NCBI GenBank assembly: GCA_038153405.1
Contig: JAYOYH010000036.1
Span: forward strand, 1 to 47,882
Reading direction: 5' to 3'
DNA length: 47,882 nt
DNA from: Gemmatimonadota bacterium
Lineage (GTDB): Bacteria; Latescibacterota; UBA2968; UBA8231
Below, piece by piece: positions 1 to 47,882 of the stretch. Within the stretch, counting starts at the first letter, position 1; the number at the start of each line of letters is the position of its first letter. The notes below the pieces were generated by a model. The model ran no database searches, was not told the origin of the DNA, and saw nothing but the letters and a program-made list of their open reading frames with translations. The translations under genes were made by a program, and so were the position numbers.

Positions 1-2
1 TG

Positions 3-767
3 GCCGAGTTTTTTCATCGCCCGGAGCAAAAGCGCTACGGCACGTCGCTGCTGACGGGGCGCGGCTATGACTCCATCGTCATGGGCTTCCAGCCCTTTCT
101 CTGGGCCTGGGGCGGCGATTGGGGCGATGCACAGACCTTCAAGGTGCAGGGCCACCTCAATTCGCAAGGCGCCGTCGATGGGCTGAAATTTTTCAAGGAC
201 CTGCTGCAGTTTGCTACTGAGGGCGGCGAAAATGCCGACTATTTTTTTAACCTCGAGGCCTTTAGTAACGGCTCGACGGCCATGGTGCTGGACTACTTCC
301 CCTTCTATCCGGGCATCGTCGCCAGCATGGGAGAGCAGGTCGGCTTTTTCAAGGTGCCGCGCAACGGCGACCGACGCTTTGTCTCGCTGGGGGGACAGGG
401 TTTCAGCATTTCCAAGAAGACCACGCCGCCGCAGCAGGAGCTGGCCAAGCAGTTTATCGCCTGGTTTCAGCAGCGCGAAGTGCAGGAAAAGTGGATCACC
501 TATCCGGGCTGCTTTACCGCCAATACCGAGCTGCTGCAAAGCGAGGCGTTTCGCGCGGCGTCGCCCTACAATGCGACGTTTGCCGAGTCGCTTGACCACC
601 TGCGCGACTTCTGGAACGTGCCGGTCTACAACGAGCTGCTAGCGGCCGCTGTGCTGCATCTGGGCGAGGCGCTCGACGGCGTTAGCCCACCGCAGGATGC
701 CCTCGACGCGCTGGCCGAGGAGCACGAGATGATCCTTATGGAAGCCGGCCTGTTGGAGATGGAGTAG
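3..767 (+). CDS. Carbohydrate ABC transporter substrate-binding protein (5'-truncated by window edge)
   Basis: Frame is open from position 3 to TAG at 765-767. CUT1-type SBP C-terminal features (SLGGQGFSISK, ELAKQFIAWF, PQDALDALA). Directly upstream of two permeases. Confidence 0.88.
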   Translation, partial: AEFFHRPEQKRYGTSLLTGRGYDSIVMGFQPFLWAWGGDWGDAQTFKVQGHLNSQGAVDGLKFFKDLLQFATEGGENADYFFNLEAFSNGSTAMVLDYFPFYPGIVASMGEQVGFFKVPRNGDRRFVSLGGQGFSISKKTTPPQQELAKQFIAWFQQREVQEKWITYPGCFTANTELLQSEAFRAASPYNATFAESLDHLRDFWNVPVYNELLAAAVLHLGEALDGVSPPQDALDALAEEHEMILMEAGLLEME

Positions 768-776
768 GGGGCGCAC

Positions 777-1670
777 TTGGCGAGAGCAGGGGGAGGCTGG
801 ACGATACGCGGGCTGCAGTACGGGTTTGTCGCACCGGCCCTCGTGCTGCTTCTCGCCATGAATATTTTCCCGCTGCTGTACAGCATTGCCCTGAGCTTCA
901 GCAATGCCGATCTGGTGGGCAGCGAGTTCAGCTGGGTGGGCGTTCTCAACTATAAGATCGTCTTCAAATTGGCCAAATACGCCCAGGCCCTGCGCTCGAC
1001 GGCGCTCTTTGTCTTTCTCGCCGTTGCCATCGAATTGGTGCTGGGCTTTGCCCTGGCCTATGCACTGCGCGATCGCTTTCGCCTCAAACCACTGGTGCTG
1101 ACGGTGCTGCTGGTGCCCATGATGCTGCCGCAGGCGGTCATGGGGCTGTTTTGGAAGCTGATGCTCAACGGCAACTACGGTGCCCTAAACCAGCTGCTGG
1201 CTGCGCTGGGACTGCCGCAGCCGCAGTGGATAACCGACCCCGACCTGAAGTTTTTCTCCATTGTGATGGTCGATGTGTGGATGTGGACGCCCTTTATGAT
1301 GCTGATCTCGCTGGCGGCCCTGCAGGCTATACCCACCTATATATACGAGGCGGCCGCCATTGATCGCGCATCGCCGTGGCGCGTCTTCCGCCGCATAACG
1401 CTGCCGATGTGCGCACCGCTACTGGGCTTGGCCGTCCTGCTGCGCGCTACCGATGCGCTCAAGCAGTTCGACCTAATCATGGCCATTACCGGCCCCAACG
1501 ACCGCGCTACGCAGACGCTCAGCGCGCTGCTCTATCAGGTGGTTTTCCGCGATGGGAAAGTCGGCCTGGGCACGGCCTATTCCTACGTGATCCTCGTGTT
1601 GGTTATCGCGCTGGCCAGCGCTTTCTTGCGCTATATGGCGCGCCTACAGCAGCGGGAGAACGCGGCATGA
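777..1670 (+). CDS. Carbohydrate ABC transporter permease (MalF/UgpA-like)
   Basis: FVAPALVLL...FPLLYSI, multiple TM segments, EAA loop (YEAAAIDRASPWRVFRRITLP). Confidence 0.92.
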   Translation: MARAGGGWTIRGLQYGFVAPALVLLLAMNIFPLLYSIALSFSNADLVGSEFSWVGVLNYKIVFKLAKYAQALRSTALFVFLAVAIELVLGFALAYALRDRFRLKPLVLTVLLVPMMLPQAVMGLFWKLMLNGNYGALNQLLAALGLPQPQWITDPDLKFFSIVMVDVWMWTPFMMLISLAALQAIPTYIYEAAAIDRASPWRVFRRITLPMCAPLLGLAVLLRATDALKQFDLIMAITGPNDRATQTLSALLYQVVFRDGKVGLGTAYSYVILVLVIALASAFLRYMARLQQRENAA

Positions 1671-2527
1671 AGTGGCTACGAGTAGTGTTTGTCGGGCTGT
1701 ATATGGCGGTGGGCACGCTGCCGCTCCTGTGGCTGGGGCTGACCTCGTTAAAAGAGCGCGCCGATACGATCAGCGTGCACCCCAAATGGCTGCCGGCCCT
1801 CAGTCAGCACGGGCCGGAGGACCCGCGGTTTAGCGCTTCGCTTGAGGCCTACCGCCGCTTAGGTGAGGTCTATGCCGGGGCCGATCACACCTTCTATCAC
1901 TATCTGCGCAACAGCATGGCCATCGGTTTGCTAAGCACGCTGGCCTCGGTGCTCATCGGCACCAGCGCGGCGTATGGATTTAGCCGGTTTGCCATTCCCG
2001 GGTCAAAGGATTGGCTGTTTTTTATTCTCTCAACTCGTTTCTTGCCGCCGCTGGCCGTGGTGGTGCCGGTGTTGATGATGTACCGCCAATTTGACCTGCA
2101 AAATACCCACCTAGGCCTAGTGCTGCTCTATACCGTATTTAACCTATCGCTCGCCGTATGGCTGATGAAGGGATTCATTGACGAAATTCCGCGCGCCTAC
2201 GAGGAAGCCGCGCTGGTCGATGGCTATTCGCGCTGGCAGGCCTTCCGCCTGATCATCGTGCCACGCGCGGCTCCAGGGATGGCGGTAACGGCTGTGTTCT
2301 GCCTGATTTCGGCGTGGAACGAGTACGGATTTGCCATGACGCTAAACAACCAAGTTGCCGTCACCGTTCCGGTGTACTTTGCCGGCCTGCAGGGCAACGT
2401 GCAGGGGATTCCCTGGCCGCAGGTGTGTGCTGGGGTGCTGCTCTTTGTCGTCCCCATCGTCCTCTTTACCGTCCTCGTGCGCAAACACCTGCTGCGCGGC
2501 GTGACGTTTGGAACGCTCAAGCAATGA
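1667..2527 (+). CDS. Carbohydrate ABC transporter permease (MalG/UgpE-like)
   Basis: True start is ATG 1667 (ATGA overlap with the previous stop), giving MKWLRVVF. EAA loop YEEAALVDGYSRWQAF and the AWNEY motif. Confidence 0.92.
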   Translation: MKWLRVVFVGLYMAVGTLPLLWLGLTSLKERADTISVHPKWLPALSQHGPEDPRFSASLEAYRRLGEVYAGADHTFYHYLRNSMAIGLLSTLASVLIGTSAAYGFSRFAIPGSKDWLFFILSTRFLPPLAVVVPVLMMYRQFDLQNTHLGLVLLYTVFNLSLAVWLMKGFIDEIPRAYEEAALVDGYSRWQAFRLIIVPRAAPGMAVTAVFCLISAWNEYGFAMTLNNQVAVTVPVYFAGLQGNVQGIPWPQVCAGVLLFVVPIVLFTVLVRKHLLRGVTFGTLKQ

Positions 2528-2688
2528 AGCGCCTAGTGGATCGAGTGGTCCAACTGGGCATGGTCGCCGGCGTGGGGCTGATGCTCAATCCGTGGTGGGG
2601 CGAGGGGCTGCGCTACGGATTTTTCGCCACGGCGCTGTGCACCGTCGGCCATATTATCACCTCGCACATGAACCTGGACGACACGTGA
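2524..2688 (+). CDS. Small (54 aa) two-TM membrane protein inside the ABC operon
   Basis: ATG 2524 overlaps the permease stop (ATGA) and its TGA overlaps the next GTG (GTGA). Sequence MKRLVDRVVQLGMVAGVGLMLNPWWGEGLRYGFFATALCTVGHIITSHMNLDDT has two hydrophobic segments. Confidence 0.7.
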   Translation: MKRLVDRVVQLGMVAGVGLMLNPWWGEGLRYGFFATALCTVGHIITSHMNLDDT

Positions 2689-3734
2689 GCTTTCTGCAGT
2701 TGGATGGGCTGGCCAAGACCTATGCCGATGGAACCCAGGCGGTCAAGGGAATTGACCTGGTCTGTGAGGAGGGTGAATTCGCCGTGCTGCTCGGCCCGTC
2801 GGGCTGCGGCAAAACGACGACGCTGCGCATGGTGGCCGGTCTCGAAGTGCCCAGTGCTGGGCGCATCGTGCTCGGGGGGGTCGATATAGGGCCGTGGCCG
2901 CCCCGGCGTCGCGACGTTGGCTTTGTGTTCCAATTCTACGCCCTCTATCCCCATTTTACCGTGCGAGAAAATCTGGCCTTTCCACTGGAAAATATGGCCG
3001 TGGCCGCCCCCGAGTGTCGGCGTAGGATAGAGGAGATAGCCGCGCGCCTGCGCGTGGGCGACCTGCTCGAGCGCTATCCGCGGGAGCTGTCGGGCGGCGA
3101 CCAGCAGCGCGTTGCGCTGGCGCGCGCCATGGTGCGCCGGCCGCAGCTCTATCTGATGGATGAACCGCTGGGCACGCTGGATGCCGATTTGCGCCTAGTC
3201 ATGCGCGAGCTTATCCGCGAGCAGCAGCTGAACGACGGTGCGACCACGCTCTACGTCACCCACGATCAGGAAGAGGCGATGAGCTTGGCCGATCGCATCG
3301 TGGTCATGGAGGCAGGAACGATTCGCCAGCACGGTACTGCTGCCGAAGTCTATGCGCGGCCGGCCAGCCTTTTCGTCGCCCACTTTATCGGCAGCCCAGG
3401 GATGAATTTTGCCGAGGGCCAAGTGCGCGACGGCGCCTTTCACGCCGGCGATTTTGTCTGGCCCCTGTCGGTCCAGTGCCCGACCGGCCCGGTGACGCTG
3501 GGCATTCGTCCGGAATTTGTGCGCATGGCCGATGGGGGAGCGCTGCGCGGAGAAGTCGTGCTCGACGAATACATGGGGGCATGCCGCTACGTACACGTGC
3601 AGACGCCCTGCGGGCGCTGGGTGCTGCGCACCGATGCCGGCCAGCGCGCCGTGCTCGGGCAGGTCGCTGCGCTCCAACTCGATCCCGAACAAGTCCGCTT
3701 ATTTGATGGGCAGAGCGGGGAGCGCATCGGGTGA
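2685..3734 (+). CDS. ABC transporter ATP-binding protein (MalK-like)
   Basis: GTG start at 2685. Walker A GPSGCGKT, signature LSGGDQQR, Walker B YLMDEP, H-loop YVTHD, C-terminal TOBE-like region. Confidence 0.93.
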   Translation: MSFLQLDGLAKTYADGTQAVKGIDLVCEEGEFAVLLGPSGCGKTTTLRMVAGLEVPSAGRIVLGGVDIGPWPPRRRDVGFVFQFYALYPHFTVRENLAFPLENMAVAAPECRRRIEEIAARLRVGDLLERYPRELSGGDQQRVALARAMVRRPQLYLMDEPLGTLDADLRLVMRELIREQQLNDGATTLYVTHDQEEAMSLADRIVVMEAGTIRQHGTAAEVYARPASLFVAHFIGSPGMNFAEGQVRDGAFHAGDFVWPLSVQCPTGPVTLGIRPEFVRMADGGALRGEVVLDEYMGACRYVHVQTPCGRWVLRTDAGQRAVLGQVAALQLDPEQVRLFDGQSGERIG

Positions 3735-4771
3735 AGACCTTTCTGCAGCTGCGCGGGATAGACAAAACATTGGGCCGCGTGCGCGCCCTGCGCGGAGTCG
3801 ATTTGGAGCTGGGCGACGACGAATTGCTCGTCGTGCTCGGACCGACGGGCGCCGGCAAGACGACGCTGCTGCGGGTTATGGCCGGTCTTGAGCGCGCCGA
3901 TGCGGGCAGCGTGCACATGGCCGGTGAGGACGTGGGGCAATGGGAACCGGCCCAGCGCGACGTGGCCTTTGCCTTTCAGAATTTTGCCCTCTACCCGGAC
4001 TGGAGCGTGCGCCGCAACCTAGCGTTTCCCCTGCGCGCGCCGGGCCGGCAGCTAGCGGAGAGCGAAATCAAGCGGCGCGTCGACTGGGTGGCCGAGCTGC
4101 TGCGTATTGAGCGGCTGTTGGACCGGCCATCTGTCCAGCTGTCGGGTGGGGAGATGCAGCGGGTGGCCATTGGGCGCTGTATCGTGCGGCGTCCGCGGCT
4201 GTTTTTGCTCGACGAACCGCTGACGAATCTCGATGCCAAGCTGCGCGAGGAACTGCGCGTCGAACTGGCGCTGCTGCGCCGTGCGCTGGGCATTCCGATG
4301 GTCTACGTAACGCACGACGGAGCCGAGGCGCTGTCCATGGCCGATCGCATTGCCGTGCTATCGGAAGGGTGCGTGCTGCAGGTAGGCGCACCGGAGATCA
4401 TTTATCGCCAACCCAATTCGCCGCTGGTGGCGCGCCAGCTCGGTCAGCCGGCGATCAACCTCTTTCGAGCGCGCAGCCAGGGAGGGCATTGGGTCGTCGG
4501 CCGCGAAGGCGCGCTGGCGCCGACGGCCGTTGGCCAAGGCGCCGAATGCACACTCGGCGTGCGGCCGGAAGACATCGAGCCGGACGGTGGCCCGAGCGCG
4601 GCGCGCGTGCGCGTGGTCGAAGACGCCGGTCCGACGTGGATTTTGCTGGTAGACTGGCTGGGAGTTAGCGTGCATATTATCGCCGATAAGACTCGGCGCT
4701 ACGACCCCGGCCAGCAGATTTGGCCGCGGGTGGCGGCAGAGCGAGTCGTTTCGTGGGAAGCCAGCGCATAA
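3731..4771 (+). CDS. ABC transporter ATP-binding protein (second MalK-like subunit)
   Basis: Walker A GPTGAGKT, LSGGEMQR, LLDEP, YVTHD. GTGA overlap with the previous gene. Confidence 0.93.
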   Translation: MKTFLQLRGIDKTLGRVRALRGVDLELGDDELLVVLGPTGAGKTTLLRVMAGLERADAGSVHMAGEDVGQWEPAQRDVAFAFQNFALYPDWSVRRNLAFPLRAPGRQLAESEIKRRVDWVAELLRIERLLDRPSVQLSGGEMQRVAIGRCIVRRPRLFLLDEPLTNLDAKLREELRVELALLRRALGIPMVYVTHDGAEALSMADRIAVLSEGCVLQVGAPEIIYRQPNSPLVARQLGQPAINLFRARSQGGHWVVGREGALAPTAVGQGAECTLGVRPEDIEPDGGPSAARVRVVEDAGPTWILLVDWLGVSVHIIADKTRRYDPGQQIWPRVAAERVVSWEASA

Positions 4772-4833
4772 AACGCGCTATCTGCGCTCAAATCCCAGTG
4801 TAATTGTTTGCGTTTATAGGGAGAAAAACGCCC

Positions 4834-5568
4834 GTGCGCATTGGCCATATCTCGGATTTTCACCTGCGCTATAATCTGCCGGGCACGTCGGCCGTTGCTG
4901 CGCGCCGCAGCCGCGAAATGCCGGAAAAAATCGCGCGCGCGGTCGACGTGCTGCGCGCCGAGGGCGTCGACTGGGTGGCGGTGACGGGCGATTTGGTAGA
5001 CCATCCCTTTGAGCAGATGCACAGTCCGGACAATCTGCAATTGGGCGAGGCCGACCTGCGGCTAGTCCACGACCTGCTACAGCCGCTGGCTTGCCCGGTA
5101 TTCGCCCTCTACGGCAACCACGACCACCCACTGCTGTTTCGCCGGGTATTTGGAGTCGAAGAAGAGGGCGTCGATGTGGGCGACTACCGCGTCTACTGCT
5201 TTTACGACGAAGAGGGTGCCGACCACGTGCCCGTGCGCATTGGCGCGGAGTTAGAGCGCTTTCACGCCGCTCTTGAAGACGGGTATGCGCATCGGCAGAT
5301 TCATCTACAGCACTATTTGATCCATCCGCAGAAAGATGAAGGATATCCGCATACCTACGGCACGTCCGCCTGGCTCAAATCGGCTCTAGAGGCCAGCGAA
5401 AAGGTGCACCTATCGCTGTCGGGACACTACCACCCCGGCGTGTCGGTGCTGACCGAAGGGCGGCTGCACTACGCCGTCGCACCGGCTTTTTGCGAGGCGC
5501 CGCACCGCTTTGCCATCTATGAACTCGACGGCCAGCAGGTGCGCGCACACCCGCTGCAGATCGACTGA
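4834..5568 (+). CDS. Calcineurin-like metallophosphoesterase (CpdA/Icc-like)
   Basis: Motifs SDFH, TGDLVD, GNHD, SGHYH. GTG 4834 follows a GGGAG RBS. Confidence 0.85.
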   Translation: MRIGHISDFHLRYNLPGTSAVAARRSREMPEKIARAVDVLRAEGVDWVAVTGDLVDHPFEQMHSPDNLQLGEADLRLVHDLLQPLACPVFALYGNHDHPLLFRRVFGVEEEGVDVGDYRVYCFYDEEGADHVPVRIGAELERFHAALEDGYAHRQIHLQHYLIHPQKDEGYPHTYGTSAWLKSALEASEKVHLSLSGHYHPGVSVLTEGRLHYAVAPAFCEAPHRFAIYELDGQQVRAHPLQID

Positions 5569-5578
5569 GGGATACGCG

Positions 5579-6829
5579 GTGGAACGAGTAGACGTGCTTG
5601 TGCTGGGCGGGGGGGTTGCTGGAGTGTGCACCGCCCGCGAGGTGCTGCGCCGAGGGCGACAGGTCGCCATTCTCGACAGGGGGCGCATTTGCTCGGGCAG
5701 TTCCTACGGCAACGCCGGCCTCATCGTGCCCAGCCATAGTGTGCCGATTGCCGAACCGGGGGTCATGGCCAAGGGGCTAAAATGGCTGTTCAATCCAGAG
5801 AGTCCCTTCTATATAAAGCCGCGCTTTGACCGCCAGCTGCTGTCGTGGCTATGGCATTTTCGCCGCGCCTGCACGCACGAGCGCGTGCGGCGCGCCATGC
5901 CGCTGATGCGCGATTTGCACTTGGAGAGCCTGCGCCTCTTTGGCGCGCTGGCCGAAGAGGTCGATTTTGAATTTGGCGCGCGCGGTCGCCTGCTGGTGTG
6001 TCGGGAAGAGCGGGGGTTGCAAGCGGTGGCACGCGAGGCCGATCTCATGCGCGGCCTGGGTCTGGAAGTGCGTATGTTAACGGGGGCTGAGCTGGCCGAG
6101 AAGGTGGGAGACGCTGTCCACTTCTCCAGCGTGGGCGCGGCCTACTACCCACAGGATGCCCACGTTCAGCCGCAGCATTTTGTGCGCCAGCTAGCCGCCC
6201 ACTGCGCCGAGTTGGGCGCGCGGGTAGTAGAGGAATGCGAAGTGCTGGCCATCGAAGGCGCCGACGGGCGCGTGTCCTGCGTGCGCACTACGCGCGGCGA
6301 TTGGGGCGCCGAGCAGATTGTGCTGGCGGGCGGGGCGTGGTCGCCGCAGCTGCTGGGCGGGTTGTCTATGCATTTACCGGTGCAGCCGGCCAAGGGCTAT
6401 AGTATTATGGTCGAGCGGCCCGAGCGCTGTCCCAACATTCCCTTTATGTTGACCGAAGCAAAAATCGCGGTGACCCCTTTGCAGGACGAGGTGCGCTTTG
6501 CCGGCACGCTGGAGTTGGCCGGCCTCGACCTGTCGATCAACCCGCGCCGCATCGACGCCATGCGCCGCGCGGTCGCCGCCTATGTTCCTGCCTGGACGTC
6601 CGAGGCGCTGCGCGTGCGCGAGATATGGCGCGGTTTGCGGCCCTGCAGTCCCGATGGACTGCCCTTTCTGGGGCGCTCTGCGCAGTGGGCCAATCTGGTG
6701 GTGGCGACCGGGCACGGCATGTGCGGGCTATCGCTGGGGCCGGTCACCGGGCAGATCACCGGCCAGCTGGTCTGCGGAGAAGAGCCCCGCTTTGACCTCG
6801 CGCTATGCCGGGTCGAGCGCTTTGCCTGA
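5579..6829 (+). CDS. FAD-dependent D-amino acid dehydrogenase family protein (DadA-like)
   Basis: GGGVAG FAD motif, SYGNAG, PAKGYS, WRGLRPCSPDGLP, ATGHGMCG. GTG start at 5579. Confidence 0.85.
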   Translation: MERVDVLVLGGGVAGVCTAREVLRRGRQVAILDRGRICSGSSYGNAGLIVPSHSVPIAEPGVMAKGLKWLFNPESPFYIKPRFDRQLLSWLWHFRRACTHERVRRAMPLMRDLHLESLRLFGALAEEVDFEFGARGRLLVCREERGLQAVAREADLMRGLGLEVRMLTGAELAEKVGDAVHFSSVGAAYYPQDAHVQPQHFVRQLAAHCAELGARVVEECEVLAIEGADGRVSCVRTTRGDWGAEQIVLAGGAWSPQLLGGLSMHLPVQPAKGYSIMVERPERCPNIPFMLTEAKIAVTPLQDEVRFAGTLELAGLDLSINPRRIDAMRRAVAAYVPAWTSEALRVREIWRGLRPCSPDGLPFLGRSAQWANLVVATGHGMCGLSLGPVTGQITGQLVCGEEPRFDLALCRVERFA

Positions 6830-6943
6830 TCCGATGTGGCGGGGGCGGATCGCTCAGTTGTGCGGCATCAGCAAATTGCTCATATTGAGTCCATCTTCAA
6901 TTATAACTGCAACTTAGATTAGTATAGCAGACGGAAGGGCCGC

Positions 6944-7186
6944 ATGGATCACCGCGCTTTTCTCCGCATTGTCAGCGAGCCGCGCCGCGTGCGCTGGATT
7001 TGGTTTGTCTACTTAGTGCTCTATGCCATTGCCATTCCCTGGTACTGGCCGGATGGATATATCGGGCCCATCGTACTGGGCTTTCCCCTCTGGGTCGCCA
7101 CGACCCTGCTGGGCATCGTCGCGCTGGCGCTGTGGACGGCGTTTGTGATCCATCGCTTCTGGCGCACCGATGAGGAGGCATCCTGA
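6944..7186 (+). CDS. Small two-TM membrane protein, probable accessory subunit of the downstream solute:sodium symporter
   Basis: 80 aa, two hydrophobic helices around IPWYWP...GFPLW. Stop overlaps the symporter start (TGATG). Confidence 0.75.
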   Translation: MDHRAFLRIVSEPRRVRWIWFVYLVLYAIAIPWYWPDGYIGPIVLGFPLWVATTLLGIVALALWTAFVIHRFWRTDEEAS

Positions 7187-8649
7187 TGGGAAGCGGCGAT
7201 ATTGTCTTTGGCCCAGGTGCGCTGACAGCCGTCGGGCTCTATCTGCTCTCGATGATCGGCGTCGGCTATTACGCGCGCACCAAGCGCCAAGCCAACAGCA
7301 TGGCCGATTTCTATTTGGCCGGTCGTTCATTGGGTCTGCTCGTGCTCTTTCTGACCCTATACGCGACGCAGTATAGCGGCAACACGCTCTTTGGCTATAC
7401 GGGCAAGACCTACCGAATCGGCTTTGAGTGGACGGTGTCGATTCTCTTTATGTTCTCGATTATCGTCGGCTATATGCTGTTTGCCCCGCGCCTGGTCCTG
7501 CTGGCGCGCGCCGAGGGGTTTATCACGCCGGGTGACTACATTTCCTACCGCTTCAAATCCAAAGCGCTGACGCTGCTGAGCACGGTAATGATGATCTACG
7601 CGCTGTGCAATTATACGCTGGCCCAGCTCAAGGCCATGGGGGCGGCTGTCGAGGGCATTACGCACGGTGCCGTGCCCTCGGCCTATGGCATCGTCGCCCT
7701 CGCCATTATCATGGTTATTTACGAGACGCTGGGCGGTATGCGCTCGGTGGCTTGGACCGACGTCATACAGGGCATTGTGCTGCTGATTGGCTTTGCTCTG
7801 CTGGTCTTTATCGTGCCAACGCAGTTGGGCGGTGGGTTGGACACCGTCGTCGAGCGGCTGCGCCAGATCGATCCGAGCAAAGTACAGGTGCCCGATTGGA
7901 AGGGAACCAATACGTGGATTAGCTACGTATTTCTACTTGGCTGCGGCGCGGCGATCTACCCACAGGCCATACAGCGCCTCTACGCCAGTCGCTCGCTGCA
8001 GGTGCTCAAGCGCTCGCTGATGTTGATGGCCTTTATGCCGCTGACGACGACGTTGATCGCCCTGGTGTGCGGACTGACGGCCATCGTCGTGCTGCCCGGA
8101 CTGGAAAGCGTCGAAACGGACCAAGTGCTGGCGCGGGTGCTGGCGCTGGTCATGGCCCAATCGGATCTGGGCTATTGGCTAGTCGTCGTCGTATTTGCCG
8201 CAGCGCTGGCGGCGCTGATGTCAACGGCGGACTCGGCGTTGCTATCCATTTCGTCGATGTTCACCCGCGATATTTACCTACCGCACATCAGGCCGGATAG
8301 CAGCGAAGAGCATTTGACGTGGGTTGGCAAGGCATTCTCGTGGATTGCCGTCGCGATACTCGTCGGGGTGGCGATCGGCACGGAAAAGACGCTGGTGCGC
8401 TTGTTGGAGCTCAAATTCGAGGTGTTGATACAGGTCGTGCCGTGTTTCTTTTTTGGCCTGTATTGGAAGCGGCTGTCGGGGCGCGTAGCGCTGCTGGGTA
8501 TGCTGGCCGGATTGGTCGTGGCGCTGCTGCTGACGTGGAGTGGCAACCGCCTGCCGTGGGGCTTTCACGCCGGCGTGCTGGGCCTGTTTGTCAACGCGGG
8601 GGTGTGCGCTGTCGGCACCTGGCTCGTCCCGGCAGAAAAAAGCGAATAG
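7186..8649 (+). CDS. Sodium:solute symporter (SSS family, PanF/PutP-like)
   Basis: DFYLAGRSLG, ATQYSG, GGMRSVAWTDVIQG, AALMSTADSALL; many TM segments. Confidence 0.93.
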   Translation: MGSGDIVFGPGALTAVGLYLLSMIGVGYYARTKRQANSMADFYLAGRSLGLLVLFLTLYATQYSGNTLFGYTGKTYRIGFEWTVSILFMFSIIVGYMLFAPRLVLLARAEGFITPGDYISYRFKSKALTLLSTVMMIYALCNYTLAQLKAMGAAVEGITHGAVPSAYGIVALAIIMVIYETLGGMRSVAWTDVIQGIVLLIGFALLVFIVPTQLGGGLDTVVERLRQIDPSKVQVPDWKGTNTWISYVFLLGCGAAIYPQAIQRLYASRSLQVLKRSLMLMAFMPLTTTLIALVCGLTAIVVLPGLESVETDQVLARVLALVMAQSDLGYWLVVVVFAAALAALMSTADSALLSISSMFTRDIYLPHIRPDSSEEHLTWVGKAFSWIAVAILVGVAIGTEKTLVRLLELKFEVLIQVVPCFFFGLYWKRLSGRVALLGMLAGLVVALLLTWSGNRLPWGFHAGVLGLFVNAGVCAVGTWLVPAEKSE

Positions 8650-8661
8650 AAAGGATAGGCG

Positions 8662-9726
8662 ATGCGTCAAGCATCAAAGCAGTTTTTGCAGGATCTGCTC
8701 GCTGCACCGGGCCCCTCCGGGTACGAAGGGCCGGTGCGCAGCGCGTGGGTAGACGAAGTGCGAACCTATGCCGACGCGGTTGAAGTCGACGTGCACGGCA
8801 ATGCCATTGCCTCGTTCAATGCGCAGGGGGCGCCGCGCGTCATGCTGGCCGGGCATATGGACGAGCTGGGCTTTCAAATCATATACATCGACGAAAAGGG
8901 ATACCTCTACTTCGATACCATCGGCGGATTCGACTTGGGTATGGTGCCGGGCCGCAAGGTGCGCATCCACACGCGCAACGGGCCGATCCTGGGCGTATTG
9001 GGCAAGAAGCCCATCCACCTAATGCGCGGTGATGAACGCAACAAGGTGCCGGCCAAGCACGAGCTGTGGATCGATATCGGTGCGGAGAGCGGCGACGAGG
9101 CCAAGGAGGTGGTCGACATTGGTGACCCCGTCACCTATGACTCCAATTTCGAGGTGCTGCGCGGCGACCTGATCGTATCGCGCGCCACCGATAACAAGGC
9201 TGGGGCCTGGGTCGTGGCCGAGGCCATGCGCCGAGTCGCCAAGGCGAAGAAGGCGTGTCAGGCCGCGCTCTTTTCGGTGGCTACCGTGCAGGAAGAAGTC
9301 GGGTTGCGCGGCGCCAAGACGAGTGCCTACGGCGTCGATCCGATGGTCGGCATCGCCGTCGATGTAACCTGGGCCATGGACCATCCCGGCGTCGATAAGC
9401 GCCAGGTCGGCGAATGCCTGCTGGGCGGTGGGCCGGTGATAAACCGCGGAGCCAATATCAATCCCATTGTTTTTGACCGACTGGTATCGGTGGCCAAGAA
9501 AAGAAAAATCCCCCATCAAATTATGGCTGAGCCGGGCGGCACGGGAACCGATGCCAATGCGATTCAGCTGAGCCGCGCTGGCGTGGCGGCCGGCCTGGTC
9601 AGCTTGCCCCAGCGCTATATGCACACGCCCGTCGAAGTCGTGTCGCTCAAGGATTTGGACAACGCGGCCAAACTGCTGGCGGAGTTTGTACTCGCTTTAG
9701 AGGCCAGCACCTCCTTTATCCCCTAA
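8662..9726 (+). CDS. M42 family metallopeptidase (TET/FrvX-like aminopeptidase)
   Basis: GPSGYE, AGHMDE, DNKAG, VQEEVGLRGA, AVDVT, GTDA, RYMHTPVE. Confidence 0.92.
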   Translation: MRQASKQFLQDLLAAPGPSGYEGPVRSAWVDEVRTYADAVEVDVHGNAIASFNAQGAPRVMLAGHMDELGFQIIYIDEKGYLYFDTIGGFDLGMVPGRKVRIHTRNGPILGVLGKKPIHLMRGDERNKVPAKHELWIDIGAESGDEAKEVVDIGDPVTYDSNFEVLRGDLIVSRATDNKAGAWVVAEAMRRVAKAKKACQAALFSVATVQEEVGLRGAKTSAYGVDPMVGIAVDVTWAMDHPGVDKRQVGECLLGGGPVINRGANINPIVFDRLVSVAKKRKIPHQIMAEPGGTGTDANAIQLSRAGVAAGLVSLPQRYMHTPVEVVSLKDLDNAAKLLAEFVLALEASTSFIP

Positions 9727-9738
9727 GAGAGACCTGCG

Positions 9739-10836
9739 ATGAAAATCACTGCCATCGATATCTGGACCGTCGTCGTTCCCACCATTCCCGGCCGCGTGCA
9801 CAGCTCCGAATGGGTGACGGAAACGGGCTGGGACCAAGTGCCCAAGCACATCCTGCGCCTGCGCACGGACGGCGAGTGGGTCGGCTTGGGGGAGACCGGG
9901 CGCGGCACGCCGATTGAGCAGGTGCGCCAGGGCGCAGCTCTGCTGTTGGGCAAGGACCCCGAAAGGATACCGCTCCAAGACGTTTTTGCGCGCGGGGGGG
10001 AGGGTGAAACCGTCGGATCGGGACCGGCCTACGACGCCTTTGAAATGGCCGTGTGCGATCTGGTCGGCCAGGCGCGCGGCGTGCCGGTACACGCGCTGCT
10101 GGGCGGCGCTGTGCGCGACCGAGTGCGCGCCGACTATTGGATGGGGCAGCAGACGCCGGAGGATTCTAAGCGCTCGGTCGAACGGGCGCTCAACGCTGGG
10201 TTCAAAGGGGTGAAGATCAAGTGCCAGATTGAGGAGCCGATGGTCGAACGCTTGCGCGCCATTCTCGAAGTGGCCGGGCCGGAGTTCAAGGTGACGGTTG
10301 ACCCCAACGAGCGCTTTCGCACGGCCGAACAAACCATTGCCCTGGCCGCCGAGTTGGAGGCGTTGGGCAACGTCGAGGTATTTGAAGATCCCATCCCCAA
10401 ATCCGACGTCGAGGGCTACAGGCGCATCCACGAAGAAATCAACCTGCCGCTGGCCCAGCACTTAGGGGCGGGTTCAGCGGTGCTGGCGGCGCTCAAAGAC
10501 GACTTGGCCGACTGCTTTAACCTCGGTGGTGGCCTCTTTGGTTTTCAACAGAACGCGGCTATTGCCGCGGCGGCGGGCATGGTCTGCTGGCACGGATCGG
10601 GCAACGATCTGGGCATTGTTGACACGGCGTATATTCACGCGGCGGCAGCGGCGCCCAACTGCACGATGGCGTCCGATTTCGTCGGTTCATGGACGCGCGA
10701 AGACGATTTGATCGTCGCGCCGATCGAATTTGCCGACGGCTATGTAGAGACGCCGCAGGCACCCGGGCTAGGCTGCGCGCTGGACGAAGTCGCTCTACAG
10801 CGCTATATCCAGGCCTATGAAGAGGTTTGGGCATGA
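9739..10836 (+). CDS. Mandelate racemase/muconate lactonizing enzyme (enolase superfamily) protein
   Basis: GLGE, FEMAVCDLVGQARGVPVHALLGG, KIK, DPNE, EDP, PGLG. Confidence 0.88.
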   Translation: MKITAIDIWTVVVPTIPGRVHSSEWVTETGWDQVPKHILRLRTDGEWVGLGETGRGTPIEQVRQGAALLLGKDPERIPLQDVFARGGEGETVGSGPAYDAFEMAVCDLVGQARGVPVHALLGGAVRDRVRADYWMGQQTPEDSKRSVERALNAGFKGVKIKCQIEEPMVERLRAILEVAGPEFKVTVDPNERFRTAEQTIALAAELEALGNVEVFEDPIPKSDVEGYRRIHEEINLPLAQHLGAGSAVLAALKDDLADCFNLGGGLFGFQQNAAIAAAAGMVCWHGSGNDLGIVDTAYIHAAAAAPNCTMASDFVGSWTREDDLIVAPIEFADGYVETPQAPGLGCALDEVALQRYIQAYEEVWA

Positions 10837-11567
10837 GCGTTGCCGTAGTGGCGCACCGCGGCGCGTCGGGTACCCATCCCGAGAACACGGAGTCGGCGTT
10901 TGTCGAAGCCATGCGCTTAGGGGTGGAAGCCGTCGAATTGGATGTCCATCTGAGCGTGGATGGGCAGTTAGTTGTCATTCACGACGACAGCGTCGATCGC
11001 ACGTCGGATGGCAGCGGTCGGGTGCGCCATATGAAGTGGGACGAGATCGCACCGCTCGATGCCGGTGCGTGGTTCGATGCGCGCTTTGCCGGGCAGCGCT
11101 TCTTACGGCTGGACGAGGCGCTGGATATCTTGGTCGGCGAGGTGCGGCTCAACGTGCACGCCAAAGCCTACGAGCACGACCGCGCCGAATTGGCCACGCG
11201 CGTCGTTCGGTGTCTTTCCGGTCGCGGATTGCTCGAGCGCGCCTTCTTGGCCTCCGATGGGCAGACGCTAGCGCTGGCGCGGCGCGTAAACCAGCATCTG
11301 ACGATGTGCAATTTGAGCGTGGCACCGGTGGAAAACTACGTGCTGCGTTCGCATGCGCTGGGCTGTCGAATCCTGCAGCCGGGCCACGCTGTAACTACGC
11401 CCCAACTGGTCGCGGCAGCCCACGCCAAGGGGATGCAAGTCAATCCATTTTACGCCGACCAAGAGGAAGAGATGCAGCGGCTCATCGACTGTGGAGTCGA
11501 TGGCATACTGACGAACTATCCCGAGAAGTTGCAAATGCTGCTACGGCGCGCGGCGCCGGACAATTGA
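10833..11567 (+). CDS. Glycerophosphodiester phosphodiesterase (GDPD/UgpQ-like)
   Basis: AHRGASGTHPENT, ELDVHLSVDG, VIHD, GVDGILTNYP. ATG 10833 in an ATGA overlap. Confidence 0.9.
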   Translation: MSVAVVAHRGASGTHPENTESAFVEAMRLGVEAVELDVHLSVDGQLVVIHDDSVDRTSDGSGRVRHMKWDEIAPLDAGAWFDARFAGQRFLRLDEALDILVGEVRLNVHAKAYEHDRAELATRVVRCLSGRGLLERAFLASDGQTLALARRVNQHLTMCNLSVAPVENYVLRSHALGCRILQPGHAVTTPQLVAAAHAKGMQVNPFYADQEEEMQRLIDCGVDGILTNYPEKLQMLLRRAAPDN

Positions 11568-11583
11568 GGAGAATGTAGCAGAA

Positions 11584-12081
11584 ATGACAAAGGCGCTAGA
11601 GCAGTGGATCATTGGTCTGACGTGCGCACTCTTTTTCTCTGCTGCCTGCGGCGGGGGCGGCGGGGTCGATGCGCCGAAGGAGCTCGAAGAAGAACGAGTG
11701 AGCACCATACCCGACGAGGCGGTGGCCGTGACGGAGGTGCTGGTACAGAGCTTTCAGAGCGCGTTTTTCGCATCGCTCGTAGCCGATACGACGGCCATCG
11801 CCGGCATCGAGGGACGGGTGCGCATCGAGGGCAATACCTGGACCATGGAACAATACTCACCCGACGGGAAGCTCTTTTTGGACGGCACGCTCGACGTCGG
11901 CAAGGCGCTCTATCCCAACATTCCCGTCAAGGGGACGATTACCTTGACCGGTGTGCAGGAAAGCATCATGGTGCTGGATATCGTCATTGGCGTACAGGGC
12001 AGCACCGGCACAATTGCAATCGACGAGGTCGTCTACGACGTCGCTGACCTCATCGCCGCCGGTGAGGCGGCCGATGAATAG
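11584..12081 (+). CDS. Hypothetical lipoprotein
   Basis: GAGGAG RBS upstream. Hydrophobic N-terminus ending in lipobox-like SAA-C, followed by GGGGG and an acidic, beta-rich body. Confidence 0.65.
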   Translation: MTKALEQWIIGLTCALFFSAACGGGGGVDAPKELEEERVSTIPDEAVAVTEVLVQSFQSAFFASLVADTTAIAGIEGRVRIEGNTWTMEQYSPDGKLFLDGTLDVGKALYPNIPVKGTITLTGVQESIMVLDIVIGVQGSTGTIAIDEVVYDVADLIAAGEAADE

Positions 12082-12108
12082 GGGCGTTTTGCCGCGCGGA
12101 GGAAGGAT

Positions 12109-13824
12109 ATGAAAGCTCGGTTGAGCCGATGGCAGGAAGCGCTGAACAGTGGCCTGCTCGATGCGTTTATGGTTGAGGTCTACGGCGAGGAGGCGCGCGA
12201 TGAGTGGAAGGATCACTACGCGCAGGCCCTGGCCCTCTTTGTCGAAGCCTACGGCACAGAAGGAGAGGTGGTCATTGCGCGCTGTCCCGGCCAGATGAAC
12301 CTGATGGGCATGCACATCGACTACGGCGGCATGCCGTCTGTGCGGCTGGCGGTGCGCGGTTCCGATACGCTGACAGTCGCCCGGGCCAACGACGACGGCG
12401 TCGTGCGCCTGCGCAGTCACATCGAATATCCGGGCGAACGGGCCGATCGCTTTGAGCCCTTTACGCTCGCGCTGAGCGACATCGTGCCGAGCGAAAACGT
12501 CGGCACGCGCGCGGACTTTATGCGCTACGCCGGGCGCATATGTCAGCAGCGCTTAGAAGAGAAGGGCAGCGCACAGGACAACCACTGGTCCGTGTTAGTA
12601 GGAGGGCAGCTGGTCTACCTAGAGAGCTATTTTCGCGCCCGCCAGGCCTTTGGCGGCATGGATGCCGTCGTCTGGAGCAATGTCTCCCCCAGTGGCGGTA
12701 TGTCCTCGTCATCGGCCCTAGTTATATCGACGGCCTGCGCTGCGCTCGGTGCCAACGACCTGCAGCCGCGCGTCGATCTGCCCGAGTCCGATTTGGTTGA
12801 CGGTGTCGGCACCTCCGAGTGGATTCGCGGCACGCGCGGGGGCACGGCCGATCACGGGGGTATGGTGATGGGGCGCAGCGGCCAGCTGGTTGGGGTTGGC
12901 GTCTTTCCCGCCGTGGCGACCGGCTCGGCTACGCTGCCAGAGGAATACGTTGCGCTGGTTCTGGACACCGGCGTGCCGCGCGTATACGACGATGCGGTCA
13001 AAGAGGAAACCGTCGTCGCCTATCCGCTGGGCACGTTTGTCGTGCGCGACCTGCTGCTGCCCGAACTGGCGGGAGCGGGTCCCTTTGCCAGTATGCCCCC
13101 CGACTGGCGCGCGCGCATTGAAATGATTCGCGATATATCCGAAGAAACGTTGCATATTGGCCCCCAGGCAATCTACCAGCTGCTGCGTGCGCTGCCGGCG
13201 ACCACATCGCTGCGCACCATGGCCGATCAGGCGGATAGCCAGGGGAAAGGCGACGCTTTTGCGGAAATGTACGCGCGCGAAATCGAGGGCAAGTTTCAGG
13301 CCCTAACCGACGATTCGCCGATCTACCTGCGTCGCCGCTTTGCCTTTGGCTTGGCCGAGCAGGACCGCGTGCGCTACGTGCTATACTATCTCGAACGGGG
13401 CGATATGGCCACGGCGCTGGAACTGGCGCGGATTTCGCACACAGGGGATTTTGACCGCGAAGTGGAAGTGGACGAGTTGGACAGGCTGAGCCGCAGTGTC
13501 GACGAGGGCGACGAGCGCGGCCGGCTGTGTTTTCTACCGGGCGGCTACGGGCGCATGACGCCTGAATACGATCTGGCCGTGCGACGCGTCAACGAATACC
13601 TCATCGAGACGGGCGGGTTGCTCGCCGGCTCGCTACAGCGCCTGGGCGCCGGGTGGGGAGGCAATATGGGTGGATTGATTCACCGCGACTATATCTACGG
13701 TCCTCAGCGCGTCCATTTTGAGCGCTTTCTCGCAGAGGAGTTGGGGATCGATAGCCCGCTGGAACGCTGCGTAGCGGTGCCGGGCGAGGGCGCTGGTCTG
13801 GTATCCCTTCCCGCGGAGAGCTAA
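12109..13824 (+). CDS. Galactokinase-like GHMP sugar kinase (atypical substrate motif)
   Basis: CPGQMNLMGMHIDYGG (motif I), PSGGMSSSSA (motif II), GGTADH, RLGAGWGG (motif III). Confidence 0.8.
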   Translation: MKARLSRWQEALNSGLLDAFMVEVYGEEARDEWKDHYAQALALFVEAYGTEGEVVIARCPGQMNLMGMHIDYGGMPSVRLAVRGSDTLTVARANDDGVVRLRSHIEYPGERADRFEPFTLALSDIVPSENVGTRADFMRYAGRICQQRLEEKGSAQDNHWSVLVGGQLVYLESYFRARQAFGGMDAVVWSNVSPSGGMSSSSALVISTACAALGANDLQPRVDLPESDLVDGVGTSEWIRGTRGGTADHGGMVMGRSGQLVGVGVFPAVATGSATLPEEYVALVLDTGVPRVYDDAVKEETVVAYPLGTFVVRDLLLPELAGAGPFASMPPDWRARIEMIRDISEETLHIGPQAIYQLLRALPATTSLRTMADQADSQGKGDAFAEMYAREIEGKFQALTDDSPIYLRRRFAFGLAEQDRVRYVLYYLERGDMATALELARISHTGDFDREVEVDELDRLSRSVDEGDERGRLCFLPGGYGRMTPEYDLAVRRVNEYLIETGGLLAGSLQRLGAGWGGNMGGLIHRDYIYGPQRVHFERFLAEELGIDSPLERCVAVPGEGAGLVSLPAES

Positions 13825-13826
13825 GG

Positions 13827-15014
13827 GTGAAAGACCTGCTGCAGGGCATGAAGGTGCTGGATCTGACGCGCGTGCTGGCCGGTCCCTACGCGTCGATGGT
13901 ACTGGCAGACCTAGGCGCTGAAGTCCTCAAGGTAGAATTGCCCGGTACGGGCGATGAATCGCGTGGATTTGGTCCCTTTCAAAACGGCGAAAGCGCCTAC
14001 TTCGCCAGCGTAAATCGCGGTAAAAAGAGCGTGACAATCGATCTGCGCACGGAGTCGGGCAGCGCACTCGTGCGGCGCCTGCTGCGCGGGTGCGACGTGC
14101 TCATAGAAAATTTTCGCCCGGGCAGCATGGCGCGCTTTGGTCTCGACTATGCGCGCGTGCAGCGCGAAAATCCGCAGTTGGTCTACGCCTCCATTTCGGG
14201 CTTTGGCCAGACCGGTCCCTATGCGCAGCGCCCGGCCTACGACGTGATTATCCAGGCTATGGGTGGCATCGCCAGCATAACGGGACAACCCGGCGGCGCG
14301 CCCGTGCGGGTGGGGTCGTCGGTTGGGGATTTGAGCGCGGCCCTCTTTAGCGTGGTGGGGATTCTGGCCGCTTGGGGGCGGGCTAAGGAAACGGGTAAGG
14401 GACAGCAGGTCGATATATCCATGCTCGACTGTCAGGTGGCCCTGCTCGAAAATGCCATTGCTCGCTACTACGTAAACGGCGACGTGCCGCAGCCGCTGGG
14501 CTCGCGCCATCCGACGATTACGCCCTTCCAGTTTTTTGAGGCATCCGATGGCTATATCGTCATTGCCGCCGGCAACGACGGCCTGTGGCGCAAGCTGTGC
14601 AGCGCACTGGGTCGGGAAGAGCTCATCGGCGATGCGCGCTTTGCCGACAATGCCGCACGCACGCAGCACCACGCCGAACTCGAGCCGCTGCTGCAGGCCT
14701 CTTTTGCCGAAGGGAGCGTCGCTGAATGGTGTGAGGTGCTCGGTGCGGCCGGTATCCCCTGCGGCCCCATCCACGACGTGGCCGACGTCTGCGCCGACGA
14801 ACAGGTCGCTGCCCGCCAGATGATTGTCGAATTGCAGCACCCCACGGCTGGCGCGCAGAAAATGCCCAATTCGCCGCTCAAGTTTTCCCAGACACCCGTC
14901 GAACTGCGCCAGCCCGCGCCGCTGCTGGGCCAGCACACCGATGAGGTGCTGCGCACTTGGCTAGATCTGGGCGAGGACGAACTGCAGTCGCTGCGCGCGG
15001 AGGGCGTTATTTGA
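13827..15014 (+). CDS. CoA-transferase family III (CaiB/BaiF)
   Basis: VLDLTRVLAGP, LADLGAEVLKVE, NRGKKS, ENFRPG, SGFGQTGP, PAPLLGQHT. Confidence 0.95.
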   Translation: MKDLLQGMKVLDLTRVLAGPYASMVLADLGAEVLKVELPGTGDESRGFGPFQNGESAYFASVNRGKKSVTIDLRTESGSALVRRLLRGCDVLIENFRPGSMARFGLDYARVQRENPQLVYASISGFGQTGPYAQRPAYDVIIQAMGGIASITGQPGGAPVRVGSSVGDLSAALFSVVGILAAWGRAKETGKGQQVDISMLDCQVALLENAIARYYVNGDVPQPLGSRHPTITPFQFFEASDGYIVIAAGNDGLWRKLCSALGREELIGDARFADNAARTQHHAELEPLLQASFAEGSVAEWCEVLGAAGIPCGPIHDVADVCADEQVAARQMIVELQHPTAGAQKMPNSPLKFSQTPVELRQPAPLLGQHTDEVLRTWLDLGEDELQSLRAEGVI

Positions 15015-15349
15015 GGGGGCTTGGCATCGCGCTATGGGCCGTACTCGTGGGCTGTGCTGGACTGCAGCAAAAGGCCTTTGACGAGCCGAGCCCGGCGGCG
15101 CGCATCCTGCTGAACGAAGGTCAGTTTGTCGAAGCCACGCTGATGCGCCGCTTTGCCGACGGCAATCTGCTGGTGCGCCTAGCCGACGATTCAGTGTTCT
15201 TGCTCGGTCCCAAGCAGACCTGTTCGTGGTGCTGGATGTATGTCAACCGACGCATCTACGTGGAACTGGGCGAGCGCTCGGCCGTGCTGCTGAGCCCGAA
15301 GGGCGAGCGCATGGCGTGCTGGAACGGCGGTCCGACCGAAAGCTATTAA
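15011..15349 (+). CDS. Hypothetical lipoprotein
   Basis: TTG 15011 overlaps the previous stop (TTGA). Signal peptide with lipobox LVG-C and an internal CSWC motif. Confidence 0.6.
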   Translation: MRGLGIALWAVLVGCAGLQQKAFDEPSPAARILLNEGQFVEATLMRRFADGNLLVRLADDSVFLLGPKQTCSWCWMYVNRRIYVELGERSAVLLSPKGERMACWNGGPTESY

Positions 15350-15358
15350 GCGCGCTCC

Positions 15359-16930
15359 TCACTCCTTAAAGCGCAGGCTGCGTCCCGGCAGTTTACCCGT
15401 CAGTTCGACTTCTTTACCCGCTAAAATAATCGGCACGCCGTTGACGACGACGTGCTCGAACCCCTCGCAGAACTGGTGCGGGTCGGTGTAGGTGGCCCGA
15501 TCTTGCACCGTCGCCTCGTCAAAGACGACCAGATCGGCAAAATAGCCCTCCTTGAGCAGGCCGCGTTCCTTCAGACCAAAGCGCTGGGCGGGGTAGCCGC
15601 TGAGCTTGTAGACGGCGTCTTCCAGTGAAAACAGCTCGTGGTCGCGCACGCAGGGGCCGAGCAGGCGCCCGGCCGAACCGTAGAGGCGCGGGTGCACGGC
15701 GCCGTCGGGAAAGTAAATGCCGTCGGTGCCCATCATGTAGTTTTCGTGCGCTAAGAATGGATGCACCAGCGCATCGTCGCCGTGGTGAAAGACGAGCAGG
15801 ACGGCGAGGTTTTCATCGACGAGCAGATCGCACAGCGCGTCGACCGGCTCTTTGCCCATTTCATCTACGTACGACCCGAGCGACTGGCCTATAAAGCGGG
15901 CGTTGTCGCGTCCGGGCAGCCAGGCAATATAGATGCGGTCGAGATCGACCTCGTAGCGCTCGATCACCCGGGCAAAGCGCCCGCGCACGGCGGGATCGGC
16001 CAGTTTGGCAATCACCCCAAGCGGACCGTCTTCCCACACTTCGTAGGGCAGCATATAGTTGAGCATGGTCGAGCCGGGTAAGTAGGGATAGACGTCAAAG
16101 GAGAAGTCGACTTCGTGGACGGCGACCTCGTCGACGTAGCGCAGCAGTTCGTCGATCTGCTGGGGCGTCGTGCCCTTGAAATGCGAAATGTGTACCGGCA
16201 CGCCGGCGCGCCGGCCAATTTCAACGGCTTCTTTGACCGCCTGCAGCGTGCCCTTTTTATAGCGCACATGCGTGACGTAGAGCCCCTGCTGTGGGGCCAT
16301 CGCTGCACAGGCTTCAACTAGTTCATCTGTCGTAGCAAAGCATTCCGATATATAGTCGAGTCCGGTGGACAGGCCTACCGCGCCTTCGGCCATACCGCGC
16401 TCGACGCCGGCGACGATCTCGCCCATCTGCACGTCGTCGGGCACGGCCCGTCCCCAGCCCATAGCCATAGTGCGCAGGTGAGCGTAGGGCAGGTGGGTTA
16501 TGGCGTTTTGACAGGTTGCCCCGTCGAGACCGCGCATGTAGTCGTCGAGGCTTTCCCAGCCGTCGTAGTCGGCCAACTGCAGGCCGTTGAGCGCGCGCAT
16601 ATAGTAGATCCAGTGCGGCCAGGTCCGCGCATCGACCGGCGCGTAGGAAATGCCGTCGGCCATAATGACTTCGCTGGTGAAGCCCTGCAGGGTTTTGGGC
16701 GTGAAGTTGGCGATTTTGCGCAGCCAGCCGTCCGAGTGGTTGTGCACGTCGACAAAGCCCGGGGCGACGGATTTCCCCCCAGCGTCGATGCGCTGCCCTG
16801 CGCTAGCAGCGCTCAGATCACCAATAGACGCGATGCGGTCGCCGCGGATGCCGATATCGCCTCTGTAGCGCGGGGTGCGCGCTCCGTCGATGAGGGTGCC
16901 GTTGGAAATGATCAGATCGTAGTCGCTCAC
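15359..16930 (-). CDS. N-acyl-D-amino-acid deacylase (D-aminoacylase) family amidohydrolase
   Basis: APGFVDVHNHSD, GLSTGLDY, YVTHVR, VHISHFK, GTDG, HPRLYG, GYFADLVVFD. Confidence 0.9.
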   Translation of the reverse strand: MSDYDLIISNGTLIDGARTPRYRGDIGIRGDRIASIGDLSAASAGQRIDAGGKSVAPGFVDVHNHSDGWLRKIANFTPKTLQGFTSEVIMADGISYAPVDARTWPHWIYYMRALNGLQLADYDGWESLDDYMRGLDGATCQNAITHLPYAHLRTMAMGWGRAVPDDVQMGEIVAGVERGMAEGAVGLSTGLDYISECFATTDELVEACAAMAPQQGLYVTHVRYKKGTLQAVKEAVEIGRRAGVPVHISHFKGTTPQQIDELLRYVDEVAVHEVDFSFDVYPYLPGSTMLNYMLPYEVWEDGPLGVIAKLADPAVRGRFARVIERYEVDLDRIYIAWLPGRDNARFIGQSLGSYVDEMGKEPVDALCDLLVDENLAVLLVFHHGDDALVHPFLAHENYMMGTDGIYFPDGAVHPRLYGSAGRLLGPCVRDHELFSLEDAVYKLSGYPAQRFGLKERGLLKEGYFADLVVFDEATVQDRATYTDPHQFCEGFEHVVVNGVPIILAGKEVELTGKLPGRSLRFKE

Positions 16931-16933
16931 GCG

Positions 16934-18340
16934 TTATGCTCCTTGCAATAGTTCGACTTCCAAGTCGTCAAAGTGCGTCGTGCCGCAGCCGTCCAGTCGC
17001 AGGGCGATGCCAATGGAAGACACACCGGGAGGCGGGGGACCGTCGATTTCGACGCATACGCGCGTCCAGTCGCAGGTTCCCGAGATTTTTTCCGAGCAGA
17101 TATAGGGATGCTGCTCGGGTTCGTTGTAGATAGCCCAGCGCACGGCTAAACAAGCGCCGCGACCGGTGACGTCGCGCGTGGCAATGTAGGCCGTAATGCG
17201 GAAGCCGGTAGCCGAGGTCCAGCGCTCGGTCCAGGCCCCGTCGCCCTCGCGATTCATCGTCCACTCACTGGCACCGTCTGTTTGTCGCGTAATTTGCAGC
17301 GAAAAGTCGTCGCTGCGCCCGTAGCTCTTGCACCAGGTGCACCCTTCCCCGGCCGGCAGCCACGGCCACGGGTCGGTGGGCAGGGGACTGGGCTCGCTGA
17401 GGTTGAGTCCGCGCGCAAAACTGGTGTTGCGCTCATATACGGGCAGTTCGGCATGGCCTTCGTATTCTATGGACGGCACGGGGGCGGCGGCGGCCTTGAG
17501 CGCGGATACGGCCTGGTCGGGACACAGCTGCAGGCGAAAGTGTTCACAGATGGGCCTGTATAGTTCGTCGCGGGTATAGCGGGCGACAAAGTGGATGTCG
17601 TAGCCCCAATTGCACACCCCGATCGACGTGCGCTGAGCTGTGTCACCCAAAAAGGCGAAGGCCGGATTGTGGCCGGGGTCGTCCACTAAAACCAATCGGC
17701 CGTCGGTGGCAAAGGCCTGCGGACTGGGAATGCTCGTCGCCATGTGGTTGAGGGGCATCTGCCAAATGCCTTCGTCTGCTTCGGCCAGCAGGCGCGTATG
17801 CCGCGTCGACCACATGCCCGGGAACGGGACAATCGGCGCCGGTAGGTCGCAGTACCACGGATCGCAGTATTCAAAGCGCCACGAATCGCCCGCGTTAGGC
17901 ACATCGAAAAATTCGGGGCAGTGTATGTCCAGATGCGCTTCCATATCGTAGACGTAGGACTGCGCGTCGGCGTCGTAGGAGATGGAGACGATGCGGCGCG
18001 ACGTGGCTATCCCATTGGGCTCGCGCGTGACGACTTCCAGTTGGAGGCGCTCGGTGCCGCGTCCGCGCACGTGAATGGCGTGCACTTGAGTCGTGGCGAC
18101 GGTGCCCATTTTCCAGTAGAGTTGGACGCCGGCCACCAGCGGGCGCTGGTGGGGCGCGAGGCGGATTTCGCGCAGCTCTACTGGCTTGAGGATCGCGTTG
18201 AAATAGCGTAAGTTTTGCTCCGGCTGTTCGACGACGGCGTCCTGCAGCCGGGCGATGGGTTGGTCGCCGTCGCAAACCCACTGCTGGCCGGCACAAATGC
18301 CGCCATAGGTGATGAGGTCGAATTGGGCCTTGTGTGACAT
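16934..18340 (-). CDS. Hypothetical protein with C-terminal carbohydrate-binding-module-like jelly-roll domain
   Basis: Start MSHKAQ at 18340 after an AGAGGA RBS. C-terminus [10 protein letters not shown]...[10 protein letters not shown] resembles CBM4/9-like domains. No signal peptide. Confidence 0.6.
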
Positions 18341-18411
18341 GGGTCCTCTTTCTGTGGGGTCCGGGAAACTACAAAGAGCGCGTGTGCGTGGCAAGAGAGG
18401 GCGATCGACAG

Positions 18412-19368
18412 ATGGCGAATAGAAAAACAGTGCAAGTAGGGGGCGTTGAGCTGATCCTCGGATCGCCCATCGGAGGGGACCAACAGTGGATTGGTCAGCA
18501 GGAGACGATTCGCGAGTTGATGGCGTGCTGGATGGTGATCGACGAAAAGGATCTGCCCCTTTCGCCGCGCTTGGTCGGGCCGCCCGGTATTGGCAAAACC
18601 ACGCTGGCTATGGCCGCGGCGCACCAGCGCCAGCAGCCGCTCTACATCTTTCAGTGCACTAGCGATACCCGCCCCGAAGATTTACTTGTTACGCCGGTGC
18701 TGGCCGAGTCTGGTCGCATTGCATACCACGCCTCGCCGCTGGTTACAGCCATGTTGGTCGGGGGTATTTGCGTTCTTGACGAGGGCAACCGCATGAACGA
18801 AAAGAGCTGGGCATCGCTGGCGCCCCTGCTCGATCATCGCCGCTACGTCGAGTCGATTATCGCCGGTATATCGATCGAAGCGCACGCCGACTTTCGCTGC
18901 TGCGTCACGATGAACGACGACGAGTCCACCTACGAAGTGCCAGACTACATCCTGTCGCGTCTGCAGCCGACGCTGGATATCGGCTTTCCCAGCCGTCAGG
19001 ACGAACTGGAGATACTGCGCTATCACCTGCCGTTCGCCGAAGAGCAGCTGTTGGAGATTACCGTCGAATTTCTCCAGCGCGCGCATCGGCTCGACCTGGA
19101 CTTCTCGCCGCGCGACGGCATGCACATCGTGCGCTATGCGCTCAAGCGCCTGGCGCAGGAGAAGGATCACCCGCTCTCGGTCGACGTGGTCTGGGGCGAG
19201 GCCTTGGAGCGCGTGCTGGGCCCCGACGCCATCGACCTCAATCGGCTGGCTGCCGAGCGCGATCGCTCGCTGGGCGAGGCGCTGCCGGCCATGGATTTGC
19301 AGGACTTCTTTTTTGACGAGGACGATCCCCTGCGTCCGGGCCGCGACGACGATACGCCCTCGACATGA
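18412..19368 (+). CDS. MoxR-family AAA+ ATPase (YehL/CbbQ-like)
   Basis: Walker [21 protein letters not shown], Walker B VLDEGNR, sensor I VTMN, SPRD. ATG 18412. Confidence 0.88.
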
Positions 19369-21203
19369 ACCGCGTTTTAGATCTGAGTGAGCGCCTGTCG
19401 GTGCTGCCGATCATCTACGGCAGCGGCGATTTCGCCATCGAGGTGCGCCGGCGTTTGCTCGCCTATAGCCCCGACTGCGTAGCTGTGGCGCTGCCGCCCT
19501 CCTTTGCCGATGCCGTAGAGCGCGGGGTGGAGCAGCTGCCAGCCATTTCGGTGGCCCTGCAGCGCGAGGTGACGCTGGAAGGCGACTATAACTTCGTGCC
19601 CATCGATCCATGTCAGGGCGTCATCGCCGCGCTGCGCGCGGCTCTCGATTTGGATGCCGATCGCGCCTACGTCGATTTGGAAGTCGAAACCTACGAAGAG
19701 CAGGGATTTGTCCTTCCCGACCCCTATGCGGTAAAAGACGTCGCTTTTGAGCGCTTTCTCGCTGCCCTCTTGCCCGCGCTGCCCCAACCCGCAGATGGGG
19801 GACAGCGACAGGCGCGCATCCGCCGCATGGCCTACGAGCTGCATCGCCTCGAATTGGAGTACGAGCGCATCGCCTTTGTCTGTTCGGTGGCCGACTGGCC
19901 CTGGATACGCCAGGCCTATGGACAGCGGTCTACCTACGCAAAGCACCAGCGCGTCGGCAGCATGCCCGAGTGCCGCAGGGTGGCCGCTGACAGCCTCTAT
20001 TTTGTGCTGGGCGAGTTGCCCTACATTACCCATATGTACGAGCATCGGCGCGCGGAAATGGTCGCCGACGCGACGCTGGCCGTCGACGGCATCAAACTCC
20101 TGCTCATCGAGGCGCGCGATGCGTGGGCTGCCGCGCAGGAACTGGGCGATAATCACTGGCTTGGACCGCAGCAAATGGGCCTGTTGCTCAAGTACGTGCG
20201 CAACCTGACCCTGCTCGACGGTCGCCTGACGCCGGACTTATACAATTTGATGCTGGCGGCCAAGCAGGTCGGCGGCGACGACTATGCACTGGCTCTGCTC
20301 GATGTGGCCTGCGACTATCCGCCTCAGCGTTTAGGAGTGGAAGAAGACGCGCTGGGTATGGGTATCGGGCAACTGGTAGACGAAGATGGCGTTCCGCACA
20401 GGGCCAAAAATCGCCTGCAGGGCGCGCCGCGCATCTGGCGCAGTTTGCCGCTCAAACCCAATCCGCCACCGCCGCAAAAGCAGCAGTGGAGCCAGGAGTG
20501 GGATCCCTTTGGCCAATGCTCCTATCTGCCCGAGGATCTGCGCATTGAGCGCTTTCAACAGCACGTGCGCGAACAGGCGCGCATTCTGCTGGGCGAGGAT
20601 CAGGCTAGGGTCGAGAAGTTTAGCTCTTCGCTCAAGGACGGGCTGGACCTGCGCGAAACGCTGCGCAACTGGCACACCGGCGATCTCTACGTGCGCGAAT
20701 GGCCGGTCGTACGCGGCACCGTTGAGGTGGTTGTTTTTCTCTTTGACTCCCCAGCTGACCCGCAGCGCTACACGTGGCAGAGCACCTGGTACGCCGAGCA
20801 CAGCGAAGAATCGACGCTGGCATTTTTTGCCACGCCCTTCATCGACAATATGGTCGGACCGGGCATTGGACAGGCCGTGTACGGCGGGTGCTCGTTTCTA
20901 TTTCCGCCGCGTCCCATTGCCGATATTTGGCGTGACGAGCGCTTAGACTTTGCGCGCACATTGGAAGAGCGTCTGCTGGCCGGCGCGCTGATCAATTCGC
21001 AAGAAAAGAGGGTGGTGCTCGTTGCCGCCTCGCCACCCCAGCCGCGCTGGCGCCGCCTAGCGCGCGAAATGGGACGGCATATTGTCTACATCCCACTCAA
21101 ACGCTTTTCCGCGGCAACAATTGATCGCCTGAGGCGTTTTCACGTGCTCAACGGCAAGGATGTGCGCTCCTATGCGGCGCGCTTTATACGGGACATGCGC
21201 TGA
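19365..21203 (+). CDS. Conserved hypothetical MoxR partner protein (TraB/DUF5682-like N-terminus, degenerate VWA-like C-terminus)
   Basis: ATGA-coupled to the AAA+ gene. N-terminus [25 protein letters not shown]-terminal [11 protein letters not shown] followed by VVVFLFD. Confidence 0.65.
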
Positions 21204-21304
21204 GGGTAGGCCGCAGCGCTTATTGACACCACCTGCCGTCTTTTTCACCTTTTTTACCGCAAACCCCATATGGAGTACGTGATCAGAGAAGAAAGAGGTG
21301 TCCA

Positions 21305-22129
21305 TTGCGCATAATCGATCCACACGTTCACGTTTGGAAAAACGATCCCGCTTTTCCGTGGCCGGCTGAAAACAACAGGCCGCCGAGCGAGGATCGGACG
21401 GCTGAAGATCTGCTCGGACTCATGGAGGCACACGGGGTAGAAAAGACGGTGCTAGTGCAGGTCATCCACTATCGCTGGGACAACAGCTACGTAGCCGATG
21501 TCATCAAGCGCTACCCCGATAAGTTCATGGGAGTGGGGCGCGTCAACCCGGAAGATCCGGCCGCGGCCGACCACGTCAGCATGTGGACCGAGGAGCACGG
21601 CCTGCACGGAGTGCGCCTGAGTCCGGCGCGCGACGCCAGCGACGATTGGTTCAGCAGCCCGGCGATGGATCCGATCTTTGCCCGCGCGCAGGCGCTGGGC
21701 ATACCCATGCTCATTCTGACCGGACCCAAGCGCCTGCCCGATTTAGCGCGCCTGCTGGATAAATACCCCGAATTGGACACCGTTATCGACCACATGGCCG
21801 ATGTGCATCCCGACGATGCGGAGGGGCGCAGCATGCTCAAGGACATGGCGCGCTACCCGCGCGTCTACGTCAAGATCAGCCACACCTGGTCCATTTCCCA
21901 ACACCCCTATCCTTGGAGCGACACGCACGACTTGGTGCAGGAGGTATACCAGAACTTTGGCGCACAGCGCATTTCGTGGGGGACGGACTGGCCCGTATCG
22001 CTGAGCAAGGCCGAATACGGGCAAACGCTTTCCGCAGTGCGCGACGAAATGAAGTTTTTTAGCGCGGAGGACTTGGAGTGGGTTCTGGGCAAGACGGCGT
22101 TGAAACTGTGGAACTTCGGAGAGAAATAA
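21305..22129 (+). CDS. Amidohydrolase_2 family protein (sugar lactonase-like)
   Basis: IIDPHVHVW, VIDHM, YVKIS, WGTDWP. TTG start after an AGAGGT RBS. Confidence 0.85.
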   Translation: MRIIDPHVHVWKNDPAFPWPAENNRPPSEDRTAEDLLGLMEAHGVEKTVLVQVIHYRWDNSYVADVIKRYPDKFMGVGRVNPEDPAAADHVSMWTEEHGLHGVRLSPARDASDDWFSSPAMDPIFARAQALGIPMLILTGPKRLPDLARLLDKYPELDTVIDHMADVHPDDAEGRSMLKDMARYPRVYVKISHTWSISQHPYPWSDTHDLVQEVYQNFGAQRISWGTDWPVSLSKAEYGQTLSAVRDEMKFFSAEDLEWVLGKTALKLWNFGEK

Positions 22130-22130
22130 C

Positions 22131-23000
22131 ATGCCAATAAATATTGGAATTATCGGAGCGGAAAACAGCCACACCGCGGCGATCGGCAAACTCATCAATG
22201 TCGAAAAGCGCATTCCCGGCGTGCGCGTCACGCACGTGTGGGGCGAGACTGGGGCGCTGGCCCGCAAAGCGGCGGAGGTCGCGCAGATCCCGCATATTGT
22301 CAAACACCCGGGGGATATGGTCGGCCAAGTGGAAGGGGCCTGTGTCGATCACCGCCACGGCAAATACCATCTGCCGGCGGTAAAGCCGCTGCTGGAGGCC
22401 AAGATTCCCCTCTTTGTCGACAAGCCCTTCTGCTACAGGAAGGCCGAGGGCAAGCGCTTTCTGGCGCGCGCCGAGGCGCTGGGCGTGCCGGTATGTTCCT
22501 ATTCTGTGCTGCCCAAGCAGCAGTCCTTTATCGACTTTAAACGCAAGGTGCGCGAACTGGGTGCAATCTACTCGTTGGTATCTACCGGCCCCTGCGATAT
22601 CCAATCGAAGTATGGCGGCATTTTTTTCTATGGGATTCATCAGGTCGATATGGTGCTCAATATCTTGGGCTACGATATGGCTCACGCAGAGGTCGTGCGC
22701 GGCGCGGGTAAAAATCACGCGGGCGTAATTACCTTCAAGAATGGCACCGTGGCCTCGATGAATTTAGTCGGGGCGGGTTCGGCCGGCTTTCACCTGAGTG
22801 CGGTGGGGGAAAAGGGGCGTCTGGATGCCTACATCACGTACGACGAGAATACCTACCTGACGGGAACGCGCACGTTCTGCCGCATGTTTAAAACGGGCAA
22901 GACGACCGAAACGGCCGAGACGATGCTCGGTCCGGTGGCTGCACTTGAAGCGTTAGAGAAATCAATTGCCAAAGGAAGACGGGTAAAAATTACTCTATAG
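22131..23000 (+). CDS. Gfo/Idh/MocA family oxidoreductase
   Basis: [20 protein letters not shown] motifs. Confidence 0.8.
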
Positions 23001-23011
23001 GAGAATGGACG

Positions 23012-24382
23012 ATGGATACCATTAAGATTCAACTCGAAGACAGCGATATTCCCCAGCAGTGGTATAACATTGCCGCAGACTTTAAAACGCCGATGCCGCC
23101 GCCGCTCCATCCCGGCACCGGCCAACCGGTGGGGCCGGACGCGCTGGCACCGCTCTTTCCCATGGCGTTAATCCAGCAAGAGGTCTCGCAGGAGCGCTGG
23201 ATAGAAATCCCCGACGAGGTGCGCCAGGTGCTAGCCCAGTGGCGGCCTTCGCCGCTCTATCGCGCTCGCCGACTGGAAAAGGCGCTCGACACGCCGGCGC
23301 GCATCTACTACAAGTGGGAGGGCGTCAGCCCGTCGGGAAGCCACAAGCCCAACACGGCCGTGGCACAGGCCTTCTACAACCGCGAAGAGGGCATCAAGCG
23401 CATAACCACCGAGACCGGCGCCGGTCAGTGGGGCACGGCGCTATCGTATGCCTGTCAGCTCTTTGGCATCGAGTGCCAGGTCTATATGGTGCGCATCAGC
23501 TTTGAGCAAAAGCCCTACCGCAAGGCGGTGATCGAAACCTATGGTGGCAACGTCGTGCCCAGCCCCAGCGACCGCACCGAGGCCGGCCGAAAAATCCTAG
23601 CGGCTGACCCCGATTCGCCGGGTTCGCTGGGCATTGCCATCTCGGAGGCCGTCGAGGATGCGGTGATGCGCGAAGACACCCACTACTCGCTTGGTTCGGT
23701 TCTCAACCACGTGCTGCTGCACCAGACAGTGATCGGGTTAGAAGCCGAAAAACAACTCGAGCGCGCCGGTGAATCACTGCCTGATATCGTCGTCGGCTGC
23801 TTTGGTGGCGGATCGAACTTCGCCGGCTTTGCCTTTCCCTTCTTACGTCACAAAATCGCCGGTGACCAGAGCGCTATGCGCGTAATCGCCTGCGAACCGG
23901 CGTCGTGCCCGACGCTGACCAAGGGCGAGTATCGCTATGACTTTGGCGACGCTATTGGCATGACGCCGCTGATGCCGATGCACACGCTGGGACACAACTT
24001 TGTGCCGGCCAAGATACACGCCGGTGGACTGCGCTACCACGGGGCGGCTCCCCTGGTCAGCCACGCGCTGCGCAGCGGCGATATCGAAGCGCGCGCCTAC
24101 CACCAGATCGAGTGCTTTGATGCCGGCGTGCAGTTTGCGCGCACCGAGGGCATCGTGCCGGCGCCGGAAGCCAACCACGTAGTCAAGGGCGCCATTGACG
24201 AGGCGCTGCGCTGTAGGGAAAGCGGCGAGTCGAAGTCCATTGCCTTTAACCTGTGCGGACACGGCCATTTCGACATGGCGGCCTATCAGGCCTATTTTGC
24301 CGGTCAGTTACAGCAGCACGAGTTTACCGATGAGATGCTGCAGGAGAATATGCAGGCTCTGGCCGAACTACCCACGCTCTAA
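23012..24382 (+). CDS. trpB: Tryptophan synthase beta chain-like PLP enzyme, TrpB2 type
   Basis: IPQQWYN, GSHKPN (PLP lysine), [29 protein letters not shown]. No trpA adjacent. Confidence 0.92.
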
Positions 24383-24412
24383 TCAAATAATGATGAATCA
24401 GAAAGGATTGAA

Positions 24413-25543
24413 ATGGCACTGAAGTTAAAATCGGCGACAGAGACCCGCTACGACGCCATTGCCCTCGGCGAGGTGATGATGCGCATAGACCCGGGGCAGG
24501 TGCCCACCGCGCGCGCGCGCAATGCGCGTATTTGGCACGGTGGGGGTGAGACCAACGTGGCTGAAGGGCTGAGTTATTGTTTTGGCTTGCGGGCGGCGGT
24601 GGTAACGGCGCTGGTCGACGACGGCATCGGGCGCAATATCGAGAACCAGCTGCGCGAAGCGGGTCTCGACACCTCGCATATCGTCTGGTTCAACAACGGC
24701 GGCAAGGGTGCGTTTAGCACCGACGGCAAGGGCACCCTGCACAACGGCATCAATTTTACCTGGGCGGGCAAGGGCCTGCTGCCCTCGGTCACGGAGTACT
24801 ACCGCGCCCACACGCCCGTGCGCGAAGTGGGGCCTGGTGACATCGATTGGGATACTCTCTTTGGCCAATTGGGCACGCGCTGGTTCAGCACGGGCGGCAT
24901 CTACACGCTGCTCTCGCCCAAAACCGCAGACCTGGCTTTGGAGGCGATGAAAAAGGCGGGCGAGTACGGGGCTGGTCGTTCCTTTGATCTGAACTATCGC
25001 TCCAAGGTCGAACCGAGCAAAGACCGGGCACGTGAAATTAACAAGTCCATCGTGCCGCACGTCGAGTTTCTCGTCGGCAACCAAGATGACTTTGACGATG
25101 CGCTGGGCTACGAGACGGAAAAAGTGCCGAAAGATGCTTCGTTCGAGGTCTGGTTAGACATCTACACCAAAATGCTGCGCCAGGTCTCGCAGGATTATCC
25201 CAACCTCAAGTATATCGGCACCCAACTGCGCGGCGCGCTGAGCGCCGATCGCATCAACTGGGGCGCCGTGCTCTACGACGTCGAAGCCGATGTGATTCAT
25301 CAAGCCGCCGTGCGCGAAAATATAGAAATTGCCGACCGCACGGGCGGCGGCGATTCCTTTGCATCGGGCATTATCGCCGCGCTGCTCAAGGGCAAAGAGC
25401 CGGCCGAGGCGGTGCAGTGGGGCGCTGCCCACGGCATCCTAGTACAGGAGACTATTGGCGATACGTCGATGGTCAAGCAGGACGATGTCGAAAAAGAAGT
25501 TTCGCGCGCGCTCAAGGGCGGCGGCGTCTCGGCCCTGCGCTAG
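24413..25543 (+). CDS. kdgK: PfkB family sugar kinase, 2-dehydro-3-deoxygluconokinase-like
   Basis: LGEVMMR, GGGETNVA, FDLNYR, DRTGGGDSFASG. Confidence 0.78.
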   Translation: MALKLKSATETRYDAIALGEVMMRIDPGQVPTARARNARIWHGGGETNVAEGLSYCFGLRAAVVTALVDDGIGRNIENQLREAGLDTSHIVWFNNGGKGAFSTDGKGTLHNGINFTWAGKGLLPSVTEYYRAHTPVREVGPGDIDWDTLFGQLGTRWFSTGGIYTLLSPKTADLALEAMKKAGEYGAGRSFDLNYRSKVEPSKDRAREINKSIVPHVEFLVGNQDDFDDALGYETEKVPKDASFEVWLDIYTKMLRQVSQDYPNLKYIGTQLRGALSADRINWGAVLYDVEADVIHQAAVRENIEIADRTGGGDSFASGIIAALLKGKEPAEAVQWGAAHGILVQETIGDTSMVKQDDVEKEVSRALKGGGVSALR

Positions 25544-25553
25544 GAGAACGACC

Positions 25554-26576
25554 ATGCGATTACACGCAGCGAGTGCAGCACTTTGCCTTGCTCTGACTTG
25601 TGTGGCGGCCGCCGAGGTCACCGTGCAGAAGGTCGAGTACAAGGGCTGGTCCGATGCCGTTCAGCTGAGCAACGGGGAGGTCCAATTGGTCGTCGTGCCG
25701 CAGATCGGCCGCATTATGCACTACGGCTTTGCAGGCGGGGAAAACATCCTTTGGTCGGATCCACAGTTTCACGGCCGCACGCTGCCGGGGGGCGAACCCT
25801 CAAAAGACGAAGAGGGTCAATATACTTGGACCAACTTCGGCGGCGACAAGGTGTGGCCCAACCAGCAAAGTGAATTTGCCGATATCAACGGGCACGCCTG
25901 GCCGCCCGATCACGCTTTTGACGGCGGCGCGCACGAGGTCCAACTGCTCGAGGACGGCGTAGTGATCACCAGTCCAGTCAGCGCGTATAACGGCGCCCGC
26001 AGCATACGCACTATTCGCCTGGCTGCTGAAGGGACGCGCGTCGACATTCACCAAGCCATTGAAAAGGTGGCCCGTGCGCAGCGCCAAGATTTGGAGCCGC
26101 TGCGCTACACCATCTGGAACGTCACGCAGATCAACCCGCCAGAGCAGACGCTGTATCCGCTCAATCCGCACAGCCATTTTGATATGCGCTACTTTCCCTT
26201 TGGCTTTGCGCAGAGCGCGGCGGTGCGCAACTTCACGATTAAAGGCGATACCGGCATTTTCGTTCCCGACGCGGAGGAAAACCAGAAGACCGGGGCCGAC
26301 TCCGACCGTTGGCTAGCCGGGATTGTCGGCGATGTCGTGCTGGCCGAGTTTTTCCGCCGCGACGCCACCCAGCGCTATCCAGATGGTGGGTTGAGTGCCG
26401 AAGTGTATACTTGCCCGGACTATACGGAACTCGAGCTGCTCAGCCCGTGGGTCTACTTGGAGGTAGGCGATGTGCTCGAGCATCCCATTGCTTGGGAATT
26501 GCTCAAACTGCCGGCATCGGCCGACTCGCCCGATGCGCGTCGGCAGGCCGCTCTGGAGTGGCTGTCCCAAAAATAA
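25554..26576 (+). CDS. Secreted DUF4380-like / galactose-mutarotase-fold protein
   Basis: ATG 25554 after AGGAG. Signal peptide (AAA/EV), VVPQIGRIMHY, NFGGDKVWP, YTELELLSP. Confidence 0.7.
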   Translation: MRLHAASAALCLALTCVAAAEVTVQKVEYKGWSDAVQLSNGEVQLVVVPQIGRIMHYGFAGGENILWSDPQFHGRTLPGGEPSKDEEGQYTWTNFGGDKVWPNQQSEFADINGHAWPPDHAFDGGAHEVQLLEDGVVITSPVSAYNGARSIRTIRLAAEGTRVDIHQAIEKVARAQRQDLEPLRYTIWNVTQINPPEQTLYPLNPHSHFDMRYFPFGFAQSAAVRNFTIKGDTGIFVPDAEENQKTGADSDRWLAGIVGDVVLAEFFRRDATQRYPDGGLSAEVYTCPDYTELELLSPWVYLEVGDVLEHPIAWELLKLPASADSPDARRQAALEWLSQK

Positions 26577-26598
26577 CCAGTAGAATGCACTGCGAATC

Positions 26599-26638
26599 AT
26601 TGCCGGCGTCGCTCTTTTGCGATGCCGGCAATTTTTTT
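26599..26638 (+). terminator. Rho-independent terminator
   Basis: ATTGCCGGCGTCGC / GCGATGCCGGCAAT 14-bp stem (one G-U) followed by a T run, 22 nt after the stop at 26576. Confidence 0.85.
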
Positions 26639-26696
26639 GTCGGGAGCGGGGTGGAGCTATTGGCGCGAGTCAGGGCAGCAACGTTCTTCTGTATTC

Positions 26697-27992
26697 ATGC
26701 ACATCTCTTGGAAGCGAAACTTTTACACCCTGTGGTGCGCCGAGCTCTTTGCCATAATCGGCTTTCACGCCGTGCAGCCCTTTTTGGCCTATTACGTGCA
26801 GGAGTTTGACGTAGAGAACCTCGAAGAAGCGCTGCTGTGGTCGGGCTATATGGGCTCGGTGGCCGGCTTTGCAATGGCCCTATCTTCGCCGGTTTGGGGG
26901 GCGCTGGCAGACCGCTTTGGTCGCAAGAGCATGGTTGTGCGCTCTATGATCGGCGGTGGGTTGACCGTGTTTTTTATGGCTTATGCCGACAGCGTTATGG
27001 AACTCCTCGTCGCGCGCATGCTGCAGGGGGCTCTAGCCGGCACTGTGACGGCCTGTATTACCATGGTATCGACGACCACCCCCAAGCAGCATCTGGGCTA
27101 TGCCATGGGGATGATGCAGGGGGCCTTTCTGCTCGGGGCCGCGTTGGGACCCTTAGCCGGTGGCCCCTTTATCGAAGCATACGGTTACCACGCGAGCTTT
27201 TTAGTCTCGGGGGCAATGGTGGTAGCCGCTGGCATTGCCGTCCAGCTGTTGGTGCGCGAAGATTTTGTCGCCAGAGACGATGGCGCAGAAGCCGGTGGGG
27301 AAGCCGAGGGCGGCGGTATACACCACTTCTTTGCCGACACGGCGCGCCTACTCCACATCAAGCCGTTTATGACCACGCTGGTCTGCCTAATTCTGATCCA
27401 ATTCGCCTACGGCGTCATCATGCCCGTCGTGCCGCTGTTCCTGCAACAGTTGGCCGGTCACACGGAAATCATTTCGGAGGCCGGCATAATTTTTTCGCTC
27501 ATGAGCTTAACCGGAGCGCTGTCGTCGGCGCTAATGGGAAAACGGGCGCAGCAGATTGGCGTTCAGCGCATGCTCTTTGGCGGTTTAATGGCAACGGCGC
27601 TCTTTCTCGTGCTGCAGGGCAGTGCCGCCAGCGTGATGGCGTTTGCCATTCTACAGGTTATGGGTGGATTTACGACCGGGGCCGTGCGGCCTGTGGCCAA
27701 TACCATCGTCACGTTTGTCGTCGACGAAGTAGACCGGGGCAAGGCATTTGGCATTATGACGAGCGCGTCGGCGCTGGGCTGGGCGCTGGGCCCGTCAGTG
27801 GGCGGCTATATCGGCTCGTCGTGGGGATTTCGCAGTGCCTTCTATGCGACGGCGCTGCTCTTTGTTGGGGTGGCGCTGTGGTCGCGCTGGTCGATGCGTG
27901 ATTTGGTATTACAGGAAGAAGCCGAGCATCCAGTGAAGAGCAATCCGAGGCTTCGGGAGCGCTTGCGCGCGTTGCGGCAGCGCCGCAAATAG
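26697..27992 (+). CDS. MFS transporter (DHA1/MdtG-like)
   Basis: Start MHISWKRNF at 26697. Motif A WGALADRFGRK; about 12 TM segments. Confidence 0.9.
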   Translation: MHISWKRNFYTLWCAELFAIIGFHAVQPFLAYYVQEFDVENLEEALLWSGYMGSVAGFAMALSSPVWGALADRFGRKSMVVRSMIGGGLTVFFMAYADSVMELLVARMLQGALAGTVTACITMVSTTTPKQHLGYAMGMMQGAFLLGAALGPLAGGPFIEAYGYHASFLVSGAMVVAAGIAVQLLVREDFVARDDGAEAGGEAEGGGIHHFFADTARLLHIKPFMTTLVCLILIQFAYGVIMPVVPLFLQQLAGHTEIISEAGIIFSLMSLTGALSSALMGKRAQQIGVQRMLFGGLMATALFLVLQGSAASVMAFAILQVMGGFTTGAVRPVANTIVTFVVDEVDRGKAFGIMTSASALGWALGPSVGGYIGSSWGFRSAFYATALLFVGVALWSRWSMRDLVLQEEAEHPVKSNPRLRERLRALRQRRK

Positions 27993-27996
27993 CTCA

Positions 27997-28029
27997 GGGC
28001 CGGCAGGCAGAGGGTGCGCCCGCCGGCCC
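27997..28029. terminator. Hairpin between convergent genes (possible terminator)
   Basis: GGGCCGGCAGGC / GCCCGCCGGCCC 12-bp stem with one mismatch. No clear U tract. Confidence 0.4.
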
Positions 28030-28046
28030 CGCTATGCGGTGGTATC

Positions 28047-28973
28047 CTATTTTTTGCCGGCCCCCTTGCGACCGGGAAAGGTTAGCTCGGCTACGCCGGA
28101 CTTATCCAATTCACCGAGACCGATCTTCTTCATGCGGTCGAACTGGCCTTTGGCGGCGGTGGCCAGCGGTAAGCTGAGGCCTTCTTGCTTGGCTAGCTGC
28201 AGGGCAATGCCGGAGTCTTTGGCGGCGTGGGCGGCGGAAAAATAGCATTCGTGATCGCGGGCGACCATATCTTCGCCGTCCGTCTCCAATACGCGCGAAT
28301 TGGCCCCAGTCTGCGAAAAGACGTTCATTAGCACCTTTAAATCTAGGCCCAGTGACTTGCCGAGTCCGAGCCCTTCTGCCAGACCGGCCGTATTGATATT
28401 CATCACCATATTGACGAGTGCCTTAACCTGAGCTGCTTGTCCTGCCGTGCCAATGTAGCGCAGGTTTACGCTGAGGGCGTCGAGAACGGGCCGCACCTTG
28501 TTAAAGACGCTGCGCTTGCCGCCGCACATCAGATAGAGCGTGCCCTTGCGGGCTTGGGTAATGCTGGATGCCATACAGCCTTCCAGCGAAGAGGCACCGA
28601 CGGCTTCGGCGCGCTTTTCCACTTCGACGTGCGTGGCCGGAGAGATCGTGGCGCAGTTGATGAATACCTTGCCCTTAGCATCGGTGAGCAGCGAATCGCC
28701 GCGCGTCGAAAAAATGGAGCGCATGGCCGCATCGTCGGTCACGACGGTGAGCACGACGTCGGAAGCGGCCGTCACTTCCGCCAGCGTGTTGGCCGCCTGG
28801 CAATTTAGCTCTTTGGCCAGCGCGCGCGCGCCGCGGGCGTTGGCGTCGTATACGGCGCTGATGGTAAAGCGCTTGTCGACTAGGTTTCTCGCCATATTGG
28901 CACCCATGCGGCCGACGCCGACCACGCCGATCTTGAAGTCTTTTTTCTTGGCGCTCGAATTCCTTTTTGCCAT
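28047..28973 (-). CDS. Beta-hydroxyacid dehydrogenase (3-hydroxyisobutyrate/tartronate semialdehyde reductase family)
   Basis: GVGRMG, VKALVN (catalytic Lys), HAAKD, GELDKSG. Confidence 0.88.
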   Translation of the reverse strand: MAKRNSSAKKKDFKIGVVGVGRMGANMARNLVDKRFTISAVYDANARGARALAKELNCQAANTLAEVTAASDVVLTVVTDDAAMRSIFSTRGDSLLTDAKGKVFINCATISPATHVEVEKRAEAVGASSLEGCMASSITQARKGTLYLMCGGKRSVFNKVRPVLDALSVNLRYIGTAGQAAQVKALVNMVMNINTAGLAEGLGLGKSLGLDLKVLMNVFSQTGANSRVLETDGEDMVARDHECYFSAAHAAKDSGIALQLAKQEGLSLPLATAAKGQFDRMKKIGLGELDKSGVAELTFPGRKGAGKK

Positions 28974-29071
28974 TATTAATCTCCTCGCAAAAGGGGTGGG
29001 TAGAACGCCATGAAGATAGGACCAGTTAGAAAGATTATCAACTGCACAACGCGCGCTGAAAAGGGCGTAAA

Positions 29072-29530
29072 ATGCGAGGGTTCAGCGTGATTTCACCGTT
29101 GGGTGCGGCCATATTGGTCGTCGCTTTCACCGTGTTGGTTTGGACGTTTTTGTGGATGGCTCGGCTCATGGCTCGCCGTGCGCAAATGAGGCAAGCGCCC
29201 GCGCCATCGCCGGCCGTCGACCAAGAGGTTGCAGCGGGGCCCACGCGCATACGTGGACGCGGCTACGGAGCCAATTACGGCCTGATGTTGGGGCTCGTGG
29301 CGTGTGGAGCCTTTTTCGTCTGGCCGTCGCCCTTGCTGCTGGCGGTTGCGGTCGTGGGCCTGTTCTACAGTGGTCGCTCGCTGGTGCGCGGTCTGCGCTA
29401 CTTTCGCGTAATCGTGTGGCGCGCGCTGCTGGGCGTGCTGCTAAACGCGGCGCTGCCGCTGATGCTCTTTCTCTACGATACCGGTCGCTGGCCACTGCCC
29501 ATGCTGGACGCGGGGCTCGGACTGGTATAG
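29072..29530 (+). CDS. Hypothetical membrane protein
   Basis: About four hydrophobic segments; fills the gap upstream of the next operon. Start uncertain (ATG 29072 or GTG 29087). Confidence 0.6.
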   Translation: MRGFSVISPLGAAILVVAFTVLVWTFLWMARLMARRAQMRQAPAPSPAVDQEVAAGPTRIRGRGYGANYGLMLGLVACGAFFVWPSPLLLAVAVVGLFYSGRSLVRGLRYFRVIVWRALLGVLLNAALPLMLFLYDTGRWPLPMLDAGLGLV

Positions 29531-29555
29531 TTTCTGCAACCGGGGAGATTATGCG

Positions 29556-30347
29556 ATGAAAATTGGCATTACGCAGATCATATTGGGAGACACCTCGCTG
29601 GGCGATACGCTGGCCCTGTGCGCGGAGGCCGGCTACGAAGCCGTAGAGCTGGTCTTTGCCGAAGACAAGGATCTGCGCGTGGATATGAGCGCTGGCCAAT
29701 TGGATGGAGTTGCTGCGGCCTGCCGGTCGGCCGGAGTCGATATCGCCAGCGTAATCGCCCAACCCCAAGCGCGCGGCAATTTGCTCAGCCCCGACGCCGA
29801 TGAGCGCGCGCTGTGCGTCGCGCGCCTGCGCCGTTCGGTTGAGATCGCCGGGGCACTGGGCGTTGACGCCGTGCTGCTGCATCCCGGTCAGCTCAGCGCC
29901 GATGCCAGCTACCAACAGGCGTGGGACGGACTATGTGCGGCGCTGAGCGCCCTGGTCCCTTTTGCCGAAGAGCAGGGCGTTTGTATCGGCGTTGAGAACG
30001 TGTGGAATAAATTCCTGCTGAGCCCTCGCGAAGCGCGCCTCTTGGTCGATGAGGTCGGCAGCGAGTGCGTCGGCATATATCTCGACACCGCCAATATGAT
30101 GGCCTACGGTTATCCCGAACAGTGGATACGCGAGCTCGGGCCGCGCATAAAAAAAGTGCATTTCAAAGATTATGTGCGCCGCGAACACCGCTTTGTAAAC
30201 CTATTGGACGGCGATACTGACTGGCCGGCAATCATGCGCGAGCTGCGCGCCATAGGCTACGACGATTCGCTCATTCACGAGGTGGGGGGCACGCGCGACG
30301 AACTGGTCGATTTGGGCGAGCGCATGCGGCGCATCGTCGCTATGTAA
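29556..30347 (+). CDS. Sugar phosphate isomerase/epimerase (xylose isomerase-like TIM barrel)
   Basis: GVENVWNKFLLSP, YLDTAN, VHFKD, GDTDW, IHE metal ligands. Confidence 0.88.
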   Translation: MKIGITQIILGDTSLGDTLALCAEAGYEAVELVFAEDKDLRVDMSAGQLDGVAAACRSAGVDIASVIAQPQARGNLLSPDADERALCVARLRRSVEIAGALGVDAVLLHPGQLSADASYQQAWDGLCAALSALVPFAEEQGVCIGVENVWNKFLLSPREARLLVDEVGSECVGIYLDTANMMAYGYPEQWIRELGPRIKKVHFKDYVRREHRFVNLLDGDTDWPAIMRELRAIGYDDSLIHEVGGTRDELVDLGERMRRIVAM

Positions 30348-30361
30348 GAGGAGGACGGACT

Positions 30362-31093
30362 ATGGCATACAGCGTAAACTGGCGCGATGTGCAGCCGAAG
30401 ATCGCACACCTGAGCGCCGTGCACTGGGGCGGATTGCGCGATAAGGAGCGCAACGACGATCCCGACGGACGCAATCGCCTGCTGTCGCTGGGCGGCTTTG
30501 CCCGCCATGCGCTGCAGGGGCGCAAGACGTCGGACCACCACAAACACGATGCCACCGAGCAGGTCTACTACATCCTTTCCGGGTGCGGCGAAGTGCTGTT
30601 TGGCGAAGAGCGCCATACCGTGCGCGAGGGCGATGCGATCTACCTGCCGGCTGGAATATACCACCAGATGTTCAACGATATGCACGAAGACTGGCTCGTA
30701 CACCACGTAATTAGTCAGAAGGTCGAGGGCCCCGGCGGTGAATTTGCCATTCGCAACTGGTGCGACGTCGCGCCACAGAGCGACGGCTGCGGCGCCGTGC
30801 GCTGGCGCCAGTTGGGCCGCGTCGGCGAAGAGGGCGTCGGCTATTTGCGCGCCATGCGCGGCATTGAGCGCGAGGCCGTACAGCCCGAAGGGCAGACGGC
30901 GGTCCGCTGCCAAGACTACGAGCAGGTATTCTACGTATTGGAAAACAGCGGGATTTTGGTCGACAGCGACGGCGAGCAAGCTCTCGTCGAAGGGGATATG
31001 GTGCACATTCCGGCCGGACACGAGCACCAGCTTAAAAACGGCGAGGACGCGTGGTTGTCCTACCTCATTATGAGTTCGGGAGGAGATGCATAA
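30362..31093 (+). CDS. Bicupin protein
   Basis: Two cupin repeats: HKHDATEQVYYILSG...PAGIYHQ and YEQVFYVLE...PAGHEHQ. Confidence 0.82.
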   Translation: MAYSVNWRDVQPKIAHLSAVHWGGLRDKERNDDPDGRNRLLSLGGFARHALQGRKTSDHHKHDATEQVYYILSGCGEVLFGEERHTVREGDAIYLPAGIYHQMFNDMHEDWLVHHVISQKVEGPGGEFAIRNWCDVAPQSDGCGAVRWRQLGRVGEEGVGYLRAMRGIEREAVQPEGQTAVRCQDYEQVFYVLENSGILVDSDGEQALVEGDMVHIPAGHEHQLKNGEDAWLSYLIMSSGGDA

Positions 31094-31094
31094 A

Positions 31095-31331
31095 ATGTCG
31101 ACACATGAAGAGTGGCAGCAGGCGCTGCACGGTGAACTCAAGGGCATGCTAGCCGCCATTAAAGGCGGGGCCGGCGATATTGCCGATCGGGTGCGTGCCG
31201 TCGATGCGCTCACTGGGGCGATGAGCGACCAGGCCCATCCGATGCTGCGCCACTATCTGGAGCGCCGCAGCTATGCCAAGGCGCTGGACTTTCTCGAGGG
31301 AAGGGATGAGAGCGTCGCCACCAATTGTTAG
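31095..31331 (+). CDS. Small hypothetical protein
   Basis: GGAGGAG RBS 9 nt before ATG 31095. Helical, with HPMLRHYLERRSYAKALDFL; fits in the operon. Confidence 0.65.
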   Translation: MSTHEEWQQALHGELKGMLAAIKGGAGDIADRVRAVDALTGAMSDQAHPMLRHYLERRSYAKALDFLEGRDESVATNC

Positions 31332-31338
31332 AAACGCC

Positions 31339-31650
31339 ATGCGGCGCGCGTTTTACGACATTGTCGCGCTGGTGCCGCCGGGACGCGTCGTTACCTATGG
31401 CCAGGTCGCCGAGTTGGCCGGCTATCCCGGACGCGCTCGACAGGTAGGCTATGCGCTGGCCGGCCTGCCCGAGGAGCTAGATGTGCCCTGGCATAGGGTA
31501 ATCAATGCGCAGGGCAAGGTCTCGCCGCGCGCCGACGGGGGGTTCCATCGCATGCAGTACGACATGCTCGTCGCCGAGGGCATTGCTCTGTGTGACGAGC
31601 GGATTGATCTGAGGCGCTATCGCTGGCAGCCCGAGGATTGTCGCGGTTGA
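31339..31650 (+). CDS. Alkyltransferase-like protein (ATL/YbaZ, MGMT family)
   Basis: PPGRVVTYGQVA, ARQVG, and PWHRV (Trp replaces the catalytic Cys of PCHRV). Confidence 0.88.
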   Translation: MRRAFYDIVALVPPGRVVTYGQVAELAGYPGRARQVGYALAGLPEELDVPWHRVINAQGKVSPRADGGFHRMQYDMLVAEGIALCDERIDLRRYRWQPEDCRG

Positions 31651-32978
31651 ACGACCTCGATAGGCGCATCGTTCGCCTAGCCGTTCCCAGCGTGTTGGCC
31701 GCGCTTTCGGCACCGCTGATCGGCATCGCCGATACGGCGATGATCGGCCACCTGCCCGAGGTCGCCTTTTTAGGTGCCGTCTCCACCGCTAGCGTGCTCT
31801 TTAGCATCCTCTACTGGAGCACGGGTTTTCTGCGCATGGGCACGACCTCGATGGTATCCCATTTTTATGGCGCAGCCGACGTTCGCTCCTGCACCCATAT
31901 CTTGTATCGCTCGCTGCTCATTGCGCTTGCGCTGGCCGGGGCCATGGTGCTGCTGGGCGAAAAGGCCGCGCCGCTGGGCTTTCGTCTGGCAGGGGGCAGC
32001 GAAGATGTGCAGCTCTGGGGCATGCGATATTTCTCCGTGCGCCTATGGGAAGCGCCGCTGGTGTTGGCCGTGCTCACGCTGAACGGCTTTTTTCTCGGCA
32101 CGGCCAATGCGATGGCGCCGATGGTTATTACTTTTACGGCCAATATCGTCAATGTCGGAGCGGACTATGCGCTGATCTACGGGCACTGGGGCCTACCCGA
32201 AATGGGCGTAGTTGGGGCGGCTTGGGCCTCCGTGTTGGGCAACCTGGCTGCGCTCATCGTGGGCGCTTTCCTCTTTGCGACGCGCTACGTTGATTATTGG
32301 CGCCAGCCGCTGCAGGGCTTATTGAACCGCGCGAAGTTTGCACTTATTTTTCGCACCAATGCCCATCTGTTTGGCCGCACCCTCTGCCTGCAGTTCGCCC
32401 AGTTTTCCATGTTGGCCATCGCCTCCCGTCTGGGGGACGTGCCACTGGCAGCCAATGCTGTGGTGTGGCAGCTGTGGGGGTTGAGTAGTTTTGCCGTCGA
32501 TGGGTTTGCGCACGCAGCAGAGACGCTGGTCGGCAATCTGCTGGGCAAGCGCCGCTTTGCCGAGGCGCGGCAAATGGCCGGTCGCATCATCGCCTGGGGC
32601 ATCGGCGTGGGCGCGCTCTTTGGCGCATGCTTTCTCATTGCGCTGGAGCCGCTAGCTGGCGCCTTTACCGAGCACGCCGAGATCGTGGCAGCCGTAGCGC
32701 AACTGCGCTGGGTCGTGGCCGTTATACAGCCCCTAAATGCCGTGGTCTTCGTGCTCGATGGCATTTTTATCGGCGCCGGCGATATGGGCTATTTATTCGC
32801 TGCGATGGCTGCGGCGTCCTTTGTATTTTTTACGCCGCTGGCTCTGTTTTTCGTCTACTATTTAGGCTGGGAAATGCAGGGGGCATGGCTGGCCTATAAT
32901 GGCTTAATGGTCGGGCGCTTTGCCACGCTGTGGCCGCGCTATTGCGGAGATCATTGGCTCAAGACCTACGTTCGCTAG
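31647..32978 (+). CDS. MATE family efflux transporter (DinF-like)
   Basis: PLIGIADTAMIGHL, FLRMGTT, VDGFAHAAETLVG, FVLDGIFIGAGD. TTG 31647 after GAGGA, overlapping the ATL stop. Confidence 0.9.
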   Translation: MNDLDRRIVRLAVPSVLAALSAPLIGIADTAMIGHLPEVAFLGAVSTASVLFSILYWSTGFLRMGTTSMVSHFYGAADVRSCTHILYRSLLIALALAGAMVLLGEKAAPLGFRLAGGSEDVQLWGMRYFSVRLWEAPLVLAVLTLNGFFLGTANAMAPMVITFTANIVNVGADYALIYGHWGLPEMGVVGAAWASVLGNLAALIVGAFLFATRYVDYWRQPLQGLLNRAKFALIFRTNAHLFGRTLCLQFAQFSMLAIASRLGDVPLAANAVVWQLWGLSSFAVDGFAHAAETLVGNLLGKRRFAEARQMAGRIIAWGIGVGALFGACFLIALEPLAGAFTEHAEIVAAVAQLRWVVAVIQPLNAVVFVLDGIFIGAGDMGYLFAAMAAASFVFFTPLALFFVYYLGWEMQGAWLAYNGLMVGRFATLWPRYCGDHWLKTYVR

Positions 32979-32988
32979 AGGAGGACAT

Positions 32989-33360
32989 ATGCCGTTTGTA
33001 CATCCGGGCGACCTGCCTCGCCTAGAGCTGTTTCCAGGCATCGTCGGTGCGCTGTCAACAGGACAGAACCTGATGCTTTCGTTTTTGGAAATGGAGGAAG
33101 GGGCCGAGGTGGCCGAGCACAGCCACCCCCACGAACAGGCCGGTCTCGTATTGGAGGGTGCGCTGCGCTTCCGCATCGGCGCAGAGGAAAAGGTCGCCGG
33201 GCCGGGCGATGCCTTTATTATTCCGCCCAACGTAGTGCACTGGGGCGTGGTCGAAAAAGGACCTGCTAAGGTCTTAGATATTTTTTCACCCGTGCGCGAA
33301 GACTACGTGGAGCGCTACAACCGGCACGGCAAAACCGATGGCAACACTCTTTGGAAATAG
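32989..33360 (+). CDS. Cupin domain protein (KdgF-like monocupin)
   Basis: EHSHPHEQAG, IPPNVVH, LDIFSPVREDY. GAGGAGG RBS. Confidence 0.85.
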   Translation: MPFVHPGDLPRLELFPGIVGALSTGQNLMLSFLEMEEGAEVAEHSHPHEQAGLVLEGALRFRIGAEEKVAGPGDAFIIPPNVVHWGVVEKGPAKVLDIFSPVREDYVERYNRHGKTDGNTLWK

Positions 33361-33396
33361 GCGAAATAATTCGGTGAGAAAGGGCATTAAAACCAC

Positions 33397-34323
33397 ATGA
33401 GTGAACTGAAGAAAGAGCACTGTGCCAACGTGCTGGTCGTCGCCATTACGCCGCGCGCCGAAGAGGGCACAGTCGATCTAGCTGGAACGGCCAACAACGT
33501 GCGCTACCTAGTCGAAGCCGGCGCGGATTTTCTCATGCCGATGTGTGGGACGGGCCTGGTCTACGACGCTAGTCTGGCAGAGTACGAGGCGGTTGTGGGC
33601 GCCTTTGTCGAGGCTGCAGCGGGGCGCGCTTTGGTCGTGCCCGGTATTGGACCGGGCTATGGCCGCGCCCTCGAAATGGCGGATATCGCCCGGTCGCTGG
33701 GCGCGGCCGGAGCCATGGTCATGCCGGTGGTGGGACCCGCTTCAGCCGCTGGCGTCGAGGAGGGCATGCGGCGCATTGCCCAAAGGGCCGGGCTGCCGAT
33801 CGTGCTCTACCAGCGCCGCTTGGATATTATGCCCGTCGAGCAGGTCGTGCGCCTGTGTGGCATGGACGAAGTGGTCGGACTCAAATACGCCGTCGACGAT
33901 ATTGAAGCGTTTGCGCGCATCAACGACGGCTGCGGCCAGCAGGCGGCCATGGTCTGCGGTATGGCGGAAGATCCCGCCATCGATTATTTGGCGGCCGGTG
34001 CCGTTGGGTTTAGTTCGGGTATGGCCAATTTTGCCCCGCGCACTAGTTTGGCCATGCTGCAGCGCTTTGCCCGCGGCGATCGCAGCGGAGCCGAGGCGCT
34101 GCGCGAAGTGATGGTGCCGTTTGAGGATCTGCGCGGCGAACGCGCTGCCCGCTACAGTGGGTCTGCTCTGCACGCGGCCATGCAGTGCGCCGGTTTGGCC
34201 GGCGGTCCCGTAGTGCCTTTTGCCGAAGAGGTGGCCAGGGGCGATATGCCGCGCGTACAGGCGCTGGTCGAACGCGTCATGGCAGTGGAGAAATCACTGA
34301 TTGAAAACGGAGATGTGCAATGA
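33397..34323 (+). CDS. Dihydrodipicolinate synthase family lyase (KdgD-like)
   Basis: AITP, CGTG, VLYQR, VGLKYA (Schiff-base Lys), GFSSGMANFAP. Confidence 0.82.
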   Translation: MSELKKEHCANVLVVAITPRAEEGTVDLAGTANNVRYLVEAGADFLMPMCGTGLVYDASLAEYEAVVGAFVEAAAGRALVVPGIGPGYGRALEMADIARSLGAAGAMVMPVVGPASAAGVEEGMRRIAQRAGLPIVLYQRRLDIMPVEQVVRLCGMDEVVGLKYAVDDIEAFARINDGCGQQAAMVCGMAEDPAIDYLAAGAVGFSSGMANFAPRTSLAMLQRFARGDRSGAEALREVMVPFEDLRGERAARYSGSALHAAMQCAGLAGGPVVPFAEEVARGDMPRVQALVERVMAVEKSLIENGDVQ

Positions 34324-35426
34324 GCGAGAACGTGTTGCGCGTAGGGCTTGTCGGAGTGGGCGGCGTATGCGGTGCGGTGCACTACCCGGGTTTTAGCCGC
34401 ATTCCCGGCGTAGAAATTGCCGGTCTATGCGAGCCGAGCGATGCGCTGCGCCAAGCGCGTGCTAAGGAGTGGGACATCGCGGCATCTTTTGCCGAGATCG
34501 GCGAGTTTTTAGCCGAAGTTCAGCCCGATGCCGTGGCCATTGCAACGCCCAATGTCTATCACCGCGAACTCATTTTGCAGGCGCTGGAAGCGGGGTGTCA
34601 CGTGATGTGCGAAAAGCCGCTGGGCATGGACTACGCAGAAACGCGCCTAATCTATGAGGCCGCAAAGCGCTCGGGCCTCAGGCATATGACGGCGTTTACC
34701 TATCGCTTTGTGCCGGCGCTCAACTACATTCGCCACCTGGTCCACAGCGGCGAGTTGGGGACGATTCGCCACGCGCGCTTCCAACGCCTACAGGACTGGG
34801 GCGAACGCGCAATCGGCTGGCGCCAGTACAAGGACCAGGCCGGTTCGGGCGAATTGGGCGATATGGGCATACACCGCATCGATTTTGCCGAAGATCTCCT
34901 CGGTCCCATTGTGTCGCTGTGCGCGTCGTCTAGGCAACTTGTGGCGCGCGATCAGACAACAGATGGAGCGGCATGTCGTCCACAAGACGTCGAGGACTGG
35001 GTCGCGTGGATCGTCGACTTTGCCGGCGGGACGACGGGTGTTTTTGAGATGGGTAAGCTGTCAAAGGGCTTTGGCCCCGGCGGCGATCACGACCAGGCCG
35101 AACTCAACGGCACCGAAGGCTCGGTCGTCTACCGCCTGCACGCCCCGCACGAAATTCTCTTCGGTCGGCGCGGCGAACCGTATGAGGTGCGTCCCGTTCC
35201 CGAAGCATTTCTCAAGCGACATCGTTCGCCGCGCGATCCGCACGAGGGCGATCCCGTGCGCACCTTTCGCTACGATCAGGCGTGGGAATTCGTATCGGCC
35301 ATACGCGAAGGGCGCGACTGCCAGCCTTCGTTTTTCCACGGTATGCGCGCGCAGGCCGTGGCCGATGCCGTCTTACAAGCGGCCGCCGAGCGCCGCTGGG
35401 TTGATGTGGCGGAGGTGAGTCCGTGA
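34320..35426 (+). CDS. Gfo/Idh/MocA family oxidoreductase
   Basis: GLVGVG, IATPN, HVMCEKP, GELGDMGIHRID. Confidence 0.9.
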   Translation: MSENVLRVGLVGVGGVCGAVHYPGFSRIPGVEIAGLCEPSDALRQARAKEWDIAASFAEIGEFLAEVQPDAVAIATPNVYHRELILQALEAGCHVMCEKPLGMDYAETRLIYEAAKRSGLRHMTAFTYRFVPALNYIRHLVHSGELGTIRHARFQRLQDWGERAIGWRQYKDQAGSGELGDMGIHRIDFAEDLLGPIVSLCASSRQLVARDQTTDGAACRPQDVEDWVAWIVDFAGGTTGVFEMGKLSKGFGPGGDHDQAELNGTEGSVVYRLHAPHEILFGRRGEPYEVRPVPEAFLKRHRSPRDPHEGDPVRTFRYDQAWEFVSAIREGRDCQPSFFHGMRAQAVADAVLQAAAERRWVDVAEVSP

Positions 35427-36214
35427 GCTCTGCCGCGCAGTATGAGCGTGACGGTTATTGTATCCACGCAGAGCCCGTGCTGCCGCGCGAGGTGGTCGAG
35501 CAGGCGCGCGCGGGTATGGATTCCGTGCGGCGTGGGGCCTACGACACGGGCGAGGGCCCGCAGCCGTCGCCCTGGAATCCGGGCGATGACGAGGCCGTCC
35601 TCTGTAAAATCGAGATGCCGCAGTTGGCCAGCCGGGCGATCCACGCATTGGTCAGTCATCCGGCGCTGGGCAAGTGGGCCGCCGAGGTGACCGGAGCGCA
35701 GTGGGTGCAGGTTTGGTGGGTGCAGCTGCTCTACAAGCCGCCGAGTGCTGCCGATGCGCCCAAGGTCAGTGTCGGCTGGCACCAGGATCGCCACTACTGG
35801 GGGGCCTGGGAGAACGACAGCGAGCTCTTCACGGCATGGGTCGCCCTAAGCGACGTCAACTCCGACAGTGGTCCCATGCGCTTTGTGCGGGGTTCGCACC
35901 GCTGGGGGTTGCTGCCCGGGGGCGATTTCTTTGGGCAGGATCTGAACGCGCAGCAGCGAGCCATCGCCCTGCCCAAGGAGGCTTGCTGGGAAGAGCAAGA
36001 CGCCCTGATGGCGGCCGGAGGCGCCAGCGTGCACGATTCGCTGACCTTGCACGCCAGCGGAGCCAATTCCTCTGGTCAGCCGCGCTGCAGTCTAGCCGTT
36101 CACCTGCGCAGCGACCGCTCGAATCCCCGCGAGGGGCGGCGCGAGGGATTGACCCGTTTTATTGATGACCCGCAGCGCTGTCCGATCATCTACAATGCCT
36201 CGGCTGGGCAATAG
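35423..36214 (+). CDS. Phytanoyl-CoA dioxygenase (PhyH) family 2OG-Fe(II) oxygenase
   Basis: YERDGY, WHQD (HxD), TAWVAL, GSHRW, LHASGAN...R. Confidence 0.88.
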   Translation: MSSAAQYERDGYCIHAEPVLPREVVEQARAGMDSVRRGAYDTGEGPQPSPWNPGDDEAVLCKIEMPQLASRAIHALVSHPALGKWAAEVTGAQWVQVWWVQLLYKPPSAADAPKVSVGWHQDRHYWGAWENDSELFTAWVALSDVNSDSGPMRFVRGSHRWGLLPGGDFFGQDLNAQQRAIALPKEACWEEQDALMAAGGASVHDSLTLHASGANSSGQPRCSLAVHLRSDRSNPREGRREGLTRFIDDPQRCPIIYNASAGQ

Positions 36215-36223
36215 ATCGACGGG

Positions 36224-36347
36224 TCTCATATATGATATTCACATCTCATTTTTGAGAAAATAAGCTAATTACATGGTGTGATTGAGGTTGTATTTGTCGG
36301 ATTTTTTCTGGAAAGTGATCCACAGCTAAATCGTCTCTTTTTTGAGA
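36224..36347. promoter_or_regulatory. Three palindromic TCTCA-N4-TGAGA sites (probable sigma54 enhancer/UAS)
   Basis: TCTCATATATGATA 36224-36237, TCTCATTTTTGAGA 36244-36257 (perfect), TCTCTTTTTTGAGA 36334-36347. They lie about 100-220 bp upstream of a -24/-12 promoter. Confidence 0.7.
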
Positions 36348-36354
36348 CTAACGC

Positions 36355-36393
36355 AGCGGGCCGGTTTTTATATAAACGGGCCCGCTTTATTTT
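36355..36393 (+). terminator. Rho-independent terminator of the upstream operon
   Basis: AGCGGGCCGGTTT / AAACGGGCCCGCT 13-bp stem (one mismatch) followed by TTATTTT. Confidence 0.7.
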
Positions 36394-36405
36394 ATCTAAT
36401 TGTTA
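36393..36405 (+). promoter_or_regulatory. Putative IHF site
   Basis: TATCTAATTGTTA versus WATCAANNNNTTR (one mismatch), located between the UAS and the sigma54 promoter. Confidence 0.5.
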
Positions 36406-36444
36406 ATAATGAATTTATGGCAATCTATGTAAAATGTATTAAGC

Positions 36445-36459
36445 TGGCATAGCCTTTGC
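36445..36459 (+). promoter_or_regulatory. Sigma54 (-24/-12) promoter
   Basis: TGGCATAGCCTTTGC matches TGGCAC-N5-TTGC, with GG-N10-GC spacing. Confidence 0.78.
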
Positions 36460-36493
36460 GATTGGCTTGGCATAAGGCAAAGGAGCCACCGTA

Positions 36494-36616
36494 ATGAATA
36501 CGATTAAAGACGCGCTTGAAGGACGCCCGGACCGACGCGAATGGGCACTTGATTGGGCAATTATTGCGGGCATGGTGTGCGCGATGGCGGGATTGGCCTC
36601 CGCTTTAATTTCCTAA
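36494..36616 (+). CDS. Unannotated 40-aa single-TM micropeptide
   Basis: AAGGAG RBS 8 nt before the ATG. MNTIKDALEGRPDRREWALDWAIIAGMVCAMAGLASALIS*. Immediately downstream of the sigma54 promoter. Confidence 0.65.
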   Translation: MNTIKDALEGRPDRREWALDWAIIAGMVCAMAGLASALIS

Positions 36617-36719
36617 CGCGCGGCAAAGCAGAAAGTCAAATCCGGGGTCCAAAGTGCATTGGAGTCTGCGCGGACGTCGGGTAGGAGCGGTGGTCATCCT
36701 GTTTCCCTTTGGCCTTGCG

Positions 36720-37466
36720 CTAGGCGCTGTGATCGGCGAGGAATGCGCGCAGGCAGCGCATCATATAGGGGGCATCGGGTTCGACGCTGAGAATATGTCC
36801 CGACGAGGGCAGGTAGCCGATTTTCTTGTGCTGCGCGCCGATGGCGCCCCACAGCATGGCTGCCGAATCGGGGCGCACGGTGTGCTCGCGGCGGCCCATA
36901 AATAGGCAGGTCGGCTGTCTGATGCGCGGCAGCAGGGGACGGGTCGAACGAATGAGCTGTTCGAGTTGGGCCAGTGCGCCGACGGGCATGGCTGGGTAGG
37001 TAAACAACCCGCGTTCCCTAAAATATTGCATGCTGTTTTCGCCCTTGTCGATGTCGGGCAGCATGTTTTGTAGCAGGGGAGCCAGCCAGAGAAAGCGCGT
37101 CTGCACGCGAAAGGCCGGTGCCAATAGCCCCAGACCGTCTACCTGGTCGGGACAGTCGGCGGCCAAGCGCGCAGCGATGACGCCGCCCATGGATAGGCCG
37201 ACCACAAAGACCTTTTCGCATATCCCTTGCAAGCGGTATACCTCGGCTCGTGCCGAATCGAGCCAGTCGCGCCATCCCGTTTGGCGCAGCGCGTCGAGAT
37301 GGCTTCCATGGCCGGCCAGCCGCACGCCGAGTGCGGTATAGCCGTGGCGGTATAAGTCGTCGGCGCAGGGGCGCAGTTCCGTTGGTGATGCAGTAAAGCC
37401 GTGGATGAGCAAAACACCTATAGGGCCTGCCTCGAGGAGGTAAGGTTCAGTCGACGGCGTTGGCAT
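36720..37466 (-). CDS. Alpha/beta hydrolase, carboxylesterase/monoacylglycerol lipase-like
   Basis: LLIHGFTASP, LAGHG, GLSMGG nucleophile elbow, SGH catalytic His. Confidence 0.88.
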   Translation of the reverse strand: MPTPSTEPYLLEAGPIGVLLIHGFTASPTELRPCADDLYRHGYTALGVRLAGHGSHLDALRQTGWRDWLDSARAEVYRLQGICEKVFVVGLSMGGVIAARLAADCPDQVDGLGLLAPAFRVQTRFLWLAPLLQNMLPDIDKGENSMQYFRERGLFTYPAMPVGALAQLEQLIRSTRPLLPRIRQPTCLFMGRREHTVRPDSAAMLWGAIGAQHKKIGYLPSSGHILSVEPDAPYMMRCLRAFLADHSA

Positions 37467-38976
37467 GGCGGCGTCGCTCTACTTCTCCATAGACCAAGAG
37501 CAGGGCGCAGAGGGCGATTAGCACGTCTCCGTAGCGCACGTAGGGGGTGTGTTCCGAGTGCAGGGGCACGTCCTCGACAAAGGACGTGGTCTCAAAGAGT
37601 CCGGTCATAAAGCGCACGCGTCCACTGGGTTCAATGACGCCCGAGATCCCCGTATTGGCTGCGCGCACAACGCTGCGTCCAGTCTCTACGGCGCGGGCAA
37701 TGGACATGGCAAAGTGCTGGTGGGGAGCGGACGAATGGCCGAACCAGGCATCGTTGGTCGTGTTGACCAAGAAATCAGCACCCAACTGGGTCAGTTCGCG
37801 GGTGATTTCGGGAAAGATCGATTCGTAGCAGATGAATACCCCCAATGCGGCTTGGAGGCCGGGAATGGCGATGGTGCGGTGCGACTGGCCGTGCGTGAAC
37901 TGGCCGCTCTCTGCCGTAAGGCCTTCCAAATAGCTAAAAAATGTCGGAAAGGGCAGGAATTCGCCAAAGGGGACCAGATGCACTTTGTCGGCGGTGCCGG
38001 CTGTTTCTCCGCGCGTATCGAGCATAAAGGCGCGGTTGTAGGTGGGAGCCGTGCGGTCGCCGAATTGTCCTTCCAGGCTGCCCACTAGCAGGGGAATGCC
38101 CGTCGTCTGGGGCAGGGTGCGTATGCGCTGCTGATAGGCGCTGTAGAGCGGGTCGTTAAAATAAAAGGGGAGCGCTGTCTCCGGAAAAATAATCAGATCG
38201 GGTTTGCGCTCGGCAAGCGAGAGCGCCAGTTCGGCATAGTGTTCGGTGGTCCACTCCAGGCGATTTACCTTCCACTTGCGATCCTGTGCAATATTGCCCT
38301 GTACGACGCCGATGCGCAGGCTCGGTGCAGCGGCGCTGTCTAACGCGCTGAGGCGGTGGGTGCCCCAGGCGATGACGAGAAGAACGAGGATGCTGGGCAG
38401 GAGTATATAGCGACGTAGGTCGCGGTAGTAGATGGCCTGCGCCAGCGCCGCATTAAAGAGAACCAACACAAAGCTCAGCGCGTAGACGCCGCCGACGGAG
38501 GCCAGTTGTACTACGGGTAGGTTGGCGCACTGCGAGTAGCCCAACAGCTGCCAGGGAAAGCCACTGAGCATCCAATTTTGCATCCACTCGAGCAGAGTCC
38601 AGAGGGCGGCGGCATAGAAGGCAAAGAGCGGCGAAGCAAAGGCATGGCGCGCGCAGGCCGCCATAAACAGGGCGGTGTAGCTCGCCATATAGACGATGAG
38701 CAATCCATTGGTCGGTATAGCTACAAACTGGGGTACGTTGCCGTATAGCTGCAGCGTTTCGCTTATCCAGTAGGTGCGGGCGGTGGCTGCTACAAGGCCG
38801 GCCATCCATCCGGCGGCTATGAGCTGAGAGCGGGTCGGCAGGACGAGTCGAGCCCAAAAGAGGGGGACGAGGGCGATCCAGGCCAAGTAAAAGAGATTGG
38901 CACGCGGAATACTCAGCGCGTAGAGCAGGCCGGATAAGCCGCCTAGCGCAATCCAGCGCGCCTTTTGCAGGCTCAT
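37447..38976 (-). CDS. lnt: Apolipoprotein N-acyltransferase
   Basis: GFPWQLLGYSQ, VQGNI, catalytic triad FPE / KVHLVPFGE / ICYE, TNDAWFG, RAANTGIS. Confidence 0.95.
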   Translation of the reverse strand: MSLQKARWIALGGLSGLLYALSIPRANLFYLAWIALVPLFWARLVLPTRSQLIAAGWMAGLVAATARTYWISETLQLYGNVPQFVAIPTNGLLIVYMASYTALFMAACARHAFASPLFAFYAAALWTLLEWMQNWMLSGFPWQLLGYSQCANLPVVQLASVGGVYALSFVLVLFNAALAQAIYYRDLRRYILLPSILVLLVIAWGTHRLSALDSAAAPSLRIGVVQGNIAQDRKWKVNRLEWTTEHYAELALSLAERKPDLIIFPETALPFYFNDPLYSAYQQRIRTLPQTTGIPLLVGSLEGQFGDRTAPTYNRAFMLDTRGETAGTADKVHLVPFGEFLPFPTFFSYLEGLTAESGQFTHGQSHRTIAIPGLQAALGVFICYESIFPEITRELTQLGADFLVNTTNDAWFGHSSAPHQHFAMSIARAVETGRSVVRAANTGISGVIEPSGRVRFMTGLFETTSFVEDVPLHSEHTPYVRYGDVLIALCALLLVYGEVERRRHANAVD

Positions 38977-39302
38977 TCAGCGCCGCTGTGCCAGGACGTC
39001 AGTGCACTGCGCAGCTTTTGCAAAGCGCTGGCCTCTAATTGGACGAGGTCTTCGCGCGAAATGCCCATACGCGAGGCGGCTTGTCCGGGTGATTTCTTGT
39101 GTTGGTAGCGCGATTCAATAACGCGAAATTCATCCGCGCTCAAGCTGTTCATAGCGTGGTGAACGAGCTGGCGCAGCTCCTGCCCCTCGAGCCGTTCCTG
39201 CGCATCTTCGGGAAGGAATAGCGTAATAAAGCGCTCGTCGAGGGCGACGCGTTCGGGAGGTGTCGTGGGGATATTTTCCGTGATCTTTTTGTATACAGGC
39301 AT
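38973..39302 (-). CDS. Sigma-70 region 4 (HTH)-only protein
   Basis: AMNSLSADEFRVIESRY...SPGQAASRMGISREDLVQLEASALQKLR resembles sigma region 4. No region 2. Stop overlaps the lnt start. Confidence 0.7.
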   Translation of the reverse strand: MPVYKKITENIPTTPPERVALDERFITLFLPEDAQERLEGQELRQLVHHAMNSLSADEFRVIESRYQHKKSPGQAASRMGISREDLVQLEASALQKLRSALTSWHSGAE

Positions 39303-39331
39303 GGCAAACCCTCCGGCGTACTGTCGGCGTA

Positions 39332-39359
39332 ATTGTATATGAAAATCATTTCAAAACAA
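39332..39359 (-). promoter_or_regulatory. Putative sigma70 promoter with a palindromic operator in the spacer
   Basis: Minus strand TTGTTT-16-TACAAT. The spacer holds the TGAAA-ATCA-TTTCA palindrome (39340-39353). Confidence 0.5.
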
Positions 39360-39409
39360 AGTCTTAGGGCGGCGGATGAGAAGGTAAGACAAGGAAAAAA
39401 AGAATGCAA

Positions 39410-39433
39410 CCGTGGGACTGGAACGCCCCACGG
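39410..39433 (-). terminator. Possible terminator after the histidine kinase
   Basis: CCGTGGG/CCCACGG 7-bp stem, with a T7 run a few nt downstream on the minus strand. Confidence 0.35.
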
Positions 39434-39444
39434 CGCGTGTAGGG

Positions 39445-41310
39445 CTAGGTGATTTGAGCTATTTTGAGGTCGCGCCCGTCGGTGGGCGATTGGGACAGAG
39501 CGTGCTCTTGCAGTAGAGCAAAGAGGTCATTGATGCGCACGGGTTTGGTGAGAAAGGCATCAAACCCAGCGGTAAGGCATTCGTCTTTCACGCCAGATAT
39601 CACATCGGCCGTTAGTGCTATAATGGGCGTGTGCACGCCTTCGGGCTCTAAGGCGCGTATGCGTTGGATCGCCTCTATGCCTCCCATGCGCGGCATGTGC
39701 AAATCCATGAAAATGAGGTCGAACTTCTTCTGCAGAGCTAGTTGGACTGCATGATGGCCGTCGGTTGCACTATCACAACGGCACCCCTTTGTGGTCAACA
39801 TTTTAATAAAGATAGCGCGATTGACTTCGTTATCTTCCACAACTAAAATGGACTTGCCCGCTAAGTTGGTGGGCGGGGGCGTTGGTCGTTGCGAAACGGG
39901 AGTAGCGTCACCGCTCTGGGTGAGGAGTTGCTCCAGTCGCTCTAGGAGCGCCCTGCGCAAAATGGGTTTGGATATCGTTGCAGCGGCCTGCCGTTGGCCA
40001 CTGGCCAACGGCGCTGGCACACCGTTGGTCTGCATCAGTATGGCAATGGGTTTGGCGGTATCCCCGTTGTTGAGCTGCTGCAAGAAGTCGGCCATATCAG
40101 TCTGCGCTATCATCGCATCGAGCAACACTAGGCGAATGGGTCGCCCTTTCTGCTGTGCCTGTTCGATGGCCTGCAGCCCCTGCTCGCAGTTATCAGCCAA
40201 CAGAGGTATGAGGTGCGCCTGCTCCAATATGCGGAATACAATCTGGCGGTTGCGCTGGCAGGCATCGATCACTAGGACGGGTATATCGCGCAGGGATGCG
40301 GGGGGAGACGCCTTTTCTTTTTCTGTTTCGGGGGGGAGAGCAAAGCAGGGTGTGACGGTAAAGGTGCTCCCCTGCATTGGCTTGCTTTTGACGGAGATAC
40401 TTCCCCCCATTGCCTCTGCGAGTTGCTTGCATATAGTGAGGCCCAGTCCGGTGCCGGCAAAGCGCCGCGTGATGGAGGCATCCGCCTGACCAAATGCCTC
40501 AAAAACACGGCGTTGCTGTGCTTCATCCATACCAATGCCGGTATCCTCGACGCTGATGCGCAGTTGAGTCTTTAAGTCGTCGGATACGTGGTTTCCTACT
40601 CGAATTTCGACTTTTCCCTTAGCCGTAAATTTGACCGCATTCGACAGTAGGTTCACCAGTATTTGATGCAGGCGCACGCGATCGCCTATGAGTCGGTCGG
40701 GAACTTGGGGATCTACCTCACACAGGATGTCAATATTTTTGACGCAGGCGCGATGGGACACTAGCTTCAGGGAATCCATCAGGACGTTTTCGAGCGAGAA
40801 GGGCGCTTGCTCCAATTCGACTTTGTTGGCTTCAATCTTGGACAGGTCGAGAATGTTATTGACGATATTGAGCAGCAAGTCTGCGGTGGTTTTTATCGTG
40901 TCGTAGTGTTCTTTTTGATCTTTTGTTACATCGATATTTTGCAGGAGTTCAATGCTGCCGATAATGGTCGTTATGGGCGTGCGAATCTCGTGGCTCATGT
41001 TGGAAAGAAATGCACTTTTAGCCTCATCACTCGCTTCGGCGACCTGCTGCATTTTTTGATTCTCAATGGCCTTTTGCTGGTATTTTCCAGCGATATAAAA
41101 GGCTAAGCCAAGGAAGAATGGGGCTGAATCAATGACCCACAGGAGCAGTTCGCCCCGCTGAACGGAGACAAGGTGGTCGAAGCGGACTGTTCCGTATGCA
41201 TCATAGGAGGCGATTAAGGTTGAGACTAGGGGAAAACAGGAGCCCAAGAGTACGCCAAAAAGAGTATGGCGGACGGGGAATTTACCGTTTTTTGGTCTGC
41301 TAAATTCCAT
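39445..41310 (-). CDS. Hybrid sensor histidine kinase with two receiver domains
   Basis: H-box FLSNMSHEIRTP, N-box NLLSNAVKFT, DTGIGM, GTGLGL. REC1 (LLDAM..KP) and REC2 (VEDN, FMDLHMP, ALTA, TKP). Two N-terminal TM segments. Confidence 0.93.
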   Translation of the reverse strand: MEFSRPKNGKFPVRHTLFGVLLGSCFPLVSTLIASYDAYGTVRFDHLVSVQRGELLLWVIDSAPFFLGLAFYIAGKYQQKAIENQKMQQVAEASDEAKSAFLSNMSHEIRTPITTIIGSIELLQNIDVTKDQKEHYDTIKTTADLLLNIVNNILDLSKIEANKVELEQAPFSLENVLMDSLKLVSHRACVKNIDILCEVDPQVPDRLIGDRVRLHQILVNLLSNAVKFTAKGKVEIRVGNHVSDDLKTQLRISVEDTGIGMDEAQQRRVFEAFGQADASITRRFAGTGLGLTICKQLAEAMGGSISVKSKPMQGSTFTVTPCFALPPETEKEKASPPASLRDIPVLVIDACQRNRQIVFRILEQAHLIPLLADNCEQGLQAIEQAQQKGRPIRLVLLDAMIAQTDMADFLQQLNNGDTAKPIAILMQTNGVPAPLASGQRQAAATISKPILRRALLERLEQLLTQSGDATPVSQRPTPPPTNLAGKSILVVEDNEVNRAIFIKMLTTKGCRCDSATDGHHAVQLALQKKFDLIFMDLHMPRMGGIEAIQRIRALEPEGVHTPIIALTADVISGVKDECLTAGFDAFLTKPVRINDLFALLQEHALSQSPTDGRDLKIAQIT

Positions 41311-41429
41311 GCGATAGACCCAAATTGAAAAAAGATAAAAACTTTAATGAAAAAACAAAAAAACGATTGTAGAAAAAAACAGAAACTATTGTTTATTATG
41401 GCTTTATATTCTTCTCCGGACGCTCTCCC

Positions 41430-41459
41430 AAGATAAGATGTAGTTAATAAAAAAGTCAA
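41430..41459 (-). promoter_or_regulatory. Putative sigma70 promoter for the kinase
   Basis: Minus strand TTGACT-18-TATCTT in an AT-rich intergenic region. Confidence 0.5.
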
Positions 41460-41641
41460 CATAATTTTTAACTTTTTTTAAAAGGCGATGACCTGAGGGA
41501 GTGTCGGTGTTTTGTTTGTGAATTATGTATATAGGGGTGGGTAGGACTCAAGCCCGTCGCCCACAGCCCGTGGTGTAGCTACTGGGCCATCGCGCTGCCC
41601 ATTCCTGATGAGAATGACCGACGAAAAAGGAGGTATGCAGG

Positions 41642-42760
41642 ATGCACATTACCCGCGTTGAACCCATTCCCATATTGGTGCCGCTGAAGCTGGGATTGAC
41701 CACGAAGACGGCGCACGGCGAGCACATCGATTCGCCCTATGTCATCGTTCGCGTGCACACCGATGAGGGATTGGTCGGTCTTGGCGAAGCGACGCTGGCG
41801 CCGCGCTGGAGCGGCGAAACCAGCCCGGGGTGCGTAGCCGCCGTTCGCGATATTTTGGACCCGGCACTGCGGGGGGCTGACCCGCGTGACGTGCGCGCCT
41901 GCTCACAGTTTATGAATCGGGCGCTTAGGCACAATCCATTTACAAAAGCGGCGGTTGAAATGGCGCTGTGGGATCTGGCCGGAAAGGCGGCCGGTTTGCC
42001 GGTCTACCGGCTGTTGGGCGGCAAGGTGCGCGCGGTGCTGCCCATGAAGATGGTAGTCGGTGCGTTTGAGGTGCCCAAGGCCGTGGCTCTGGCCGAACAG
42101 TTTCTCGATTGGGGCGTGCGCCATCTAAAGGTTAAAGTGGGGCTCGATCCAGCGCAGGACCTGGAACGAGTGCGTGCGGTGCGCGCGCTGGCTGGAGCGG
42201 ATGTGACCATTGGCATCGACGCCAACTGCGGTTGGAATGTGACCACGGCGCGCACCATGCTGAAGGCTATGGAAGCGCTCGACCTGCTGTTTGCCGAGCA
42301 GCCGGTGGGCAGCCAAGATCCCAGTGCGTTGGCGCAGCTGCGCGGTGCAACGACGATTCCCATCATGGCCGATGAGAGCGTGTTCACCCTAGCTGATGCA
42401 TGGGACCTGACGAGTCGAAGGGCGGTGGACATCTTGAGCATCTATCCCGGCAAGACGGGTGGCATACTGCCGTCGATGGCCATAGCTAGCGTAGCGGAGG
42501 CCGCGGGCATCGCCTGCAGTATGGGCAGCAATCTGGAGTTGGGCATTGCCACGGCCGCCATGCTGCACCTGGGCGTGGCCGCACCGGTCATAGACAGCGA
42601 GACGTATCCCGGCGACTTCCTCGGGCCGCTCTACCACGAGGCGGATATGATTACAGAGCCGCTGTCGCTGGGCCCCTTGCACGCCGTCGTGCCCGAGGGA
42701 CCGGGGCTGGGCGTGGAGCTCGACGAAGGGCAATTAGAGCGGTGGCGCGAGCGATCATAG
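41642..42760 (+). CDS. Muconate cycloisomerase/dipeptide epimerase-like enolase superfamily protein
   Basis: AAVEMALWDLAGK, KVK, DAN, EQP, DES, GPGLG. AGGAGGT RBS. Confidence 0.88.
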   Translation: MHITRVEPIPILVPLKLGLTTKTAHGEHIDSPYVIVRVHTDEGLVGLGEATLAPRWSGETSPGCVAAVRDILDPALRGADPRDVRACSQFMNRALRHNPFTKAAVEMALWDLAGKAAGLPVYRLLGGKVRAVLPMKMVVGAFEVPKAVALAEQFLDWGVRHLKVKVGLDPAQDLERVRAVRALAGADVTIGIDANCGWNVTTARTMLKAMEALDLLFAEQPVGSQDPSALAQLRGATTIPIMADESVFTLADAWDLTSRRAVDILSIYPGKTGGILPSMAIASVAEAAGIACSMGSNLELGIATAAMLHLGVAAPVIDSETYPGDFLGPLYHEADMITEPLSLGPLHAVVPEGPGLGVELDEGQLERWRERS

Positions 42761-42787
42761 CGCCGAGTTGCATCGCGGCTTTGAGGG

Positions 42788-43705
42788 TCAGCGCCCGGCC
42801 AGCGTAACGCCGAGTGCGGTCAACTGCTGTGCCAGTGCCTGGCGTGCGAGGGCTGGCGCGTCGACGCGGGGTGGGCGCACGGGGCCACCAGCTAGGCCTA
42901 CCAGATCGAGACCGGTTTTGAGCAGAGCGGCATCTCCGTATTCGGTGCGCAGGTTTTCCAGCGGGGCTAGGCGTGCTTGGATGGCGACCATGGCATCCCA
43001 ATCGTTCCTGCCGGCAAGGCGGAACAGCTCCAGTTCGTATTCGGGCGCGAAGTTGATGATGCCGGCTGTAAACCCCTCTATCCCCATCTGAAAGCGCAGG
43101 TGCAGCACGCCGGGGTTGTGGCGCTTGTTGCCGATCCACACAAAGCGATTGCCCAGCAGTTGAATGGCGGCAAAGAGGTTGTGGGGCGCTAGGCAGGGGT
43201 CTTTAATGCCGATGATGCGGTCGATCTCGGCTAGGCGTGCAAAGAATTCGGGGGGCCAACCCTGCGTGTTGTAGGGCATTAGGGGCAGCGCCGTGTGATC
43301 GGCCAGAAGGCGGTAGTGATTGTAAACGCCCTGCAGATCGTCGGGGACCTCGTTGCGGATATAGGGTGCCATGCCCAGTGCCACCTGCGCGCCCATGGCT
43401 TCGTATTGGGGCAGCAGTTCCAGCGCAGTTTTGCTATTGCCCGGCAGCGTGGGAATCACCAGCGCGCGACCGGCGGCCGTTTCTAAGGCTACCTTGCACA
43501 GGGTCGCCAGTTCGTCTGCGCTCAGCGCATTGATTTCTCCGGTGCCGCCGCCGATGCTCAGCACGCGCACGCCGCGTTCGATGAGAAAATTCAGATTGCG
43601 GGTAAAGCCCTCGCTATCGAGCTGGGTGAGGTCGTCCCTGCGAAACGGAGTAATCGCGTAGGCGTGGACGTTGCGCAGCTGTTGTTTAAGCGCTTCGGGA
43701 AACAT
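42788..43705 (-). CDS. Dihydrodipicolinate synthase family lyase (KdgD-like)
   Basis: Start MFPEALK at 43705 after AGGAG. AITPF, GGGTGE, MAPY, PYN, IGIKD, GFTAGIINFAP. Confidence 0.85.
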   Translation of the reverse strand: MFPEALKQQLRNVHAYAITPFRRDDLTQLDSEGFTRNLNFLIERGVRVLSIGGGTGEINALSADELATLCKVALETAAGRALVIPTLPGNSKTALELLPQYEAMGAQVALGMAPYIRNEVPDDLQGVYNHYRLLADHTALPLMPYNTQGWPPEFFARLAEIDRIIGIKDPCLAPHNLFAAIQLLGNRFVWIGNKRHNPGVLHLRFQMGIEGFTAGIINFAPEYELELFRLAGRNDWDAMVAIQARLAPLENLRTEYGDAALLKTGLDLVGLAGGPVRPPRVDAPALARQALAQQLTALGVTLAGR

Positions 43706-43729
43706 GCTATTGGATCTCCTTGCAACGGA

Positions 43730-43899
43730 TTGAATGGGCGACGACGCAGCTGGCCTTATAATGGCTCCATTGTGGGCAGCGGGCAATGCATGGGATTTGC
43801 CGACGGCCTAGCTGAGCCGATGGTTGGCTCTGCGCCCCTTACTAGAGAGTTGCCCGCGGCGGGTGCGCTGCCTATTATGGGGCACGGACGCCCATTCAA
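43730..43899. repeat. 170-bp nested imperfect inverted repeat containing mirror-image divergent promoters
   Basis: Perfect 11-bp IR 43730-40/43889-99; 18-nt arms 43764-81/43866-83; 8-bp IR 43779-86/43850-57; central hairpin 43814-30. TTGCCC-17-TATTAT (+) and TTGCCC-17-CATTAT (-). Confidence 0.65.
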
Positions 43900-43908
43900 A
43901 GAGAGCCC

Positions 43909-44994
43909 ATGCCGATGACTGCGCCGACCGTGCCTCAGGTTGACCTGCTCACTGATCGCCAGATTGCCCAGTTTAAGCGCGACGGCTATCTCGTGCTGCC
44001 CGCCGCGCTTGATGCAGATGGATGCGCCCGGATCCGCGAGCGCATGTGGCAGGTGCTCGGCGAGTACCTGCCGCGTCTCAAGCGCGATGATCCGACCACC
44101 TGGACGCCTATTACAGACGAAGAACACGCTCGCTTGAGCGCGCAGAAGCCGGCTAACGGGGGCGATCCCTACTGCGCTGGCAGGGGCCATCGCTTTTACA
44201 TTCGCAACGGCACCGAGCCGCTAATGCTCGACGTGGCGCCCCGCGCGCTGTGGGCGGTTGCCGAGCAACTCCTTGGGGTGGGGACCCTAGTATGGCCGGC
44301 CGGCCACGATGCCGAGGGCTTTACGCGCGGCCCGTGCTTCCTATCAGACGACACCGTCAGCAGTTTCACTAGCCACCTCGGCCCGGCCGCAGCGGATTAC
44401 CCGCGGGAGGAAACCTTTACCACCGATCCGGCGCTGCGCCTGCCCAAGACGGGGCCGGTGTGGATGACCGGGCAGGGCACGCGCGGCCTCTACTGCACGC
44501 TGCCCGGCAGCCCCGATCCCGGGCCCGACTACAGCGGTGCCCACTCCGACGGGGCGTGTTATGGCCGCTACGGTCTACAGTTTGCCGCCTATGTCGACGA
44601 CTTGCCGCCGGCCAGTGGAGGATTCACCGTGTGGCCGGGTAGCCACGTGCCGATTTGGGAGGGACAGTGGGCCGCGTTTAAAGACGGAGAAAAACACACC
44701 GATAAGCACTTAGAAAATCGCCGTGCCGGCGGCTATACCGATCCAGCCATCTTGCGCGCCAAGGCGGAGATCGATCCCGTCGATACGCACGGCCCGGCCG
44801 GCACCGTGGTGCTTTGGCACACCAAAATTTTGCATATGGCTGGGCAAAACAGGTCGGCCGATATCATTCGGCAGGCGACCATCTATGGTTATATGAAAAC
44901 GCCCGAGGCCTTGCCCGACGAAAGGGCGGCCGATAATGCGGGGGGCGATATATGGCGCGATTGGTCCGATGGGGTGCGCGCCATCGAGGTCTGA
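43909..44994 (+). CDS. Phytanoyl-CoA dioxygenase (PhyH) family protein
   Basis: QIAQFKRDGYLVL, AHSD (HxD), GGFTVWPGSH, GTVVLWH..LHMAGQN...R. Confidence 0.8.
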   Translation: MPMTAPTVPQVDLLTDRQIAQFKRDGYLVLPAALDADGCARIRERMWQVLGEYLPRLKRDDPTTWTPITDEEHARLSAQKPANGGDPYCAGRGHRFYIRNGTEPLMLDVAPRALWAVAEQLLGVGTLVWPAGHDAEGFTRGPCFLSDDTVSSFTSHLGPAAADYPREETFTTDPALRLPKTGPVWMTGQGTRGLYCTLPGSPDPGPDYSGAHSDGACYGRYGLQFAAYVDDLPPASGGFTVWPGSHVPIWEGQWAAFKDGEKHTDKHLENRRAGGYTDPAILRAKAEIDPVDTHGPAGTVVLWHTKILHMAGQNRSADIIRQATIYGYMKTPEALPDERAADNAGGDIWRDWSDGVRAIEV

Positions 44995-45158
44995 TCGCCG
45001 CTCGTAGTTTAATTGAAGGCAGGCTCTGTTGCACGGAGGACGTCGAGCCGAAAAGTATTAGCGGACAGCAACATTGATGGTGATGTTAAGTGCATTTTGC
45101 GTGGAAGGATGTGCGGGTCCAAGGCCGGGCGCGTATGCCAGAAGAAAGGAGTGTAGTG

Positions 45159-46232
45159 ATGGAGCCTTCAATTCACCTATTTGCCCGGGGCGATAAGAAT
45201 CCGCTGGCCTATTATCGCCAGGTGCCCGGCGTGCAGCGACTGGTTGTGGATTTGGGCGGCGAGCCTGGCCAGATCGTCGAGCGGTCGTGGATCGATCACG
45301 TGCTAGCAGAATTGGCCGATGCGGGGCTGGGCTTGGCAGTGGTCGAGAGTTTTGTCATCAGCAACGCCATCAAGCTCGAATTGCCCGAGCGCGATCGGCA
45401 CGTCGATGCCTTTTGTCAGACGCTGCGCAACTACGGGGCGGCGATGCGCGCGCGTGGACTGGAAGGGCCCTACCGGGTCTGCTACGACTTTATGGGTCCG
45501 GAAAACTGGTGGCGCAATTTGCTGGCGGTGCGCGACGAAGTCGATCGCGTGTGCATTGGTTACGACCCGCGCCAGCCGGAGCCAGAAATTGAGCAACTGG
45601 GTGATCGACCGCGTCTTGGCTATCCCGAAAGCTACACGGACGCAGAGTACCAGCACTTGGTTGACCTGTACCGCGCGCGCGGCGAAGAGGGCTTGTGGGA
45701 TGCACTGACCTATTTTTTGCGCGCGATCATACCGGTTGCCGAAGAGGAAAATGTGTGGATGGGACTCCATCCAGACGACCCATCGTTCAACGTGCGCGGT
45801 CGGCCGCGCATTGTCAAAGACGGGGCTGCGCTGCGCAGGGTGGTCGAGACCGTGCCCAGTCCATCCAACGGCATCACCTTTTGCCCGGGGAGTTTGGCAA
45901 CTCACCGCGGCAACGATGTGCTGGCGATTGCCGATGAGCTATGGCCCCACTTTGTATTTTGCCATTTCCGCAACATCCGCTTCCTGTCGGACGGAGACTT
46001 CGACGGCGAGACGGCATTTTTGGAGACCTACCACGCAGATGATAGGGGGGCCGTCCCCATTCCCGCGCTGCTAAAGCGGCTGCACGAAAAGGGATGCACA
46101 GCGCCTTTTCGCGCCGATCATGCCCCCGGTATGTTTGGCCACGATCTCAACTTCGGCTACGGCCTAGTGTCCCGGGCACAGGGGTTGAGCTACCTGCAGG
46201 GGATACTCGCCGGGCTGGATGCCGCCGGTTAG
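45159..46232 (+). CDS. uxuA: Mannonate dehydratase (divergent)
   Basis: LAVVES, CYDFM, FLRAIIPVAEE, LHPDDP, NGITFCPGS, HFRN, RADH. AAGGAG RBS. Confidence 0.78.
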   Translation: MEPSIHLFARGDKNPLAYYRQVPGVQRLVVDLGGEPGQIVERSWIDHVLAELADAGLGLAVVESFVISNAIKLELPERDRHVDAFCQTLRNYGAAMRARGLEGPYRVCYDFMGPENWWRNLLAVRDEVDRVCIGYDPRQPEPEIEQLGDRPRLGYPESYTDAEYQHLVDLYRARGEEGLWDALTYFLRAIIPVAEEENVWMGLHPDDPSFNVRGRPRIVKDGAALRRVVETVPSPSNGITFCPGSLATHRGNDVLAIADELWPHFVFCHFRNIRFLSDGDFDGETAFLETYHADDRGAVPIPALLKRLHEKGCTAPFRADHAPGMFGHDLNFGYGLVSRAQGLSYLQGILAGLDAAG

Positions 46233-46263
46233 AGCGGCGTTGGGCAAATAGCGCTTCTACTCA

Positions 46264-46300
46264 CATGGGCCGGTGGACACCCCTTGTCCACCGGCCCATG
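46264..46300. terminator. Perfect 16-bp hairpin downstream of uxuA
   Basis: CATGGGCCGGTGGACA-CCCCT-TGTCCACCGGCCCATG. No adjacent U tract. Confidence 0.5.
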
Positions 46301-46574
46301 CGTGCCCGCGTCAAAAGTCATACAAAGGTATGATCATTTGCTTGAATATCAGACTATATGAGTTATCTAAAAATCCTTCCCAGAAGAGCGGCCGCACGAT
46401 GCGCGCTTAGAGACCTCGCGTCCTTCGAGTTTCGATGGGGCTCATCAAGCGTTAGACGGCCCCCTAAGGAGGTGTTTACACAGGTTTATGTGTGTGCCGC
46501 GTGCTAAGCCCATGCGCGTTGCCGCCTCAACGACTTTATCGCGCATCTTGTCGCGACCAAACGAGCTTGCAAGG

Positions 46575-46604
46575 AAGAAAAAGGCTGCGCGTTGGGCGCA
46601 CAGC
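46575..46604 (-). terminator. Rho-independent terminator (minus strand)
   Basis: Minus strand GCTGTGCG-CCCAA-CGCGCAGC followed by CTTTTTCTT. Confidence 0.6.
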
Positions 46605-46739
46605 GCGAGACGGCAGAGCTGGCGCGTGCGCTCCAACGGATATGCCCGTCATGCGAGTCATCCCTTGGGTATTCTTGATTTGATTTTGCATGGATGCCCT
46701 TCCGATTGATGTGGATCGATATACAGGACTCCCAACGGA

Positions 46740-46838
46740 TTGCCGAATCATCTTTTCCGTATCTGCGGCCCGATCGAACAGCTCGCTCATATTGGATTTG
46801 AGAATGTCGCGTATCCGTGCGAAAGTTCCGTTGGCCAT
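46740..46838 (-). pseudogene. pspA: 5' fragment (~33 codons) of phage shock protein A
   Basis: MANGTFARIRDILKSNMSELFDRAADTEKMIRQ matches the PspA/IM30 N-terminus. AGGAG RBS. Homology is lost after IRQ; the frame continues as non-PspA sequence to 46536. Confidence 0.78.
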
Positions 46839-46916
46839 GGTTTTTCTCTCCTGTATGTGTGTTGCTGATCAAAGCGCGTTGTGAGACGACTACGCAAGAG
46901 CCGTACCAGCGCGTAC

Positions 46917-47034
46917 ACATAAGGTCTGCCAACGCGCCAATCGCCTCTATATCAATACGTTACCAACCTTTGGCTCCGCTGTCACCCGATCCGCGTTGGC
47001 GAATTTTACCAAATTAGCTGGCGGAATCCACCAC
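46917..47034 (-). promoter_or_regulatory. pspA-type sigma54 promoter: -24/-12, IHF box and tandem PspF-like UAS
   Basis: Minus-strand TGGCAGACCTTATGT (46917-46931); exact IHF consensus TATCAATACGTTA (46950-46962); palindromes TTGGCGAATTTTACCAA (46996-47012) and TGGCGGAATCCACCA (47019-47033), centres 22 bp apart. Confidence 0.72.
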
Positions 47035-47104
47035 CGTGTCCACCTCAACCGCGATCCCCAAGTCCAAGCTAAAGCGTTTACCGACAAAATCCTCTTTTGC
47101 GTAG

Positions 47105-47880
<776 letters not shown>

Positions 47881-47882
47881 TC

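Follow-up and report, generated by a model that had tools for sequence, protein, structure and literature searches.

The window analysed in this study is the whole of contig C36 (47,882 nt) of genome G000, a 4.86-Mb assembly that is 93% complete. Within it, a PhyH-family dioxygenase gene (35423-36214, + strand) is followed by an intergenic gap and then by a convergent alpha/beta-hydrolase (esterase) gene (36720-37466, - strand), after which comes lnt (37447-38976, - strand). The dioxygenase and esterase genes are syntenic neighbours of the unit described here, and the former lies upstream and outside it. The GC content of the gap was 0.38, as against 0.62-0.66 in the flanking genes; an AT-rich gap and a convergent next gene had both been recorded in the initial annotation. 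A 109-aa ORF whose sole match was to sigma70 region 4 was also observed directly upstream of lnt (38973-39302, - strand).

Three palindromes of the form T[AC]TCA-N4-TGA[TG]A, predicted to be upstream activator sites and carrying no strand assignment, were located at 36224-36237 (site 1), 36244-36257 (site 2), and 36334-36347 (site 3), with centres at about -214, -194, and about -104 from the -24 box, respectively. The initial annotation had read all three as TCTCA-N4-TGAGA; their positions and the 20-bp distance between the first two were confirmed, whereas only site 2 is perfect as written and sites 1 and 3 each contain one mismatch. Site 2 is the sole perfect TCTCA-N4-TGAGA copy across the 4.86-Mb genome, and the triple set was not reproduced in any of 3000 dinucleotide shuffles of the gap, in which the maximum was one. 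Downstream of the palindromes, a GC hairpin with a T-tract occupies 36355-36394 on the + strand (hairpin 36355-36386; -22.2 kcal/mol, z -4.3). None of 200 shuffles was equally stable, and the terminator scanner did not call this hairpin. Its probable role is to stop read-through coming from the PhyH-family gene upstream.

The remaining elements, all on the + strand, were found where they had first been described: an IHF-like box with one mismatch to the IHF consensus WATCAA-N4-TTR (36393-36405), a sigma54 -24/-12 box, TGGCATAGCCTTTGC (36445-36459), with a predicted +1 near 36471, the RBS AAGGAG read from the sequence (36480-36485), and an ORF of 40 aa (36494-36616), whose product is hereafter called peptide A. 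Since the bare TGGCA-N6-TTGC motif occurs in 103 copies in G000, the sigma54 box by itself is little proof of a promoter, and its support comes from conservation. The genome contains rpoN (PF04552 match, E 2.6e-64), 13 strong AAA domains of the enhancer-binding protein (bEBP) type, and four IHF/HU-family genes. The presence of rpoN and the retention of both the ORF and the motifs in relatives, as described below, supported the original proposal of a small protein controlled by sigma54 and a bEBP.

Peptide A consists of a short helix at residues 2-9, a conserved L8/P12/R14/E16/W21 segment, and a hydrophobic helix at residues 22-40. Homologues were detected in 14 of the 76 family genomes at E<1e-6, with lengths of 39-43 aa, and 35 of 42 database homologues were exactly 40 aa long. 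In ten chosen pairs, pN/pS (uncorrected) ranged from 0.07 to 0.83 and was below 1 in every pair, and the differences were most frequent at third codon positions (0.62, compared with 0.50 and 0.42 at the other two). Judging from these substitution patterns, the ORF is almost certainly a coding gene. The structural model comprised helices at residues 2-9 and 14-39 (pLDDT 83), and the hydrophobic stretch had a KD19 of 2.1. The near-invariant columns after Met1 were L8, P12, E16, and W21, all of which fall within residues 2-21 and none in the hydrophobic part (about seven effective clusters). Residues 22-40 were free of Lys and Arg in 34 of 35 homologues. Peptide A accordingly has what is expected of a small membrane protein, namely one hydrophobic helix and a coding signature in a conserved ORF of fewer than 50 aa.

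Searches beyond the family returned little. A class-wide search of 56 genomes of other families yielded two weak, unconfirmed matches, and weak peptide matches in G131, G023, G102, G052, G014, G125 (contig C83), and G025 were rejected on inspection. Pfam contained no family for peptide A (weak DUF matches in at most 3 of 19 members), and neither NCBIfam nor PHROGs had a matching family. The PDB sequence matches were designed TPR proteins with E of 0.047 or weaker and were discarded; the Foldseek search of the PDB with the model gave no match; and a representative-library search returned one relative and one TPR protein, the latter a chance match. In the literature covered, which left out subscription journals and bioRxiv supplements, nothing was found on this system in Latescibacter or among sigma54-linked small membrane proteins. 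The peptide A family is real, conserved, and apparently undescribed.

The promoter was conserved together with the peptide. All 13 promoters compared contained TGG[CT]A-N6-TTGC at 49-84 nt before the ATG, and their palindromic sites had the consensus T[AC]TCA-W4-TGA[TG]A, typically with two of them 20-22 bp apart and another in a proximal position. Weaker sites were observed in G013 (two mismatches) and in G043 and G019 (no clear pair); in G042 the peptide and the sites were present and the sigma54 box was degenerate. Ten of 13 promoters had an IHF-like box with at most one mismatch some 45-70 bp before the sigma54 box, counted in either orientation, against an AT-rich background, and with no shuffle control. 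A strong hairpin between the proximal site and the sigma54 box was seen in 5 of 16 promoters, so that the insulating terminator of the initial annotation, present in G000 as a hairpin with a T-tract, is not a general feature.

The peptide had also been regarded as the only product of the unit. This holds for G000 but not across the family: one or two further hydrophobic ORFs of 30-40 aa, each with its own RBS, were present in 11 of the 15 cassettes that could be read, and in the cassettes read closely a terminator-like hairpin stands at the end, after these companion peptides. Peptide A occurs alone in G000, G002, G049, and G126. The companions that were searched by profile are confined to these cassettes (8 of 76 genomes), and hhalign gave a probability of 0.3 between peptide A and the companions, by which no paralogy is shown. 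The same promoter was recognised in G106 and in G125, where the contig ends at this point. In G106 (L108:900-1310) peptide A has decayed with the promoter and companions intact, which is the mirror image of G000, where A alone was kept. As a rule, the cassette is flanked by a PhyH or GFO gene on one side and by the convergent esterase/lnt gene on the other; in G013 and G043 it is found elsewhere. Because lnt and the esterase gene next to the cassette converge on it, this synteny implies no functional link.

Among the 76 family genomes, the tandem-site pattern was found at 16 places in 12 genomes, nine of them peptide loci and seven activator loci (see below), and the reversed-pattern control gave none; the pattern had been derived from those loci, and the matches in G106, G125, and G010 were new ones, each of which again fell at one or other of these two loci. 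Beyond the family the motif is no longer diagnostic: among the metagenome matches listed, 2 of 118 carried the peptide and most were unrelated. In five AT-rich metagenome contigs (L156, L170, L264, L212, and L250), the tandem palindrome was again seen, at a distance of 110-200 bp above a sigma54 box, and two of the five loci adjoin bEBPs that are more distantly related (43-52% identity in the matched part). Related motifs therefore serve other regulons.

Besides the cluster at the peptide locus, G000 contains one further cluster of the sites. A PWM was built from 32 peptide-locus sites, and its matches at C36 are circular because the three sites of G000 itself were in the training set. In G000 it scored 94 sites at 12 bits or more, among which a single cluster besides that of C36 was seen, at C2:54891, 54971, and 54991. 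In this way the genome-wide scan for a regulon suggested in the initial annotation ended at a candidate activator gene. The C2 cluster extends over the final codons of a bEBP gene and is followed by a sigma54 box, CGGTACGTCCTTTGC, and the gene for a Cys/His protein; its spacing of -218/-198/-118 is close to the -214/-194/-104 at C36. No site cluster was found at any other bEBP locus in G000. Isolated PWM sites close to other boxes, at C7, C2:113646, and C70, were not accepted as regulon members, because one lies in coding DNA and the site at a dnaK-like gene is part of a different inverted repeat.

The bEBP gene (C2:54973-57375) encodes about 800 aa with the architecture GAF-GAF-PAS-AAA-HTH_8, an intact GAFTGA motif, and a Fis-type HTH. 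Directly upstream of the Cys/His gene, this activator was present at 21 of 30 loci; among those 21, a sigma54 box was found at 19 and a site with at most one mismatch at 18. In the activator-less genomes G009, G041, G003, and G007, neither a box nor a site with at most one mismatch was found in the 450 nt upstream of the Cys/His gene (169 nt in G007). Furthermore, all 16 genomes with a cassette were among the 28 that have the activator, and in none of the 48 without it was a cassette found. This co-occurrence recurred within genera g14 (activator in 4 of 31 genomes and the cassette in all four), g18, and g1, relatives that are not independent of one another. Among the 13 bEBP-type AAA domains of G000, the C2 protein is therefore, by adjacency and co-occurrence, very probably the activator of the peptide promoter, which gives a specific candidate, on another contig, for the activator predicted to be encoded elsewhere.

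No cassette was found in 12 of the 28 activator-bearing genomes, several of which are fragmented assemblies, and at the usual locus it was absent in G001, G006, G010, G016, and G023. Judged by this distribution, the peptide cassette is an accessory output, which some activator-bearing genomes do without. The activator match was truncated in G006 (C17) and G049 (C49), with open frames of 331 and 229 aa, respectively. In G006 neither the Cys/His gene nor a cassette was found, a pattern consistent with decay of the circuit. With regard to the signal, the GAF region of the activator resembled the GAF domains of PtsP (E 4e-9) and Aquifex Nlh1 (E 1.5e-6), which hints at nutrient sensing and not at a particular ligand, and the second GAF was highly conserved. 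Against NCBIfam the activator reached no cut-off, the best model being PrdR (393 against 795).

The Cys/His protein of 133 aa is encoded at C2:54316-54714 (- strand; L047:817-1215), upstream of a tRNA-rpmG-secE-nusG cluster, and contains three C-x4-C-x8-9-C-x2-H repeats. It was detected in 31 of 132 class genomes, all in one family; a paralogue at C4:126279-126602 is without these sites. Its model had three small beta-beta-alpha modules (pLDDT 72). The protein matched the N-terminal part of the phage HNH-endonuclease family phrog_5351 (positions 8-117 of 171, E 7e-22), and 23 of 44 homologues weakly matched Zf_WRKY19. Foldseek comparison with C2H2 arrays was not significant (E 0.08 or weaker). 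From these matches, it is probably a DNA-binding protein of the zinc-finger kind that lacks a nuclease domain. A likeness to Myxococcus VegA is possible. The best reading of the two site clusters is a two-promoter regulon consisting of the peptide cassette and the Cys/His protein, as predicted from the shared sites.

In established sigma54 biology, a bEBP bound at upstream sites reaches the sigma54 holoenzyme by DNA looping and spends ATP to open the promoter. The usual targets of bEBP regulons are enzymes, transporters, or appendages. Known small membrane proteins bind and modulate partner proteins. We propose, with a probability of about 0.5 for the reading as a whole, that peptide A is a conserved, predicted single-pass membrane peptide that is controlled by sigma54 and the C2 bEBP through the three palindromes and that modulates a partner protein while anchored in the membrane. 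The C2 activator would sense a small-molecule or protein signal, bind the three upstream palindromes, and, by way of a loop assisted by IHF, make contact with the sigma54 holoenzyme; no more than two units would be switched on, namely the gene for the Cys/His protein and the peptide cassette. Peptide A would then insert with its N-terminus in the cytoplasm, an orientation suggested by the location of its charges in residues 1-21, and the L8-P12-R14-E16-W21 segment would bind a membrane protein or complex and alter its activity. For the modulator role itself, which is drawn by analogy, the odds are about even. The promoter mechanism is a textbook one, and the system is in this respect an ordinary sigma54/bEBP member; promoter opening is also covered in PMC6615313.

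What AcrZ, MgrB, MgtS, and YohP share with peptide A is a length below 50 aa, a single hydrophobic helix, the lack of a catalytic motif, and a regulated promoter of their own. Peptide A differs from the other four in its sigma54 control and in often belonging to an array of two or three dissimilar peptides, and no sequence or profile match to them was obtained. It can be placed among the small membrane proteins with a single helix (PMC11539335, PMC12648545, and PMC12719787). PspF, too, is a bEBP whose regulon has two transcription units, of which one is a gene for a small inner-membrane effector; according to PMC2763126, the units are pspABCDE and pspG, and PspG has two predicted TM helices. 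In contrast to PspF, the activator described here falls below the PspF cut-off, has GAF-GAF-PAS sensor domains, and adjoins the Cys/His protein gene and not pspA, and there is no sequence similarity to the Psp system.

The nearest known counterparts of the promoter are sigma54/bEBP promoters of the UAS-IHF-(-24/-12) type and the BldR and DioR sites of Clostridiales (PMC6615313). In these systems, multiple palindromic sites also lie 100-250 bp above a TGGCA-N6-TTGC box, the activator gene is beside one target and far from another, and the half-sites TATCA/TGATA are the same, with a spacer of 3 nt in the BldR/DioR rows against 4 nt here. Unlike in those systems, the activator here has GAF-GAF-PAS domains, and the targets are micropeptides and a zinc-finger protein instead of enzymes or transporters. 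The excerpt of PMC10018347 contained no AcoR operator sequence for comparison.

These clostridial sites bear on the identity of the activator. TATCA-N3-TGATA-like sites are assigned to several clostridial bEBPs, including BldR and DioR, in PMC6615313, and the motif class is therefore common to Fis-type HTHs, so that another of the 13 bEBPs could drive the peptide promoter while the C2 protein merely adjoins the second cluster. We consider this improbable, as the sites and the activator are lost together, the cassette was never found without a C2-type activator (0 of 48), and the other bEBP loci have no site cluster. A further possibility keeps the C2 protein as the activator and makes the peptide its regulator: peptide A would bind the GAF/PAS region and tether or inhibit the activator at the membrane, as PspA does PspF. 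Such feedback would suit the minimal regulon and the high conservation of the second GAF, and the sensor region of the activator weakly matches DhaR (E 0.003), which is a bEBP controlled by protein partners. It nevertheless seems quite unlikely, given that up to 12 of the 28 genomes keep the activator with no peptide cassette detected and that the adjacent Cys/His protein (21 of 30 loci) is its more constant companion.

Under the same regulation, peptide A might instead need no partner and act by itself within the bilayer, depolarising it or slowing growth like YohP or type I toxins and helping to bring about quiescence together with a nucleoid-binding zinc-finger protein. A short hydrophobic helix (KD19 2.1) would be suitable for this, tight sigma54 control and an insulating hairpin suit a harmful product, and YohP is reported to depolarise membranes. 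However, conservation is centred on the soluble N-terminal part and not on the helix, the helix region is devoid of Lys and Arg in nearly all homologues (34 of 35), and neither an Rfam antitoxin RNA nor a conserved 3' RNA was found, which makes this action unlikely. Sigma54-dependent sRNAs exist, and the roughly 100 nt that lie 3' of the ORF are able to fold; the alternative raised in the initial annotation, that the product is such an sRNA and the ORF incidental, is nonetheless very improbable in view of the fixed ORF length, the RBS, and the purifying selection, and it was abandoned, as the 3' tail is not conserved (no match to G002 exceeded 7 nt) and had no Rfam match. Hardly credible, finally, is a divergent Flp or type IV pilin. 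Like Flp/type IVb pilins, peptide A is short and has a hydrophobic helix after a charged leader; its D/E20-W21 bears a loose likeness to the E-Y pair of Flp, with E or D present in 25 of the 35 homologues, and the sigma54 promoters elsewhere in G000 include ones before flagellar genes. On the other hand, the G-x4-E motif was present in 0 of 35 homologues and Gly at -1 in 2 of 35, so that the Gly(-1)/Glu(+5) Flp box is missing as first noted; the helix runs to the C-terminus without a pilin head; and no processing peptidase or Tad gene was found in the 93%-complete G000, where PF01478, PF16976, and PF04964 (Peptidase_A24, RcpC, and Flp_Fap) were unmatched.

The preferred reading thus remains that of a membrane-anchored partner modulator under the C2 bEBP. 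If it is correct, a compact regulatory circuit, with its activator, motif, two promoters, and products, has been defined by sequence alone in an uncultured Latescibacterota-type lineage, and several unannotated small-protein families are added. Every part of the circuit is of a size that would allow its reconstruction in a laboratory strain. A regulon with micropeptides and a zinc-finger protein as the only detected outputs is unusual for a bEBP. In a wider and rather doubtful interpretation, the entire output of this dedicated sigma54 circuit would be a modular array of 30-40-residue membrane peptides and a stand-alone three-finger DNA-binding protein akin to the repeats of phage HNH endonucleases, and the other sigma54-driven micropeptides of G000, which have a different enhancer motif, would point to a general layer of control by peptides in which the membrane and the chromosome are remodelled together during a switch of cell state.

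In one marine RNA run, assembled contigs matched 36481-37202, 35871-36088, and a portion of the Cys/His gene with at least 99% identity, with no strand information and with DNA not excluded. These contigs mean that the sequence is present in that library and nothing more. As they are assembled contigs from one study, without strand and with DNA not excluded, the contig end at 36481 is not evidence of a start site.

Other sigma54-associated loci were also observed in these genomes. Sigma54-driven hydrophobic peptides of 38 and 32 aa are encoded in G000 on C26 (L286:906-1019, + strand) and C59 (L287:813-908, - strand), respectively, with homologues in G001 (two), G005, and, weakly, G051, and with a loose resemblance to one companion peptide. 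Their upstream motif is a different one (TGNGN-N8-[TG]CTCA by eye), which suggests another bEBP. At C2:113640-113760 of G000, a gene that we take to be dnaK-like is preceded by a sigma54 box and the inverted repeat TGTCATAA-N10-TTATGACA, suggesting chaperone expression under bEBP control. Sigma54 boxes were present as well at genes presumed to be small heat-shock-like (C86) and pspA-like (C3:35900). In G051, two short hydrophobic ORFs lie under a sigma54 box on C30 (L292), directly after a sigma-factor-like gene.
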